This document shows, one piece after another, positions 1-64,000 of a stretch of DNA of 64,000 nt. The stretch's first letter is position 1. Each line of letters starts with the position of its first letter. The DNA lies in NCBI GenBank assembly GCA_047601445.1, contig JASGJH010000001.1, positions 5,760,001 through 5,824,000 of the forward strand. The letters are read 5' to 3'. Source of the stretch: Myxococcales bacterium (lineage in GTDB: Bacteria; Myxococcota_A; Polyangia; Polyangiales; DASUME01). The notes beneath the pieces were generated by a model, which was not told the origin of the DNA, did not search any database, and saw nothing but the letters and a program-made list of their open reading frames with translations. The position numbers and the translations under genes were made by a program.

Positions 1-690
1 TGGCTCGCAGTCCTCGTGATCCGCGCAGACCTCACCCGCCTTGCTCGGTCGCTCGAAGGGCCAGGTGCGGCAATCGAAGCCCGGCAGTTTGGCGCAGCAC
101 GCGCGCGCCTTTGCGGCGAGGGGCGCACACGCTCCGCAAGCACCGTCGTGACTGGTCATCCACCCGCAACCTGGGTTGTTGGCCGGACCCTGCCCCGCGC
201 ACACGCCGGCGTCGTCCTCTCCGAGCAAACACAGGTCGCAGTTCCAGGATGCGGAAGGCACGAGCTGGCCGGGCGAGCACAGCGGATAGTCGTCGACGAC
301 GGCGCAGTCGAGCTCACGCCAGAGGTCGAAAATTGGTCGTCCCGTAAGGTCGTGAGGCAGCCCGGGAGCTGGGGGCCGCGTGGCTGGAAAGGCGTAGACG
401 CAGCTTGGATGTCGCACCGCTGGCAGGGCGGAAGCATCGGTGCCGGCGTCCATGTCGAGCCCACCCGCGTCCTCGTGCTGGGCCGGCGGTGTCGGATGAA
501 CTTGGGGTGATGCGTCCATGCTCGCGTCCGCGCCAGCATCTCCCTGACCGTCCCCATCCCCGTCGCCGTCACCCGCGTCGGCCTCGACCCGCGCGTCCGA
601 CGCGTGCATCCGCGGCGTATTGACGTCGAGTTCGAACGTACACGCCGCGAGCAAGAGCCCCAGCGTGCTGTGCCATGTGATGCCCTTCAC
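1..690 (-). CDS. Cys-rich lipoprotein (partial, runs off left edge)
   Basis: Not in the ORF track because there is no stop in the window. Manual translation from GTG at 690 gives MKGITWHSTLGLLLAAC (lipobox), a DAG/GDGDG linker, then a Cys-rich region (CDLC, CGAC, CCAK). The frame is open to position 1. Confidence 0.75.
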   Translation of the reverse strand, partial: MKGITWHSTLGLLLAACTFELDVNTPRMHASDARVEADAGDGDGDGDGQGDAGADASMDASPQVHPTPPAQHEDAGGLDMDAGTDASALPAVRHPSCVYAFPATRPPAPGLPHDLTGRPIFDLWRELDCAVVDDYPLCSPGQLVPSASWNCDLCLLGEDDAGVCAGQGPANNPGCGWMTSHDGACGACAPLAAKARACCAKLPGFDCRTWPFERPSKAGEVCADHEDCEP

Positions 691-834
691 AGATTCTTCC
701 CTGCGGCTCTTTCAGCCCACGCGACTTGGGTTGATAGAGACCACTCGCCGCCGATTGTTAGGCAAGCGCCGCCGCTGGCGAGCACAAAAAAGCCGGCTTC
801 GCCCGCCCTGTCGGTCGTCTACACTCCGGCAGCC

Positions 835-1659
835 ATGCTCCTGCGTCTGCTCGTGCTGACGTTTGCCCTGCTCACCGTGTATCGAGCGAGCGGGACCGCG
901 CTCGCCCAGGACAGCGCCTACACGCGGCTAGTCAACGAAGCCATTCTGGCGCAACAGGAGGGTGCCTTCGCGCGCGCCCGTCAGCTGTTCGCCGAGGCCC
1001 ACACCCTCGAGCCCAACGCGCGCACCTTGCGCGGCATGGGCGTGTCGGCGTTTCAGGCGGGTGACCTGCGGCAAGCCGTGGTGGACCTGTCGGCTTCGCT
1101 CGAGCACCCAATCAAACCACTCGACGACGAGCTGCGCGCCGCGGTCATGGCCCTGCTTGCCGAAGCACAGGCACGCCTCAACGCGAGTGCTCCAGCCATC
1201 GTGCAGCCCGCGCCCTTACCCGCGGCAGCCCCGGTCGGCCCTGTGCCGATGAGCGCGCCTCCCACCGCCACACCGTTGCTCGAACTCGCCGTGTCGCCAC
1301 TGCCCCCCACGCGTGACGACGCGCCCGCCGAGGACCCGCGTCGCCGCGGCATGTGGGGCAGCCTGAGTGCCGGTGGCGCCCTGGCGGTAGCGGCCGGCTC
1401 GCTGTGGGTCGCGGGCAGCGTACGCGCCAGCAGCATCGAGGACGCGTGCGGCACGGCCTGCACCGATGCCTTCGTGCGCAAGCAGGTCGAGCAGGCGCAT
1501 CTGCACGAGATCGAGCGCGCCTTCAACGCCACCGCGGTCGCTTCGGCCGCCGCTTTTGCAGCGTCGTTGGGACTCTGGATTTGGACGCGTCACTCGCCGC
1601 GCGGATCCTCGCAGCTCACGTTGGGCGACCGCAGCGTGCTCTACACGCAGCACTTCTGA
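835..1659 (+). CDS. Exported TPR-like protein with Pro-rich linker, hydrophobic helices and C-terminal Phe
   Basis: MLLRLLVLTFALL signal peptide; TPR-like 'ARQLFAEAHTLEPNARTLRGMG'; Gly/Ala-rich hydrophobic segments; ends VLYTQHF. Confidence 0.7.
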   Translation: MLLRLLVLTFALLTVYRASGTALAQDSAYTRLVNEAILAQQEGAFARARQLFAEAHTLEPNARTLRGMGVSAFQAGDLRQAVVDLSASLEHPIKPLDDELRAAVMALLAEAQARLNASAPAIVQPAPLPAAAPVGPVPMSAPPTATPLLELAVSPLPPTRDDAPAEDPRRRGMWGSLSAGGALAVAAGSLWVAGSVRASSIEDACGTACTDAFVRKQVEQAHLHEIERAFNATAVASAAAFAASLGLWIWTRHSPRGSSQLTLGDRSVLYTQHF

Positions 1660-1673
1660 GCGCGCGCTGAGCC

Positions 1674-4600
1674 CTACTGCCCCACGTAGTCGTTGAAATC
1701 GAACATGGCAGTGGGCGTCAGACCCTTCGGATTTCCCAGCGCTCCCGCACGGCTGTCTCCCCAGCAGTACAACTCGCCGTACCTGATTCCACAGGCCGAG
1801 TTGAGGCCCGTGTCCACCGAATCCCAGGCACCCGACCACACCTCGATGGGAGAGTTGTGATCGACGAAGTCCCTACCCGAGACCTGACCAAACTCGTTGC
1901 GACCCCAGCACAAGGGCATGCCGTTCTGGACGCCACACGTGAAGTTCCCCAGCGCGTCGAGGCTAGTCCACTGATTCGAGGTCCCCACGTGCGTCATCGG
2001 CGAAGCGGTGTAGCTCGTGGTGCCGAGACCCACCTGGCCACTGCTGTTTGCGCCCCAGCACCAAAGCTCGCCTGCCAGGGTGGCGCAGCTGTGACCGTAG
2101 CCGGCGCTCGGGTGTTGCCAGTTGCCGTTCGCGATCTTGAGCGGCGTGAGCTGAGGATTCGCGTCGCTGACCCCACTCACGGCTCCCTGCCATTGGGCGC
2201 CCCAACACAGGAGCTCGGTGCCACGCGTGCCACAGGTGTGCTGATAGCCGGCCGACACCGCCGTCCAGCCTTGCCCACTTAGCTTCGTGGGCGACACGCG
2301 GTTGCTCGTACTGCCATCGCCGAGCTGTCCGTAGCCGTTGTAGCCCCAGCAATAGAGCTCCCCTGCTGCGCCACGAATACCGCAGGCGTGGTTCCAGCCC
2401 ACACTCACGTGCTGCCAGTCAGCGGCTTGGCCCACCTGGGTCGGCGTGGCCAAGGTGGCCTGCTCCACGCCAGACCCCAGCTCTCCCCAGAAGCCTCGAC
2501 CCCAGCAGTAGAGCTCGCCGGGATCCTGAATGGCGCACGTCACGCCGCCCGAGCTCACATCCAGCCAAGTCGTTGCAGGCTCGATGGCTTCCGGCTGCCA
2601 AGCGGGACCCTGCGAGAAGTTGGTGGTCACCGCGCTGCCCCAGCACCAGAGCCCACCGCCCTCGCGCAGACCGCACGCGCTCGAAGCGCCCACGCTGACC
2701 TGCACCCAGTCTTGCTCGCTGCCCACGCGACCCACGTCCACAAACGTGCCGCGCTCGCCGAAGCGATTCTCGCTCCAGCAATAGAGGCCGCCCGCGACGA
2801 TGCCACAACCGGTGTTTGCGCTGGCCTCCACGGCCTCCCAGGTTTTGCCGAAGGGCAAGGCCGTGGGCGGCGCCGAGATGGCTAGGTCCGAGCTGCCAAT
2901 ATCACCGTCCAGGTTGCCGCCCCAACAGACCACGGAGTCGTCCGTCAACAAGGCGCACGCCGCGTGGGTCAAGGTGGCCACGGAGGCCGCGCTATTCACG
3001 TTGTGCACCAGCGTGGGTGCCTTGCCGTCGTTGATCGAACCCCAGCAGTACACCGCGCCGTTCGCTCGCACGGCACAGGAGCTGGAGCCCGCGTCGACCG
3101 CGACCCAGTCCTTGAAGGAGCCGATCCGCGTGGGCTCGGAGCGAGCGGTCGTGCTGCCGTCGCCGACCTGACCGAGGTTGTTGCTACCCCAACAGTAGAG
3201 CGAGCCGGCTCGCAACGCGCAAGCGTTCGTGAAGGCACCCGCCAAGTGCTCGTATCCCGTGTCCTCGGTGAGCGCGGCGAGTTCGGAATGATTGCCGGCC
3301 ACCTCGCCAGCGCCTTGGCAAAAGATCTGCCCCCCGTTGCGCAAACCACACACGCTGGTGAGGCCGGTGATCACCTCGGTCCAGTCCGAGACGTCGCCGC
3401 CCATGCGCTGCGGAGTGAGTCCATTCGCGAGTTTCAGCCACTCCTGATTTCCCCAGCAGTACAGCGCCCCCGCCCGAATGCCGCAGCTGAAGTCGTAGCC
3501 CGCGCTCACGCGCTCCCAGTCGTTTTGCAGGCCCACGCGTGCAGGCCCCCTGCGCGAAAGCTTGTCGCCCACGCCGAGCTGCCCGTAATCATTGTTGCCC
3601 CAGCAGAACAGCGCGCCGTCCGAGATGCCGCACGCATGTCCATTCTGCGATGCCGACATGCTCGACCAGGGCTTGCAGGTAGGTGAGTAGGCCTCGTGAT
3701 CGCAGGTGCAGCCGCGCGATCCCAGGCCGTTGCCTTCGAACTCCGCGGGACACTCGCATACGAAGCCGCCGGGCACGTTGTGACACGCGTCGGGCGCCGC
3801 ATCGCAGCCGTCGAGGTGCTCCGCGCACTCGTCGATGTCCACGCATTGGTCGTGCTGCAGCCGATAGCCCTGGGGACAGACGCAGCCGTCGGCGCCGCTG
3901 CCGTTGCAGGTGCCGTTGCCGCCACACTGTTGTCCGTTGCCCTTCAAGCCCGGATCCGTGCACACACCAGCAACACAGGCATCCTGCAGATCGCACACGC
4001 CTGCCGGCGCGTTGCCGCAGGGAGTGCCGTCCTTCACGGAATCCGCGATGCACTCACCCAGCGTGCCGTCGCAGTGCTGGACCATGCACACGTTGCCGTT
4101 GACCCCGCACAGCGTCTCCTTGGGCGTGGGCACGCGATGGCAGGTGGCCTCCGCGGTGCACTGTCCCGCCGGCAGACACTCACTCTCTCGACCGCAGCTA
4201 TCGCCCACCCGTGCCTGCCAAGCCGTCTTGCTGACATCGGGTTGGCACTGCTGGCACTCGTTGTTGTCCTTTTGGTTGAGCGCGAGGGGGGCGTGGCACA
4301 GGCCGTCAATCAAGCATCCGGTGCAGCTGGACTCGCAGGTACCCGTGGCTACCACGCACACGTCGTCGCCAGTGCAGGTGGACACACCCGGCGCGCACTC
4401 GCCGCTGCCCTCGGCGCACGTTTCTTGTCCGTTGCACACGACGCCGTCGTCACAGGACTTGGCAACGCCCTGACAGCTGCCCCCATGACAGCTGTCCTCC
4501 AGCGTGCACGGCGAGCCGTCTTCGCAGGACGTGCCGTCGGCGCGCGGAGACCACGCCTGTGTAGAGGCGGCCACGTTGCACATGAGGCACGCGTTGCCAG

Positions 4601-5015
4601 GCATGAGCGCGCCTTGCTCGACGCACTCCCCGTCGATGGCGCAACCCGTGCACTTGTCCACACACAGGTGGTTCTGGCAGAGCTTGTCCGGAGCGCAGCT
4701 TCCGCACTTCGCTTCCTGCCCGCATTCGTCGCGCGCGGTGCCGCATTCCCAGCTCGCCTCGCAGGCCTCACCGCAGACGCTGGCGGCATCCGTGCCCGCA
4801 TCGCTCGAAGGCAACCCGGGTGCTGCGTCCACGGTGCTCGCGTCCGAAGCGCCCGCGTCCACATGACCGCCATCGCGCGGCGTGGTGTCGAGCCGAACAC
4901 TCCCGTTCGAATCGTCCGGACCGCAGGCCACTGCAAGCAAGCTGGCATGGAGCAGAAGCAAGAGGCGCGCGGAAACCGCGCGAGCCTGGGAGAGAGCGCT
5001 CAGAGTTCGAGGCAT
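1674..5015 (-). CDS. Large lipoprotein with Cys-rich/EGF-like region and RCC1/BLIP-II repeats
   Basis: Lipobox LLAVAC; calcium-binding EGF-like 'CVDIDECA...CHNVPGGFVCEC'; many 'HACGI..G.LYCWG.N.YGQLG' repeats. Start taken at ATG 5015. Confidence 0.85.
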   Translation of the reverse strand: MPRTLSALSQARAVSARLLLLLHASLLAVACGPDDSNGSVRLDTTPRDGGHVDAGASDASTVDAAPGLPSSDAGTDAASVCGEACEASWECGTARDECGQEAKCGSCAPDKLCQNHLCVDKCTGCAIDGECVEQGALMPGNACLMCNVAASTQAWSPRADGTSCEDGSPCTLEDSCHGGSCQGVAKSCDDGVVCNGQETCAEGSGECAPGVSTCTGDDVCVVATGTCESSCTGCLIDGLCHAPLALNQKDNNECQQCQPDVSKTAWQARVGDSCGRESECLPAGQCTAEATCHRVPTPKETLCGVNGNVCMVQHCDGTLGECIADSVKDGTPCGNAPAGVCDLQDACVAGVCTDPGLKGNGQQCGGNGTCNGSGADGCVCPQGYRLQHDQCVDIDECAEHLDGCDAAPDACHNVPGGFVCECPAEFEGNGLGSRGCTCDHEAYSPTCKPWSSMSASQNGHACGISDGALFCWGNNDYGQLGVGDKLSRRGPARVGLQNDWERVSAGYDFSCGIRAGALYCWGNQEWLKLANGLTPQRMGGDVSDWTEVITGLTSVCGLRNGGQIFCQGAGEVAGNHSELAALTEDTGYEHLAGAFTNACALRAGSLYCWGSNNLGQVGDGSTTARSEPTRIGSFKDWVAVDAGSSSCAVRANGAVYCWGSINDGKAPTLVHNVNSAASVATLTHAACALLTDDSVVCWGGNLDGDIGSSDLAISAPPTALPFGKTWEAVEASANTGCGIVAGGLYCWSENRFGERGTFVDVGRVGSEQDWVQVSVGASSACGLREGGGLWCWGSAVTTNFSQGPAWQPEAIEPATTWLDVSSGGVTCAIQDPGELYCWGRGFWGELGSGVEQATLATPTQVGQAADWQHVSVGWNHACGIRGAAGELYCWGYNGYGQLGDGSTSNRVSPTKLSGQGWTAVSAGYQHTCGTRGTELLCWGAQWQGAVSGVSDANPQLTPLKIANGNWQHPSAGYGHSCATLAGELWCWGANSSGQVGLGTTSYTASPMTHVGTSNQWTSLDALGNFTCGVQNGMPLCWGRNEFGQVSGRDFVDHNSPIEVWSGAWDSVDTGLNSACGIRYGELYCWGDSRAGALGNPKGLTPTAMFDFNDYVGQ

Positions 5016-5195
5016 GGCCGTGATGCAGCAGCATCTACCAGAAGAAATAGCCGAGTCACGACGGTCCAGGGCGTTCACCCCACTGCCCAGGCCGCGCCGT
5101 GCGCATACCCACGAACTGGCAGCAGCGCTCCCGTGAATCGCCGACTTGTCCGGGCGTTCAGCCCGCGTCGGCGGGCGCGCCGCTGAACTCGACCT

Positions 5196-6275
5196 TCACC
5201 AGCACACGGGCTCCATCACGAGCGCCACTCCGAACACACTCTCGACCTGACGGGAGACCGCCCGCGCCAGGTCCAACAACTCACGCGTGCTGCCGCCCCC
5301 ATGGTGCACCAAGGCCAGCGCATGCTTGCTCGAGATCCCCACGGCGCCCTGCCGCAAGCCCTTCTGCACGCCGGCCCTCTCGATCAACCAACCCGCCGCC
5401 AGCTTTTGCTTTCCCGCTTCGGCGGCAAAGCTCGGCACGTCCTCCACGCGCTGCACGATCCCCTGCGTCAGCGCGCGCCGCTTCACCTGCTCCGCCTCGT
5501 CCACCGACAGCACGGGGTTGGTGAAGAACGACCCCGCGCTGCGCGAATTGGGGTCTGCGCGGTCCAGCAGCATCGACTTGCTGCCCCGCAGCGACCGCAC
5601 GACCTCGGCCACCTCACGCAGACTCGGACTCCCCGCGCGAGCGGCACAGGCACGCGCGAGCTCCGCATAGCGCAGCTCGGGTCGCCCACCCGCTGTGAGC
5701 ACGAAGCGCACTGCGAGCACCACGTAGCGCTCGGGAGCTCGCTTGAACGAGCTGTCACGGTAGCCGAATCCACATTGATCCCGCGCGAGCCAACGCACCG
5801 AAAGATCTTGGCGATCCAGTACCTCCACGGCCTCGATCCGCTCGCTGACCTCCTGTCCGTAGGCGCCCACGTTCTGGATCGGGGTCGCCCCCGCGCAGCC
5901 CGGGATACCCGTCAGGCACTCGATCCCTGCCAGGTCTTCGGCCAGCGCCAGCTGCACCACGTCTTCCCAGCTCTCGCCCGCCTGCACCTCCAGCGTCGTG
6001 CGCTCGGCATCACGACTGATTTCGATGCCGCGCGTCGCCAGCTTGATCACCAGGCCGTCCACGCCGGCATCGGCGATCACGAGGTTGCTGCCCCCGCCCA
6101 GAATGCGCACCTGTTCTCCCGCGCGCGCAGCCCAGGCCAGGGCCTCGCCGATCTCGCTGCGAGCCTGGGCGCGCAGGAAGTACTTGGCGGGACCCCCGAG
6201 CTCGAGGGTGGTAAACGGCGCGAGCGACACGGCGCGCTCGAAGGCGGGCTCGGCTTGGCCGCTCGCCGAACTCAC
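5196..6275 (-). CDS. murB: UDP-N-acetylenolpyruvoylglucosamine reductase
   Basis: LGGGSNLV, GIPGCAGATPIQNVGAYG, SAGSFFTNP, HALALVHHG motifs. GTG at 6275 overlaps the serS TGA (GTGA coupling). Confidence 0.95.
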   Translation of the reverse strand: MSSASGQAEPAFERAVSLAPFTTLELGGPAKYFLRAQARSEIGEALAWAARAGEQVRILGGGSNLVIADAGVDGLVIKLATRGIEISRDAERTTLEVQAGESWEDVVQLALAEDLAGIECLTGIPGCAGATPIQNVGAYGQEVSERIEAVEVLDRQDLSVRWLARDQCGFGYRDSSFKRAPERYVVLAVRFVLTAGGRPELRYAELARACAARAGSPSLREVAEVVRSLRGSKSMLLDRADPNSRSAGSFFTNPVLSVDEAEQVKRRALTQGIVQRVEDVPSFAAEAGKQKLAAGWLIERAGVQKGLRQGAVGISSKHALALVHHGGGSTRELLDLARAVSRQVESVFGVALVMEPVCW

Positions 6276-7588
6276 GCGGGCCTGAGCACTTCCAGGCCGC
6301 CCATGTAGGGCACCAACGCTGCGGGGATCTTGAGGCTGCCATCCGCCTGCTGGTACTGCTCGAGGACCGCCACCAGCGTGCGGCCGATGGCCAGACCGGA
6401 GCCGTTCAGGGTGTGCACCAACTCGGGCTTGGCGTTGGGTCCCGGGCGATAGCGCACCTTGGCGCGCCGGGCCTGGAAGTCGCCGAACCACGAGCAGCTG
6501 GAGATTTCACGGAACGCATTCTGCCCCGGCAACCACACCTCGAGGTCGTAGGTGCGGCGTGCGTTGGCGCCCATGTCCCCCGCGCACAGCTCCATCACGC
6601 GGTAGTGAAGGCCGAGCTTCTGCAGCACCTTCTCGGCGTGCTGGGTGAGCTCCTCCAGCGTGGCCAAGCCTTGCTCGGGCTCCACGAACTGCACGAGCTC
6701 CACCTTGTCGAATTGATGCTGCCGAATGAGGCCGCGCGTGTCGCGACCGTAGGTGCCGGCTTCGGCGCGGAAGCACGGCGTGTAGGCCGTGTAGCGCACC
6801 GGCAAGCGACCGGGCTCGAAGATCTCGTCACGGTGCATGTTGGTGAGCTGCACCTCCGCCGTGGGCGAGAGATAGAGCTCGGCGTTCTGGTTGCCGCCGG
6901 CGTCGAGCGCATCGGTGCGGATCTGAAACTGGTCTTGCTGGAACTTGGGGAGCTGTCCCGTGCCACGCAACGAGTCCGCGTTCACCACGGCCGGCGGCCA
7001 AATCTCGGTGTAGCCGTGCTCGCCAGTGTGCAGGTCGAGCATCAGCGCCATCAACGCGCGCTCGAGCCGCGCGCCGCCGCCCTTGAGGATGCTGAAGCGT
7101 GCGCCCGTGATCTTCACGGCACGTTCGCTGTCCAAGATGCCGAGTCCGAGGGCCACGTCGACGTGATCCTTCACGGCGAAATCGAACTTGGGCTGCTCGC
7201 CCCAGCGGCGCACCTCGCGGTTCTGCTCGGCGCCCTCCCCGTCCGGGATCCCCTCGTAAGGCACGTTGGGCACCGACAGCAGGAGCTCTTCGACCTCGCT
7301 TTGGACCTCTTTTTGACGCGCCTCGAGCTGCTTGCCGCGGTCGCCCAGGGCCCGCAAGGCCTCGCGCTTCTCGGTGAACTCCGCGCTCTTCTTGTCGGCG
7401 ATCTTGGCCATCGCCTCGCTCGCCGCGTTGCGCTCCCGCAGCACGGCTTCGAGCTCCATGATGGCCCGCTTACGCTCGGCACCGAGCTCGGTGATGCGTG
7501 CCAGAGCCGCGGCAGCCGCGGGTCCACGGCGGCTCAAGCCGGCCCGGACTTCATCCAGATGATCGAGGACATAGCGAAGATCCAACAT
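6272..7588 (-). CDS. serS: Seryl-tRNA synthetase
   Basis: N-terminal coiled coil; GTGQLPKF, PTAEV, FRAEAG..GRDTRGLIRQHQFDKVE, EISSCS, TLNGSGLAIGRT. Confidence 0.98.
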   Translation of the reverse strand: MLDLRYVLDHLDEVRAGLSRRGPAAAAALARITELGAERKRAIMELEAVLRERNAASEAMAKIADKKSAEFTEKREALRALGDRGKQLEARQKEVQSEVEELLLSVPNVPYEGIPDGEGAEQNREVRRWGEQPKFDFAVKDHVDVALGLGILDSERAVKITGARFSILKGGGARLERALMALMLDLHTGEHGYTEIWPPAVVNADSLRGTGQLPKFQQDQFQIRTDALDAGGNQNAELYLSPTAEVQLTNMHRDEIFEPGRLPVRYTAYTPCFRAEAGTYGRDTRGLIRQHQFDKVELVQFVEPEQGLATLEELTQHAEKVLQKLGLHYRVMELCAGDMGANARRTYDLEVWLPGQNAFREISSCSWFGDFQARRAKVRYRPGPNAKPELVHTLNGSGLAIGRTLVAVLEQYQQADGSLKIPAALVPYMGGLEVLRPA

Positions 7589-7661
7589 GGCGGTCGCCTT
7601 ATAGCACTGGAGGCAGGAGAAATTCGGCTAGAGGCGGCCGCGTGTCCGCTGGTTTTTCGGT

Positions 7662-7751
7662 CGTACGCGTGCCCGTGCCCGTGCCCGTGCGCGAGGTTTT
7701 CTTCCCCGCGTAGGAGAGGCAGGATCGTTTACGGGCACGGGCACGCGTACG
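7662..7751. repeat. Perfect 21-bp inverted repeat built from GTGCCC hexamers
   Basis: Arms CGTACGCGTGCCCGTGCCCGT (7662-7682) and ACGGGCACGGGCACGCGTACG (7731-7751) are exact reverse complements. Confidence 0.9.
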
Positions 7752-7859
7752 GCTCAGCGGAAGAGGGCGCGCGCTCCGTCCACATCGGGCATTCCACGCC
7801 TGCCACGGGTGTCTCTTTGCTGGGCTTGGCTACGCTTCCGTGGTTTAAGCCTGCGACGC

Positions 7860-8303
7860 ATGTTCACTCAGGTGCAGGCACGGGTTCTCGCCGTGGTGGG
7901 TCTCGCGCTTTGGCTGCTGGCCGGAGGTTCCGAAGTCTGGGAAGTCCTGGCGGTGCAGGCCCCGGATTCGCCGTTTCACCTGGGTCTGCTCGCGGGTCCC
8001 GTCGCCCAACTGCGCGCCCACTCGTTCGGCCTCGGCGCCGTGTGCATCGGCATGGCGTGCTGCTGGAACCTGTTCGGTCCCGCGTGCGGCTGGCTGTGGG
8101 CCAGCGTCTTTCTGGCGGGCGCGGCCCTCGAGACCACAGCCCTCTTGTGGGCCGCGGGACACGGCATGTTGGCGGTGCAGGTGTTCGACCCCCGTGCCGA
8201 CGCGCGACTCGTGCTCTACGTCCGTGCCGCGGGGCACACCCTGAGCTGGTTGGCCGGGTTGGCCCTGTGGGTGCGGGCACTCCGAAGCTGGCGCTCGGCG
8301 TGA
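7860..8303 (+). CDS. Small integral membrane protein, unknown function
   Basis: About 4 hydrophobic segments; ATG at 7860. Confidence 0.65.
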   Translation: MFTQVQARVLAVVGLALWLLAGGSEVWEVLAVQAPDSPFHLGLLAGPVAQLRAHSFGLGAVCIGMACCWNLFGPACGWLWASVFLAGAALETTALLWAAGHGMLAVQVFDPRADARLVLYVRAAGHTLSWLAGLALWVRALRSWRSA

Positions 8304-8369
8304 GGGCACTCGCAGCGGCCCTGCATCCTTTAATAATTGACTAGCGGAGTGCCCCCGAGGGGACGCCCC

Positions 8370-9167
8370 CTAGAGCGAGGGCAACTTGGGCGGCGCCGGG
8401 AGCGGCGGAACGCTGACCTGGTGCTGCTTGGCCTCGTCCATGACCTGGCGCAGCTGCGCGCGCGCCTCCGCCACCACCAACAGGACCTTCGCCCGCTCCC
8501 GGCTGTCGTCGAGGGATACGCGCTCGGGTGCCAGGGTCAGTCGCTCCTCCAGCCAAGCCAGGTTGCCGGCTAGCTGGGCGAGTCGAGCCTCGAACTCACC
8601 ACCCACGGCGGAGCCCGCCTGATAGGGGCCGCTCACGGTCGGGGCGGGCCGGACGGTGGGAGCCTGGCGTGCACTCAGGGCCGCCGCGCTCAAGTGTGAG
8701 CCTGATTCGTCCGTGATTCCCCCACGCAGGGGCATGGAAGAGGTGGGCGCCGAACGAAAGCCTGGCTGTCGGGAGTCACCGCGAGCGTCCGGTGCGGCGC
8801 TCATCCGACCCGAGGCCGCGATCAACTCGTAGCGCACGGTGGCCGCCTCGACCCGTCCGGCCGCATCGAGACAGGGCTCCACCGACATCGTCACGTCGAG
8901 CCTGCCGCCGTCGTCTCGACGCACGATGCTGCGCACGCGACGAGCGCTACCTCCCTTGAGTACGTCTTCGATATTGCGCAGTTCTCCGCGACGCTCGTTG
9001 ACAACCAGCCGGTCGATCCCCGCCCCCTCGAGGGTGCCCGGCACGGTGCCGAACAGCCGCCGGGCTGCGGGGTTCGCATAAGCGATGTGCCGGTCGGCGC
9101 CCACGATGATGAGGGGCACCTCAAGCTGCTCGAAACCGCTTTGGTGCCAGGGGGTCGGCTTCTGCAT
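8370..9167 (-). CDS. PAS-domain protein with C-terminal helical domain
   Basis: 'IIVGADRHIAYANPAARRLFG...RRDDGGRLDVTMSVEP' PAS signature; no kinase or output motif recognised. Confidence 0.75.
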   Translation of the reverse strand: MQKPTPWHQSGFEQLEVPLIIVGADRHIAYANPAARRLFGTVPGTLEGAGIDRLVVNERRGELRNIEDVLKGGSARRVRSIVRRDDGGRLDVTMSVEPCLDAAGRVEAATVRYELIAASGRMSAAPDARGDSRQPGFRSAPTSSMPLRGGITDESGSHLSAAALSARQAPTVRPAPTVSGPYQAGSAVGGEFEARLAQLAGNLAWLEERLTLAPERVSLDDSRERAKVLLVVAEARAQLRQVMDEAKQHQVSVPPLPAPPKLPSL

Positions 9168-9542
9168 GGCGGATCTTCCTACGCAGGAATCTCGGGACAC
9201 CTACCTGGGCCCAGCCGCCCATGCAAGCGGGCGACCGTGAAACCACGGGGTGGTTGGAACAACGTACGTCGCCAGGGCGCCATTCATTGCTCACGGAATC
9301 ACGATGACTTCAGTGGATCGAACTGGCTTCCCGGGTTGAACCGAAAAATCGGCACCGTGAGCGTTCATCGAATCCTTCTTCGCGCGCGATCCTCGGCGGC
9401 TTGCGAGTAGGCCTACTTTTGGGTCGCACCCGCGCTGCGGCGGCCGAAATGCTGCGACCCGGCCCACGGACTTCAGCCGACCTCGCGACCAGAGAAAGTC
9501 CCGAACCTGGCACCCCAAACGCCGACCCGGCACAAGGCGCAG

Positions 9543-9899
9543 CTAGGAACCCATGTAGTGCAGCACCAGCCAGGCTGCGCAGGAGAGCAACACGAGGCTC
9601 GCCAGGGCGAGCATCCAGGTGAAGCCCATGCCACGCCGCTGACTGAAGCGATCCCGATAGAATTTCCCCCCGCTGCGGGTGCGCAGCTTTTGCTGCACGC
9701 CAGCCAACAGGTCCACGCTCGGGAGCGCTTCGCGCCGGCCCAGCGCGGCCGTGGTCCGGCGCAAGCTCTCGAGCTCCGCGTACTCCTCGTCCAGCTCGGG
9801 GTCCTCTCGCAGCGCCGCGTCGAATGCACGCTTGGTCGGCTCATCGAGCGTCCCGTCCAGCGCGCGCTCGAACAGCGCACGCGCGGCCTGCGAGTTCAT
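9543..9899 (-). CDS. Putative membrane-anchored anti-sigma factor
   Basis: Overlaps the ECF sigma stop; N-terminal 'LDGTLDE...FDAALREDPEL' anti-sigma-like helices; C-terminal TM. Confidence 0.7.
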   Translation of the reverse strand: MNSQAARALFERALDGTLDEPTKRAFDAALREDPELDEEYAELESLRRTTAALGRREALPSVDLLAGVQQKLRTRSGGKFYRDRFSQRRGMGFTWMLALASLVLLSCAAWLVLHYMGS

Positions 9900-10528
9900 C
9901 GCGCACGCCCTCGCTGTGCGTCTCGGGAACCGTGATCGCGCGTGGCGCCGCCGCGGGCCTCGTGCTTCTCGAGGTACTCACGCAAGCCCGTGCGCGCGCG
10001 GTGCAGGCGACTCTTGACCGTGCCTTCCGGCAGTCCCGTGATCTCCATGATCTCTTCGTAGCTCAAGTGTTCCACTTCGCGCAGTACGATCAGCTCGCGC
10101 TGCTCTTCGTCGAGCTCCAGCAATCCGGCCTGAAGCAAATGCTCGGTCTGGTGCGCCTCGAGCAGGCGATCCGGCGGATTCGGACGCTCCTGCACCTGCG
10201 CCCCACCTTCGTCGAGCTGGTCGTCGTAGTTGTCCGTGAGCTGACGGCGTCGACGCGCGAGATATTTGATGCGGTTGCGGCAATGGTTGGCCGCGACGCG
10301 GTAGACCCAGGTGGAGAGCTGCGAGTCGCCGCGAAAGCCCTCGATGGCCTTGAAGATGCTGATGAAGACTTCTTGCGCCAGATCCTCGGCCTCGGCCCGG
10401 TCGCCGATCATGCGCAGCACCAGGCGAAACACGCGCTCCTGGTACAGCAGCACGAAGCGGTTGAACGCGGCTTCGTCGTGGCGCTTGAGGCGCTCGACCA
10501 ATTCTCGTTCTTCGGCGTCGACGACCAT
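9896..10528 (-). CDS. ECF (sigma-70 group 4) sigma factor
   Basis: AEDLAQEVF, FRGDSQLSTWVYRVAANHC, LSYEEI...LPEGTVKSRLHRAR. Confidence 0.95.
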   Translation of the reverse strand: MVVDAEERELVERLKRHDEAAFNRFVLLYQERVFRLVLRMIGDRAEAEDLAQEVFISIFKAIEGFRGDSQLSTWVYRVAANHCRNRIKYLARRRRQLTDNYDDQLDEGGAQVQERPNPPDRLLEAHQTEHLLQAGLLELDEEQRELIVLREVEHLSYEEIMEITGLPEGTVKSRLHRARTGLREYLEKHEARGGATRDHGSRDAQRGRAR

Positions 10529-10649
10529 GGGGCGGGAGGACCTTCTGCTCAGCGAAAACGCTGACGTCCTAGGCCAGAGGGCACCATACACGAGTGTGGA
10601 CACGCAAGATCCGACAGCCGAACCCGCAGCGGGTTCCCGGTTTAACGGG

Positions 10650-10831
10650 GAGGGCACGCGCCCTCCCCGCCCATCGCGGCAAAGCCGCGCCGGGACCCAC
10701 CCCTCCGCGAGGTTCGCTCCGCTCACGAGGTGTACCCGCGTCCCCACGCAAAGAGGGCACGCGCCCTCCCCGCCCATCGCGGCAAAGCCGCGCCGGGACC
10801 CACCCCTCCGCGAGGTTCGCTCCGCTCACGA
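10650..10831 (+). repeat. Two identical 79-bp structured direct repeats (REP-like)
   Basis: 10650-10728 is identical to 10753-10831, with a 24-bp spacer. Internal hairpins GAGGGC-acgc-GCCCTC and CGCGGC-aaa-GCCGCG. Confidence 0.95.
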
Positions 10832-10835
10832 CGCG

Positions 10836-11753
10836 TCACTGTACGAAGTATTGGATCGAACCCATCAGGGTGGTCTCGTTCCCACCCGAGATCATCTGCC
10901 GCAGGCTGAACTGCACGCCCACCTGCTGGCTGATGTAGCCGAGGCCCGCCGTCACGCCGTGCTGGTTGCGGCCCTGGTCATAGAGATAACCGCCGCGCAG
11001 CGGCGCCACGCCCTGGGCCAAGAACTCCAGGCCTCCGCCCACCAGCAGCATGGGCTTATCGAAGGTCTTGAGATCCACCAGCACGTCGCCGCCCAGGCCA
11101 AAGCCCGAAGTCCCGACGCTGTAGGCGGCCGAGCCACCGACCAGCATGGGGGCGAGCGGTGAGTGGGTATTGATCAGGTTGTAGCCGAGACCCGAAATCG
11201 AGAGCCCGTTGATCGGTCGCAAGGTGACGCTGGCGTCCATACTGAAGCGCGCGATCTTGAAGGTGCGGTCGGCGGGCTTGTCCGCCGTGGCCGGGTGCTC
11301 GGGAATCGCGTGTGGATCGCTGAGCGTATAGTGGACGTAGCGACCGCTCACACCGATCGACAGCATGTCGAGGATCGGGATGCCCAGGCCGACTTTGGCC
11401 TCCCAGCCCGAGTTGTCGCCGGCGCTGTTGTCGCCGAACACACCACGTGCGCTGGCACCCGCCGCCAGCTTGCTGGTCATGGAGTCCACCACCGAGGCGC
11501 CCCAGCCGGTGCGCCGGAAGGTTGGCTGATAGCCCACGAAACTCTCGAGGTGGTACATGCTCCCGAGCACCAGGTTCGACGCGTTGTCGGCCTGGGCTTG
11601 GGTGGACGCGGCCGAGGCGCGGGCACCCGTGCCGAGCGCCATGCCGCGCGTGGACTCGATGCGTGCCTCCGGGATCATCCGCTCGTCCGCCTGAGCGACC
11701 GATACACGAACTCCTTCGCACAACGTAAGCGCCGCCACCAAGACACCCAACAT
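10836..11753 (-). CDS. Putative outer-membrane beta-barrel protein
   Basis: Signal peptide; 'TRGMALG' N-terminal motif like PorV/FadL-type barrels; alternating beta-strand pattern; ends SIQYFVQ. Confidence 0.7.
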   Translation of the reverse strand: MLGVLVAALTLCEGVRVSVAQADERMIPEARIESTRGMALGTGARASAASTQAQADNASNLVLGSMYHLESFVGYQPTFRRTGWGASVVDSMTSKLAAGASARGVFGDNSAGDNSGWEAKVGLGIPILDMLSIGVSGRYVHYTLSDPHAIPEHPATADKPADRTFKIARFSMDASVTLRPINGLSISGLGYNLINTHSPLAPMLVGGSAAYSVGTSGFGLGGDVLVDLKTFDKPMLLVGGGLEFLAQGVAPLRGGYLYDQGRNQHGVTAGLGYISQQVGVQFSLRQMISGGNETTLMGSIQYFVQ

Positions 11754-12226
11754 ACGTGAGTGGATAAGCAACGCTCGCAGGGCCCCTAGTCGAACTCCCA
11801 TTCGTTCTCCGAACACGCCAAGGCTGACGTCCAGCTCTTACCAGCGATGTCGATCGCGGCAAAAATACTGGCACCCACTTGCAAAGTCGCTCGGATGCGC
11901 GCGCTCCCAAACGGCGCTGGCGAGCACGGCAGGGTCGATCGTGGGTATGCGTGGGTCCGGATGGCGATTTGGCAACGATTGTCTCGTTCGCGATCCTCAA
12001 GAAGGATTTTCGACCCCCAATGTGCGACCGAAAGATTTGCGATCTTCGTTGCTTACGAAATTGCGCACCGAGTCCGGTAGACGCGCCCTCCCGCGTTTGC
12101 TAGCGTCGCGGTCCGTTGGCTGGGGTGGGGGCATCGTTGACCCGGCAAGGGGACTACTAGAGCGAGTTGAGAGTCCCGTCATCCGGTGTCGTTTCAGTTG
12201 AAGCACGCAGTACGCGCGGTCCAGGC

Positions 12227-12246
12227 TGTGGATAGCCTGTGGATCG
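12227..12246. promoter_or_regulatory. DnaA boxes upstream of dnaA (likely autoregulation)
   Basis: TGTGGATAG (12227-12235, 1 mismatch to TGTGGATAA) and TGTGGATCG (12238-12246, 2 mismatches). Confidence 0.65.
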
Positions 12247-12282
12247 CACGAGTATCTCTTCTGTTCTAAAGGAGAATTTTGC

Positions 12283-13752
12283 ATGGAAGACCTGTGGGAA
12301 CGTGCCCTGCAGGACCTCAAGGGGAAGCTGTCTTCGGAGAACTTCGAGACCTGGCTTGCCCCGCTTGCTGTGGACCGGATGGATGAAGCAACGCTCACCC
12401 TTCGCGTTCCAAACAAGTTCTATGCGGACTGGCTCCAGACGCACTACCTCGACCTCGTTCGGGATGCCCTGCGTAACCATGGAGCACCAGTCTCCATGCG
12501 CGTGGACTTCAGCGTGTCCGAGCAGTCTCGTGCCCGTATCAATACGCGCCCGAGCGAGATCCCGGGAGCGATGACCGCGCGCCCGCGCGCGCCGAGTCCC
12601 GTACCTGGATCCCTCGCACCCGTGTCGGCCCACGCACCGGCAGTCCACAGCGGTCCGCAGGCGAGCGCGCCGTCACAGGGCGCTGCTCCTTCGCAGGGCG
12701 CTGCACAGGGTCCTTACGTGACGCCCGGCTCGGGCTTGAACCCGCGTTACAGCTTCGAAAATTTCGTGGTGGGTCCGTCGAATCAGCTCGCCCATGCCGC
12801 GGCGGTTGCCGCCGCATCCAGCCGGCAGAAGCGCTACAACCCGCTCTTCATCTACGGTGGCGTGGGTCTCGGCAAGACGCACCTGGTCAACGCAGTGGGT
12901 CACCGCGCGCTGGCGGACAACCCCAACCTGCGCATCCTCTTCGTGTCGGCCGAGCGCTTCACGAACGAGTTCATCTGGGCGCTGCAGAACCATCGCATCA
13001 ACGAATTCCGCGAGCGCTACCGCAACGGCTGCGACGTGCTGCTGATGGACGACATCCAGTTCCTGGCGGGTCGCGAGCAGACGCAGGAAGAGTTCTTCCA
13101 CACCTTCAACGCGCTGTACCACGCCGATCGTCAGATCGTGGTCACGAGCGACGTGTATCCGCAGCAGATCCCCGAGATGGAAGAGCGCTTGATCAGCCGC
13201 TTCCAGTGGGGTTTGGTGGCCGACATCCAGGCTCCCGAGCTCGACACTCGTATCGCCATTTTGAAGGCCAAGGCCGAGCAGGAACACATCACCCTGGCCG
13301 ACGACGTGGCGCTGTTCTTGGCCCAAGTGGTGAAGAGCAACGTGCGTGAGCTCGAGGGAACCCTGTTGCGCTTGGCGGTCAAGGCCGAGCTGGCCAACCG
13401 CAGCATCGACCTGGAGTTCGCCAAGGAAGCGCTGCGCGGTGTGCTGCCCAAGTCGGAGACGGCCACCACCGTCGAGGACATCCAGCGCGCCGTCTGCGAC
13501 TACTACAGCATTCGCCTCGCCGACCTGAAGAGCCACCGTCGCCACCGCGCGGTGAGCTTCCCGCGTATGGTCGCCATGTACCTGTGCCGGCAGCGCCTGG
13601 GAACGAGCTTCCCAGAGCTCGGCGACCGCTTCGGCGGCAAGGATCACACCACCGTGATGAGCGCGGTGCGCAAGATCGACGGCTTGATCAAGAACGAAGA
13701 TCCCGCGGTGATGAACGCGGTGGAAGCCATCGAGCGCAAGCTCAACCTGTGA
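12283..13752 (+). CDS. dnaA: Chromosomal replication initiator DnaA
   Basis: YNPLFIYGGVGLGKTHL, DDIQFL, QEEFFHTFN, NVRELEG, FGGKDHTTV; AAAGGAG ribosome-binding site upstream. Confidence 0.99.
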   Translation: MEDLWERALQDLKGKLSSENFETWLAPLAVDRMDEATLTLRVPNKFYADWLQTHYLDLVRDALRNHGAPVSMRVDFSVSEQSRARINTRPSEIPGAMTARPRAPSPVPGSLAPVSAHAPAVHSGPQASAPSQGAAPSQGAAQGPYVTPGSGLNPRYSFENFVVGPSNQLAHAAAVAAASSRQKRYNPLFIYGGVGLGKTHLVNAVGHRALADNPNLRILFVSAERFTNEFIWALQNHRINEFRERYRNGCDVLLMDDIQFLAGREQTQEEFFHTFNALYHADRQIVVTSDVYPQQIPEMEERLISRFQWGLVADIQAPELDTRIAILKAKAEQEHITLADDVALFLAQVVKSNVRELEGTLLRLAVKAELANRSIDLEFAKEALRGVLPKSETATTVEDIQRAVCDYYSIRLADLKSHRRHRAVSFPRMVAMYLCRQRLGTSFPELGDRFGGKDHTTVMSAVRKIDGLIKNEDPAVMNAVEAIERKLNL

Positions 13753-13772
13753 TCCGAGGCCGGCCAGCAGCG

Positions 13773-13813
13773 CCCCGAGGGAGCCCAGCGTTCCCCCGGG
13801 GTTTTTGTGTTTT
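13773..13813 (+). terminator. Intrinsic terminator after dnaA
   Basis: CCCCGAGGGAGC...GTTCCCCCGGGG stem followed by TTTTTGTGTTTT. Confidence 0.75.
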
Positions 13814-14089
13814 GGCGCCTCGCAAAGAGCCTGGAACGGGCCCAGCAAGCCCGCGCGAAGCGAGGCCTGACTGGCTTGCTCGGGAGGCGCGTGAAGCGAG
13901 CCCGAAGGCCGCCGCAGGGCCCAGCCAGGCCAGCCAGCGGCGGCCGACGTGCTGCACACAATCCAGCTCAGCGGCGACGCCTCGCGCTTCACACGGCCCC
14001 CGCCAGCTGCGCTCTGGCGCGAGCTCCGGTCGGCAGCGCGAGACGCCGAGCCGCGCCGTGCTCACGCTCGATCCCCGAGGTCCGACGCG

Positions 14090-14300
14090 CACTTTTTTTG
14101 CTTTTTTTCGCCCTGTGCTCAGCCCGTGCACAACCCTGTGGAATCCCGCTGTGTGCAGGATGTGCGTGGATGCTTCACAAACGATCCGGATCTCTTTCCC
14201 CTGCTCAAAAATCCGCATCCGTCAAAAAAGTTACGGACTTAGCCAGAACTATCCCCAATTCACAGGCGTTAAGACTAAGACGAGAGACTTAAATTCAGAT
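14090..14300. other. oriC: Replication origin oriC (dnaA-dnaN intergenic)
   Basis: AT-richer non-coding stretch with degenerate DnaA boxes, and CTATCCCCAATTCACA-GGCG-TTAAGACTAAGACGAG (14249-14284). This resembles the tandem DnaA box / GC / DnaA-trio basal unwinding element. Confidence 0.85.
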
Positions 14301-14445
14301 CTGCTTCCAGAGATCAGAGGGGCATGTGCATGACTCGAGCCCGTCCCGCTCGGTCTGCCTTCGGGATTCCTCCCCGCCCGCAAAGAGTGCTAAACAAAGC
14401 GCGGTTTCCGAGGCACGCGACCGGCGACGAGGGGCGGAGATTCAG

Positions 14446-15573
14446 ATGGAGCTCAGCATCAGCAAAAAGGACCTATTGCGTGGTCTCGCGCGCACCCATG
14501 CGGTGGCTGACCGCAAGAGCTCCATGCCGATCCTGTCCAACGTGCTGTTGTCGGCTGACGAAGACGGGGCACTCCGCTTCGCCGCCACGGACTTGTACCT
14601 GGCGGTGAACGCCAGTGCCGAGGCCAAGGTCAAGCGCGGCGGTTCGGTCGCCATCTCGGCTCGCACCCTGTTCGACATCGTGAAGAACCTGCCCGAGGGC
14701 GAAGTGAAGCTCGCGGTGGACAAGAACCACGCCGTGCAGCTCCGCTCGGGCAAGATCAAGTTTCGGATCCCCGGCATGCCCGGCGAAGACTTCCCGCCCC
14801 TGCCGAGCCCTGGCGAGGCTGCCTTCGCTGAGCTCGAAGCGGCCACGCTCGGCCAGCTCATCGGGCTCACCAGTTACTCCATGTCCAACGACGACACCCG
14901 GCCGCACCTGGCGGGCACGCTGTTCGAGAGCGACGGCAAGGTCGTGCGCATGGTGACCACCGACGGGCACCGTCTGTCCAAGGCCGAAGCGCCGAGCCCC
15001 GGCGTACCCACGTTCACCATGCTCGTGCCCCAGAAGGGCGTGCAGGAGCTCAAGCGCCTGATCGAAGACGTGCGCAACGACAAGACGCGCCCGCCCGACG
15101 AGCGCATCACGGTGAGCGTCGCCAGCGTGGGCGGCAACGCCTTCTTCCGCGGTCACGAGGTGCAGCTCAGCGTCAAGCTCGCGGATGAGCAGTTTCCCCC
15201 CTATGCCAAGGTGATTCCGCAGTCTCACACGCGGCGCGTGGTGGCGGCTCGTGAGTTGTTGGTGGACTCCCTGCGCCGCATCAGCCTGGTGGCCAGCGAC
15301 AAGAGCGGCGGCGTGCGCCTGATGTTGGAGCCCGGCAAGCTCGAGATCGTCAGCGAGAATCCCGACGTGGGTGAAGGCAGTGAGGAGCTCGACGTCGACT
15401 TTGCGGGCGAGAAGGTGGCCATCGGCTTCAACGCCCGCTACCTGCTCGAGGCCCTGTCTGCGCTGCCCGACGACGAGGTCGCGCTCGAGCTCGGTGGTGA
15501 GCTCGATCCGGGTGTGGTCCGCCCGTCCACGGACAATCGCTTCGTGGGCGTGATCATGCCCATGCGTATCTGA
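14446..15573 (+). CDS. dnaN: DNA polymerase III beta clamp
   Basis: MPILSNVLL, ATDL, TTDGHRLS, FPPY, IGFNARYLLE, VIMPMRI. Confidence 0.99.
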   Translation: MELSISKKDLLRGLARTHAVADRKSSMPILSNVLLSADEDGALRFAATDLYLAVNASAEAKVKRGGSVAISARTLFDIVKNLPEGEVKLAVDKNHAVQLRSGKIKFRIPGMPGEDFPPLPSPGEAAFAELEAATLGQLIGLTSYSMSNDDTRPHLAGTLFESDGKVVRMVTTDGHRLSKAEAPSPGVPTFTMLVPQKGVQELKRLIEDVRNDKTRPPDERITVSVASVGGNAFFRGHEVQLSVKLADEQFPPYAKVIPQSHTRRVVAARELLVDSLRRISLVASDKSGGVRLMLEPGKLEIVSENPDVGEGSEELDVDFAGEKVAIGFNARYLLEALSALPDDEVALELGGELDPGVVRPSTDNRFVGVIMPMRI

Positions 15574-15598
15574 GGCCGAGAGAGCGCGCCGCGGCACC

Positions 15599-16735
15599 AT
15601 GGAACCCGAGCAGGTCTCCGCCGACGCGATCCGCGACGCCATTCGACTCGAGTCACTGACGCTGTCCGGGTTTCGCAATCTCGGACCGCTCACGTTCGAG
15701 CCCGGACCGCGCTTCAACGTGATCTTCGGCGACAATGGAGCCGGCAAGAGCAACTTGCTCGAGGCGGTTACGTATCTCGCGACCCTGGGCAGCTTCCGCG
15801 ACGCCAAGAAGGAAGACATGGTGGCCCTGAACGCGCCGCGCGCGCTGATGCGAGCCAAGGTCTCGGGCAGGCCCCTCTCGCGTGAGTACAAGATCGCGCT
15901 GGAGCGTGAGTCGGCGCGCGTGGTGACCGTGGATGGGAAACGCCCGAGCTCCCTCGGCAGCTACTACGAGGGTATCCAGCTGGTGTTGTTCCACCCGGGT
16001 CACGTGGATTTGATGGCGGGTGGCCCCGAGCCGCGCCGCGCGTTCTTGGACCGTGTGCTCGAGCAGGTCGACGCGAGCTACGCGCGCAGCGTGGCGGACT
16101 ACGGCAAGGCCCTGCGCAGCCGCAATAGGTTGCTCAAGCAAGAGCAGATCGACGTGCGCTCCATCCGTGCCTACGACCCCATCTTGGCCGAGCTGGGAGC
16201 GCGCATCGGGCAGGCGCGCGCCAAGCTGGTGGCCGAGCTCAAGCCGCTCACGGAGGGCTTCTTCGCGGAGATCACCGAGCACGCGTTGCCGCTCGAGATG
16301 ACCTATGCGGCGCGCCACCGGCCCGATGAGCAGGCGCTGAGGGAAGCCTTGGCGCAGAGCTTCGAGAAGGATCGGGCGCGGGGTTTCACGGGCGTGGGGC
16401 CGCACGGCGACGATTTGCGCGTGGGTGTGGAGAAGAGCCTGGTCAAGCACCTGGCGTCACAGGGGCAGCACCGGGCGTTGGTGCTCTCGCTCAAGGTATC
16501 CGAGCTGTTCGTGCTCGCTCGGCGCACCGGGCGCATGCCGCTGTTCGTATTGGACGATGTGTCGAGCGAACTGGACCGCAGCAGGAACTCGAGGTTCTTT
16601 CGTCTGCTCTCGCGGCTCGGCGCCCAGGTGTTCTTGAGCACCACGCATCGTGAGTTCATTCTGCTGGAGAGCGACGAGCCCCAGGTGCGGGTCGATTTTC
16701 AGATGGAGCGTGGCGAGCTCAAGCGCGTGGGCTGA
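15599..16735 (+). CDS. recF: DNA replication/repair protein RecF
   Basis: FRNL, GDNGAGKSNLLEA, GPHGDDL, SQGQHR, LDDVSSELD. Confidence 0.98.
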   Translation: MEPEQVSADAIRDAIRLESLTLSGFRNLGPLTFEPGPRFNVIFGDNGAGKSNLLEAVTYLATLGSFRDAKKEDMVALNAPRALMRAKVSGRPLSREYKIALERESARVVTVDGKRPSSLGSYYEGIQLVLFHPGHVDLMAGGPEPRRAFLDRVLEQVDASYARSVADYGKALRSRNRLLKQEQIDVRSIRAYDPILAELGARIGQARAKLVAELKPLTEGFFAEITEHALPLEMTYAARHRPDEQALREALAQSFEKDRARGFTGVGPHGDDLRVGVEKSLVKHLASQGQHRALVLSLKVSELFVLARRTGRMPLFVLDDVSSELDRSRNSRFFRLLSRLGAQVFLSTTHREFILLESDEPQVRVDFQMERGELKRVG

Positions 16736-16736
16736 T

Positions 16737-17597
16737 TTAGAAGCGTCCGGAGAATACGAGCGCGAGGCCGGACTGCGAGAAGCTCGGTGTGATGCTCGTC
16801 TCGAGTTGCCGGCGATGGCGCTTGAGCTCCCTGATCTCGTGACTCGTTGCCGAGCGTGCGCGGAGGGCCTGCAGCAACCAAGCGCCGCTCGAAACGGCGA
16901 GCGGGGCAGAGGCAACGCTGAGCACCGAGATGGGTCCCATGGTTTTGCCGTCGAAGGGGCCTTCCTTACTGGCCGACCCGCTGTACCCAATCACCATGAA
17001 TCCCACCAAGGCGGCGATGGTCCCAGCTCCAGTTATCGCGAGCAACGTGGCGGCAGGCCAAACCGGGATCGGGTTTCGCTGCTGTTCGAGGGTCGTGATC
17101 TGCTGCTGAAGCGCGGCGATCTGATCTCGGCGCAAGATCAGAAAATTGCAGTCGCTCGCGGCACACTCGATGTTGGAGATCTGCTGATCGAGCTGATAGC
17201 GACGTTGACGAAGCTCGGCGATGCGTCGGCGCTGACGACCGTACTGTGCGCGTCGTAGGGCGAACACGGTGCCGCTGGCCGCGAATGCAGCGAGTGGAAT
17301 GGCGAAGTATCGCAGCGGAAAATCGTGACTCCGAATGCTCTCTGCCACGACCATGGCGCTGAAGCCGGCCCCCGTGACCGCCATCCCGATCAGCGGGGGC
17401 GTCATGCGCTCGGCACCGGGTTCCGCGGCGAGCAACGAGAGCTCCAGGTCGACTTGGGCGCGCTCGGCGCTGAGCTCACCGAGTCGAGCAGGATCGATCT
17501 GCACGCGCTGGGAGTTGAGTTCGATGTCCGCCGGGTCGCCGGACACCTGGGCTGCCGCGCTCGAGCTCGATGAAAGCAAGCACAGACACAGGCTCAT
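16737..17597 (-). CDS. Exported hypothetical protein with internal duplication and C-terminal Phe motif
   Basis: Signal-like N-terminus; two coiled-coil plus hydrophobic-hairpin modules; ends SGLALVFSGRF. Start uncertain. Confidence 0.6.
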   Translation of the reverse strand: MSLCLCLLSSSSSAAAQVSGDPADIELNSQRVQIDPARLGELSAERAQVDLELSLLAAEPGAERMTPPLIGMAVTGAGFSAMVVAESIRSHDFPLRYFAIPLAAFAASGTVFALRRAQYGRQRRRIAELRQRRYQLDQQISNIECAASDCNFLILRRDQIAALQQQITTLEQQRNPIPVWPAATLLAITGAGTIAALVGFMVIGYSGSASKEGPFDGKTMGPISVLSVASAPLAVSSGAWLLQALRARSATSHEIRELKRHRRQLETSITPSFSQSGLALVFSGRF

Positions 17598-17772
17598 GCT
17601 CCAGACGAAGGAGCGGAAAACCTGATCATGCGCGCCGGGCAGCGAAAATGACGTCACCTTGTGGGATGGTAGTCGCCAGGGGCCGTTCGATGCCACAAGG
17701 GCGAGCCGCGCGGGATGCGACTTTGGCGGGGTGATCGCCTGGAGTTGCGAATCCCAAGGGTTATTTCGAGGC

Positions 17773-19056
17773 TCACAGCGCGAACAAGCGATCCAGCGTG
17801 TCGCCGAACGGCGTGACCTCGCGTGGGCCCTGACAGAGTAGGGCATGGATGGCCGGCAAACGCGTGAGCACCTGGTCGAGTACGCGGTCGCTCCCCGGCT
17901 GCACCGCACCGAGCTCGAACAACTCTCGCTTGTGCTCGAAGTGCGCGAGCCAACCCCGCAGTCGGCGTGCGGCCTCGCGGTGGGGCGGCGAGACCAGCGA
18001 GTCCATCGAGCGCGAGAGGCTCTTCACCACGTCGATGGACGGGTAGTGACCGCGCTGACTCAGGGCGCGATCGAGCACGATATGACCATCCACCAAGCCG
18101 CGCACTTCGTCGGCCACGGGTTCGTCGAGATCGTTGCCTTCCACGAGCACCGTGTAGAAGGCGGTGATGGAGCCGCGTTCGCTCATGCCAGCGCGCTCGA
18201 TGAGCGGTGCCAGCTCCGCAAATGCACTCGGCGGAAAGCCTCGCCGTGCAGGCGGTTCGCCGGCGGCAAGACCCACCTCACGCGCGCTGCGCACCAGGCG
18301 GGTCAAGCTATCCATCAGCAAGAGCACGCGCATGCCCTGGTCGCGCAGAAACTCGGCGATGCAAGTGGCGAGCTGGGCGCTCTTGGTGCGCTCGAGGGCC
18401 GACGCGTCGCTGGTGGAGCACACCACCACGCTGCGGGCCCGGGTACGCTTATCGAGGGCATCTTCGAGGAACTCGTTGAGTTCCCGCCCACGCTCGCCGA
18501 TCAGACACGTGACGATGGCATCGACCTGGCAGCCCTGGGCAAGTCGCGCGATCAGGCTCGTTTTGCCGGCTCCCGCCGGGGCGAACACGGCCAAGCGCTG
18601 ACCTTCACCGACGGTGCACAGCGCATCCAGGGCGCGCACGCCGGTGGGCAATACTTGTTGGATGCGCGGGCGCGACAGTGCGGGTGGGCTCGGACGCCAG
18701 AGTGGCCAGGGATCGCCTTCGAGCGGACCGAGCCCATCGAGCGGGCGGCCGATTCCGTCGACCACGCGTCCGAGTAGGCCACCCACGCTGGCATGCACGC
18801 TGAGCGCCGGTCCCATCCACACCACGGGATCCCCGGCGCCGATACCCCGACTATCGCCGAGCGGCATCAACGAAACCAGGTCGCCCTCGAATGCGACCAC
18901 TTCGGCGTCCACGCTGGTGTCGGCGCGCTTGAGGATGCGGACCCAGTCGCCGCGGCGCGCTCCCGGCACTTCCGCCGTGAGGATCAATCCCTTGCTGCCG
19001 CGCACCTGTCCCTGCGTGCCCAAGAGATCGTTCAGCTTCAGCTCGCCCGTGCCCAT
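17773..19056 (-). CDS. FliI/YscN (SctN) family type III export ATPase
   Basis: Walker A APAGAGKT; IGERGRE; Walker B LLLMDSLTR; GEPPARRGFPPS; DGHIVLDR...HYPSIDV..SLSR. Confidence 0.93.
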   Translation of the reverse strand: MGTGELKLNDLLGTQGQVRGSKGLILTAEVPGARRGDWVRILKRADTSVDAEVVAFEGDLVSLMPLGDSRGIGAGDPVVWMGPALSVHASVGGLLGRVVDGIGRPLDGLGPLEGDPWPLWRPSPPALSRPRIQQVLPTGVRALDALCTVGEGQRLAVFAPAGAGKTSLIARLAQGCQVDAIVTCLIGERGRELNEFLEDALDKRTRARSVVVCSTSDASALERTKSAQLATCIAEFLRDQGMRVLLLMDSLTRLVRSAREVGLAAGEPPARRGFPPSAFAELAPLIERAGMSERGSITAFYTVLVEGNDLDEPVADEVRGLVDGHIVLDRALSQRGHYPSIDVVKSLSRSMDSLVSPPHREAARRLRGWLAHFEHKRELFELGAVQPGSDRVLDQVLTRLPAIHALLCQGPREVTPFGDTLDRLFAL

Positions 19057-19086
19057 CGGCTTACTGCCCCGCTCTGCTTCAGACCG

Positions 19087-20187
19087 TCAGGTCAAGAGAC
19101 CGCGCAGCTTGTCCAGGAAGCGTTTGCGCTCCGTGAGCCCCGAGTCGCCCATTTCGCGCGCCAATTCGGCGAGCAATTCTTTCGAGCGGGCGCTGACCTC
19201 GCGGGGAATCTCCACCACGATGGTGACCAGTTGGTCGCCCTTACCGACTCCGCCGAACACGGGCATGCCCTTGCCGCGCAGGCGAAACACCTTACCGCTC
19301 TCGGTGCCCGGTGGGAGCTTCATCTTCACCAGGCCCTCGAGCGTGGGCACGTCGAGCTGATCGCCCAGCACGGCCTGCGGATAGCTCACGGGCACCGTGC
19401 ACAGCAGGTCTGCGCCCTGACGTGTGAACAACGGATGCGGCTGGATGTGCACGTACACGTGCAGGTCGCCCTGACCCGACACGGTGTGCTCGCCGGCACC
19501 TCGCACGCTGCGGACGGCGCCGTCTTCCACACCGGCCGGCAAGCTGACCTTGAGCTGCTCGCGCTTGGGAGACACGCCCTGGCCGTGGCAGGTGGGACAC
19601 GGATGGGTGATCTGCTTGCCGGTGCCATGGCAAGCGTTGCACTCACGGGTGGCCGGCAGAATGCCGCGCTGGTAGCGGACCTCGCCCTTGCCGCGGCAGG
19701 CCGGACAAACCCCCGGCACGTGACCCTTGGCTGCCCCCGAGCCGGTGCAGCCCTCGCAGATCACGTTGCGCGTGAGCTCGATGGTTTTCTCACAGCCCAG
19801 GGCCGCTTCTTCGAAGCGCACCGTGAGGTCGTACTTGATGTCCTTGGCCTTTCGGCCTCGCTTGCCCCGGAACATGTCTGTAAACAGACCACCGAGGAGA
19901 TCCCCGAAAGCATCGAAGTCCACGGGGTCGCCGGCGCCCTGGCCGTTGCCCGTGAAAGCGGCGTGACCGATGCGGTCGTAGCGCTTGCGTTTCTCGACGT
20001 CGATCAGCACCGAGTACGCTTGGCTCGCTTCCTTGAAGCGGTCTTCTGCGCGAGGATCGTTGGGGTTTCGATCTGGGTGGAGTTCAATGGCGAGCTTGCG
20101 GTAGGCCCGTTTGATTTCGTCCTCGGTGGCCACGGAGGCCACCCCCAAGATCTCGTAGTAGTCGCGTTGGCTCGCCACGTTGGGCAT
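19087..20187 (-). CDS. dnaJ: Molecular chaperone DnaJ (class I)
   Basis: DYYEILG, HPD motif, four CxxCxGxG zinc-finger repeats, C-terminal domain. Confidence 0.95.
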   Translation of the reverse strand: MPNVASQRDYYEILGVASVATEDEIKRAYRKLAIELHPDRNPNDPRAEDRFKEASQAYSVLIDVEKRKRYDRIGHAAFTGNGQGAGDPVDFDAFGDLLGGLFTDMFRGKRGRKAKDIKYDLTVRFEEAALGCEKTIELTRNVICEGCTGSGAAKGHVPGVCPACRGKGEVRYQRGILPATRECNACHGTGKQITHPCPTCHGQGVSPKREQLKVSLPAGVEDGAVRSVRGAGEHTVSGQGDLHVYVHIQPHPLFTRQGADLLCTVPVSYPQAVLGDQLDVPTLEGLVKMKLPPGTESGKVFRLRGKGMPVFGGVGKGDQLVTIVVEIPREVSARSKELLAELAREMGDSGLTERKRFLDKLRGLLT

Positions 20188-20232
20188 ACAGTGTAAATGT
20201 CGGGGGGCTCCCAGCAATACGGAGGGGGTGAC

Positions 20233-21096
20233 TTGCAGCGACTTCAGATCCGCGCCGATGAAGCAGGGGCACGTTTGGACCGCATCCTGTGCGATCGGCT
20301 GACGCTCTCGCGTTCCCAGGCCAAGCGACTGTTCGAGGGAGGCGTGGTCCGCCGAAACGGGCGACGCGCCGACAAGGGCGAGCTGGTGGCCGAGGGAGAC
20401 ACGATCGAGTTCGCGGAGGAGGAGTCGAGCTCGGAGGCCTGGCCGGACCCGGACGTCGATGTTCGGGTTCGATACGAAGATGCGCACCTGGTGGTGGTGG
20501 ACAAGGCTGCGGGCGTCCCGAGCCATCCGCTGCGACCCGGGGAAATGGGGTGTCTGGCCAATGGTCTGCTGGCCAAGTACCCGGAAATGGCTCAAATCGG
20601 ATACGATTCACGTCAGCCAGGTCTGGTTAATCGACTCGACAATGACACCTCTGGCGTGATCTTGGCGGCGCGTACGCAGCCGGCTTTCGCGGCCCTGCGA
20701 GCGATGCTCGAGACGGGTCGCATCGACAAGACGTACCTGGCGCTTACCGAGAAGCCCCTGAAGGCCCAGCGCATCGAGCTGCCGCTCGCCCCCAGTCCCC
20801 GCCATCGCTCGCGCGTCGAGGTCAGCTCGCTCGGGCGGGTCGCGCTCACCGAGGTGCTCGGGTCCCGCTCCATGGGGCACTACTACCTGGTGGAGGCCAG
20901 GGCGGAGAAGGCTTACCGACACCAGGTCCGCGTGCATCTGGCAGCCGTGGGGGCGCCCATCGTGGGCGACTCGCTCTACGGTGGATGCCCGGGCGAGCAC
21001 CACTATCTGCACGCGGCGCGGGTGCGCTTCACGCATCCCGTGCGTGGCACACCCATGGACGTCGAAGCTCCCTTACCCGGCGATTGGCCGCGCTAG
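20233..21096 (+). CDS. RluA/RluD-family pseudouridine synthase with S4 domain
   Basis: RLDRIL S4 domain; VVDKAAG; NRLDNDTSG; HQVRVHLA..G.PIVGD.LYG. TTG start at 20233 follows GGAGGGG (ATG 20197 is an alternative). Confidence 0.93.
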   Translation: MQRLQIRADEAGARLDRILCDRLTLSRSQAKRLFEGGVVRRNGRRADKGELVAEGDTIEFAEEESSSEAWPDPDVDVRVRYEDAHLVVVDKAAGVPSHPLRPGEMGCLANGLLAKYPEMAQIGYDSRQPGLVNRLDNDTSGVILAARTQPAFAALRAMLETGRIDKTYLALTEKPLKAQRIELPLAPSPRHRSRVEVSSLGRVALTEVLGSRSMGHYYLVEARAEKAYRHQVRVHLAAVGAPIVGDSLYGGCPGEHHYLHAARVRFTHPVRGTPMDVEAPLPGDWPR

Positions 21097-21139
21097 CTCG
21101 CGCCAACGAACCCTCGCAGAGGGTGGGCCCCGGTGACGA

Positions 21140-22420
21140 TCAGAACGCCCAGCTGAGGCCGCCCTGTCCGATGAGGCCGTTGCCGTAGCGGTTGGTGTTG
21201 AAGACGTATTCGACGCCGAAGTCGAGGGCTGCGGTGTGGAAGAAGTCGAGCGGCGTGAAGGCCAAGAACTCGAAGTTCACGCGCAGCTTGAGGCCCACGG
21301 TTTGGTCGTGGAAGGGCGACATCTTCGGGTCATTGGTGATGTATTTGTCGGCGTGCACGTAGCCGACTCGATGCCAGAAATCGGCGCCGTTTTGCTTGTA
21401 GTAGCGATAGCGCAGGCGCACGTCGAAGAACGGGCCGATCTCCTGATAGAGGCGGATCTCGGGCACGTGGGCGGTGATGTTCCAGCTATCGTGATAGAGG
21501 CGATAACCGAGCCGCACGGCCGAGCGCGTCTGCGTGACGTATTGCTCGTACCAGACGTAGCCGGCGTGTCGCACGCGCTGATCGGGATGCTTCTCGCTCG
21601 CGGCGCCGCCGCCGTCTTTGTAGGCAATCAAGCGATAAGCGTTGGCCTGAAAGCCGTCGAGGAACGCTCCGTCGTAGCCGAGCTGGATCCAGGCGGTGCG
21701 TGAGAGCACCTGATCCACACTCAAGCCGAAGGACAACACGTCGAGGTCGCCCACGTGCTGGCGCTGCTTGGCGATCAACTTGTCCGAGGTGGGATTGGCC
21801 ACCATGCGGACGACCCTGCCCACGTCGTCGAAGTTGTAGTTGCCCGTCAGCGAGATCACGGTGAGGCGATGGTTCAGGCTGAGGGATGAGGCGAAGCCGA
21901 GCCCGCGCGAGAGATAGTCGGGCTCCTTGCTGAAGCGCCCGCGCGCGGTGAGATCAAGCTGCGCCTTGCCGAGGTCGAACTCGTAGCCGAGGCCACCGCC
22001 GATGTCGTTGCGGATCTCGGTGAAGGGGTGGTCGGCGACCACGCCGGTGGCCTGACTCGCGCTGGTGATGGCGTCGATCAGGTAGGTCGCATCCATGTGC
22101 CCGCCGTGCGGGGACTCGAGGGTCACCGTGGTGGCGGGAGCCAACACGCGAGTCGATCGCTCCCAGTAGTAGTTACCTCGGGCCGAAACCGAGCCCGTGA
22201 AGGTACCCGAGGACTCGTCCGCGAGGCCCACGGTGGGACGCAGCGCCACGCCGAGGGCGATCACCAAAAGCAGGCTCAGCCCGGCGAGCGCGCGCGACGA
22301 GGCATTTCGTGAGCGCAGCGAGCCTCGCGGTGTGGTGGGTCCCGGCGCGGCTTTGCCGCGCGGGGCGGGGAGGTCGCGTGACCTTCCCGAGATCAGAGTG
22401 CTGCGGGGAATGCGGGGCAC
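21140..22420 (-). CDS. DUF3570-family outer-membrane protein
   Basis: 'DAITSAS', 'SKEPDYLS', 'EKHPDQR.R', 'YRLYHDSWNITAH', 'RYRYY.Q..ADF'; directly follows the DUF4266 gene. Confidence 0.85.
   Translation of the reverse strand: MPRIPRSTLISGRSRDLPAPRGKAAPGPTTPRGSLRSRNASSRALAGLSLLLVIALGVALRPTVGLADESSGTFTGSVSARGNYYWERSTRVLAPATTVTLESPHGGHMDATYLIDAITSASQATGVVADHPFTEIRNDIGGGLGYEFDLGKAQLDLTARGRFSKEPDYLSRGLGFASSLSLNHRLTVISLTGNYNFDDVGRVVRMVANPTSDKLIAKQRQHVGDLDVLSFGLSVDQVLSRTAWIQLGYDGAFLDGFQANAYRLIAYKDGGGAASEKHPDQRVRHAGYVWYEQYVTQTRSAVRLGYRLYHDSWNITAHVPEIRLYQEIGPFFDVRLRYRYYKQNGADFWHRVGYVHADKYITNDPKMSPFHDQTVGLKLRVNFEFLAFTPLDFFHTAALDFGVEYVFNTNRYGNGLIGQGGLSWAF
22307..22385 (-). repeat. Third, diverged and inverted copy of the 79-bp repeat
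   Basis: Ungapped 70/79 match to the reverse complement of 10650-10728. Confidence 0.9.
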
Positions 22421-22429
22421 TTGGACGCT

Positions 22430-22681
22430 TCAGTTGCAACCACAGCCGCCGCCGGAGGCGCCCGCACTGGAGGTAGCGCCTTCGCGTGATTCACGCATGT
22501 GCGCCTGGAAGGCTGCCTCACCCCGCTCGGTCTTCGGGTCCATGCTGGCGCGCGCGAGGATCTCGCGCTCGTGGGGCTGCACGTGGACGCAGCCGACCAG
22601 CAGGGTGCACAGGACGAGGCTCGAGGAGATCGAAGCGCGTCCTCGGGCGCGCGAGCGGAAAATGGCGACTAGTTTGATCAC
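22430..22681 (-). CDS. DUF4266-family small lipoprotein
   Basis: LLVGC lipobox, V.P.ERE.LA, REG...GGGCGCN terminus. GTG at 22681 overlaps the upstream TGA. Confidence 0.88.
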   Translation of the reverse strand: MIKLVAIFRSRARGRASISSSLVLCTLLVGCVHVQPHEREILARASMDPKTERGEAAFQAHMRESREGATSSAGASGGGCGCN

Positions 22682-24552
22682 TGCATCCACCAAGAAACGA
22701 TTGCGACCACCGGGTCCAGCGCGTGTCGCGCGGCGCTGCGGGCCCACTCGTGCTGGCGAACGAAGTCGGCCAGGCCCGGTCCCACGGCATAGTAGGCGTC
22801 GATCAGTACTCGACCCAGGGTGTTCGTGGCCAGATAGCGGTCACGGAAGCGCCTGAGAACACCGATTTCCGAGGCCAGTGGCGTGCCGTACGCAGCGGTG
22901 GCCACGAAACATGGCGAGACAGTGGTGAACTCGCGCTTGGGCGTGGTGTATTCGGCGAGCACGGGATCACTGGTGCCGCCGCAGGCCGCGCCGCGCGAGC
23001 TCACCGAGATGTCGTAGCGGGTGCTCTGCCGCAGGCCCGAGATGTCGACGGTGAGCTCGCTGCCCGGGGCGATGGTGCCGCAGCGATTGCGCATGGGATC
23101 GTTCGGATCCGCGCACACGTCGAGGGCGACGGACAGGAGTTCCTGTTCCTTGTCCGGCGTGAAGGCCTGCTCCCAGTCGCCACCCTCGGCCCGCACCTTC
23201 ACGTCGTATTGGACGGGGACTTCGCCTGTGGCCGGCGTGCGGAAGCTGAGGCGCGCCCACATGTGGGCGTTCTTGCGGTCGGGGTGAGGTTCGACGCGCA
23301 GGTTGGTGGGAGGCGCGGGAGGGGGCACCTCCGCGCCGTCGCAGCGGGTGATCCGCAGCATGGCGCGCTTGCCGTTCATCATGCGCAGGCGATCGGCGCC
23401 GCTACCGGGGGCCTGCTCCGGATCGTCCGTGAGCGTGCCGTCCATCTGGTTCATCTGATCTTGGGCGCCGTGCACATCGCTGTAGCCGACGGGCTCTGCC
23501 GTCCAGACGTCCTGGGTTTCCGTCAGACCGAAGGGCAACGCGTAGACCACCGAGGGCTGGCCTCGATATGCGTAGCCGTACCCGATGGCCCAGGTGTCCC
23601 AGCGGGACTTGGGGGTGATCGGCGTGGGAAAGCGTTTGTCGTTGAACGTGTCGTTGTAGTCGCCCTCGACGTTGACCTCGATGAACAGCGTGTACATGCG
23701 CGCGCTGTCCCAGGCGATGCGGGAGTTTTCGGCCAGCGAGAAACTCCACTCGACCATGCGTTGGCCCTGGGGCGTGGCCTGCGTGACCGCATCGAGCTCG
23801 GGCATCACCTCGAGGGCGTGGCTCTTGTAGGTGGCCACGTCCGCGTGGTCGAAGCAGCCGCTGGCCGCGCAGCGGTCCACATCGCGCCGCGGGGGATAGA
23901 GCGAGGTGAGGCCGAGCGCGCGCATGGTGCCGTTGCCCGGGGAGTCCTCGTAGGGCTCGGAGTAGCCGCGATCGGCCTCGGTGATGAAGCGACCCTTGTC
24001 GCTCGAGAAAACGCTGGCGCAGGTCACGGCGTCGAGTGCGTCGCGCCCGCTGTTGGATTCCTGGAACGAGAGACAGTAGTAGTCGTCGACGCTCTGATCG
24101 GAGCTGGTGCGCGAGGCGAAGCCCTCCGACATGCGATCCTGAAAGATCACGCGGCGAAACTGCTTGGCGCCGGGCGCGGCGGCGCGCCGATGCGCCCACA
24201 CGGGCAGGGCTCCTTCGCGTCGCCCGTAGGGCCAACGGAAGCCGCTGTTCATCTGGAGTGCGCCGGGGCGATTGCCGATGCCGGCACGGGCGACCGAGTG
24301 GGTGAGGGCCAGCGTGCCCATGAATTCCCCGTCGTCGCGCTCCACCCAAACGGCGATTTGGGTGCGGTCCACGGGCATGAAGTTGACCGTGAGATAGGCC
24401 GGTTCCGACGAGGCCGGCGCCACCCCGGCGTCCTCCTGGGCTGCGGCGCGGCTCGACAGGGCGCCGAGGAGGAGCACCGAAGCAAGCGGAATCAGGAGAT
24501 AAATAAGGCTCGCGACAGACCGATGCGGAGCGCGCAAGCGAAGGGGGAGCAT
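22678..24552 (-). CDS. Exported protein with fibronectin-III-like domain and CFI-box-CTERM
   Basis: Signal peptide; 'PPTNLRV...GLRQSTRYDISV' FN3-like domain; C-terminal PCFVATAAYG...LRRFRD...YY..GP. Confidence 0.8.
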   Translation of the reverse strand: MLPLRLRAPHRSVASLIYLLIPLASVLLLGALSSRAAAQEDAGVAPASSEPAYLTVNFMPVDRTQIAVWVERDDGEFMGTLALTHSVARAGIGNRPGALQMNSGFRWPYGRREGALPVWAHRRAAAPGAKQFRRVIFQDRMSEGFASRTSSDQSVDDYYCLSFQESNSGRDALDAVTCASVFSSDKGRFITEADRGYSEPYEDSPGNGTMRALGLTSLYPPRRDVDRCAASGCFDHADVATYKSHALEVMPELDAVTQATPQGQRMVEWSFSLAENSRIAWDSARMYTLFIEVNVEGDYNDTFNDKRFPTPITPKSRWDTWAIGYGYAYRGQPSVVYALPFGLTETQDVWTAEPVGYSDVHGAQDQMNQMDGTLTDDPEQAPGSGADRLRMMNGKRAMLRITRCDGAEVPPPAPPTNLRVEPHPDRKNAHMWARLSFRTPATGEVPVQYDVKVRAEGGDWEQAFTPDKEQELLSVALDVCADPNDPMRNRCGTIAPGSELTVDISGLRQSTRYDISVSSRGAACGGTSDPVLAEYTTPKREFTTVSPCFVATAAYGTPLASEIGVLRRFRDRYLATNTLGRVLIDAYYAVGPGLADFVRQHEWARSAARHALDPVVAIVSWWMQ

Positions 24553-24661
24553 GGCCCCGGAGACTACCTTGTGGCTCCCCCCGTCACAAGTCTGGGGGCG
24601 GGCTCACGGCGTCTCGAATGGGACGCTGGTAGTGCGGAAAATCGGGGGTGTTTCGGTGCCT

Positions 24662-25819
24662 TCAGGGCCAACGGATCCAGAGCTGGCCGGCCAGGGTGGG
24701 CTGCACCGGCCACGCGTTTCGGGTGCCCACGAAGCGTCCCTGGGTATCGAGGTAGCCGAGCCGGGGGAGATGAGGATAGAGCTCGACGCCTGTGAGGAGC
24801 GCGAGGCCCACCTGGCCAGAGGCCCAACCGGGTCGATATTCGAGCGTCGCATCGGCGCTGCCGAAACCGGTGCTCGCCGAGGCGGCGTGGGTGTCGAAGC
24901 CGCTCGCATCGGACTTGGCTCGGGTGCGGAACAGCGCGAGCCCACCTCCCACCGCCAAGGCGAGTTGCAGTCGAGTGCGTCGAAGGGCCAACCAGGCTGC
25001 GTGTGCGCTGACGGAATGGCGGGCGAGCTCGAGTGTGGCCAGGTCTGAGGGAACCCGTGAGGAGAGGCCAAGCTCGCCGCGCAGCTCGCCGCGCAAGCGA
25101 TCGACATCCACGGCGAGGCGTGCGCTCAGGCTGGGCGCGGGCCGCTCGCTCGCGCTGTTGACCCGCCCGCTCGCGCCGATGAACACGCTGAGCTCACAGG
25201 GAGCACGCGCAGCTGGGGCCACTGGTTGAGCTGGCGGGTCGGCCCTTGGCGCGCTTGGTTGCCGTGCGCTGGGGACGAGCTGCTCATGGACGTCCGTGGT
25301 GTCGCTTCGTACGAGCTCGGTTTCGGGCACTCCGATCTCTTCGCCTTGCAAGCGGGCTCGCAGCGCGCCGCGCACGATCAGTGCCGCGGCTTCCTGTTGC
25401 GTCGAAGCGCCCATGGCGCCTGCCGCACGCTGCACCTCCCGCGCGAGCAGCCGCCCTTGCGCGGGATCGCTGACATAGACCGTGAGTCGTTCGCCTTCAC
25501 GCGTGAACCAAACCCCGATCTCTCCGCCCAGTCCGCGCAGCTGCTCATGCATGGCGCTCAGTCGAAGCGACAGCTCCTGCGGCGCGCCCATCTGCTCCGC
25601 TTCGATCACCGTCACGGACAGGTCGCTGATCTGACCCCGCACGCGCACGAGCAGCGCGCGGTCCTGCTCGGACGCGAGCTGCACGATGGCCACGATCGGC
25701 GCCACCATGGGCGCATCGGCGGCTACCTTGGTGTGCAGGCACACCAGGAGCAGGACGCAAGCCAGCCATGAGCACGACACCCACAACCAACTCCGCCGTG
25801 CGCGTTCCAGGGCGATCAC
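24662..25819 (-). CDS. Exported protein with likely C-terminal beta-strand domain
   Basis: Signal peptide (WLACVLLLVCL..AAD); amphipathic C-terminal strands. Start uncertain. Confidence 0.6.
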   Translation of the reverse strand: MIALERARRSWLWVSCSWLACVLLLVCLHTKVAADAPMVAPIVAIVQLASEQDRALLVRVRGQISDLSVTVIEAEQMGAPQELSLRLSAMHEQLRGLGGEIGVWFTREGERLTVYVSDPAQGRLLAREVQRAAGAMGASTQQEAAALIVRGALRARLQGEEIGVPETELVRSDTTDVHEQLVPSARQPSAPRADPPAQPVAPAARAPCELSVFIGASGRVNSASERPAPSLSARLAVDVDRLRGELRGELGLSSRVPSDLATLELARHSVSAHAAWLALRRTRLQLALAVGGGLALFRTRAKSDASGFDTHAASASTGFGSADATLEYRPGWASGQVGLALLTGVELYPHLPRLGYLDTQGRFVGTRNAWPVQPTLAGQLWIRWP

Positions 25820-25981
25820 TTTTTCGTGACCCGATCTAACACGCACCCCTCTCCATCTAGCCAGAGAGTGATGCGGGTGGACACGGCGATGATGTCGGAT
25901 AGCGCTGCTCAACGCGAGCCCGTGTTGCGGGTCCATCGCGGCGAACGGTCCATGGCTGGTAGACTCCACGGAGAACTCCCC

Positions 25982-26632
25982 ATGTCCTTCTCCGACGAAA
26001 CGTCCGGGCTCACCAGCACCCGCGGGCAGAAGGCTCGCTCGGAGGCCGAGGAAGCCGACAAGCGTGCGCTGCTCGAGGCGGCCCGCTCCGGGGATCGCGC
26101 TGCGGCCGGTCGGTTGCTGGGGTTGCTCTTGCCGCGCGCGCGCAACCTGGTTCGCTACCTGGTGCGCAGCGACCGCGAAGTGGACGACTTGGCGCAGGAA
26201 GCCATGGTGAACGTGTTGCGCGGCCTCGCGGGCTTTCGCGGGGAGGGCAGCGTGCAATCCTGGGTGGACCGCATCGTGGTGAGGACGGTGTTCGCGCACC
26301 TCAAGACGCGGCGGCAACGCGAGCAAGGGCACGTGGAGTACACTCCGGAGCTCGGCGCGGTGGACAACGACCAGGCTTCACCGAGCTTTCTCGCTCGACG
26401 CCGGGCACTGCGCGCACTCGATGGCTTGCCGGACGAGCAACGTCAGGTGCTGGTGATGCACCACTTGGTGGATCTCGAAGTGCGCGAGATTGCCGATGAG
26501 CTGCAGGTGCCCTTCGAGACAGTGCGCAGCCGGCTGCGGTTGGGCATGGCGCGGCTACGTGCGGCGCTGGCCGAGCGCGAAGGGGATACGGACGAACCGC
26601 CGCTCGGTCCGCGGCGCGCGAGGTCCCTATGA
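25982..26632 (+). CDS. ECF sigma factor
   Basis: VDDLAQEAM, FRGEGSVQSWV, LPDEQRQV, EIADELQVPFETVRSRLRLG. Confidence 0.93.
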   Translation: MSFSDETSGLTSTRGQKARSEAEEADKRALLEAARSGDRAAAGRLLGLLLPRARNLVRYLVRSDREVDDLAQEAMVNVLRGLAGFRGEGSVQSWVDRIVVRTVFAHLKTRRQREQGHVEYTPELGAVDNDQASPSFLARRRALRALDGLPDEQRQVLVMHHLVDLEVREIADELQVPFETVRSRLRLGMARLRAALAEREGDTDEPPLGPRRARSL

Positions 26633-27522
26633 GTTTGCGTGAGCCGTGGATGAGCGACCTGGAGTTGGACGGGAGCGAAGGACCCGCTCTGCCGATCTCC
26701 GCGCGTCGTACGGACGATCTGCTGGAGGCCGCGCTAAAGCAGGGGTTCGATGTGGCGGAGGCGGGTACGCTGCCGGCCGTGGTCTCGGGCGTCGCGCCGG
26801 TGGTGATGCTGGAACCCACGCCCGCGGCCGCGGTCGCTCGAGGGCGCTCGCGTCGCGCTCAGCTGGGGTTGCAGGCAGCCGCGGCGCTGCTCCTGGGGCT
26901 GGTTGTCGCGGGCTCGGCGTCGGCGGCGCTCAGGTGGTGGGAACCACGTGAACCCGCGACGAGCTCGCCGACTCAAGCGGCGAAGAAGGGCACGTCGGTA
27001 CGCTCGGCGCGCGCGCCGAGTCCGGTGAGCCTGGAGACCACGGTCGTTGCCCCAGAGGTCGCCGACACCAAGGACGAAGACGCACTCGAGCGGAGCCCGG
27101 CCAAGCCGCGTGTTGCAGCCTCCGCGCGCGCCGCACAGGACTGGCTCGACCAGGGCAATCGCTTGCGTGCCCAAGCCAAGTGGCGTGAGGCCTACCAGGC
27201 GTACGCGCAGATCTGGCAACGTGCTCCCGAAAGCTCTGCTGCCTACGTGGCTCGCATCGCTGCGGCGAACCTGCGGCTCGAACACTTCGCCGACCCGCGC
27301 GGCGCATTGGGCCTGTTGCGCGCGGCGATCAAGCAGAGCCCGAACGGTGTGCTCGACGAGGAGGCGCGCTATGGCGTGGCCGAAGCTCAACGCAAGCTGG
27401 GTGACGCGCGCGCAGAGCAGCGAGCGCTCGAGGAGCTACTGGCGAAGCATCCGCAGTCCGCGGAATCCGCGCGAGCCCGGGCCCGGCTGGCGCGTCTGCG
27501 TGAGGCTGGGATCGCGCCCTGA
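26629..27522 (+). CDS. Membrane-anchored TPR protein, putative anti-sigma/regulator
   Basis: ATGA-coupled to the ECF gene; central TM; C-terminal TPRs ('EALYG'-like EARYGVAE, LEELLAKHPQS). Confidence 0.7.
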   Translation: MSLREPWMSDLELDGSEGPALPISARRTDDLLEAALKQGFDVAEAGTLPAVVSGVAPVVMLEPTPAAAVARGRSRRAQLGLQAAAALLLGLVVAGSASAALRWWEPREPATSSPTQAAKKGTSVRSARAPSPVSLETTVVAPEVADTKDEDALERSPAKPRVAASARAAQDWLDQGNRLRAQAKWREAYQAYAQIWQRAPESSAAYVARIAAANLRLEHFADPRGALGLLRAAIKQSPNGVLDEEARYGVAEAQRKLGDARAEQRALEELLAKHPQSAESARARARLARLREAGIAP

Positions 27523-28808
27523 TGGCGACTGGCCCGCGGGTTTCGTGCGCGCTGATCTCGCTGGTGGGCCTGAGCGCTTGCAGTGATCGGTTGATCTACG
27601 GAGCATGGCGCGCGCGTGGCGATGACGAGGGCGATGCGCGGGTTGCCGACGCCGCGACATCGTCCGACGGATCCGTCGAGGGCTTGGATGGCGCACTGGC
27701 GCACGAGGGCGGGAGCTCGGACGCGGATTTAGCCGATGGAAAGGTGCCAGACGCCGCGCCGCTCGCGTTCTGTGCACCTGAACGGGATGGCTTCTCGTTG
27801 TCCGATCGAGGGACGCTGCGTTGCAGCTCGCTCGCTGAGGCGCGCTTCGAGCGCGGCCTGTGTGCATGTGAGGACCTGCAGAGTGGTGGGCTTCTGCGCA
27901 GCGACGCCTTCGACAGTGAACTCGGACCCTACGTCGCACCTGGTCTCGCCGGGGGCTCGCTCGCGATGAACGGTGCCTTTTATCCGGCTGCCGCCGAGCT
28001 CGGTGGTTCGCTGGTGGTGGGCGGTGACGCGGGCGCTCCGATCACGGGTGATCTGCAGGTGGGGGAATCGCTGATCAGCGCGGGACCCCTCGATGGTCCA
28101 TACGCTGTGGAAGTGGGCGGCGATGTGCAGGTTCTGTCGGATCTTCGCGTGAGCAGTCTGACCCTCGGTGGCTCCCTTCACGTCGGCGCGAGCTCGGATG
28201 TGGAGATCACGCAAGGGGCGCCCGCCTTCTCGCGTGACGCCGCCCCCGTCATCGCACCCTGCGACTGCACTCAGCTCGTGGACGTGGGCGCCGAGATCGA
28301 CGCGCGTGCGCGGGACAACGACAACACTCAGATCGGCCTGGACGCTGCGGGTGGGCTCTCGGCCATCGACGCCGCGCGCGAGCTGATCCTGCCGTGTGGT
28401 CGGTACTACGTCGACGAAGTCTATGCGGCGCAGCCGTTGACGCTGACGATCACGGGGAACGTGGAGCTCTACGTGCGGGGTTCGTTGGCGACCGATCTCG
28501 CTGGCTCGCTCGCGATCGAGCTCGTGCCCGGGGCCCAGCTGGATCTTTTCCTCGGGCAGGGTGTGTCGCTCTTGAACGACGCGACGATCGGCGACCGGAG
28601 CGCGCCAACCCGCACGCGCGTGTTCGTGGCTCCAGAGACGACCCTCTCTTTCGGTGGCGCGCTCACGCTGGCGGGGCTCGTGTACGCACCCGGGTCGAGT
28701 TGGAGCAGCAGCGGACGCGCTCAGCTGTTCGGTGCTTTCACGTTGGGCGGCGTCTCGAGCGGTCCGCTCGAGCTGCATCAGGACCTGGCGCTCTCGCGCT
28801 GCGACTAG
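27522..28808 (+). CDS. Lipoprotein with Gly-rich beta-helix-like domain
   Basis: GLSAC lipobox; DAG linker; 'LPCGRYY...I.G.V.LYV.G', 'GLVYAP' motifs. Confidence 0.7.
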   Translation: MATGPRVSCALISLVGLSACSDRLIYGAWRARGDDEGDARVADAATSSDGSVEGLDGALAHEGGSSDADLADGKVPDAAPLAFCAPERDGFSLSDRGTLRCSSLAEARFERGLCACEDLQSGGLLRSDAFDSELGPYVAPGLAGGSLAMNGAFYPAAAELGGSLVVGGDAGAPITGDLQVGESLISAGPLDGPYAVEVGGDVQVLSDLRVSSLTLGGSLHVGASSDVEITQGAPAFSRDAAPVIAPCDCTQLVDVGAEIDARARDNDNTQIGLDAAGGLSAIDAARELILPCGRYYVDEVYAAQPLTLTITGNVELYVRGSLATDLAGSLAIELVPGAQLDLFLGQGVSLLNDATIGDRSAPTRTRVFVAPETTLSFGGALTLAGLVYAPGSSWSSSGRAQLFGAFTLGGVSSGPLELHQDLALSRCD

Positions 28809-30151
28809 AGACCGAACTGGAGGGTCGTGAGACTGCCTGCGGACTGGGGTAGCTCCTGTGCCGCCTGCATGAACAGCGTGGTTCCAGCGTGGAAAGGCTG
28901 CTCGGGTCCGAAGGCCAGCTCGACCACGTCGCTCGGGCCGAACACGGGACCCGCGCCGATGGCGCCCGTGCCGGCGAGGCTGATCAGGAAGTTTCCGCTC
29001 TGTGGATCCACGGCGATGTTCTCCAGGTCACGCCCGTTCCAGGCGGAGGCGCCCTTCACGACGCGGGTCAGGCTCTCGCCATCGAAGCGAAGCAGGTCGT
29101 CCGCGCCGAAAACTGCGCCCGTGGCGTAGACCTTCACGTCGTCGTCCACAGAGAAGTAGAGCGTGCCGTCCGGGACCAGGTGGATGGCATCGACGTCGAC
29201 GTCCGATCCGCTCACGGAACCCAGATAGGTCCCCAGATCGAGGTAGCGGGAGACCCCCTGATTGAGCGGATCGAACGCCATCAGGTCATCGTCGTCGAAG
29301 GGCTCCTGACCCAGCACGGCGTCGTCCGAGGTGGACAACACGAGCCTGCCATCCGCCAACGTGGCGAGAGCATCGAGCTCCGCGCCCTGGGAGAACAGCG
29401 CGTCCGAGATCAGAACTTCGGGTGCGGGCTGGGCGAGAATTCGCGTGCCTGCGCTGCGATAGGGGTCGAAGGTCACGCGGACCACCGCGGCAGGCCCTAG
29501 CTGCGCGCCCTGGCTGCTCAGTTGCCAGCGGTGATCGCTCGAATCGCCCGAGAAGGAGAGCGAGAGACCGGCTGAGATACAACCGACGCTGCTGCAGACG
29601 CAGGGCTCGTAGGTGCAGACGCAGCTCGAGGCGCACGCGGGGTCGCTGCTGGCGTCCGAATCGGAGTGTTGGTCTGCTGCATCGGAGTCAGACGCCGCGT
29701 CCGCAGTCTGACTCGCATCGGGGAGAGACGAATCGCCCGCGTCTATCGGGCGGTTGCTTCCGTCGAGCTCTGGCAGCGCGGCGTCGGAGGTCGTGCAAGC
29801 GCCGCCCACGGGATCCATGCGCACGCGTGCTTGCGCTTCGTGCGGCAACACGGACTCCACACAGCCCTGCGCAATCGGGCCATCGACTGTGCGCGCCTGC
29901 GCACGAAAGCCGTATTTTCCGGGCGCGAGCGCATCGATTCGAGGCATGGCTTGGCCGCGCGTCAGTGTTGCTTCGAACATCACGGGAGCATCACTCGCGC
30001 AGCTGCCGGCGGTGATTTGCAACACTACCTCGCTGGCGTGCGAGCGATCGTCTGGGCAGCTGAACTCGACGTCCCAGCCGAGGCGAGCGAGTTCAGCAGA
30101 CTGACAGCCCATCCACGATAGCGTCACCAAGCACAACCAGTTCTGCTTCAT
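28805..30151 (-). CDS. Lipoprotein, unknown function
   Basis: MKQNWLCLVTLSWMGC lipobox; Asp/Ser linker; repeated 'DA....DG.L.FS' units. Confidence 0.7.
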   Translation of the reverse strand: MKQNWLCLVTLSWMGCQSAELARLGWDVEFSCPDDRSHASEVVLQITAGSCASDAPVMFEATLTRGQAMPRIDALAPGKYGFRAQARTVDGPIAQGCVESVLPHEAQARVRMDPVGGACTTSDAALPELDGSNRPIDAGDSSLPDASQTADAASDSDAADQHSDSDASSDPACASSCVCTYEPCVCSSVGCISAGLSLSFSGDSSDHRWQLSSQGAQLGPAAVVRVTFDPYRSAGTRILAQPAPEVLISDALFSQGAELDALATLADGRLVLSTSDDAVLGQEPFDDDDLMAFDPLNQGVSRYLDLGTYLGSVSGSDVDVDAIHLVPDGTLYFSVDDDVKVYATGAVFGADDLLRFDGESLTRVVKGASAWNGRDLENIAVDPQSGNFLISLAGTGAIGAGPVFGPSDVVELAFGPEQPFHAGTTLFMQAAQELPQSAGSLTTLQFGL

Positions 30152-30297
30152 GTCGGCTCGACCCTTTGAATCGCACACAGTGGCGCGCAATTCGCGCGCG
30201 CGGCAGCGCTTGCTACGCGTGTTCCACGCACCGTATCATGCCTTTGATCCCCGTGATCGTGCGACGACTTCGTCGTGATGTTCAATGCAGCCAATCC

Positions 30298-31149
30298 ATG
30301 CGACATGAGAGTGCCACGCGTATGCGCGTAGGAACCATCGTCACGGGCGCGCTAATCGCGTGCTGTGCGTTGGGTCCTGTGCGCGCATTGGCCGAACCGT
30401 CGCTGCTCGAGCTCGGACATCAAGCGTCGATCGACGCGGAGTTCGATCGCGCTCTCATGCTCTTCGACGAGGCGCTCGGCGACGCGGCGTTGTCGCGCGT
30501 CGAGCTGCTCACGCTGCTGGAGGAGCGCGTGTTGGTGCTTCATGCGCTGGGCAAGCTCGGCGACCTGCGCCGTGATCTGCGCGCGCTGGCCGCGCTCGAA
30601 CCTGGGCGCGAACTCGGTCGCCGGGCGCCGCCCACGTTGGTCGCGTTGTTTCACCAGCTACGCGCAGAGACGCCGGCGCTTCAGCTCACGCTGGAGTGCA
30701 CCCCCTCGAGCGACGGCTATCGCATCCACGCGAGCGTGCTCGGCGCCGAGACCTTCCCCGATAGCAGACTTCGCATCAACTACCGCGAGGCCGGTGGCAG
30801 CTATCGCAGCGAGGAATCGGCCGAGGTGGCGCTGGCGCACCCGGCGTTGCCACTTAGCTACTTCGCCGAGGTGCTCGGGATGGGGCAGGTGGTGCTGCTC
30901 TCGGAGGGGAGCGGCGAAGCGCCGCGCGTGTTGGTCGAGCAAGCCTCCCCGAAATCCGAGCTCGCACGGCTTCCAGCCAAGCCGACGCGTGAGGCGTCGT
31001 CCGAGGTTCCCTGGTGGCAAAGGCAGCGCGGCTGGTTGATCGGCGGTTCGGCCGCGGTGGTCGCGGCCTCGGCGGTGGTGCTCGGCGTGCTGCTAGCCCG
31101 AGATCAGAACGCGCAGCGCACGGCAGTGGACGCCAAGGTGGAGTTCTAA
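30298..31149 (+). CDS. Exported TPR-like protein with C-terminal TM and terminal Phe
   Basis: Signal peptide; helical repeats; WWQRQRGWLIGG..VVLGVLL; TAATG coupling to the kinase gene. Confidence 0.7.
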   Translation: MRHESATRMRVGTIVTGALIACCALGPVRALAEPSLLELGHQASIDAEFDRALMLFDEALGDAALSRVELLTLLEERVLVLHALGKLGDLRRDLRALAALEPGRELGRRAPPTLVALFHQLRAETPALQLTLECTPSSDGYRIHASVLGAETFPDSRLRINYREAGGSYRSEESAEVALAHPALPLSYFAEVLGMGQVVLLSEGSGEAPRVLVEQASPKSELARLPAKPTREASSEVPWWQRQRGWLIGGSAAVVAASAVVLGVLLARDQNAQRTAVDAKVEF

Positions 31150-33503
31150 TGACGCTCAACTTCGAGATCTCCGAGGTCAACGTTCCGCGCGTCGACACGA
31201 GCTTCGGCGGGTTCCGCATCGCCCACGAGATCGCGCGGGGCGGCATGGCCAGCGTGTACCTCGGCTACCGCAGCGGTATCGGCGGCTTCGTGCAGCCTTC
31301 CGCGATCAAGGTGATCCACCCGCACATGGCGTCCGATCGCGGCTTCGTCGAGATGTTCATCGACGAGGCGCGCATCGCCTCCTGCATCAATCATCCGAAC
31401 GTCTGCAAGGTGCTCGACTTCGGCAAGGCCGGCCGCACGTTCTACCTGGCGATGGAGTATCTGTTCGGAGAGACCTGGGGTCACACGCTCCAGGCCATGT
31501 ACGCGCAGCCCGGGCAGGCGATGCTGATCCCGGAGATGGTGGCCCACGTGCTGGCACAGGCCTGCGAGGGTTTGCACGCGGCACACGAGGCGCACGACCA
31601 TCGGGGAAGGGCGCTCCAGATCGTGCATCGCGATGTGTCGCCCCAGAACCTCTTCGTGGGCTACGACGGCAGCGTGAAGGTGCTCGACTTCGGCATCGCT
31701 CAGGCCGCCGACCGTCTGCACTCCACGCGCAACGGCACCATCAAGGGCCGCTACTCGTACATGTCTCCGGAGCAGATGTCGGGCTACCCGGTCGATCGCC
31801 GAAGCGACGTGTGGTCGCTGGGCGTGGTCTTGCGTGAGGGCTTGACCGGCAAGAGCGTATTCCGCCGCAGCACGGACGCCGAGACGATCCATGCCGTCGT
31901 GAACTTGCCCGTGCCCGAGTGGGACATGGACGTGGACCCGACGCTGCGCAAGATCGTCGACACGGCCTTGCAGCACGACCCGGAGGACCGCTTCGAGACG
32001 GCGCGCGAGATGGGCACCGCCCTCAGGCGCTTCTTGAGGTCGCGCGTCGACTCGCTCGGGATGGCCGAGGTGTCCGGCATCATGCAGCTCCTGTTCTCCA
32101 GCAACCAGCAGCGCAAGCGCGCGCTGGTGCAACAGGCCGCGCGCAGCTTCGCTCCAGGGCGACCCGTGAGCTTGCCGCCGCCGAGCGCGAACTTTCGCGC
32201 GGAGGAGCAGACACCGACCGATCCGGATCCTGGCGAGGAGCAAGAGCGCACGCTGGAGCGACTCGAGTCCACGCGAGCCGAGTTCGTGCCGCGTCCGAGC
32301 GTGAGCGCGCACAGCAGCACCACGCGCGTGGCCCCGGACGAGGAGCAGGAGCGTACGCTGGAGCGGCTCGAGGCCACCAAGGTGGCGCCCGAGCTCGACA
32401 ACGACGACACGCTCATGGAATGGGTCGATCACAGTCAGCTCGACCTGGCAGTGGGCGATTCGAAGGAGAAGGCGACGCAGAGCGAGCACAGCGTCGCGAC
32501 GGTGGCCATGGCAGCCGCCCCGTCCAACACGAACGGAGAGCCCACGCGCGTCAGCCAGTCGCCCGAGCCCGCCCGCGCGGACGCTGCAACGCGGGCCGAG
32601 AATCCGCGCGAGCCCACGCGAGAACAGGAGATCGAGACCCAGGACTACCCGCGTGATCGGCGCGAGCCCGAGCCTGCGTCCAAGCCGCCTGCGTCCCACA
32701 ACGCGGGCGCCGCGACGCTCGGCGCCGAGACCACGGACGATGGTGAGACCGTCATGTCGATGACGCGTCCGCTGGAGCGCGCGCTGCTGCGGTCCGCCGT
32801 CCTCGAGCCGAGCCCCGTGGCTACGGAGAAGGTGACGCGTGAGCCGACGGGCAAGCGGCTGAGCCTCGCCAAGCTCGCGCTCATCGGCGGACTCTCGGGC
32901 TGCGCACTGTGGCTAGGGGCGAGCGCTGGGCCGTTCGCGGACGAACCCATCCCGCAAGCGAAGCGCGTCGAGGCGGCGCCAGAGAGCCCGACCGCGAACT
33001 CGCTGGCGATGCATGGCGAGCGGCCGAACTCGGCGCCGACGGAAGGCTCCGGGCGCCCCGAAGAGGAGCCCGAGGCCCGCGGCGTGGCGCAGGCGCAGGA
33101 GGTCGAAGCGCCAGTGCCCGCTGCAGCGGAAGTTGTGGAGGCGGCTGCTGCGCCTGCAGCCGACGCCACTGGGTCGCAGCTGGGCGCAGACCGCCCCATC
33201 GTCGACGACACGAGCACGGTGAGCATCGTGTCGCGCGAGGTTCTGCCCAAGCCTCTTCGCAAGCGAGCCTTGCGCCGCCCGGCACCTGCACCGTTGGCCC
33301 TGGGCACCGTCAACGTATCGAGCGACGACGGTTGGGCCGACGTGTACGAGGGCAGCCGCAAGCTCGGGTCCACGCCCGTGCGCCTTTTGCTGCTCGAGGG
33401 AACCCATACGCTGAGTTTCCGTAGCCAGGGCGCCGGGCCGAGCAAGAGCCTGCAAGTGGTCGTGCGCGGCGGCCAAGTCATCAAGGTCAAAGCACCGCTC
33501 TAA
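31149..33503 (+). CDS. Membrane Ser/Thr protein kinase with C-terminal PEGA-like domain
   Basis: IARGGMASVY, AIKVI, HRDVSPQN, DFG, KGRYSYMSPEQ; long linker; TM; 'LGSTPVRL.L.EG.H'. Confidence 0.93.
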   Translation: MTLNFEISEVNVPRVDTSFGGFRIAHEIARGGMASVYLGYRSGIGGFVQPSAIKVIHPHMASDRGFVEMFIDEARIASCINHPNVCKVLDFGKAGRTFYLAMEYLFGETWGHTLQAMYAQPGQAMLIPEMVAHVLAQACEGLHAAHEAHDHRGRALQIVHRDVSPQNLFVGYDGSVKVLDFGIAQAADRLHSTRNGTIKGRYSYMSPEQMSGYPVDRRSDVWSLGVVLREGLTGKSVFRRSTDAETIHAVVNLPVPEWDMDVDPTLRKIVDTALQHDPEDRFETAREMGTALRRFLRSRVDSLGMAEVSGIMQLLFSSNQQRKRALVQQAARSFAPGRPVSLPPPSANFRAEEQTPTDPDPGEEQERTLERLESTRAEFVPRPSVSAHSSTTRVAPDEEQERTLERLEATKVAPELDNDDTLMEWVDHSQLDLAVGDSKEKATQSEHSVATVAMAAAPSNTNGEPTRVSQSPEPARADAATRAENPREPTREQEIETQDYPRDRREPEPASKPPASHNAGAATLGAETTDDGETVMSMTRPLERALLRSAVLEPSPVATEKVTREPTGKRLSLAKLALIGGLSGCALWLGASAGPFADEPIPQAKRVEAAPESPTANSLAMHGERPNSAPTEGSGRPEEEPEARGVAQAQEVEAPVPAAAEVVEAAAAPAADATGSQLGADRPIVDDTSTVSIVSREVLPKPLRKRALRRPAPAPLALGTVNVSSDDGWADVYEGSRKLGSTPVRLLLLEGTHTLSFRSQGAGPSKSLQVVVRGGQVIKVKAPL

Positions 33504-33917
33504 GCGCTTCGCTCAAGATCGCCCGCTCTCACACGTCATGCGCACACGCTTGCGCACGTCGCTACGAGTGGACACCCACGTTGCAGAGGCAGCGGTGTTG
33601 CAGAGGCTCGGTGCGGCGCCCCGTTAAGCGAGCTTCGCGCACGAAGCGGGGCTTTAAGCGGGAAGATGCGGGCGTAAGGTCGTCTGCTCGCAGGCTCAGA
33701 TCGTGCGCTGGAATGAGTGCTCACATGGCCCTCATTTTCGCCGTCGTAGTGCAAAGCTCGATAGGATCGGGGCTCCAGGGCAGCTCTCGCATCGCCCTGC
33801 AAAACCGAAGGAAGTCCGTCTCTGGTTCGTCTGTCTGAGAATGCGCGAGGCGTCTGCTCGCGGTGGCCGGCCTCGTGGGCAGCGGGTGGACGCTGCGCGC
33901 GCGCCTGGTGTGCCCGC

Positions 33918-35381
33918 GTGTGGCTCCTGTGCGCCGTGCTCTTGTCGAGCTCGCTCGCGTTCGTCGGACAGGTCGTGGCCCAACCGCAGCTGAGGACGCT
34001 CGATGCGGTGTGGCTGACGCCGCGCCTCACCACGAGTCCGGGCCTCATCGTCTCGGGGAGCAGCGGCTACGGCATCACGGAGCACGTCGCGGGCACCACG
34101 GGTGTGCATCATCGCGTGGCGGGCTCGTTGGGTGTGGCCTATGCGACGCGCTTTGGTCTCTCGGCGGAGCTGCGTGTGGACGGACGCTGGGATCTGCACG
34201 CGGTGTCGCCGCGCGACGACAGCATGGTGGGTGAGCCGCGCGCCTACTTGCGGTACGGAGCAGGCCTCGGGTCGCGCACCCGGCTGGGCATGGAGGCTGG
34301 CTGGCTGATCGGAGGAGCCAACGTGCCCGCCCTCGATGTGCGCTCGAGCACGCTGGATCTCCTTGCGATCGCCGACGTGAAGCTGGCGCGCGCTTGGTCG
34401 TTGGTTTCGGCCCTCGGTCCGCGGCTCGACTTCAGCGCGAATAGCGTCTCTCCGGACGTCCACCTGTCGCGCTCCGACTGGCTCTCGCTGGGCGTCTCGA
34501 GTTATCACGCCTTGCTGCTGCGCTTTGCCGCCGTGGGTCGCCTCGGCAAGTTCGGTGTGGCAGGGGAGTTCTCGGGCGATGCCCTGCTCGGCCAAGGCTC
34601 GCCCGCGCTGCGGCAGTCGCCCTGGAGGACATCGTTCAAGCTCAGCCGCGCCGTCGGCCCGAACGAACAGCTCGAGTTGGTTTGGGTGACGTCGCTGCTG
34701 GTGTCGCGTCGACCCGAGTGGACTTCGGCGCAGCAGTACGTGCCCTTCGAGCCACGCGTGACCTCGTTCGTGGGTCTGCGCTACCACTTCGCGTCGTCGC
34801 CGAAGAAGCCCGCGAGCGAAGCGGCTGCACCGCCGCCCGAGCCCAAACCGGTCGCACCGGAGCCGCCCACGCCGAGCACGGGCGAGCTGGTGGTCAGTGT
34901 GTTCGATGCGCGTGGCGAGGCGCTGCCCGATGTAGAGGTCGGTCTGGCGTCCGGTCGGAAGGAGCGCACGGGTGCGTCGGGGGCGGCACGCTTTGCGGAG
35001 CTCGCACCCGGAGACTATCCGGTGCAGGTCGAGTGCCCGGGCTTCGCGCCTGGCCAGGCGACGGCCACCGTGACGGTGGGCCAGAGCGCGGCACTCAGGG
35101 TGGACCTGCTGGAGCTCACTGACCGCGGGGTGCTCCGCGTCTTTGTGCGGGACGCCGACAGCGGAGAGGATGTGGCCTCCGCGCAGCTCAAGCTCACGCC
35201 GTTGCGCAAGAAGCGGGCGCGCAAAACGGACATCGCGAGCGGAAGTCACACCGAGCTCGAGCCTGGCAGTTATCGCGTCGAGATCACGGCGCAGGGCTAC
35301 GGCCGGCAGACGCGCACCATCGTGGTCGAGCGCGGCGAGGTCATGTTGTTGAACGTGGACTTGCCGAGGAAGCGGCCATGA
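33918..35381 (+). CDS. Outer-membrane protein with C-terminal carboxypeptidase-regulatory/PEGA-like domains
   Basis: Signal peptide; barrel-like region ending FVGLRYHF; Pro linker; two 'L.PG.Y.V...A.G[FY]' domains. Confidence 0.72.
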   Translation: MWLLCAVLLSSSLAFVGQVVAQPQLRTLDAVWLTPRLTTSPGLIVSGSSGYGITEHVAGTTGVHHRVAGSLGVAYATRFGLSAELRVDGRWDLHAVSPRDDSMVGEPRAYLRYGAGLGSRTRLGMEAGWLIGGANVPALDVRSSTLDLLAIADVKLARAWSLVSALGPRLDFSANSVSPDVHLSRSDWLSLGVSSYHALLLRFAAVGRLGKFGVAGEFSGDALLGQGSPALRQSPWRTSFKLSRAVGPNEQLELVWVTSLLVSRRPEWTSAQQYVPFEPRVTSFVGLRYHFASSPKKPASEAAAPPPEPKPVAPEPPTPSTGELVVSVFDARGEALPDVEVGLASGRKERTGASGAARFAELAPGDYPVQVECPGFAPGQATATVTVGQSAALRVDLLELTDRGVLRVFVRDADSGEDVASAQLKLTPLRKKRARKTDIASGSHTELEPGSYRVEITAQGYGRQTRTIVVERGEVMLLNVDLPRKRP

Positions 35382-36910
35382 GTCGGGGCGAGCTCACGGC
35401 ACGGGAGACGTTGGTCCGGCGCGCGCTGGCGGCGCTGCTCGGTGTGCTGTGCGCGGGTCTCACGTTGTGGTGGATCCTGCCGCGCGGGGTGGCGCGTCTG
35501 GAGGCGGCCGCGGGCGATGTGCGGCGCGACGAAGCCCGGGCAGAGGGCAAGTTTCGTGCGGCGCATGCCGGCGACGCTTTCATGCTGGGCGACGGATTGA
35601 AGACCGAGCGGGCGGCCACGGCCGAGGTGCAGATCGTGCAGGGGCCCCGGCTCAAGGTGAAGCCGTCCACGTTGTTGCGCTTTCGTGGGCGCCGAGCGGA
35701 GGGAGCCCAGGTGCTGTTGGCGCGCGGTTCGGTGAGCATTTTCACCGCCGAGGAGCCGGTGTTGTTCGAGACGGCGGCTGGCATCTTGCGCATCGCGGCC
35801 CACTCGCGTGCCACGCTCGACCGTGGCCCGCAGCAAACGCGCGTCGAGGTCCTATTCGGGCGTGCCGAGCTGGAGTGGTCGTCTGCGCCGGGGCACGCGC
35901 TGGAGGCGGGCGAGATGGCGCGCTTCGTTCACGCCGAGGGCGTGACGGAGTTCGCGGACGAAGCGTCGAAGGGCGCAAACACACCCCACGTTGCCGACGC
36001 GCGCGCCCAAACCCCTGGGGCCAGGGCGACCGACGCGGGAGCTGATGCGCCGGGCGACGCGGAGCCTATCCCCGGAGCGAGTCTCGGCGCGGGCGTGACC
36101 ACCAGTGGGCCGGCGGACATCGTGCTGCCAGCGTCGCCATTCCTCACGGTTTTGGACGGCGCGGCACCCACGGTCATCGGCCTTCGCTCGACGAAGTGCC
36201 AGGGCAAGCCCACGCTCAGCGTCGAGCGACAGGGCCGCTTCGTGGAAGTCGGTACCACCCATGCATTCGGCGTCGGTGTCACCCGCTATCGCTTGCTCTG
36301 CGGCTCGCAGCTCGCGGCCGCTGGCAAGGTGCGAGTGGTCCAGGACGCGGCGCGTCGCAACCTGGCAACACCTCCGCCCAGCAACGTGATCGACCTGGAC
36401 GGCCGCTCCTATCGGGTGCTCTACCAGACAGCGCTACCCGAGGTCAGCGTGCGCTGGTCGTCGGCCAAGGCAGACAGCGAGAGCACGCTGGTCGTGGAAG
36501 GTCCGCACAGTCGCCAAACTTTCGCGGTGCGCGGCGCCCATTTCGCTCTGCCGCCTGCCAGCTTGCACGAGGGGGACTACCGACTCTGGTTCGAACAGCC
36601 CCGGAGCAACCTGCGATCGCGCACCACGCGCCTCGGCATCCACTTCGACAACGCCACGCCGCTCGCGCGCCTCAACGAAGACGCGCTGCTCGAGGCCGCC
36701 GCCGACGGCAGCGCGCACGTCTCCGGCGCCGTGGTCGAGGGGGCACGTCTGTCCGTTCAGGGCAAGCGAGTGGAGCTCGACGATCGCGGTCGCTTCGATG
36801 TCGTGGTGTCGCCACAACCCGATCAGCGCGCGGTGGCCCTCGCCGTCGAGGTGCCGGCACGCGGCGTCTTCTACTACGTGCGTCGCTTCAAGGGAGAAGC
36901 TCAGCAGTGA
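35378..36910 (+). CDS. FecR-domain membrane protein
   Basis: N-terminal TM; 'GD.LKT...A.V......LKV..ST', 'ETAAG', 'TRVEVLFG.AEL' FecR-like pattern; Ig-like C-terminus. Confidence 0.7.
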   Translation: MSRGELTARETLVRRALAALLGVLCAGLTLWWILPRGVARLEAAAGDVRRDEARAEGKFRAAHAGDAFMLGDGLKTERAATAEVQIVQGPRLKVKPSTLLRFRGRRAEGAQVLLARGSVSIFTAEEPVLFETAAGILRIAAHSRATLDRGPQQTRVEVLFGRAELEWSSAPGHALEAGEMARFVHAEGVTEFADEASKGANTPHVADARAQTPGARATDAGADAPGDAEPIPGASLGAGVTTSGPADIVLPASPFLTVLDGAAPTVIGLRSTKCQGKPTLSVERQGRFVEVGTTHAFGVGVTRYRLLCGSQLAAAGKVRVVQDAARRNLATPPPSNVIDLDGRSYRVLYQTALPEVSVRWSSAKADSESTLVVEGPHSRQTFAVRGAHFALPPASLHEGDYRLWFEQPRSNLRSRTTRLGIHFDNATPLARLNEDALLEAAADGSAHVSGAVVEGARLSVQGKRVELDDRGRFDVVVSPQPDQRAVALAVEVPARGVFYYVRRFKGEAQQ

Positions 36911-38640
36911 GTTCCGAACAAGAGAATGTGGCCGATCCGTTCACCGGGAAGGTCGTCCTAGGTCGCTATCACGTGGTGTTGCAGCTGGCTCGGGGAGGCC
37001 AGGGCACGGTGCACTTGGCGCGCGCCGAGGGTGCGGCGGGGGTCGCGCGGCCCGTGGTCATCAAGCGCGTGCTCGAGCCTATCACCCACGACAAGCAAGC
37101 GCGCGCACGCTTCGTTTCCGAGGCACGCATCACGGCACGCCTCAGGCACCCGGACATCGTGTCCATCGTGGAGTTCGAGCGACAGCGCGACAAATCCTAC
37201 CTGATGGTGCTCGAGTACGTGCACGGCTACGACCTCTGGCGCTGGGCGCGCTATGTCCAGATGCGCAACGGCGAGATCCCCGCCAACTTGCTGGCCTACG
37301 TGTGCATGCGCGTGCTCGATGCGCTGCACTACTCGCACAGCTTGCGCGATCACAACGGTCAGCCCACGCCCATCATCCACCGCGACATCAGCGGCGGTAA
37401 CGTGCTCATCGACGTAGACGGCCACGTGAAGCTGACCGACTTCGGCATCGCGGCGGTGGTGGCCCCCAGCGCGGATCCCGACCGGGTTCGCAGGCACACG
37501 GTGCAGGGCAAGCTCGGCTACATCGCGCCCGAGCTGTTCGTCGGAGCGCCGCCCAGTCCGGCCAGTGACATCTACGCCTGCGGCGTGATGCTGCACGCGC
37601 TCCTGCTCGGCAGGAACGAGTTTCACGCCCCCGACCCGCGTGAGGCCGAGGAAAAGGCGAACTTCCACCTGGGCTCGCGCCTCGATCAGCTGCGGCGAGA
37701 CGTGAGCCCCGCCGGCGCAGACGTGATCGCGCGCGCGCTGGCCAAGGATCCCAAGGAGCGCTTCGAGAGCGCCGCCGTCTTCAGCGCGGAGCTGCGCCGG
37801 GCCTTCGAGGTCGACTTGGCCGAGGCTCGCGACGCGTTCGCCCTGTTGGTGGAGAGCGACTTCGAGGACCCCGAGTTCTCACGCCGTATGGGTGTGCTCC
37901 CCCTGCGCCAGATCGACGCGGCCTGGCGTCGCCACGAGAACGAGACCACCGACAGCAGCCTGCGCTTCCGACGTAGCTCCTTTCCTTCCCTGCGGCCGAC
38001 TCCCACTACCTCCGCCGTCAGCGAGGACGTCACCCGCCACGACGGAGGCCGCGCCGCGCCGTCACAGCCCGCACCTGCACCAGCCCCAGAAGTGCCCGTT
38101 TTCAAGCGCTCCGAGCGTTTGCCGCAGGTCACGCTGCGCACGCGCACGCGCTACGAGGAGCTCGGCTGGACGCTGGCCATCGTGGTCTCCGTGGCGCTCG
38201 TGGTCATCGTGGGGGCCTTCCTCTATCGCACCGCCGGGACCGACGAAGTGCTCTACGTGGAGGCACAGAACGCGGGGGCGCAGGCGGTCGATGTCGAGAC
38301 CGCGACCGCGCCAACGCCGACGGAGGCCCTCAAACCCGCCCAGCAAGAAGCCCCCTCCAAGGGTGACTCACTCACCGAGCGTTTCGCCCAACAGGGCGCG
38401 GAAGTGAGCCGCTGCTTTCACGAGGCAACGCCCGCCGCGACCGCACCCAAGCTCACCAAGCTCGCCATCATCTTCGAGATCGAGCCCGCGGGCAGCGTCG
38501 CGCGCGCCACGCTCGAGCCCAAGGAGCTCCGTGTCACGCCGCTAGGCAAGTGCCTGCTCGGTGTGGCCCGCCAGACGAACTTCGGTCGCCAGCCTGGCTT
38601 CATGCGCTTTCGCATCCCCATCAGTACGCAGGTGAACTGA
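36907..38640 (+). CDS. Membrane Ser/Thr protein kinase with AgmX/PglI (TonB-C-like) C-terminal domain
   Basis: GTGA-coupled start; LARGGQG, VIKRV, HRDISGGN, DFG, GKLGYIAPE; TM; 'V.RCF...F.IEP.G.V...LGKCL...F.IP'. Confidence 0.9.
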   Translation: MSSEQENVADPFTGKVVLGRYHVVLQLARGGQGTVHLARAEGAAGVARPVVIKRVLEPITHDKQARARFVSEARITARLRHPDIVSIVEFERQRDKSYLMVLEYVHGYDLWRWARYVQMRNGEIPANLLAYVCMRVLDALHYSHSLRDHNGQPTPIIHRDISGGNVLIDVDGHVKLTDFGIAAVVAPSADPDRVRRHTVQGKLGYIAPELFVGAPPSPASDIYACGVMLHALLLGRNEFHAPDPREAEEKANFHLGSRLDQLRRDVSPAGADVIARALAKDPKERFESAAVFSAELRRAFEVDLAEARDAFALLVESDFEDPEFSRRMGVLPLRQIDAAWRRHENETTDSSLRFRRSSFPSLRPTPTTSAVSEDVTRHDGGRAAPSQPAPAPAPEVPVFKRSERLPQVTLRTRTRYEELGWTLAIVVSVALVVIVGAFLYRTAGTDEVLYVEAQNAGAQAVDVETATAPTPTEALKPAQQEAPSKGDSLTERFAQQGAEVSRCFHEATPAATAPKLTKLAIIFEIEPAGSVARATLEPKELRVTPLGKCLLGVARQTNFGRQPGFMRFRIPISTQVN

Positions 38641-38646
38641 GGACAC

Positions 38647-40311
38647 ATGTTCGATCTCACTGCGCGACGCCTCCTCCTCTGTCTGCTCGCGGGCTCCTCG
38701 CTGGTGGGTTGCGGACGTCTGCGCTTCGAGGATCACTCGGTCGCTGCTCACGCGGACGCTGGTATGGGATCGCCCGATGCCGGGAGCACCCCCGGGATGG
38801 ATGGCGGCACGACCCATGGTGACGCCAGCGCCGAGGATGCGGGTAGCCACTTATTAGACGCCGGGTTCGATGGAGGGGAACTCCTGGGCGACGCGCAGAT
38901 GGGCGGACCGGACGCCATGGCCTGTCCTGCGGGAACCTCCGGACCGAGCTGCCAAACCTGTGTGCGCTACGTGAACGCGGCCTCCACGGCTGGGACTCCC
39001 GACGGCCTCAGCTGGGACACGGCTTTCACCGATATCTTGATGGCGGCGTCCTCCGCGGTGAACGCGGTGGAGGCGGCGGGTGGTCCAGCGCTGTGCCAGG
39101 TCTGGGTGGCCAAGGGCCGGTACCACACGTTCTACACGAACAACATCGACGGCATCCCGCTGCATCCTCTGCTCGAGCTTTACGGAGGCTTCGCTGGCAC
39201 GGAGACCAGCACCGATCAGCGCGATCGCAGCGCCAACGAGACCGTCATCGACGCTTCCAACGCCGCCGGTACGGGTCGTTCGTACTACCCGATCTACTCC
39301 TCGAACGGTGGCTTCATGGACGGCTTCACCATCACCGCGAGCGCGGGACCCTACGGCGGCGGCATCGAGGTCGAGGGCGGCACGCTGACCTTGCGCTACA
39401 TGGTCTTCGACAACCTGGACTCCGCCACGGGACTCGCGGAGGTCGGCGGCGCGCTCAAGCTCGTCAACGCCAGCGCCAACCTGGAGGTCTGCCTGTTCCG
39501 CTTCAATCACGCACGGCGTGGTGGAGCCATTTCGGTGCAGAACGGAAGTGTCACCATGAGCGTCGGCTCCTTCGTGGGAAACTCCTCCACCGAAGCCGGC
39601 GGTGCCATCTACGCGAACAACGCATCGGTCACGCTCCAAGGCGTGGCGCTCGATAGCCAGAGCGCCGACGGCAGCGGCGGTGCCATCGCGATGGAGTCCA
39701 CCTCTGTGCCGAACCTGGTGCTGGACGGCGTGCTCATCAACGCGGCGAGCTCGGGCGGCAGCGGCGGCTGCATCCACTCCACCGGTGGCGTGAACCTGGA
39801 CTTCCAGAACGTGGTGGCCTCCGATTGCCAGGCAGGCGGCGAAGGCGGAGCGTTCTTCTTCGACACCGCTCGCGGCAGCCTGCGCGCGGTCACCACGGCG
39901 GGCGGGGTCGCGGGCAGCACAGCGAGCGGCATGGTGTTGCGCTGTGCCGCAGCCTGCAGCGTAGTGAATTCCATCTTTTGGGACGCGTCGGCCCTCGCCG
40001 AGGTCTCGCGTTCGGGCCCGAGCACCGTGAGCTACAGCCTGGTCCGCGGAGGCACCACCGGAACCGGCATCGTCACCGGCGATCCCCTGTTCGTGTCTTC
40101 CCCCAACGACGTCACACTGCGCGCGGGCTCGCCGGCCATCGACGCCGCGAATGGCTGTCTCGGCCCCGAGTTCGACCTGGAGGGGAATCCTCGCTACGAC
40201 ACCACGGCCACGGCCAACACCGGCGTGGGTCCCGTGTTCAGCGACATGGGCGCCTACGAATACAGCGTGAGCGGCACCCCCTACGCCAACTTCGGTGCCC
40301 TCTGTCCGTGA
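38647..40311 (+). CDS. Lipoprotein with pectin-lyase-like/Pmp GGAI repeats and choice-of-anchor-Q-like terminus
   Basis: LVGC lipobox; DG.SW.TAF, VWVAKG.Y, LYGGFAGTET; GGAI repeats; DPLF...L.AGSPAIDA...DMGAYEY. Confidence 0.8.
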   Translation: MFDLTARRLLLCLLAGSSLVGCGRLRFEDHSVAAHADAGMGSPDAGSTPGMDGGTTHGDASAEDAGSHLLDAGFDGGELLGDAQMGGPDAMACPAGTSGPSCQTCVRYVNAASTAGTPDGLSWDTAFTDILMAASSAVNAVEAAGGPALCQVWVAKGRYHTFYTNNIDGIPLHPLLELYGGFAGTETSTDQRDRSANETVIDASNAAGTGRSYYPIYSSNGGFMDGFTITASAGPYGGGIEVEGGTLTLRYMVFDNLDSATGLAEVGGALKLVNASANLEVCLFRFNHARRGGAISVQNGSVTMSVGSFVGNSSTEAGGAIYANNASVTLQGVALDSQSADGSGGAIAMESTSVPNLVLDGVLINAASSGGSGGCIHSTGGVNLDFQNVVASDCQAGGEGGAFFFDTARGSLRAVTTAGGVAGSTASGMVLRCAAACSVVNSIFWDASALAEVSRSGPSTVSYSLVRGGTTGTGIVTGDPLFVSSPNDVTLRAGSPAIDAANGCLGPEFDLEGNPRYDTTATANTGVGPVFSDMGAYEYSVSGTPYANFGALCP

Positions 40312-40323
40312 CAGACGGCGCGT

Positions 40324-41139
40324 TCAGAAGCGCGCTACGAGGGACAGCTGTCCGGGAAAGAAATGGAGCTTGAGCGAACGCTCGGGTCCTGGCGCACGGG
40401 CCGTCCGCAACATCGGGTCGCAGACCGACTCGCGCACCACCTTGAGGTCCCGCCGAGCGCGCCGCGGCACCGTCCAGAAGGTGAGCTCTGCGACGCCCAA
40501 TGACGTCACGAATTGCAGCACGAGGGCCAGCGTCAGCTCATCGGCATGGGGATTTCGGACCCACACATAGCCCGTGCTGACCGCGGCGTAGAGAAAGCCG
40601 ATCAGGTGGGCGACCCAGTTCGAGTTGGCGTTTTCCACGCGTGCCGCCTTGTCGAGCAAGCTGATGCCCTTCCTGAGCTTGAGCCTGCGTTGCGCGGGGG
40701 TATCTGCAGACAGCTTCGACAAGCGACGGTAGCCGTACATGCCTGGCAACGGCAGAAGGCTGACGTTCGCTACGAAGAGGCCCGCGCCGATGGCCGAGAC
40801 CAACCAGGAGTCCTTGGCCAGGCGGGTGTCGGTGGTGGCGTACTTATAGAAGCCGAAGGTCAAGTTGAACACGTTGAAGCCGTTCCAACCCGTCCACCAC
40901 AGAGTCGCGCCCACACGCTGCTTGGCCAAACTCTGCTCGACGAAGGCCAGCTGCTGATCGACCTGCTCGTCGTTCAGGTGCTCGACGCATGCATCGAGCG
41001 GGAGCTCATGGCCGATTTGCGCGAGAGCTCCGCTCGTCACCAACTGGCAGCTCAACCACAGCGCCACGCCGAGGAGCCCACCCACGCTCGCTGCACGAAG
41101 ACGCGTCCGCTTGCCTGTGGGTCCCCGGGCCACGCCCAC
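40324..41139 (-). CDS. Exported/membrane hypothetical protein ending in Phe
   Basis: Signal peptide; about 4 hydrophobic helices; ends PGQLSLVARF. Confidence 0.7.
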   Translation of the reverse strand: MGVARGPTGKRTRLRAASVGGLLGVALWLSCQLVTSGALAQIGHELPLDACVEHLNDEQVDQQLAFVEQSLAKQRVGATLWWTGWNGFNVFNLTFGFYKYATTDTRLAKDSWLVSAIGAGLFVANVSLLPLPGMYGYRRLSKLSADTPAQRRLKLRKGISLLDKAARVENANSNWVAHLIGFLYAAVSTGYVWVRNPHADELTLALVLQFVTSLGVAELTFWTVPRRARRDLKVVRESVCDPMLRTARAPGPERSLKLHFFPGQLSLVARF

Positions 41140-41157
41140 TATGATGCACGAATCCCT

Positions 41158-43281
41158 TCAGCGACGCCCGCGCGCTCTGCCACCCGGTGCAGTCTTACCT
41201 GCACTTGCGCGCCCCGCCGAGCTGCCCCGGGTACCAGCCTTGCTCCCCGCGCTCTTGCCCGCGGAGGCCTTTTTTACGGGACCATTGCTGGTCGGCGCAG
41301 CGCCTCCCTCCGCAGCTCGAATCTGATCGCGAATCCGCGCGGCCTTCTCGAAATCCAGGTTTTCCGCGGCCAACAGCATCTCGCTGCGCAGCATCTCCAC
41401 GTGCTCTCGCAGCTCCTCGGGCGACTTGGGGGCGTTCTTCCCCAGTACCGGAGGTAGGGCCACGTAGTCCCGCTCCCCGGCCCCCGCGTCCGTGAGGGTG
41501 AGCAAGGACTTCACGACCGTGCGCGGGGTGATGCCGTGGGTCTCGTTGTAGACCCGCTGCTTCTCGCGTCGCCGATCGGTCTCGTCGATGGCCTGCTCCA
41601 TGGCCTGAGTGATCTTGTCGGCGTACATGATGACTTCGCCGTTCACGTTGCGCGCGGCGCGGCCGATGGTCTGGATGAGCGAGCGCGGCGAGCGCAGGAA
41701 GCCTTCCTTGTCGGCGTCCAGAATGGCCACCAGGGAGACCTCGGGTAGGTCCAACCCCTCGCGCAGCAAGTTGATGCCGATCAGCACGTCGAACACGCCG
41801 CTGCGCAGGTCGCGAATGACATCGATGCGCTCGAGAGTGTCGATGTCGCTGTGCAGATAGCGGCACTTCACGTTGAGCTCGCCGTAGTACTCGGCCAAGT
41901 CCTCGGCCATGCGCTTGGTCAGCACCGTGACCAGCACGCGCTCGTTCTTGGCGACGCGATCCCGGATCTCCCCGAGTAGGTCGTCCACTTGGTTGCCGAC
42001 CGGCTTCACCTGGATCTTCGGATCCATCAGGCCCGTCGGTCGAATCACCTGCTCCACGAAGCTGCCCTGGGTTTGCTCGAGCTCCCAGTCGCCCGGCGTG
42101 GCGCTCACGTAGATGGCGTTCTTGATGTGCGTCTCGAACTCGTGAAACTGCAGTGGTCGGTTGTCGACCGCGCTCGGCAAGCGGAAGCCATGCTCCACCA
42201 GCGTGTCTTTGCGCGAGCGGTCCCCGCGGTACATCGCGCCGATCTGCGGCACCGTCTGGTGCGACTCATCGAGCACCAGCAGGAAGTTCTGGGGGAAGTA
42301 GTCGATGAGCGTGGGCGGCGGTTCGCCCGGTTTGCGGCTGGAGAAGTGTCGCGAGTAGTTCTCGATGCCATGGCAGAAGCCCATCTGCTCCAGCATCTCC
42401 AGGTCGTAGAGCGTGCGCTGCTCCAGGCGCTGTTTCTCGAGCAGCTTGTTCTCCGTGCCCAGCACCGCCAGGCGCTCCGTGAGGGCTTCTCGGATGGAGG
42501 CCATGGCGATGCGTCGTTGCTCGAGCGGCGTGACGAAGTGCGAGCCAGGGTAGATGCCGTATTGCTCGAGCTCGTTCTGCACCTTGCCGCGCAGAGGGTC
42601 GATCTCCGTGATGCGCTCGATCTCGTCGCCCCAAAACTCGATGCGCACCGCGCGGTCTTGTTCGTAGGCGGGAAAGACCTCAACCACGTCCCCGCGCACG
42701 CGGAACGTGCCACGGTGGAAGTCGGTGTCGTTGCGATCGTACTGGATGTCCACCAGCTGCTTGAGCAGCATGTCGCGCCGAATGGTCTGGCCCTTCTTCA
42801 GCTCGATCAACATGCCCTGGTACCACTCGGCCGAGCCGATGCCGTAGATGCAGGACACGCTGGCGACGATGATCACGTCGTGGCGCGAGAGCAGCGAGCG
42901 CGTGGCGCTGTGGCGCATGCGGTCGATCTGCTCGTTGACGATGGCGTCCTTCTCGATGAACGTGTCGCTGGTGGGGATGTAGGCTTCGGGCTGGTAGTAG
43001 TCGTAGTAGCTGACGAAGTACTCCACCGCGTTGTTGGGGAAGAGCTCCTTCATCTCGCCGTAGAGCTGGGCGCTCAAGGTCTTGTTGGGCGTGATGATCA
43101 GGGTGGGCCGCTGCACCTGCGCGATCACGTTCGCGATGGTGAAGGTCTTGCCGCTGCCCGTGATGCCCAGCAGCACCTGGTGCCTCTCGTCTTGGCTCAG
43201 GCCGCGCGTGAGCGCTTCGATGGCGGCCGGTTGGTCGCCTGACGGGGAGAACTTGCTCACCAGCTCGAAAGGACGGGCCAT
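41158..43281 (-). CDS. uvrB: Excinuclease ABC subunit B
   Basis: [43 protein letters not shown] domain. Confidence 0.99.
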
Positions 43282-43309
43282 CGGCGGAGGTTGCCACGCA
43301 GACCTTGGC

Positions 43310-43325
43310 CTGCAAGGAGGTTCAG
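43310..43325. promoter_or_regulatory. Candidate LexA (SOS) box upstream of uvrB
   Basis: CTGCAAGGAGGTTCAG matches both arms of the Myxococcus LexA motif CTRHAMRYBYGTTCAG; 29 bp from the uvrB start. Confidence 0.6.
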
Positions 43326-43579
43326 TGGGAATCGCGCGGCGCCTGCACCGCCCAGTGCTCTCTCATTAACGATGCAGGTCCAGTCGGGGCCCAGGCGACC
43401 AAGCCCGCTGATCCTCCGGTCGAGTCGTCATTGGTTTGCCCCGGGCAGCGCCGAGGTCCGCGCCGGCCAGACCCGATACGAGGTACAACTAGACAACGTC
43501 GAATGTCAGCTTCTGGGTTCGCCATCGTATTAGCGTTTTGCGGCTGAAACGCCCGACCGCCCAAGCCTGACAGCTTCGT

Positions 43580-44170
43580 ATGTCCTCGCCGTCACTGGAG
43601 AAGGTCGTCCTGCAGGGAGAAGGGGTTCGTCTCGAGCCCCTCTCGGAGTCGCACCTCGAGCCTCGCGCGCGCGCCATCGAAGACGGGGCGCTCTGGGAGA
43701 TCCCGGTGACCTTCGTCCCCCATCCTCGTGACTTGCCCGCGTTCTTGGCCGAGATCGAGCTCACGCGGAACTACGGCGTCCAGCTCGCCTTCGCCACCAT
43801 CGACACCCGGCGCGGACAGCTGGTCGGCAGCACGCGCTTCATGAATTTCGTGGCGGCCCATCGGAGCGTCGAGATTGGCTTCACCTTCCTGGCGGAGTCG
43901 GCCCAGCGCAGCCATGTGAACACGGAAGCCAAGTACCTCATGTTGAGGCACGCCTTCGAGAGCTGGGGCCTGAATCGGGTCGAGCTCATCACCGACGCGT
44001 TGAACACAAAGTCTCGTGCGGCCATCACGCGTCTGGGTGCCAAGCAGGAAGGCATCCTGCGAAGTCACATGGTCATGCGCGACGGGCGCATCCGGGACTC
44101 GGTACTCTTCGGTATCACCAAAGACGACTGGCCCGAGGTCAGGCGACGCCTGGAAGCGAGCTTGCTCTGA
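43580..44170 (+). CDS. RimJ/RimL-type GNAT acetyltransferase
   Basis: VGSTRF, VEIGFTFL, NTEAKYLML.HAFE, N..SRAAI.RLGA..EG.LR. Confidence 0.92.
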   Translation: MSSPSLEKVVLQGEGVRLEPLSESHLEPRARAIEDGALWEIPVTFVPHPRDLPAFLAEIELTRNYGVQLAFATIDTRRGQLVGSTRFMNFVAAHRSVEIGFTFLAESAQRSHVNTEAKYLMLRHAFESWGLNRVELITDALNTKSRAAITRLGAKQEGILRSHMVMRDGRIRDSVLFGITKDDWPEVRRRLEASLL

Positions 44171-44173
44171 TGC

Positions 44174-45040
44174 CTAGAGCGGCAGAATGAAGCGCGCGTA
44201 GATCAAGGTCGCCGTCGACGTGAACATGAGCGCGTCGATGCGGTCGATGAGCCCGCCGTGACCCGGTACGATCTTCCCGCTGTCCTTGGTGCCCGTACTG
44301 CGCTTCACGAGTGATTCGACCAGATCCCCGCAGATGCCGAGGGGACAGCCGATGAGGGCGAGCGCGAGTCCACCCAGCAGAGGCAGCTTGGGCAGGTACC
44401 AAAAATGCGCCAGGAGCACGCCCACGAGTCCGCCGCCCACCGCGCCGAGCGCGCCCTCCCAGGTCTTGTTGGGAGAAATGTTCGGGGACATCTTGCTGGG
44501 TCCAAAGATCTTCCCGCCCAGGAAGCGACCTGCGAAGTAGCCGCCGGTATCGGCGAACCAGGCCAACATCATGGAGAGCACCACCCATTGGCCACCGAAG
44601 GGTTGGGCGTGCAACGCCGCCAAGGTGGAGATGGTGCCACCGATGTAGAAGGGGCCGGCCACCAGCCAGGCCATCCGCATGCCGGCCGTCTCGTTCGGCA
44701 TCGGTCGGGTCAGCGACATCAAGAGTGATGCGAGTACGAGCACCAAGATGCCTGGGACGAGCAGCGGCGAGGGCTGCTCGGAGGCCATCGACAGATAGAA
44801 GATGCCCCCCATCGCCAGCGTGGAGAGGACGCCCCAGGCCTGCAGCAGTTTGGCCTCGGGGAAGACCATCCGGAACAGCTCGTGGGCGGCGATCCCCATG
44901 GCGGGCCCGAGCACGAACGTGGCCCACACATAGTGAGGTGCGATCAGCAGAGCCCACAAAATGAACGGCACCGCCACGCCCGCGGTGGCGAAGCGGAGGG
45001 CCAGGTTCTTGTTTTTGGCGGCGGTGGTTTCGGCGGACAT
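44174..45040 (-). CDS. cdsA: Phosphatidate cytidylyltransferase
   Basis: DTGGYFAG, SPNKTWEG, GDLVES..KR..G.KDSG..PGHGG..DRID. Confidence 0.97.
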   Translation of the reverse strand: MSAETTAAKNKNLALRFATAGVAVPFILWALLIAPHYVWATFVLGPAMGIAAHELFRMVFPEAKLLQAWGVLSTLAMGGIFYLSMASEQPSPLLVPGILVLVLASLLMSLTRPMPNETAGMRMAWLVAGPFYIGGTISTLAALHAQPFGGQWVVLSMMLAWFADTGGYFAGRFLGGKIFGPSKMSPNISPNKTWEGALGAVGGGLVGVLLAHFWYLPKLPLLGGLALALIGCPLGICGDLVESLVKRSTGTKDSGKIVPGHGGLIDRIDALMFTSTATLIYARFILPL

Positions 45041-45145
45041 CGTCAGGTTCTGAACGGCGGTGCGCTTGTAGCACCGGCGGTCGACGCGTGGTCGTCCGCG
45101 CGCGAGCAGCGCCGTGCGCGTCGAAACGGGCACGCTCTCGGCAGT

Positions 45146-45928
45146 TTAGCCGGCGATTGCCTTGGCCAGAACTTCTTGGCTTGCCGTGACGTTCGGACCC
45201 TGAACGTTGTCGGCCAGACCGAAGCGGCGATTGCGCTGCTGGAACGCGTAGACGGCCTCGAACAACTGGGGCTGTCCAAACTCGGGCCAGAGATTGGGAC
45301 TGAAGTGCAACTCGGCATAGGCGCCGGCCCAGATCAGGAAGTTGCTGGTGCGGAACTCGCCGCCGGTGCGAACCAGGAGGTCCACCGGTCCGACCCCGAG
45401 GCTGCTCGGGAGGATCTTCGTGATGGCGTCCTCGTTGAGGTCCTCAATGGACATCTCGCCGGCTTGCACGCGCCGCGCGAGTTCCTGGGCGGCGTCCGCT
45501 ACCTCTTCGCGTCCACCGTAAGATAGACACAAGGTAAGGGTCATGCCCGTGCAGTGCGCCGTGGCCGAGGTGACCTCCTCCACCAGCTTGAGTACTTGCT
45601 GGGGTAGACGGGAGAGGCGTCCGATGGAGCGGAAGCGCACGCCGTCCTTAATGAGCTTCTCGCGCTCGCTGAGCAGGTACTCGGCGAGGAGGGCCATCAG
45701 GGCGTTGACCTCTTCCTCGGGTCGAGCCCAGTTTTGCTCGCTGAAGGCGTACAAGGTGAGCGCCTTGAGACCGAGGCGGCGGCTCGCCTCCACGATCTTG
45801 CGCACGGACTTGGCACCTTCTCGATGGCCTTCCCAGCGGGGGCGCCCGCGGTCTTTGGCCCAACGGCCATTGCCGTCCATGATGATCGCAACGTGGTGGG
45901 GGAGTCGGCTAAGCTCTACAAGCGACAC
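45146..45928 (-). CDS. uppS: Undecaprenyl diphosphate synthase
   Basis: HVAIIMDGNGRWA, LYAFSEQNW.RP, YGGREE, RTGGE.R.SNFL.W. Confidence 0.97.
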   Translation of the reverse strand: MSLVELSRLPHHVAIIMDGNGRWAKDRGRPRWEGHREGAKSVRKIVEASRRLGLKALTLYAFSEQNWARPEEEVNALMALLAEYLLSEREKLIKDGVRFRSIGRLSRLPQQVLKLVEEVTSATAHCTGMTLTLCLSYGGREEVADAAQELARRVQAGEMSIEDLNEDAITKILPSSLGVGPVDLLVRTGGEFRTSNFLIWAGAYAELHFSPNLWPEFGQPQLFEAVYAFQQRNRRFGLADNVQGPNVTASQEVLAKAIAG

Positions 45929-46158
45929 AGCATCATGCGGTTATCACGCCGCACCGGTGATCAGCAAGCTGAGCGGATGTTGCGCGTGCTCGTGGGTTGA
46001 AAGTTGCGTCCAGGCTGATTACTCCTGGGGCAGATCAGGTAAGGATCGCTGCGCGCTTTTGCGGGCGATTTGTGTTGGTGACGCCACCTAATTGGGCGCC
46101 TGGGTAATTGCGCGCGAGCGCTTGCGTACACACGACGACGAAGGGCGGGACGGCCGAA

Positions 46159-47178
46159 ATGGCGGAGCGCGATTTGTATGCCGAGTTGGGCCTGAAGAAG
46201 GGTGCCAACAAGGACGAGATCAAGAAGGCCTACCGAAAGCTGGCTCGCGAGCTCCATCCTGACCGCAACCCCAACAACCCCAAGGCGGAAGAGCGCTTCA
46301 AGCGCGTCGCCTACGCCAACGACGTGCTGTCCGACGTTCGGAAGCGGGGCCTGTACGACGAGTTCGGCGAGCAGGGCTTGCGTGAGGGTTTCGATGTCGA
46401 GGCCGCCCGGGCCATCAACAACATGCGGTCGGGGGCGGGTCGTTCCGGGGCGTCGTTCGAGGAGATCTTTGGGAATGCTGGACCGGGGGCGGGCGCCAAG
46501 CGCGGCCGCTCGGGTTTCGGGGGCACCCTCGAGGACCTGTTCGGGGGCAACATCGACGAGCTCTTCGGGCGCGGAGGTATGGGTGGCTTCGGTAACCGCG
46601 CCGGCGGGGCGGCGAGTGGCGGAGCTGCGGGAAAGGTCCCAGACCAGGAGAGCGAGATCACCATTGGCTTCGATGAGGCCATGAGCGGCGTCGAAAAGGA
46701 GCTGACCATCCAGGAAGGTCAGCAGCAGCGCCGCCTCCGGGTCCGCATCCCGGCAGGCGTGAGTGATGGCGGAAAGGTCCGCCTGCGTGGCCAGGGCAGT
46801 CGGCGCGGCAATGCGGCGGGCGACCTGGTGCTCACCGTGAAGGTGTCTCCGCACGAACTCTTCCGGCGCGAAGGGGACGACCTGCACCTTGATCTACCGC
46901 TTACACTTTCCGAGGCCTGGCGCGGCGCCACCATCAAGGTTCCGACGCCGGCCGGCGAGGTGGCGCTCAAGATTCCGGCCCGGGCCCAGGGCGGAGCCAA
47001 GCTGCGGTTGCGGGGGAAGGGCGTGGCGAAGCGCGACGGAACCCATGGCGACCTGCTGGTGCATCTCCAGCTGCGGCTACCGGATGGGCGGGACCACGAG
47101 GCGATCGGGCGGGCGCTGGAGTCGCTCGATGGCCAGTACGCCAGCGATGTGCGGAGTGCGCTCAAGAGCCGTACCTGA
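46159..47178 (+). CDS. Class II J-domain protein (CbpA-like, no zinc finger)
   Basis: HPD J-domain, G/F-rich linker, DnaJ C-terminal domain; no CxxCxGxG. Confidence 0.9.
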   Translation: MAERDLYAELGLKKGANKDEIKKAYRKLARELHPDRNPNNPKAEERFKRVAYANDVLSDVRKRGLYDEFGEQGLREGFDVEAARAINNMRSGAGRSGASFEEIFGNAGPGAGAKRGRSGFGGTLEDLFGGNIDELFGRGGMGGFGNRAGGAASGGAAGKVPDQESEITIGFDEAMSGVEKELTIQEGQQQRRLRVRIPAGVSDGGKVRLRGQGSRRGNAAGDLVLTVKVSPHELFRREGDDLHLDLPLTLSEAWRGATIKVPTPAGEVALKIPARAQGGAKLRLRGKGVAKRDGTHGDLLVHLQLRLPDGRDHEAIGRALESLDGQYASDVRSALKSRT

Positions 47179-47411
47179 TCCTTGCCCAGGTGATCTGAAG
47201 TAGGACACGAGCTGGTGCGCTCGGGCGCCGGATCTTCGAGAACCGATGGCCCCTCGCTGAGGACCCGCGGGCCAAAGGAAGTCTCCGGGCCGGCGGTAGC
47301 GCGGCGGGCTCGTTCGTTCGACTTCGTGCGTCGTCGAGCAGGAGCAGGGGGCGCGGTCCGGACACCTCGGAGGGCAGTCCTCGAGGATGTCTGTATGGGC
47401 ACCGGCGGGCA

Positions 47412-47595
47412 CGTTTCACGTGAAACGTGGCTTCGACGAGAGGTGCCGCCGTCTCTCGTGAGACGGAGATGGACCCTGGCTGCCACCTGTTTCACGTGAA
47501 ACAGCCCGTCCGCGGCCGGATACCAAGCACCTCGCGCCGCGCCCATGTTCGATCGCCAGACGACGAGTGGCCCTTCAGTCGTTTCACGTGAAACA
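47412..47595. promoter_or_regulatory. parS: Cluster of three parS sites
   Basis: CGTTTCACGTGAAACG (47412-47427), TGTTTCACGTGAAACA (47488-47503), CGTTTCACGTGAAACA (47580-47595); all match the ParB consensus palindrome. Confidence 0.93.
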
Positions 47596-47716
47596 CAATC
47601 ACCACCATGCGTGACATTACGTGTATCTCTCATCCGGTGGGGTTTCCCCTCCTCCCGAAGAGCCGCCGCTGAGACAACTCCTTTGCCCCCGGAAACTCGC
47701 TGCTAGTCTTCGCCGC

Positions 47717-48875
47717 GTGTCGTTTTTAGAGCTTGTCGAAGCCGCCCTGGCGGAAGTCGAGAACGCCGGCCTGCGGCGGCGCGCGCGAGAGATTGAGGGC
47801 CCCCAAGGGCCGCGCCTGATGGTGGATGGCCGCTCGGTTCTGAGTCTGTGCTCGAACAACTATCTCGGGCTCGCCAACCATCCGCTCCTGGTCGCCGCCC
47901 TGCGGCGAGGCCTCGAAGAGGACGGAACTCGGCTCGGGCGCGTCGCGCCTCATCTCCGGGAACATGCGGGCCCACCGTGACGCCGAGGCTGCGCTGGCTT
48001 CGTTCCTGGGTGCCCCGGCCAGCGCCCTCTTTTCGAGCGGCTACGCCTGCAACGTGGGCGTCATCCAGGGACTCGCCACACGGAACGACGTGGTGTTTAG
48101 CGACGCGCTCAACCACGCCAGCCTCATCGACGGCGCCCGCCTGAGTCGGGCCGAGGTCATCATCTACAAGCACTGCGACCTGGCCGACCTGCGGGACAAG
48201 CTCCAGCGCGAACGTGCCAGGGGTCGCAACGCCATGGTGGTCACCGAGTCCGTGTTCTCTATGGACGGCGACCAGGCCCCCTTGGCCGAGCTCGCGGAAC
48301 TTGCTCGGGAGCATGCGGCGGGCTTCGTGGTCGACGAGGCGCATGCGCTGGGGGTGTTCGGACCCGCCGGTCGTGGCCTTTGCGCGCACCTCGGCCTGAC
48401 CCCGGACGTGCTGATCGGCACTCTGGGGAAGGCCTTTGGGGCGCAGGGAGCTTTCGTGGCGGCGGCCGAGCCTGTGATCGATCTGGTCCGCAACCGCGCC
48501 CGCAGCTACGTCTTTTCGACCGCGCCCTCGCCGAGCTTGGCCCGCGCCGCCGTCGCTGCGGTGCGCCTGGTGCGCGAGGCCGACGGCCTCCGCGCCAAGC
48601 TGACCCGCCACTATCGACGGCTGCGCGAAGGCCTCGGAGCGCTCGGCTACCGCGTGCTCCCCGGCGAGAGTCCCATCATCCCGGTGATGATCGGCGAACC
48701 AGGCCCCACCATGCAGCTTTCGAGGGCACTGCTCGAGCACGGCGTGTTCGCTCACGGCATTCGGCCGCCCACGGTACCGCCCGGCAGCGGCCGGTTGCGC
48801 GTGGTGCCGATGGCGACCCATAGCGACGATGACATCGAGGAGGCCCTGGCTGCCTTCCGGGCGGTGCGGCCATGA
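47717..48875 (+). pseudogene. bioF: 8-amino-7-oxononanoate synthase, split by a +1 frameshift
   Basis: Frame 1 carries SNNYLGL; frame 2 carries GSGASRLISG, NHASLIDG, SVFSMDGD, DEAHA, TLGKAFG. Removing one A at 47926/47927 restores the frame. Confidence 0.85.
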
Positions 48876-49558
48876 GAGGACTCTTCATCAGCGCTACGGG
48901 CACCGGCGTGGGCAAGACCTTCGTGACCCGAGGTCTGGCCGCGGCGATGCACGCGAGCGGACGCCGTGTGGCTGCGCTCAAGCCCATGGAGACGGGAGTC
49001 TCGGACCTCGATCGCTCCGACGCTGCGCTGCTCGCGAGGGCCTGCGGTCGTCCCGAGCTCGCGGACTATCCAGGCTTCTACCGAGCCAAGCTGGGGGTCG
49101 CCCCGTACGCAGCTCAACTCGAGGGCGAGCCTGCGCCGCCACCCGTGCGGGCTCTGGTGGACGCCGTGCACCACGCGGCGCGCGGCTCCGAGTTCGCGCT
49201 GGTGGAGGGGGCAGGGGGACTGTTGGTGCCCATCGACCGCCGCCAGACCATGGCCGACCTGGTGGCCGCGCTTGGATTGCCGCTGGTGCTGGTGGCGCCC
49301 AATGCGCTCGGCGTGCTCTCCCATGTGCTCACCGCGGCTGAATCGGCCCGCAGTCGTGGCATCGAGCTGCGCGCCTTGGTGCTGGTCGATCCAGCGCAGC
49401 CCGGCGATGAGTTGAGCATGCGCACCAACGCCAAGATCCTCGACGAGCGTCTCGGAACTCCGGTGTTCGAGTTCCCCCACGTACAGGATGCCGACGAGGC
49501 GCTCGCCCAGGCCGCCAACACCAGCTCGCTCGTCGATCTGTTGCTCGACTCACGCTAG
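48872..49558 (+). CDS. bioD: Dethiobiotin synthase
   Basis: TGTGVGKT, KPMETG, VEGAGGLLVP. Confidence 0.96.
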   Translation: MRGLFISATGTGVGKTFVTRGLAAAMHASGRRVAALKPMETGVSDLDRSDAALLARACGRPELADYPGFYRAKLGVAPYAAQLEGEPAPPPVRALVDAVHHAARGSEFALVEGAGGLLVPIDRRQTMADLVAALGLPLVLVAPNALGVLSHVLTAAESARSRGIELRALVLVDPAQPGDELSMRTNAKILDERLGTPVFEFPHVQDADEALAQAANTSSLVDLLLDSR

Positions 49559-49691
49559 TAACGCCTGCGGCTCTCCCGGCCACCCACCTGTGAGCGCGCT
49601 ACCCCGCGCTCGCATGGGTCGCCGAAACGGCCGCCAGCTGGCGTCCCCAGTTGCACCCAGTGCCCACCCAGGTACCTTCCGCCCAGCTCCA

Positions 49692-50789
49692 ATGACCAAA
49701 CGCGTCGTCAATTTCAACGCCGGCCCCGCTGCGCTCCCCCTTCAAGCCCTCGAACGCGCTCAGCGCGAGTTCCTCGATTTCGAGGGCACGGGCATGTCCA
49801 TCATGGAGCACAGCCACCGCGGCAAGGACTACGAGCGCGTCCACAACGAGGCCATCGCGCTGCTCACCGAACTGCTGCAGATCCCGGACGACTACCAGGT
49901 ACTGCTCATGCAGGGCGGGGCCACGGCGCAGTTCGCGTACATCCCTATGAATCTCCTGCCCGCCGGCAAGAGCGCGGACTTCCTGCTCACTGGCATCTGG
50001 GCGCGCAAGGCCTACGCCGAGGCGCAGTTCGTGGGCAAGGCACGCATCGCGGCCAACGTGGAGGGCGAGGGTGGCCTGTGCACGCGCGTGCCCACGCAGG
50101 CCGAACTCAAGCTGGATCCCGAGGCGGCCTATCTCCACTTCTGCAGCAACAACACCATCATGGGCACCCAGTTCCATGACTTCCCCGAGCCGCCTGCGGG
50201 CGTGCCTCTGTTCTGTGACATGTCGAGCGACATCCTGTGGCGCTCCATCGACGTGTCGAAGTTTGGCCTGATCTACGCCGGTGCCCAGAAGAACATCGGC
50301 CCCTCAGGCGTCACCCTGGTGATCGCCAAGAAGTCCCTGATCGCCGCGGGGCGCGAGGACATCCCCAAGATCTTCCGCTTCAAGGAGCACGCGAAGGAGA
50401 ACTCGCTGCTCAACACCGCGCCCACGTTCGCCATCTACATGGTGCGCAACGTGCTGCAGGTCGTGAAGGAGCAGGGTGGCGTGGCCGCGATGGAGAAGCG
50501 CAATCGCGAGAAGGCGCGCCTGGTCTACGACCTCATCGATGAGAACCCGAGCTTCTTCCGTAGCTCCGTGGAAAAGGCGAGCCGCTCGGTGATGAACCCA
50601 GTGTTCCGCCTCCCGAGCGAGGAGCTGGACAAGAAGATGGTGGCCGAGGCTGCCGCGACGGGCTTCGTGGGCATCAAGGGCCACAAGCTGGTCGGTGGTA
50701 TCCGCGTCTCTCAGTACAACGCCACCACCCCGGAACAGGTCGCCCAGTTCGTCGAGTGGGCTCGCGGCTTCGCCAAGACCAACGGCTGA
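49692..50789 (+). CDS. serC: Phosphoserine aminotransferase
   Basis: NFNAGPA, SHRG, DMSSD, AGAQKNIGPSG, KGH...GGIR.S.YNA. Confidence 0.97.
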   Translation: MTKRVVNFNAGPAALPLQALERAQREFLDFEGTGMSIMEHSHRGKDYERVHNEAIALLTELLQIPDDYQVLLMQGGATAQFAYIPMNLLPAGKSADFLLTGIWARKAYAEAQFVGKARIAANVEGEGGLCTRVPTQAELKLDPEAAYLHFCSNNTIMGTQFHDFPEPPAGVPLFCDMSSDILWRSIDVSKFGLIYAGAQKNIGPSGVTLVIAKKSLIAAGREDIPKIFRFKEHAKENSLLNTAPTFAIYMVRNVLQVVKEQGGVAAMEKRNREKARLVYDLIDENPSFFRSSVEKASRSVMNPVFRLPSEELDKKMVAEAAATGFVGIKGHKLVGGIRVSQYNATTPEQVAQFVEWARGFAKTNG

Positions 50790-50801
50790 GTGGGCTGCCG
50801 T

Positions 50802-50873
50802 TTGAGCGCGCTACCGCTTGAGCGCGCTACCGCTTGAGCGCGTTACCGCTTGAGCGCGTTACCGCTGAGCGCG
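50802..50873 (+). repeat. 16-bp tandem repeat, about 4.5 copies
   Basis: TTGAGCGCG(C/T)TACCGC x4 plus a partial copy. Confidence 0.95.
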
Positions 50874-50932
50874 ATGCCTTGAAGTTCTCCTGGCGAACTG
50901 TCGGTGCGCGTCGCGAGCCCTCGAGGGGCCAG

Positions 50933-51238
50933 CTATTTCTTGCCCGCCGCCAGTTCCTGCTCGCGCAGGGCGATGTCCTGGGTGAGCCGGCGCCGGGTCC
51001 AGCGGTTCTCGCTCTTGCGCATGCGGATCAAGTAAGCCTGCGTGCCGACCAGCGCAGCCGTGGTGAGGATGGTGGCCACGGCCCAACCGAAGCCCTTGAA
51101 GTACCCCACGAAGGGGGCCGCCACGGCAAACAGCCCGTAGCGAGGCACGCGCGTCCACAGGTGATCGAGGTGGGCGTCGAGCTCGTCGAGCCTCGCGATC
51201 TCGGCCTGGTAGAGTTTGATGCGCTCGTCTTCCGCCAT
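50933..51238 (-). CDS. Small two-TM hypothetical protein
   Basis: Charged helix - hydrophobic hairpin - charged helix; codon usage looks typical. Confidence 0.7.
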   Translation of the reverse strand: MAEDERIKLYQAEIARLDELDAHLDHLWTRVPRYGLFAVAAPFVGYFKGFGWAVATILTTAALVGTQAYLIRMRKSENRWTRRRLTQDIALREQELAAGKK

Positions 51239-51277
51239 CGCCTGGGTTTGTAGGGCGGCCGAGGCCGAAGCACCAGT

Positions 51278-52309
51278 TTACTCTTCGAACAAACCCAGCT
51301 GTCTGGTGGGGCGCTTGAACGTCTGTGCGGGGCCGCGGTGGGTGCCCACTTCGCGCTGGTTGAGCCCGAGCCGGCGACACTGGGTCTCGAACAGTTGCTC
51401 GATGAGCTCCCAACGCTTGCCCCGTCCGCGCATGCGCACGCCGAAGCGAGTCTCCGAGAGATTGCCGTCGCGCGCCTCCTCCAGCGCGTGCACGATTTTC
51501 TCCACGCGCTCCGGGTGCAGTACCTGGCCGATGCGCTCCAGGAACACGGGCTTCACTTCTGTCGCTAGACGCACCAGCGTGAGGAAGGCCTGCTGTGCGC
51601 CAGCCTGCTTGGCCCGCTGTAACAGCGGCAGCACGTGGGCATCGTTGAGCCCGGGGATCACCGGCGCCAGGGCGATGCCCGTGGTGACGCCCGCCTCGGA
51701 CAGCCGCCGCATGGCCTCGAAGCGTTTCTCGATGGGGGCGGCGAAGGGCTCGATGAGCTTGCGCGTCTCGTCATCGGCGAAGGCCACGGAGAGATACACG
51801 GTGACCGCGCAATGCTTGGCCAACTCGGCCAGCAGCTCCACATCGCGCAGGACGACCCCGCCCTTGGTGATTACAGCGACCGGGTTCCGGTGCTCGAGGC
51901 AGACCTCGAGACATTGGCGCGTGAGGCGATAGTTGGCCTCGAGGGGCTGATAGCAATCCGTGTTGCCGGAGAACACCACGCACTCGCCGCGCCAGCTGCG
52001 CTTGGCGAAGGCCTCGCGCAGGAGCGCGGGCGCGTTGGTCTTCACCATGAGCTTGCGCTCGAAATCGGTGCCGGCCCCCATACCCAGGTACTGGTGGGTT
52101 GGCCGCGCGTAGCAGTAAGCACAGCCGTGGTAGCAGCCCTGGTAGGGATTCGCGCTGTAGGAGAAGGAGAGGTCGGGACTATCGTTCCGGCTCAGGATGG
52201 ATTTGCTCTCGACCTCCTGGATCTCGAGCTCCACCTCGGGCGGCTCCTCGAGCCACTCGAGATGGGCCTCCTGGAAGCGATTGCGAGGGTTGGACTCGGC
52301 ACGCCGCAT
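51278..52309 (-). CDS. PA0069/Rv2578c-family (spore photoproduct lyase-like) radical SAM protein
   Basis: NPYQGCYHGCAYCYAR (CxxxCxxC), TDCYQPLE, APVIPGLND; C-terminal QLGLF clamp-binding-like motif. Confidence 0.92.
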   Translation of the reverse strand: MRRAESNPRNRFQEAHLEWLEEPPEVELEIQEVESKSILSRNDSPDLSFSYSANPYQGCYHGCAYCYARPTHQYLGMGAGTDFERKLMVKTNAPALLREAFAKRSWRGECVVFSGNTDCYQPLEANYRLTRQCLEVCLEHRNPVAVITKGGVVLRDVELLAELAKHCAVTVYLSVAFADDETRKLIEPFAAPIEKRFEAMRRLSEAGVTTGIALAPVIPGLNDAHVLPLLQRAKQAGAQQAFLTLVRLATEVKPVFLERIGQVLHPERVEKIVHALEEARDGNLSETRFGVRMRGRGKRWELIEQLFETQCRRLGLNQREVGTHRGPAQTFKRPTRQLGLFEE

Positions 52310-52324
52310 CCATCCTAGATATTA

Positions 52325-52340
52325 CTGAACACCAGAGCAG
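52325..52340. promoter_or_regulatory. Candidate LexA box upstream of the radical SAM gene
   Basis: CTGAACACCAGAGCAG, 16 bp from the start; same ACTGAAC-N6-GCAG form as the uvrB site. Confidence 0.6.
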
Positions 52341-52399
52341 TCAATGTCCGACCGAGGCCGCGTCGTGTTTCGACAGGCCCTTGCCCTCGAAACCGGGTC

Positions 52400-53827
52400 T
52401 CAGGAGGCCCGGGCGACGCTGGGCTCGAGGCCGCCCGCGCCAGCCCCGCTCTTCTGAGGCTTCCGGAAGCGCGCCTTCTCCTGCTCCGCGAGTACGCCGG
52501 CCGAGATGCTGCACAGGGCCCCGGCCAGGAACTCCGCGATGGTGAAGTCGGGCGCGTTGGGTAGGGTGTCGAACCACATCACGGCGCACATCAAGAGCAC
52601 ACCGGCCATCAGGTTGCGATCTTGAGCGTTGCTCACGCGGGCGATGCGGCTGGCCGCGATCAGCATGGCTCCGACCGAGAACAGGTAGTTGAAGCCGAAG
52701 CCGACGAAGCCCAGCGAGCCCAGGGTCATGACCCATGCGCCGTCGGTGACGCAGCGATCGATGCCGTACTCGTCGTAGATGCGGTTGCGCCCGTAGCTAC
52801 CCCAGCCGAACCAGGGGCGCTCCATGGCTTTGACGATGAGCTTGTCCTCGTTGGTGAAGCGCACCTCGAGGGACTGCGCGCGATCGGGGCTGAACTCGGT
52901 GACCTTGGCGATGATGTCCTTGGTGGGGATGACCTGGTTGGCCCGCAGCCAGGGATAGGCACAGGTGAGCAGGCACAGCACCACCGCCATGCGCAGCACC
53001 GCGCGGCTCGACACGAGCCGCAGCATGGGCAGCACGATGACCGCGTAGAACCACACCCCCGTGCTCTTGCAGACGATGATGATGAAGGTGAGGTACCAGG
53101 ACGCCGCGTTGGCGCTCACCTTCCACACGCGGCCGCCGGTGCGTGCCAGGGCGGTGGCCATCATGGTGGGGCCGAGCATGAACAGCGACAGCACCAGGCC
53201 GTGTCCGAACATGACCAGCGGACGATAGCCGCCGTAGCGCATCAGCTGCGCCCACTCGTGGGGACCCGCATAGCCGTAGACCCAGCGATGCATCTGCGGG
53301 CTCAGGCGGATCTCCAGCAAGATGGGGATCGAATAGATTAACCCGCACACCACCATCACGCGCGCGATCAGACGCAGGTCCTCCGTGCGACGGAACAAGC
53401 GCATGCCGAGATAGCTGGCGGGCGCCACGGAGAGCAGGTTGCCGATCACCACCGCGCCGGTGTCCTTGAAGCCGAGACCCGGGATGAAAGTCGGTGAGGC
53501 TGCGAAGTAGATGGGATCCTGGTTCGTGTAACCAGTCAGCACGGTGGAGAAGAGCGTGCCCAGGGCCGCCACGTACCACCAGGCCTCGGGCTTGCGCAGT
53601 CCGGGTAGGCTCTTGAAAGCCAGCACCAGCAGCATGGCGAGGTTAACGACGTTGGCCTTCTCGATCAGCGGAAACAGCGGCAGCTTGATGCCTACCCAGT
53701 TGGGCAGCACCAACATCCCGCCGAAGTAGCAATACAGCGCGGCGCGCTGCGCGGGATAGCGCCCGAACATGAAGAAGGTGAACGGAATCCAAAGTCCGAT
53801 CACCACCGCTGCGAGTGTCTCTCCCAC
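52400..53827 (-). CDS. O-antigen ligase/Wzy-like polytopic membrane protein
   Basis: About 12 TMs; 'R.GGYRP.V...HGL', 'DRAQSL..R..NE..L', 'RPWFGWG..GRNR', 'TDG.W'. Confidence 0.75.
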   Translation of the reverse strand: MGETLAAVVIGLWIPFTFFMFGRYPAQRAALYCYFGGMLVLPNWVGIKLPLFPLIEKANVVNLAMLLVLAFKSLPGLRKPEAWWYVAALGTLFSTVLTGYTNQDPIYFAASPTFIPGLGFKDTGAVVIGNLLSVAPASYLGMRLFRRTEDLRLIARVMVVCGLIYSIPILLEIRLSPQMHRWVYGYAGPHEWAQLMRYGGYRPLVMFGHGLVLSLFMLGPTMMATALARTGGRVWKVSANAASWYLTFIIIVCKSTGVWFYAVIVLPMLRLVSSRAVLRMAVVLCLLTCAYPWLRANQVIPTKDIIAKVTEFSPDRAQSLEVRFTNEDKLIVKAMERPWFGWGSYGRNRIYDEYGIDRCVTDGAWVMTLGSLGFVGFGFNYLFSVGAMLIAASRIARVSNAQDRNLMAGVLLMCAVMWFDTLPNAPDFTIAEFLAGALCSISAGVLAEQEKARFRKPQKSGAGAGGLEPSVARAS

Positions 53828-53975
53828 GCCCCTCTGCCAACTCTAGCAGGGTCGTTTCGGCGTCGTGCGCGCGATCGCGGGCGCAACTTTGCTTGGCACC
53901 TGCGCCGCCCGAACCGTGGGGAGACGGTTCGAGCGACGCTCATTGCTCAAGGGGCCATGAGGCCGACGGACGAGC

Positions 53976-55493
53976 TCAGGCCTTCAAGAATGGGACGATC
54001 TTGCTGGCATCGGTGCGCAGTCGATCGGGCCACATCGTCTTGGGATCGCCGTAGGAGTTGTCCGTGAACTGGGAGCCGTAACCCTTGAGGCCGCCCGACT
54101 CGAATTCGCTCGCAGGCACGCCCATGGCTTGGAGCACGGTGGCGAGCCACTGGTTGTAGAGCAGGCCCGCGAACTGGTCGCGCCACTTGCGGTTGGAGTT
54201 CACCGCGCGGTAGTCGACGTAGTTGCCCGTCTTGAGGAAGCCGGCGGCGCCACCCGCGGTGACGAGGGGCAGACCCACCGGATCGTGGGTGCTCTCGCCG
54301 GACTCCTGGGTCCACATCATGAGGGTATTGTCGAGGTAGGTCTTGCCGTCGGCTTCTTCCACGTTGAGCTTGTTGGCCAGATCCAGGAACACGTTCTCGA
54401 AGATGTGCTGGTACGAGGCCACGAGCAGCGCTTGCTTGTCGGGGTTGGTGGCCTGGTGGGCCACGTCCTGATGCCAGTCGCCGTTGAAGGCGGTCCAGAG
54501 CTCCATCGTGTACATGGTGCAGATGCGCGAGGTGCCACACATGAAGGCCGCGGCGATCACGTCGTTGAACACGTCGTAGAACTGCGTGCTGCCCGCGACG
54601 TTGGTGGAGTTGTTGCCGAAGCCCGAGGAGTTCTTGTCCACGCTGGTGCCGGGCGCCTGCACGTTGCTGCAGGAGGCCACGACGTTCACGCGGCGCTCGA
54701 GCTCGGAGAGGCGCGCCATGTGGTCGTCCAGGCGCTGCTTGTCCGCGGCCGACAGCCGCTTGGCGTCACCGAAGGCGCCGTTGCGTAGCTGCTTGTAGTT
54801 GTCGAGCACGCGATCCACGACCGGCACGCGGGCGCTCGTGGTGGTGGTGGGCGGCACGAAGATGCTGTCGAACAGCTCCTTGGAGCTGAAGCTGGTGGGC
54901 ATCGACTGCACGCTGCCCGACTTGGTCTGCGGGTTGGAGTAGTTCCACGAGATGCCATCGGTGGCGATGTGCATCGAGCGCTGCTTGATGCTGCTCAGGT
55001 TGCTGTAGAAGGAGGGCGACCAGGCCATCACCTGGTCGATGGTGGGGACGTAGTTGATCGGCGGGTTCTGGTCGGAGCGCCCGAAGTTGCCCAGATGGCC
55101 GCCCGTGTGGTGCGCGATGTAGAAGGGCAGGTCGAAGCCGCGGATCACGTTGATGCGCGACAGCACGCTAGACGAGAGGTTGGCGGACGCCGCGTTCAGG
55201 ATGTTCGAGAGCGAAGCCTTGCCGCCGCTGCTGCTGGTGGCGAGGTTGCCGCGCCGCACGGTGTGGTCCGAGTAGAGCGCCTGGCTCTCGGTGAGCAGCG
55301 AATCACTCGGAAAGAAGTTGGCTCCGGTAACAGCGCCGTGGGGACTCGTGATGGCCACGAACCTGGGTAGGGCCACGAAGCTCTGGGCCTTCGCGCTGGA
55401 AGGCAGGAGCGATGGCAACCACGGTAGTGCGAGGGCGAAACCGCCCGCGCCGCGCAGGAACTGACGTCGGCTGTGATTGGTGATGACGCTCAT
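53976..55493 (-). CDS. DUF1552-family Tat-exported protein
   Basis: SRRQFLRGAGG.AL.LP.L Tat signal; TIDQ; D..RLD.H...L.ELERR; LDNT. Confidence 0.88.
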   Translation of the reverse strand: MSVITNHSRRQFLRGAGGFALALPWLPSLLPSSAKAQSFVALPRFVAITSPHGAVTGANFFPSDSLLTESQALYSDHTVRRGNLATSSSGGKASLSNILNAASANLSSSVLSRINVIRGFDLPFYIAHHTGGHLGNFGRSDQNPPINYVPTIDQVMAWSPSFYSNLSSIKQRSMHIATDGISWNYSNPQTKSGSVQSMPTSFSSKELFDSIFVPPTTTTSARVPVVDRVLDNYKQLRNGAFGDAKRLSAADKQRLDDHMARLSELERRVNVVASCSNVQAPGTSVDKNSSGFGNNSTNVAGSTQFYDVFNDVIAAAFMCGTSRICTMYTMELWTAFNGDWHQDVAHQATNPDKQALLVASYQHIFENVFLDLANKLNVEEADGKTYLDNTLMMWTQESGESTHDPVGLPLVTAGGAAGFLKTGNYVDYRAVNSNRKWRDQFAGLLYNQWLATVLQAMGVPASEFESGGLKGYGSQFTDNSYGDPKTMWPDRLRTDASKIVPFLKA

Positions 55494-55676
55494 AGGGGGA
55501 ACGACCCTATCAGCCGAGCCTGGTGGTCGATACCCAGCCCACCAAAAACAACCCTTCTGGGTACCTAAACGAGCGCCTGTGCCCCGCTTCGCACGCTTTC
55601 GAACAAACCCAACGAGTCTAGGGCGGTGACCTACGCCGGCGCCAACGTGCTTGAAGCAGCGCTCGCATGGTGGGCT

Positions 55677-57527
55677 TCACTCCGCTTCCGCGCTGCGGCT
55701 ACGGAAGCTCGGCAACAGCGCCAGGCTGCGCAGCGCGTCGCGCACGCTGTGGCCGCCGGCGAGCTGGGCGCGCACTGCCTCGAGTGAGCAGCCGTCACGC
55801 GACTCGTCCTCCGCGCGCGATCCCGCAAAGCGGACCACTTGGCGCGCAAAGCAGGCCCCGACCTTGCCGCTCTCCGCCAGCATGTGCGCCAGATCCGTGG
55901 CGCCTTTGGACGAGCGCGTGTCGTCGGCCCAGACACGTGGCGTGCTGGCGGTGTCGAGCGTCAGTTGGGAAAGCAAGGCGCCGTCGGCCGCGTACACCGT
56001 CTGTGTCGAGCGCAGTCGCCCGAGTGCGTCGTAGTTCTCCGTGGCGAAGCCGAGTGCGTTCAGCTGGGTGCCGTGACAGCCATTGCAGGTGGTGCCCGGC
56101 TTCTGCGTGAGCGCCTCCACGACCTGGCGTGTGGTTCCGTTCGCCGTGGGCTCGGGCGCGACCAGGGCTGCGTTCGGGTCGGGCGTTCCCAGCTTGTCGC
56201 ACAACAAACGCTCGCGCAGGAACACGCCCTTCATGATGGGCCGCGTGTTTCCGCTGGCCGAGGACAACAGAGCCGCGCGCGTGATCAAGCCGGCGCGCTG
56301 CCCGTCGGGAAATCGCGGTGGCTCGTCGAGGCCGTTCCAGGTGGGGACGCCATAGATGGACGCCAGCTCTGCGCCACGGGCGAAGGAGTAGGGACTGAGC
56401 AGCCAGCCCTCGAGCGTGTCGGACGCGGCGAGCCCGTGGTACGCGAATGAATCGGCCACCTCCGCCAGCATGTCTTCGCGCAGGGTGCCGCTCGGCAGGT
56501 TGGTGCCGGCGAACGCCTTGTAGCGCGGATCGTCGTGCAACACGTCGAGGGGCGTCAGGTAGTCCACGTTCAGCCACTCCCGGGCGAAGCTGCGCAGTCC
56601 CTGCTCGGCACGGGGGTCCCCGAGCATGCGATCGACGGTGGCCACGAAGCCGGTCTCGTCGTCGAGCTCGCCGCGCTCGGCCGCCAGCAGCAAGTCCTCG
56701 TCCGGGGTGCTCCGCCAAAGCTGAAACGAGAGGCGAGTCGCCAGCTCGTAGCGTGAGAGCGGCACGCTGGTTCCGGCGGGCGCTGGCGGGCCCACCTGCT
56801 GGACCTCGTAGAGGAACTGGGGCGAGTTCAGGAACACCACGATCAAGTCCGACAGCCCGTCTCGGTCCAGCACATCCGGCGACGCATAGACCTCGTGGAA
56901 GAACGCGGTCTCCTCGGCGCCGAGCGGATGGCGCAGCACCAGCCGGCCAAAGCGCGCGATGAAGCGGTCGATGCATGCATGGGGATCGCTGCAATCGCCG
57001 AGCAGCTGGTCCATGCGGGCGTCGTCGGCGCTGACCGCGGCGCCGATCTCGAGGCTCGCGTTGTAGTAGCCCTGCACGTGGGCATCGGACATCGCCTGAT
57101 CCATGCGCGCAAAAGGGGCGAACTTGGAGACCGAGTCCGTCGGTAGTGCACCGAGCGCGCTGCGTACCGCGGGGATCGCGAGGACCTCGTCCGCCAGGGC
57201 GCCGCCCGAGGTGCCCTCGAGGGCGAGATGCAGCGAGCTCACGTACTCGGCGCGCGAGAGTCGTCGCAAGGGTAGGTTGGCGCTCGGGCTGTCGGCATCG
57301 CAGCGAAACTCGAGTGCCGTCGCATGAGCCTGGAGATCGCCGGGTGTCTCGCCGGGTTCCACCTCGCCCTCATTCCAGGGACGATCATCGGTCTCGGAGA
57401 TGGGGCCTGCCGGTGCGAGCCGAGAATCGGCGCACGACGCACTGAGCAGGAGCGCCGCCGCGGCGCTGAGTGGCGAGAGCAAACATGGAAGGGAGCAGGA
57501 CAACCGTACGGGAGAGCGTGCGGGCAT
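55677..57527 (-). CDS. DUF1592/DUF1588/DUF1595/DUF1585 multidomain lipoprotein with CxxCH
   Basis: LRRLSR.EY, SP.FLY, ELA.RLS..LW...PD, R.GL.T, CNGCH, GFA.ENYDA.GR.R. Confidence 0.88.
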   Translation of the reverse strand: MPARSPVRLSCSLPCLLSPLSAAAALLLSASCADSRLAPAGPISETDDRPWNEGEVEPGETPGDLQAHATALEFRCDADSPSANLPLRRLSRAEYVSSLHLALEGTSGGALADEVLAIPAVRSALGALPTDSVSKFAPFARMDQAMSDAHVQGYYNASLEIGAAVSADDARMDQLLGDCSDPHACIDRFIARFGRLVLRHPLGAEETAFFHEVYASPDVLDRDGLSDLIVVFLNSPQFLYEVQQVGPPAPAGTSVPLSRYELATRLSFQLWRSTPDEDLLLAAERGELDDETGFVATVDRMLGDPRAEQGLRSFAREWLNVDYLTPLDVLHDDPRYKAFAGTNLPSGTLREDMLAEVADSFAYHGLAASDTLEGWLLSPYSFARGAELASIYGVPTWNGLDEPPRFPDGQRAGLITRAALLSSASGNTRPIMKGVFLRERLLCDKLGTPDPNAALVAPEPTANGTTRQVVEALTQKPGTTCNGCHGTQLNALGFATENYDALGRLRSTQTVYAADGALLSQLTLDTASTPRVWADDTRSSKGATDLAHMLAESGKVGACFARQVVRFAGSRAEDESRDGCSLEAVRAQLAGGHSVRDALRSLALLPSFRSRSAEAE

Positions 57528-57886
57528 CGGTGCTAAGGGTCGGCGCGCCGGTGCCCCGCGCGCCAACAAATTGATGACGCCCAGCAAACTTGCGGGTTTC
57601 ATGCGCGGTGGCGTGAGCGACGGGCTCACGTTCGAAGACTGGGGCCTCGCGCCGGTCGGAAGGGCACAAGGACTTGTCCTCTCGGAGGCGAGCGAGCCAG
57701 ATGGTGGGGCACCGGCACCTCGCGGAGTGCACCGCGATCGTGGTGCCCACACCTACATTCACCTCAAGGTCCTCCGCGTTCTCTGCGGGAAGCGAGTCGA
57801 CCCCAGAATCAGTTCACTCCTTAGGCGTCAGTGGCCTGGTTGTGTAACGCTACGGCCCGCGACCCCACACCACGCGAGGATCGACA

Positions 57887-58885
57887 ATGAGTTCAAGGCA
57901 GCTTGGCTGGCTCTTAGGTAGTTCTCTGTTGTTTTCATTGGCGGCGTGCGACGTCAGCGTCGGCAAGTGCGATGAGGACGCGGGCTGTTTCGACGGCTTC
58001 GGTGACGGAGACGGTGATGGCGACGGCGACGGAGACGGCGGCCAGATGGACGGCGGCCACACGGGCGACGGCGGCCATAACCCGGGTGATGGCGGAAGTA
58101 AGGATGGGGGCCCGAGTGGCGGGGACGCGGGCACGGACGCCGGCGACATGTTTACTGGCGACCCGCTCACGCTGAGCCAGTTCTGTGAGGCGTATCAAGG
58201 ACGTCGCGTGCAGTGGGCCACGGCACTCGAGGACTGCTGCATGGGCGACCCCGAAGCGAACGGCGCGAACGCCACGACGATTCTCAACTTGTTTGGCCCG
58301 GATGACGGCGCCAACGTCTGTATCAACAAGCATCAGCCTTTCATCACGGACGGCAGCGTGGTCTTCCACGCGGACAAAGCCGGTGCCTGTGCCGACGCCT
58401 TCCTAGCTCAATACGCCACCCCGCCCGCGACCTGTCCGCCCGGTGGTTTCGATTCGGAGCTGCTGCGTGCGACCGTGGCCCATGGCTCGCAGTTGATTCA
58501 GCAGATCCCAGCCTGCCGCGCGGCACTCGAAGGCAAGGTGGCCGAGGGCAGCCCGTGCAGTGACTCCATCCAGTGCGCTGGCGGGAACCGCTGCTACCTG
58601 GGCAACGGCGCCCAGAACACCTGCCAAAAGCCCAAGGTCGCCAACGGCACCACGGGTGCGTGCGCCGATTCCTCGGCCATGTGCGCGGACGGCACCATCT
58701 GCGTCGGCAACAACGACAGCACTCGTTTCTGCGCCAAGGTCGCGGAGCTCAACCAGACCATCAGTTGCTCGAACTCCCGTGAGTGCGGCGCCAACTCGCT
58801 GTGCTCGGTGGAGAACGTCAAGATCGGCGGCACGTGCACCGCGTACAGCGCGGCCAACCACGCCGACGACGTCTGCGCTCCCTGA
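57887..58885 (+). CDS. Cys-rich lipoprotein
   Basis: SLAAC lipobox; (GD)n and DGG linker; Dickkopf-like 'G.PC....QC..G..C' modules. Confidence 0.82.
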   Translation: MSSRQLGWLLGSSLLFSLAACDVSVGKCDEDAGCFDGFGDGDGDGDGDGDGGQMDGGHTGDGGHNPGDGGSKDGGPSGGDAGTDAGDMFTGDPLTLSQFCEAYQGRRVQWATALEDCCMGDPEANGANATTILNLFGPDDGANVCINKHQPFITDGSVVFHADKAGACADAFLAQYATPPATCPPGGFDSELLRATVAHGSQLIQQIPACRAALEGKVAEGSPCSDSIQCAGGNRCYLGNGAQNTCQKPKVANGTTGACADSSAMCADGTICVGNNDSTRFCAKVAELNQTISCSNSRECGANSLCSVENVKIGGTCTAYSAANHADDVCAP

Positions 58886-58924
58886 GCTCGACAGCCCTCG
58901 GGAAACGCCAGCTGAATCACGAGT

Positions 58925-58956
58925 GAGCCCGCCTGAGCGATCAGGTGGGCTCTTTC
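58925..58956 (+). terminator. Stem-loop terminator after the lipoprotein gene
   Basis: GAGCCCGCCTGA-gcga-TCAGGTGGGCTC followed by TTTC. Confidence 0.7.
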
Positions 58957-58977
58957 ACATTGCCAGATTGACGGAAT

Positions 58978-59067
58978 AAAAAAGGCAGCCAGGCGGGGGG
59001 GGGGATGCCAAGCTGCCTTGCGTACCGTCGAGCGGGGGGGTGCTCTTTATTGACGGGCACGCACGTC
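58978..59067 (-). ncRNA. Candidate sigma-54-dependent small RNA with two poly-C loops
   Basis: Intergenic; hairpin 59019-59063 with loop ACCCCCCC; terminator hairpin 58983-59018 with loop AUC10 followed by a U-tract; sigma-54 promoter directly upstream. Confidence 0.75.
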
Positions 59068-59076
59068 CTGAAACAA

Positions 59077-59092
59077 TGCGAGGAGCGTGCCA
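59077..59092 (-). promoter_or_regulatory. Sigma-54 (-24/-12) promoter
   Basis: TGGCACG-CTCC-TCGCA on the minus strand: GG-N10-GC spacing, one mismatch to TGGCACG-N4-TTGC. Confidence 0.75.
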
Positions 59093-59200
59093 GACACACA
59101 GCGCACGTGATCATGAAGCTTTTTCAAAATTGAATCGCCGAAGGTCCTTCGGGATTGCAATGCCTTGCAGGTCGGCGTTTCAAGTTTGCACGACTGCGCA

Positions 59201-61438
59201 TCACTCCGTACGTAAACTCACATGCTCGCCAAGGGGCAAATCCCAGGGTGCATCCGGATTCTCGAGGGCGTGATAGCGGCTGTAGGCCCCCAGCACCCGG
59301 CGCACGTAGTTTCGAGTTTGCTCCACCGAGATCCGCTCCACCCAGCTATCGAGCTCCACCTTGCCCGTGCCGACCGGCGGGGTGCGCTCTTCGTCTTCGG
59401 GCTCCTCGCCCGAAGCGGGTCGCTCGGTGGACTTGGACTTCTTGCCGGGCACGGCTCCCAGGGAGCTGTCGATACGCTGGGTACCGGCGTTGTAGGCGGC
59501 GATGGCCAGCGGGTACTGGCCGCGGTAGCGGGTGACGAGGCCCGAGAGGTAGCGGGCGCCGAGCGCGACGTTCACATAGGGGCGCATCAGCGAAGCCCGG
59601 TCGGCGGGAATCTTGAGGCCGGAGGCGACGGCCGCGGCAGTGCTGGGCAGGAGCTGCATGAGTCCGAGCGCGTCGGCACCCGAGACCGCGCGGGGCTTGT
59701 AGCGGCTCTCGACCTGCATGTGTCCATAGAAGAGGGCGCTCGGCAGGTCTTGTTGGGCCGTGCTCTCGGAAACGCTCGTGGCGTAGGGCCGGGGCAGCAA
59801 GGCCTCCCAGAGCCAACGTTCCGCGGGAGTCGGCGCGCGCGCGAGGATGTCCCCCATCAGAGGCTCGGCTGCCGAGTAGGTCTGGGCTGCATCTCCGGTC
59901 GCGCTCAGGGCTGCGATGCGGGCGTAGCGGTCGGGTTGTGTCTCGAGCCAGGCCTTGCCCGCTTCGGAAGCTTCCGCGTTGAGGCCGAGCGCGCGGTAGA
60001 ACATCACCTCCGGCGGCGGCGCGAGGGTGGGCATCGAGGGCAGCGGCGTGGTGGCGTCGAAGGCCTGCGGCGGCGGTTCGCCGAGTGCCACCAGTCGGCG
60101 GGCGGCTAGCTGGGCGTAGTAGCCGAGGCGATCTTTGCTCAAGGTCTCGGTGAAGGCCTGCTTGGCGCGCTTGGGATCGCGCCCGAGCAGCGCGGTGCGA
60201 CCTTGCCAGTAGCTCACGCGGGCGGCCCACAGGGGCTTGTCGGCCAGACGCGCGCATTCGTCGAGCCAGCGGGCGGCGTCGAGTGCATCGCCGCGCTCGA
60301 AGGCGAGCCAGGCCAGGTCCCAGGTGGCGTCGCGACGCAGACCGGGAGCGCGCTTGGCCTCATCGGAACTCACGAAGGTCTTGAGCGCGTCACGCGCCGA
60401 GGCCCGCTTCTCGCGCGCGCTGAGCCAGGCCGAGAGGTAGAGTGCGTCGGGCGTGAGCGAGCTCTTGGGGTACTTCTTGGCGTAGGCCCGGTAGCGCTTG
60501 ATGGCCTGGGCGTCCTTGCCGGCGCGCGAGGCGGAGCGGATCGCGTGGAACGCGTCGTAGGCTTCGGTGTCGCCCTCGAGCTTGGCCGCTTGCGCGAAGG
60601 CTCGCTCGGCCTCGGGGTAGCGCTTGCGCGTGCGGAAGAGCGCATCTCCGCGCAGGTGCCACAGGCGCGCGCGCAGCTTGGCTGGGGTCTGCTTATCGAG
60701 GGAGGCGAGCTCCTGGTGAGCAAGCTCGGGCTGGCGCGCTGCGAGCAGCTCCTCCGCGCGCCGCAGGTGTTCGTCCACGCTGAGGCGCAGCGGGCCGGCG
60801 CCTTCGAGCACGCTCAAGCAGTACTTGGCTTCGGCGTGGGCGGGGTGCTCGATGTAGAGCGCGTGCGCCAGCGGCAGGGCTTCGGCTTGGTTGCCGAGGG
60901 ACACCAGCGCGCGCACGCGCATGCCGCGCGACGAGGGATCCGTGGCGTCCGCCAGAAGCGTGGCAGCGCGCGCGAGGTCTCCTGCCGCATAGAGGCAGCG
61001 CCCCAGCAGGCGGGTGGCTTGTGTGCTCGCGCTGCTCTTGGGGGCGGCACTCTTGACCTCTTCCTCCAGGGCTGCGCAGCGCCCCGCGCCGGCGGCCCAC
61101 TGCACGCGCAGAGCGCGGACGTCGGCCTGGACCCGGGCGGGCCAGCTGTCGGGCGTACGCGGAAAGGTGTCGAGCGCTTGATCGGGCTTTCCGAGCTCGG
61201 CCAACGCGCGTGCGCGCAGGTAGCTGGCCTCGGGGGTGAGCGCAGAGGTCTCACTCGAGAGCAACGCCAGCACCTCCTCGTAGCGGCCGTCCGAGAGGGC
61301 TGCCACGGCCTCTGGCGGAACGAGCGGAGCGGCCGCGACGCGCGCGGGCCCTTCCGGGGCTCCGCGGCGCGAAACCGAAGGCCACCATGAAATGGCTGCA
61401 ATCAGGGCAAAACCAACGATTCGGGCGCGTGCTGGCAC
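59201..61438 (-). CDS. slt: Soluble lytic transglycosylase (TPR + SLT domain)
   Basis: Catalytic VES, GA.A.GLMQ..P, AAYNAG, EQTRNYV; N-terminal TPR superhelix. Start estimated at GTG 61438. Confidence 0.88.
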   Translation of the reverse strand: MPARARIVGFALIAAISWWPSVSRRGAPEGPARVAAAPLVPPEAVAALSDGRYEEVLALLSSETSALTPEASYLRARALAELGKPDQALDTFPRTPDSWPARVQADVRALRVQWAAGAGRCAALEEEVKSAAPKSSASTQATRLLGRCLYAAGDLARAATLLADATDPSSRGMRVRALVSLGNQAEALPLAHALYIEHPAHAEAKYCLSVLEGAGPLRLSVDEHLRRAEELLAARQPELAHQELASLDKQTPAKLRARLWHLRGDALFRTRKRYPEAERAFAQAAKLEGDTEAYDAFHAIRSASRAGKDAQAIKRYRAYAKKYPKSSLTPDALYLSAWLSAREKRASARDALKTFVSSDEAKRAPGLRRDATWDLAWLAFERGDALDAARWLDECARLADKPLWAARVSYWQGRTALLGRDPKRAKQAFTETLSKDRLGYYAQLAARRLVALGEPPPQAFDATTPLPSMPTLAPPPEVMFYRALGLNAEASEAGKAWLETQPDRYARIAALSATGDAAQTYSAAEPLMGDILARAPTPAERWLWEALLPRPYATSVSESTAQQDLPSALFYGHMQVESRYKPRAVSGADALGLMQLLPSTAAAVASGLKIPADRASLMRPYVNVALGARYLSGLVTRYRGQYPLAIAAYNAGTQRIDSSLGAVPGKKSKSTERPASGEEPEDEERTPPVGTGKVELDSWVERISVEQTRNYVRRVLGAYSRYHALENPDAPWDLPLGEHVSLRTE

Positions 61439-61471
61439 GGCTTTCTTCGATTGTCTATGCTGCGGCCCACC

Positions 61472-61933
61472 ATGCGCCACGAGCTGTCGTTGAGACTGGC
61501 ATCTTCCGCGAAACTTCGCACCGGTTTGCGCGCGCTCGCAGTGTCGATGGCGGTTCTCGCCGCGGCCGGCTGCGCGCCCAAGCTGGGCGACGGCTGCAAG
61601 CGCACCCAGGAGTGCTCGGTCAACGGGGATCGCACGTGCGACCAATCCCAACCCGGCGGCTACTGCACCATTCCCAATTGCTCTGGCGGTAGCTGTCCCG
61701 ACGACGGCGTGTGCGTCCGCTTCCAGCCCGACGAGCCACGCCTGTCACAGTCGTGGTGCATGGCTTCCTGCGACAACACCCGTGACTGCGATCGCGATCG
61801 CTACGTGTGCCGCACCGCCGCGCAGCTGAACCAACAGAGCACGGAGGACGTCACCGGCCAGACCCCCAAGGTGGCCGACGTCCTCGACGACAACGAGAGC
61901 CGCAAGTTCTGCGTCGTGGACAGCAAGGACTAG
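61472..61933 (+). CDS. Small Cys-rich lipoprotein
   Basis: LAAAGC lipobox; PGGYCT motif; many Cys. Confidence 0.8.
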   Translation: MRHELSLRLASSAKLRTGLRALAVSMAVLAAAGCAPKLGDGCKRTQECSVNGDRTCDQSQPGGYCTIPNCSGGSCPDDGVCVRFQPDEPRLSQSWCMASCDNTRDCDRDRYVCRTAAQLNQQSTEDVTGQTPKVADVLDDNESRKFCVVDSKD

Positions 61934-61937
61934 TGGT

Positions 61938-62879
61938 TTGGGAGCGGGGCTCGCGCGCTATCTCGCGTTCCGGGGAGTTCGCGCTCTACTCACAGCTCTC
62001 GCAGTCGTGAGCCTGGCCTTCCTCTTGATCCGCGCGGTACCGGGCGATCCCGTGGACGCCATCCTGGGGGATCAGGCATCGCCAGAAGATCGCGCCGAAG
62101 TGAGGCGTCAGCTGGCCCTCGATCGCCCGCTGTTCGCGCAATACGCGGGCTTTCTGGGTGACGTGGTGAACGGCAGCCTCGGTCGCTCCTTCCGGGCGCC
62201 CGATCGCTCGGTGCGCGAGTTGATCGCGGAGAGCTTTCCGCCCACCCTCGAGCTGGCCGTCAGCGCGCTCGCGGTAGCCTGGTTGATCGCGATTCCATTG
62301 GGGGTGGTGGCGGCCGCGCGCCGTGACACCCAGGTCGACCGGGCAGCCTCCGTGTTCGCGCTGACCGGGCTCGCGCTGCCCACGATCTGGCTCGGGCCTC
62401 TGCTAGTGCTGTTTTTCTCGGTGAAACTGCGCTGGCTACCTTTGCCAGGAGATGACCGCGAGGGCCTGCTCGCGCTGGTGCTTCCGTCGCTCACCGTGGG
62501 CACGGCGCTGGCGGCGGCACTCACCCGCCAGACCCGGGCCGCCATGATCGAAGTGCTCTCCCAGCCCTACGTGGCCGCGGCGCGTGCACGTGGCGTGGCC
62601 GACTGGCAGGTGTTCTTCAAGCACGCCCTGCGCAACGCGTTGATGCCGGTGCTGACGGTGGCGGCGAGCCAGCTCGGTGCCCTCCTGTCGGGGGCGGTGA
62701 TCGCCGAGAAGGTGTTCGAACGGCCCGGCCTGGGTAGCCTGTTCCTGGAGGCGTTCTTCGCGCGCGACATTCCTGTGGTGCAGGGCGTGGTGCTGGTGGT
62801 GGGCCTGATCTACGTGCTCGTGAACGTGCTGCTCGACGTGACCTATGCCTGGATCGATCCGCGCGTGAGGCTCTCATGA
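61938..62879 (+). CDS. Peptide/nickel ABC transporter permease (DppB/OppB family)
   Basis: VPGDPV, G.LGRSF, TLELA, ARARG...HALRNA, EKVF..PGLG, DPR. Confidence 0.93.
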   Translation: MGAGLARYLAFRGVRALLTALAVVSLAFLLIRAVPGDPVDAILGDQASPEDRAEVRRQLALDRPLFAQYAGFLGDVVNGSLGRSFRAPDRSVRELIAESFPPTLELAVSALAVAWLIAIPLGVVAAARRDTQVDRAASVFALTGLALPTIWLGPLLVLFFSVKLRWLPLPGDDREGLLALVLPSLTVGTALAAALTRQTRAAMIEVLSQPYVAAARARGVADWQVFFKHALRNALMPVLTVAASQLGALLSGAVIAEKVFERPGLGSLFLEAFFARDIPVVQGVVLVVGLIYVLVNVLLDVTYAWIDPRVRLS

Positions 62880-63688
62880 AGCGCCTGCTGGCGGCGCCTT
62901 CGGTCTGGCTGTGTGGGGCGTTCTTGTTGGTCGCGGTGTTCGGCCCCTGGGTGGTCTCCACCTCGCCTTTTCAGATCGATCTCGCCCATGCCTACGAGTC
63001 GCCTAGCGCCGCGCACTGGCTCGGCACTGCCGACAACGGGGTGGATTTATTGAGCGCCCTGGTCCACGGCGCGCGCCTCGCCGGCATCATCTCCGCCAGC
63101 GTGGTCGGGGTGTGCCTGCTGGTGGGGGGCCTGTTGGGCGCTCTCTCGGGCTTGGTGGGAGGCTGGTTCGAGCACGCACTGATGGCGCTCTCGGACCTGC
63201 TGCAAGCTTTCCCGGCCGTGCTCCTCAACATTGCCCTGCTGGCATTGGTGTCTCGGCCGGGCGTCGAGCACGTGGTGCTCTCCCTGTGCATGAACGGTTG
63301 GGTGCTCTATGCGCGCCTGGCTCGGGCGGAGGTGCTTGCGCTGCGGGATCGGGAGTTCGTGCATGCCGCGCGCGCCCTGGGGGTGCCGGAGTCGCAGGTC
63401 CTCCTTCGTCATCTCGTGCCGAACTTGATAGGGCCCTTGGTGGTCCAGGCCACAGCTGGCTTCGGAAGCGCCATTCTCATGGAGTCGACGCTGTCCTTTT
63501 TGGGGCTCGGACCGGCCCGTTCGGTGTCCTGGGGGGCCCTGCTGGATCAAGGAAGCGCCGTGCTCCTGCGCTTTCCCCACGTGGCGCTGGTCTCGGGCGG
63601 CGCGATGGCGGCGGTGGTCCTGTGCTTCAACCTGGCCGGGGATGCCCTCCGAGACGCGCTCGATCCACGTCTGAGGGGGCGCGCGTGA
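62876..63688 (+). CDS. Peptide/nickel ABC transporter permease (DppC/OppC family)
   Basis: HWLGT...G.D, EFV.AARALG, RHL.PN, LSFLGLG, FNL.GD.LRDALDP. Confidence 0.93.
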   Translation: MKRLLAAPSVWLCGAFLLVAVFGPWVVSTSPFQIDLAHAYESPSAAHWLGTADNGVDLLSALVHGARLAGIISASVVGVCLLVGGLLGALSGLVGGWFEHALMALSDLLQAFPAVLLNIALLALVSRPGVEHVVLSLCMNGWVLYARLARAEVLALRDREFVHAARALGVPESQVLLRHLVPNLIGPLVVQATAGFGSAILMESTLSFLGLGPARSVSWGALLDQGSAVLLRFPHVALVSGGAMAAVVLCFNLAGDALRDALDPRLRGRA

Positions 63689-63750
63689 AGGCGCGAACTT
63701 GCAGTACACTCTGGGTCTTGCGACAACCTTCGCAGATGGGGCGAGAGGCG

Positions 63751-64000
63751 ATGTTCCGCTGGCTAGTGGCCGGCGGCTTGGGGTTGTTGGCGGCTTGCGT
63801 AGAGCCCGCGCGTTCGGCGGACGTCGCCCCGGCGAGCAAGGGCGGTCCCAGCGCGGCCGAGAGCGCCACGCTCACCAATACCGCGAGCCAAGAAGAGCAA
63901 GCGGGTCCAGCTGAGCCCACGGCAACGCCTGCAGAGGCAGCGGCTGCGAGTCCGTCGGGGCAGGATGCCCCAGCCCCCAACAGCGCGGCGGGAGATCATT
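63751..64000 (+). CDS. Lipoprotein (partial, runs off right edge)
   Basis: Manual translation MFRWLVAGGLGLLAAC, then an Ala/Pro/Ser linker; no stop in the window. Confidence 0.65.
   Translation, partial: MFRWLVAGGLGLLAACVEPARSADVAPASKGGPSAAESATLTNTASQEEQAGPAEPTATPAEAAAASPSGQDAPAPNSAAGDH

Follow-up and report, generated by a model that had tools for sequence, protein, structure and literature searches.

A predicted sigma-54-driven small RNA with C-run loops in Polyangia, probably a distant relative of Pxr

The predicted RNA gene behind slt

The window (the whole 64,000-nt stretch of DNA that was analysed, from a Myxococcales bacterium) carries on its minus strand a predicted small RNA gene of about 89 nt, here called copy a, at 58978..59066. 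It lies 135 nt behind slt (59201..61651, -), a gene for a TPR-containing soluble lytic transglycosylase (Pfam SLT, E 4.6e-23), which is a syntenic marker of copy a only and no part of the RNA. Downstream of the RNA there is a DUF1592/DUF1588 and DUF1552 (HXXSHH) gene pair (53976-57752, -). The convergent gene at 57887-58885, for a cysteine-rich lipoprotein-like product, gave no Pfam match, and the strong hairpin followed by T at 58925-58952 (+) is its likely terminator.

A sigma-54 (-24/-12) promoter occupies 59077..59092 (-), where the original prediction had placed it (59092-59077), and its TGGCA and GC are invariant in 17/17 aligned copies. In promoters of this type the GC constitutes positions -13/-12, and if GC 59079/59078 is taken in this way, the spacing would put +1 on A59066, at one edge of the 59066-59068 interval proposed earlier. 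The ViennaRNA fold of 58978-59068 (-39 kcal/mol, z -4.65; none of 200 shuffles reached this stability) agrees with the two abutting hairpins, C-rich loops and U-tract terminator that had been described. Stem-loop 1 (59019..59063, -) comprises 15 pairs with an internal bulge and a loop of A-C7 at 59034-59041, and stem-loop 2 (58983..59018, -), which is also the intrinsic terminator, presents an AU-C10 loop at 58995-59006 above a basal stem that is near-invariant within the genus. Six T at 58983-58978 end the minus-strand element. The U tract and a conserved tail, TT(T)CCGTC, together span 58970..58983 (-); the tail, which follows the U tract at 58970-58977 (-), is kept in 23/64 elements, is found in three families and could be a trimmed 3' extension.

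The claim that no credible ORF lies over the RNA also held, as none of at least 80 aa covers the element and one plus-strand shadow ORF ends at 58979. The Rfam scan of the whole window, in which the Pxr model RF01812 was included, returned nothing at gathering score anywhere in it, the best E over 58000-60000 being 1.3. A plus-strand sigma-70-like site at 59050-59077 was considered and set aside, being absent from the aligned copies.

The RNA family, its contexts and its covariation

BLAST matches to the RNA were obtained in 9/9 same-genus genomes, where the whole unit (promoter, C-loop hairpins and terminator) occurs in 2-4 copies per genome and in several gene contexts. All 17 of the 17 aligned copies, from 10 genomes, retain the promoter, the two C loops and the terminator stem, with variable spacer bases, and this pattern excludes chance. 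That the element is a real RNA gene is close to certain in our judgement, and very probably it is an uncatalogued sRNA gene.

The second copy in this genome, copy b (C1:6132628-6132750), has its own promoter and is divergent from its upstream gene. Whereas copy a is associated with slt, most b copies lie with ruvB and a cNMP-binding gene, some of them in tandem, and c copies with sspB and a Crp-family gene; a survey of 68 of 112 flanking ORFs revealed many other contexts besides these three. The c copies (L018, L108, L109, L112) precede the Crp/Fnr-family gene, mostly behind sspB, and tmRNA is present at L018 as well. In this genome, a Crp gene lies near C1:185652 and a third RNA copy was not found.

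Downstream of slt in relatives, where the RNA was expected to recur, it is present in 7/7 related slt loci with enough flank; covariation of stem 1 is seen among the b copies. The position of copy a, behind slt on the same strand, also invites the reading that the element is only the slt terminator or a 3' leader combined with a chance promoter-like sequence, in which case slt transcripts could end at the hairpin. The unit, however, recurs, complete with a promoter and an enhancer of its own, in unrelated gene contexts, as tandem pairs and, as copy b, pointing away from its upstream gene; stem 1 and the two C loops are likewise conserved. Because promoter and stem 1 are conserved, the latter with compensatory changes, this reading fails, and we give it next to no weight.

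The compensatory changes are clearest in the 13 b copies, in which eight pairs of stem 1 changed on both sides (0/500 shuffles); the terminator stem is invariant in the same copies and hence uninformative on pairing. For 36 diverse first hairpins, the covariation score was 0.354 vs 0.194 (0/500), and the number of double-change pairs was not above the null (203/500). In all these counts, kin are not independent.

A covariance model built from 17 copies (R1) matched 49/151 genomes of the order at E <=0.05. Another, built from b copies only (R2) and used for a search of the class, matched 2/151 genomes and missed the known members G036 and G071, which makes it too narrow to provide evidence of absence. 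Of 34 hits inspected outside the genus, 32 combine a sigma-54-like promoter with one or more C-loop hairpins, and a U tract ends most of them. Two candidate members were dropped: L115, which has no promoter, and L125, which has no clear C loop or U tract. The look-alikes belong to eight further families of the order and four families outside it. Individual RNAs contain one, two or three C-loop hairpins; in the f8 genomes of about 4 Mb (L090, L096, L118, L123, L124, L161, L162), a three-hairpin version has a C run in every loop. Across families, the RNA is invariant in two features only, its long stem and an exposed stretch of at least five C. The RNA belongs to a family of >60 divergent copies that is wide in myxobacteria and absent from Rfam. 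With close relatives assigned to Polyangiales or named Myxococcales bacterium, the predicted sigma-54-driven regulatory sRNA of a lineage other than Cystobacterineae is supported.

The upstream palindrome, the PxrR orthologue and the relation to Pxr

Two predicted enhancer sites resembling the palindrome TTKCA-N4-TGMAA precede the promoter of copy a. Site 1 (59178..59191, -; 9/10 match) lies about 98 nt before the promoter and is overlapped by an 8/10 palindrome at 59186-59199 (-), and site 2 (59147..59160, -; 8/10) lies closer, about 67 nt upstream of the promoter, with three helical turns between the two sites. An AT-rich stretch at 59122..59135 (-) also has a palindrome score of 9/10; its position is not conserved, and it may be due to chance or represent a DNA-bending segment. 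Across many RNA copies a site recurs at -96 to -99, the commonest position in the family is -65 to -68 (29 sites in the bin), and the sites cluster near -56, -66, -77, -88 and -98, that is, at a spacing of one helical turn. At 9/10 or better, the palindrome is found in 44 of 60 upstream regions as against 0.7 expected from shuffles, a count which omits two elements with short upstream sequence and which is circular for the 58 family members and independent for the two pxr loci. The palindrome had been defined on Polyangiales copies before any Pxr locus was fetched, and two perfect copies of it precede each of both true pxr genes.

Pxr, which gates fruiting-body development in Myxococcus by blocking it, is processed into long and short forms; among sRNAs that control multicellular development in bacteria it is the best known. 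According to the available text of PMC10217877, genetics showed PxrR to be essential for Pxr synthesis. The best PxrR match in this genome (C1:2163700-2165094) shares 52-53% identity with it, scores 406/434 bits vs 302/331 for the next protein, is the top match of the PxrR query over 251 genomes and has the receiver, sigma-54 AAA and HTH_8 domains. In a quick IQ-TREE analysis of 45 proteins (SH-aLRT, no bootstrap), both PxrR proteins, the protein of this genome and 11 orthologues constitute one clade with an SH-aLRT of 99, and 31 other enhancer-binding proteins of this genome fall outside it. The recognition helix, SSTTLWRKMKR, is identical in PxrR and in the orthologue of this genome. Orthologues at >=58% identity, set off by a score gap, are present in 31 of 121 genomes of the class. 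For PxrK and PxrA, this genome offers no full-length match that stands out as an orthologue.

Among 619 relaxed sigma-54-like sites in this genome, only three carry a perfect palindrome or two good ones, and these three promoters are those of RNA copy a, RNA copy b and the receiver-domain gene behind the PxrR orthologue. We infer from this match that the palindromes are the sites bound by the orthologue, which would then very likely be the activator that drives the RNA. The receiver-domain gene (C1:2162891-2163526) encodes a single receiver domain of 134 aa behind a sigma-54-like promoter with 10/10 and 9/10 palindromes. Over 47 orthologue loci, a palindrome of >=9/10 was found 3' of the gene in 15 and a following receiver gene in 14; the latter is likely conserved as a third output of the circuit or as its feedback component.

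The distribution of the RNA was compared with that of the activator using a model of the promoter and first hairpin (R3; 36 sequences, Pxr left out), which was applied to 21 genomes that encode the orthologue and to 19 without it. The RNA was found in 13 of the former, and of their 17 inspected best matches 12 proved to be true look-alikes, including 10 from three families that lie outside the order. In the genomes without the orthologue, none of the 13 inspected best matches was a look-alike, and the other six genomes gave E >=0.5 or no match. One fragmented genome (G001, 1580 contigs) has RNA copies, and the orthologue was not found in it at the cut-off used.

Copy a lies 3.6 Mb from the pxrR orthologue. 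In two genomes, G425 of another order and G011 of this order, the pxrR orthologue is followed, as at pxr, by a perfect palindrome, a sigma-54 promoter and a C7-loop hairpin; these are 2 of the 47 orthologue loci, and in the other 45 no RNA was found directly behind the gene. Both of these pxrR-linked RNAs are without a clean U tract, and the hairpin of G425 might represent the receiver gene's leader.

The RNA is not Pxr by the Rfam definition, for which we used a membership criterion of at least 80 bits. The model RF01812 scored 125 and 127 bits at two true pxr loci of one metagenome scan (L126, L127), each behind a pxrR gene; it gave no match at the RNA among the 150 of 1866 candidates scored in this genome, none at E 10 over 2 kb at the RNA and none at gathering score on 15 member loci. 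In the opposite direction, the two best R3 hits in 96 kb were the two pxr loci, at 27.1 and 22.6 bits (rough E values of 3e-4 and 2.7e-3), much of the score coming from the promoter and 23-27 bits being borderline at genome scale. The full two-hairpin model reached 11.3 bits on Pxr (E 0.57), 79 of 400 pair-shuffled (structure-keeping) null sequences scored as well as the stem-1 flanks did against Pxr, and a GAAGG/CCUUC closure is present in 11/125 hairpins. The basal terminator stem resembles the Pxr stem with two paired transitions; its arm RGCYGCC, a pattern chosen after seeing both RNAs, is common to Pxr and occurs in 4 of the 495 terminator-like hairpins of this genome, two of which are these RNAs. 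Sequence similarity of the RNAs alone is no proof of descent from a Pxr ancestor.

Searches for Pxr itself in sampled genomes gave 0/101 and 0/28, in samples that apparently contain no Myxococcaceae and are silent on the range of Pxr, and a pattern search gave 15 matches spread over 14 of 301 genomes, none of which showed the layout of Pxr on visual inspection, again in a sample apparently without Myxococcaceae. Two side observations concern the form of Pxr-like hairpins and transcripts. In family f85 (L169, L170, L175), the terminator loop GGUU-C6-AC is near-identical to the Pxr SL1 apex, GGUU-C7-AC. At the two true pxr loci (L126 2099-2139, L127 3555-3595), promoter spacing would place the start some 13 nt upstream of the 5' end given in Rfam, and the annotated Pxr may thus already be 5'-processed.

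The original prediction left the choice between a remote Pxr relative and an independent analogue. In the latter case, the PxrR regulon would be ancient and C-loop RNAs would have arisen separately in Polyangia and Myxococcaceae, which fits the lack of significant similarity between stem 1 and Pxr, the lack of a RF01812 match and the simplicity of the C-loop hairpin, a design also present in other bacteria (RepG, cuckoo RNAs). It also fits the published origin of Pxr, placed at the base of, or within, Cystobacterineae in the available texts of PMC5684412, PMC5568312 and PMC8538405. Yet separate origins would require that the same loop arose independently at the same position behind the promoter, together with a matching terminator base and, in two cases, the same location behind pxrR. 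Moreover, stems turn over fast within the family, so that loss of stem similarity to Pxr is expected, and what can be expected as evidence is agreement in control, loop, layout and synteny. Separate origins therefore appear unlikely to us. The common enhancer, the orthologous activator and the pxr-like synteny in two genomes favour the remote relative: the RNA is probably a diverged, distant relative of Pxr, and we consider common descent of the two fairly likely.

By a somewhat bolder reading, which we still find rather likely, Pxr is one branch of an old multi-copy C-loop RNA family that, in a large part of the myxobacteria and with lineages of about 4 Mb genome size among them, is the main output of one conserved enhancer-binding protein, with TTKCA-N4-TGMAA as the PxrR site and the C run as the universal seed. 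Pxr has been cited as a case of recent and lineage-specific emergence, and neither its targets nor its activator site are well defined. The activator that Pxr and the present RNA family appear to have in common suggests that Pxr is much older than published, and more than 60 divergent copies reveal what selection keeps, namely the C run, the long stem, the promoter and the enhancer. For Myxococcus, the family yields testable predictions, the palindromes and G runs at the Pxr contact sites, and descent can be addressed by cross-complementation. It also raises the question of the role of the circuit in lineages where fruiting bodies may not be formed. In the titles and abstract openings within our search scope, outside which key primary Pxr papers fell, we found no report of such RNAs in Polyangia or of the PxrR site.

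Proposed mode of action and comparison with known systems

By analogy with Pxr, it is reasonably probable that the RNA acts by base pairing. The available text of PMC5684412 describes a C-to-A change at the fifth base of the Pxr SL1 loop that abolishes function without loss of the RNA, a change that would split the C7 run of the true pxr loci, and a preprint legend (bioRxiv 10.1101/2025.09.11.675593) reports Pxr binding near the Shine-Dalgarno (SD) sequence of multiple mRNAs. In this genome, Hfq was not found (controls positive) and neither was CsrA (control positive in 3/14 genomes). The invariant C loop, the Pxr loop mutant, the Pxr-SD contacts and the lack of Hfq and CsrA matches together favour Hfq-independent pairing with G-rich ribosome-binding sites. 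A run of at least five G is found at the SD position of 187/7357 predicted genes, which constitute a candidate pool and not a target list, and in 86 genes a stretch of at least six G lies close to the start. Across the gene calls, G runs are most frequent at the SD position; the start scorer slightly rewards GGGG. At the start of the Crp-family gene that follows the c copies there is no G run.

Taken as a whole, the explanation that we favour, at somewhat better than even odds, is a trans-acting small RNA of the same ancestry as Pxr whose C loops pair with G-rich ribosome-binding sites. Its starting point can be read in the DNA: a gene that has a sigma-54 promoter to itself, with phased palindromes ahead of it, and that encodes C-loop hairpins and ends in a terminator. 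The phosphorylated PxrR orthologue would then bind the palindromes and fire copy a, copy b and the receiver-domain gene, as the regulon strongly suggests. If the RNA behaves like Pxr, its exposed C5-C13 loops would seed Hfq-independent pairing with G-rich ribosome-binding sites and lower the translation of many mRNAs, with two loops and several gene copies raising dose and avidity. Most tentatively, the output, as for Pxr, probably links nutrient state to the growth-versus-starvation programme.

The same gene and activator would also be compatible with a protein sponge, whose repeated C loops titrate a C-run-binding protein instead of pairing with mRNAs. In CsrB, RsmY, RsmZ and CrcZ, a loop motif repeated on hairpins titrates a protein, the copies are redundant and transcription is activator-dependent; two-component or sigma-54 input is typical of sponge RNAs. 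The C-loop RNAs fit this type in their input, in having one to three interchangeable C loops per RNA and tandem as well as dispersed copies, and in a C-run length that varies from 5 to 13, even among orthologues, on stems that covary freely. Set against this are the Pxr contacts near the SD of multiple mRNAs in the preprint legend, the peak of G runs at the SD position (with the slight reward for GGGG noted above) and the proteins themselves, as no candidate C-run-binding protein was found and neither CsrA nor Hfq was found in this genome. A sponge is in our estimate rather unlikely, and pairing with mRNAs remains the preferred reading.

Compared with known systems, the RNA resembles CsrB, RsmY, RsmZ and CrcZ in its hairpin-borne repeated loops, redundant copies and predicted activator-dependent transcription, but CsrB and RsmZ have GGA loops and CsrA as a partner, whereas the loops here are C runs and CsrA was not found in this genome. 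RepG of Helicobacter, the cuckoo family of Alphaproteobacteria, B11 of mycobacteria and RNAIII of Staphylococcus use C-rich loops to pair with G-rich leaders without Hfq. They have the exposed C-rich loops in common with the present RNA, which differs from them in its sigma-54 control, in the lack of an Rfam match to any of them and in having loops that are pure C runs and not the anti-SD CCUCC motif.

The closest comparison is with Pxr. In Pxr there are three stem-loops, the last with a conserved 8-bp segment in its stem; the short middle hairpin SL2 is absent here, and two Cystobacter Pxr paralogues are described in the available text of PMC5568312 as having two stem-loops only. Here, unlike in Pxr, the terminator loop is a second C run, the stem-1 sequence is unrelated at the level tested and the RNA falls below any Rfam threshold. 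Further, pxr sits in pxrK-pxrR-pxr, whereas the family RNAs are mostly unlinked to pxrR, have 2-4 copies per genome in this genus and belong to a different order and class. Both RNAs have, by sequence match, a sigma-54 promoter directly upstream, the same upstream palindrome with an orthologous, here predicted, activator (PxrR/Nla19/SpdR), a long first hairpin with a C7 loop (U-C7 in Pxr, A-C7 here), a GC-rich terminator with a similar basal stem, a host without Hfq and tandem paralogues.
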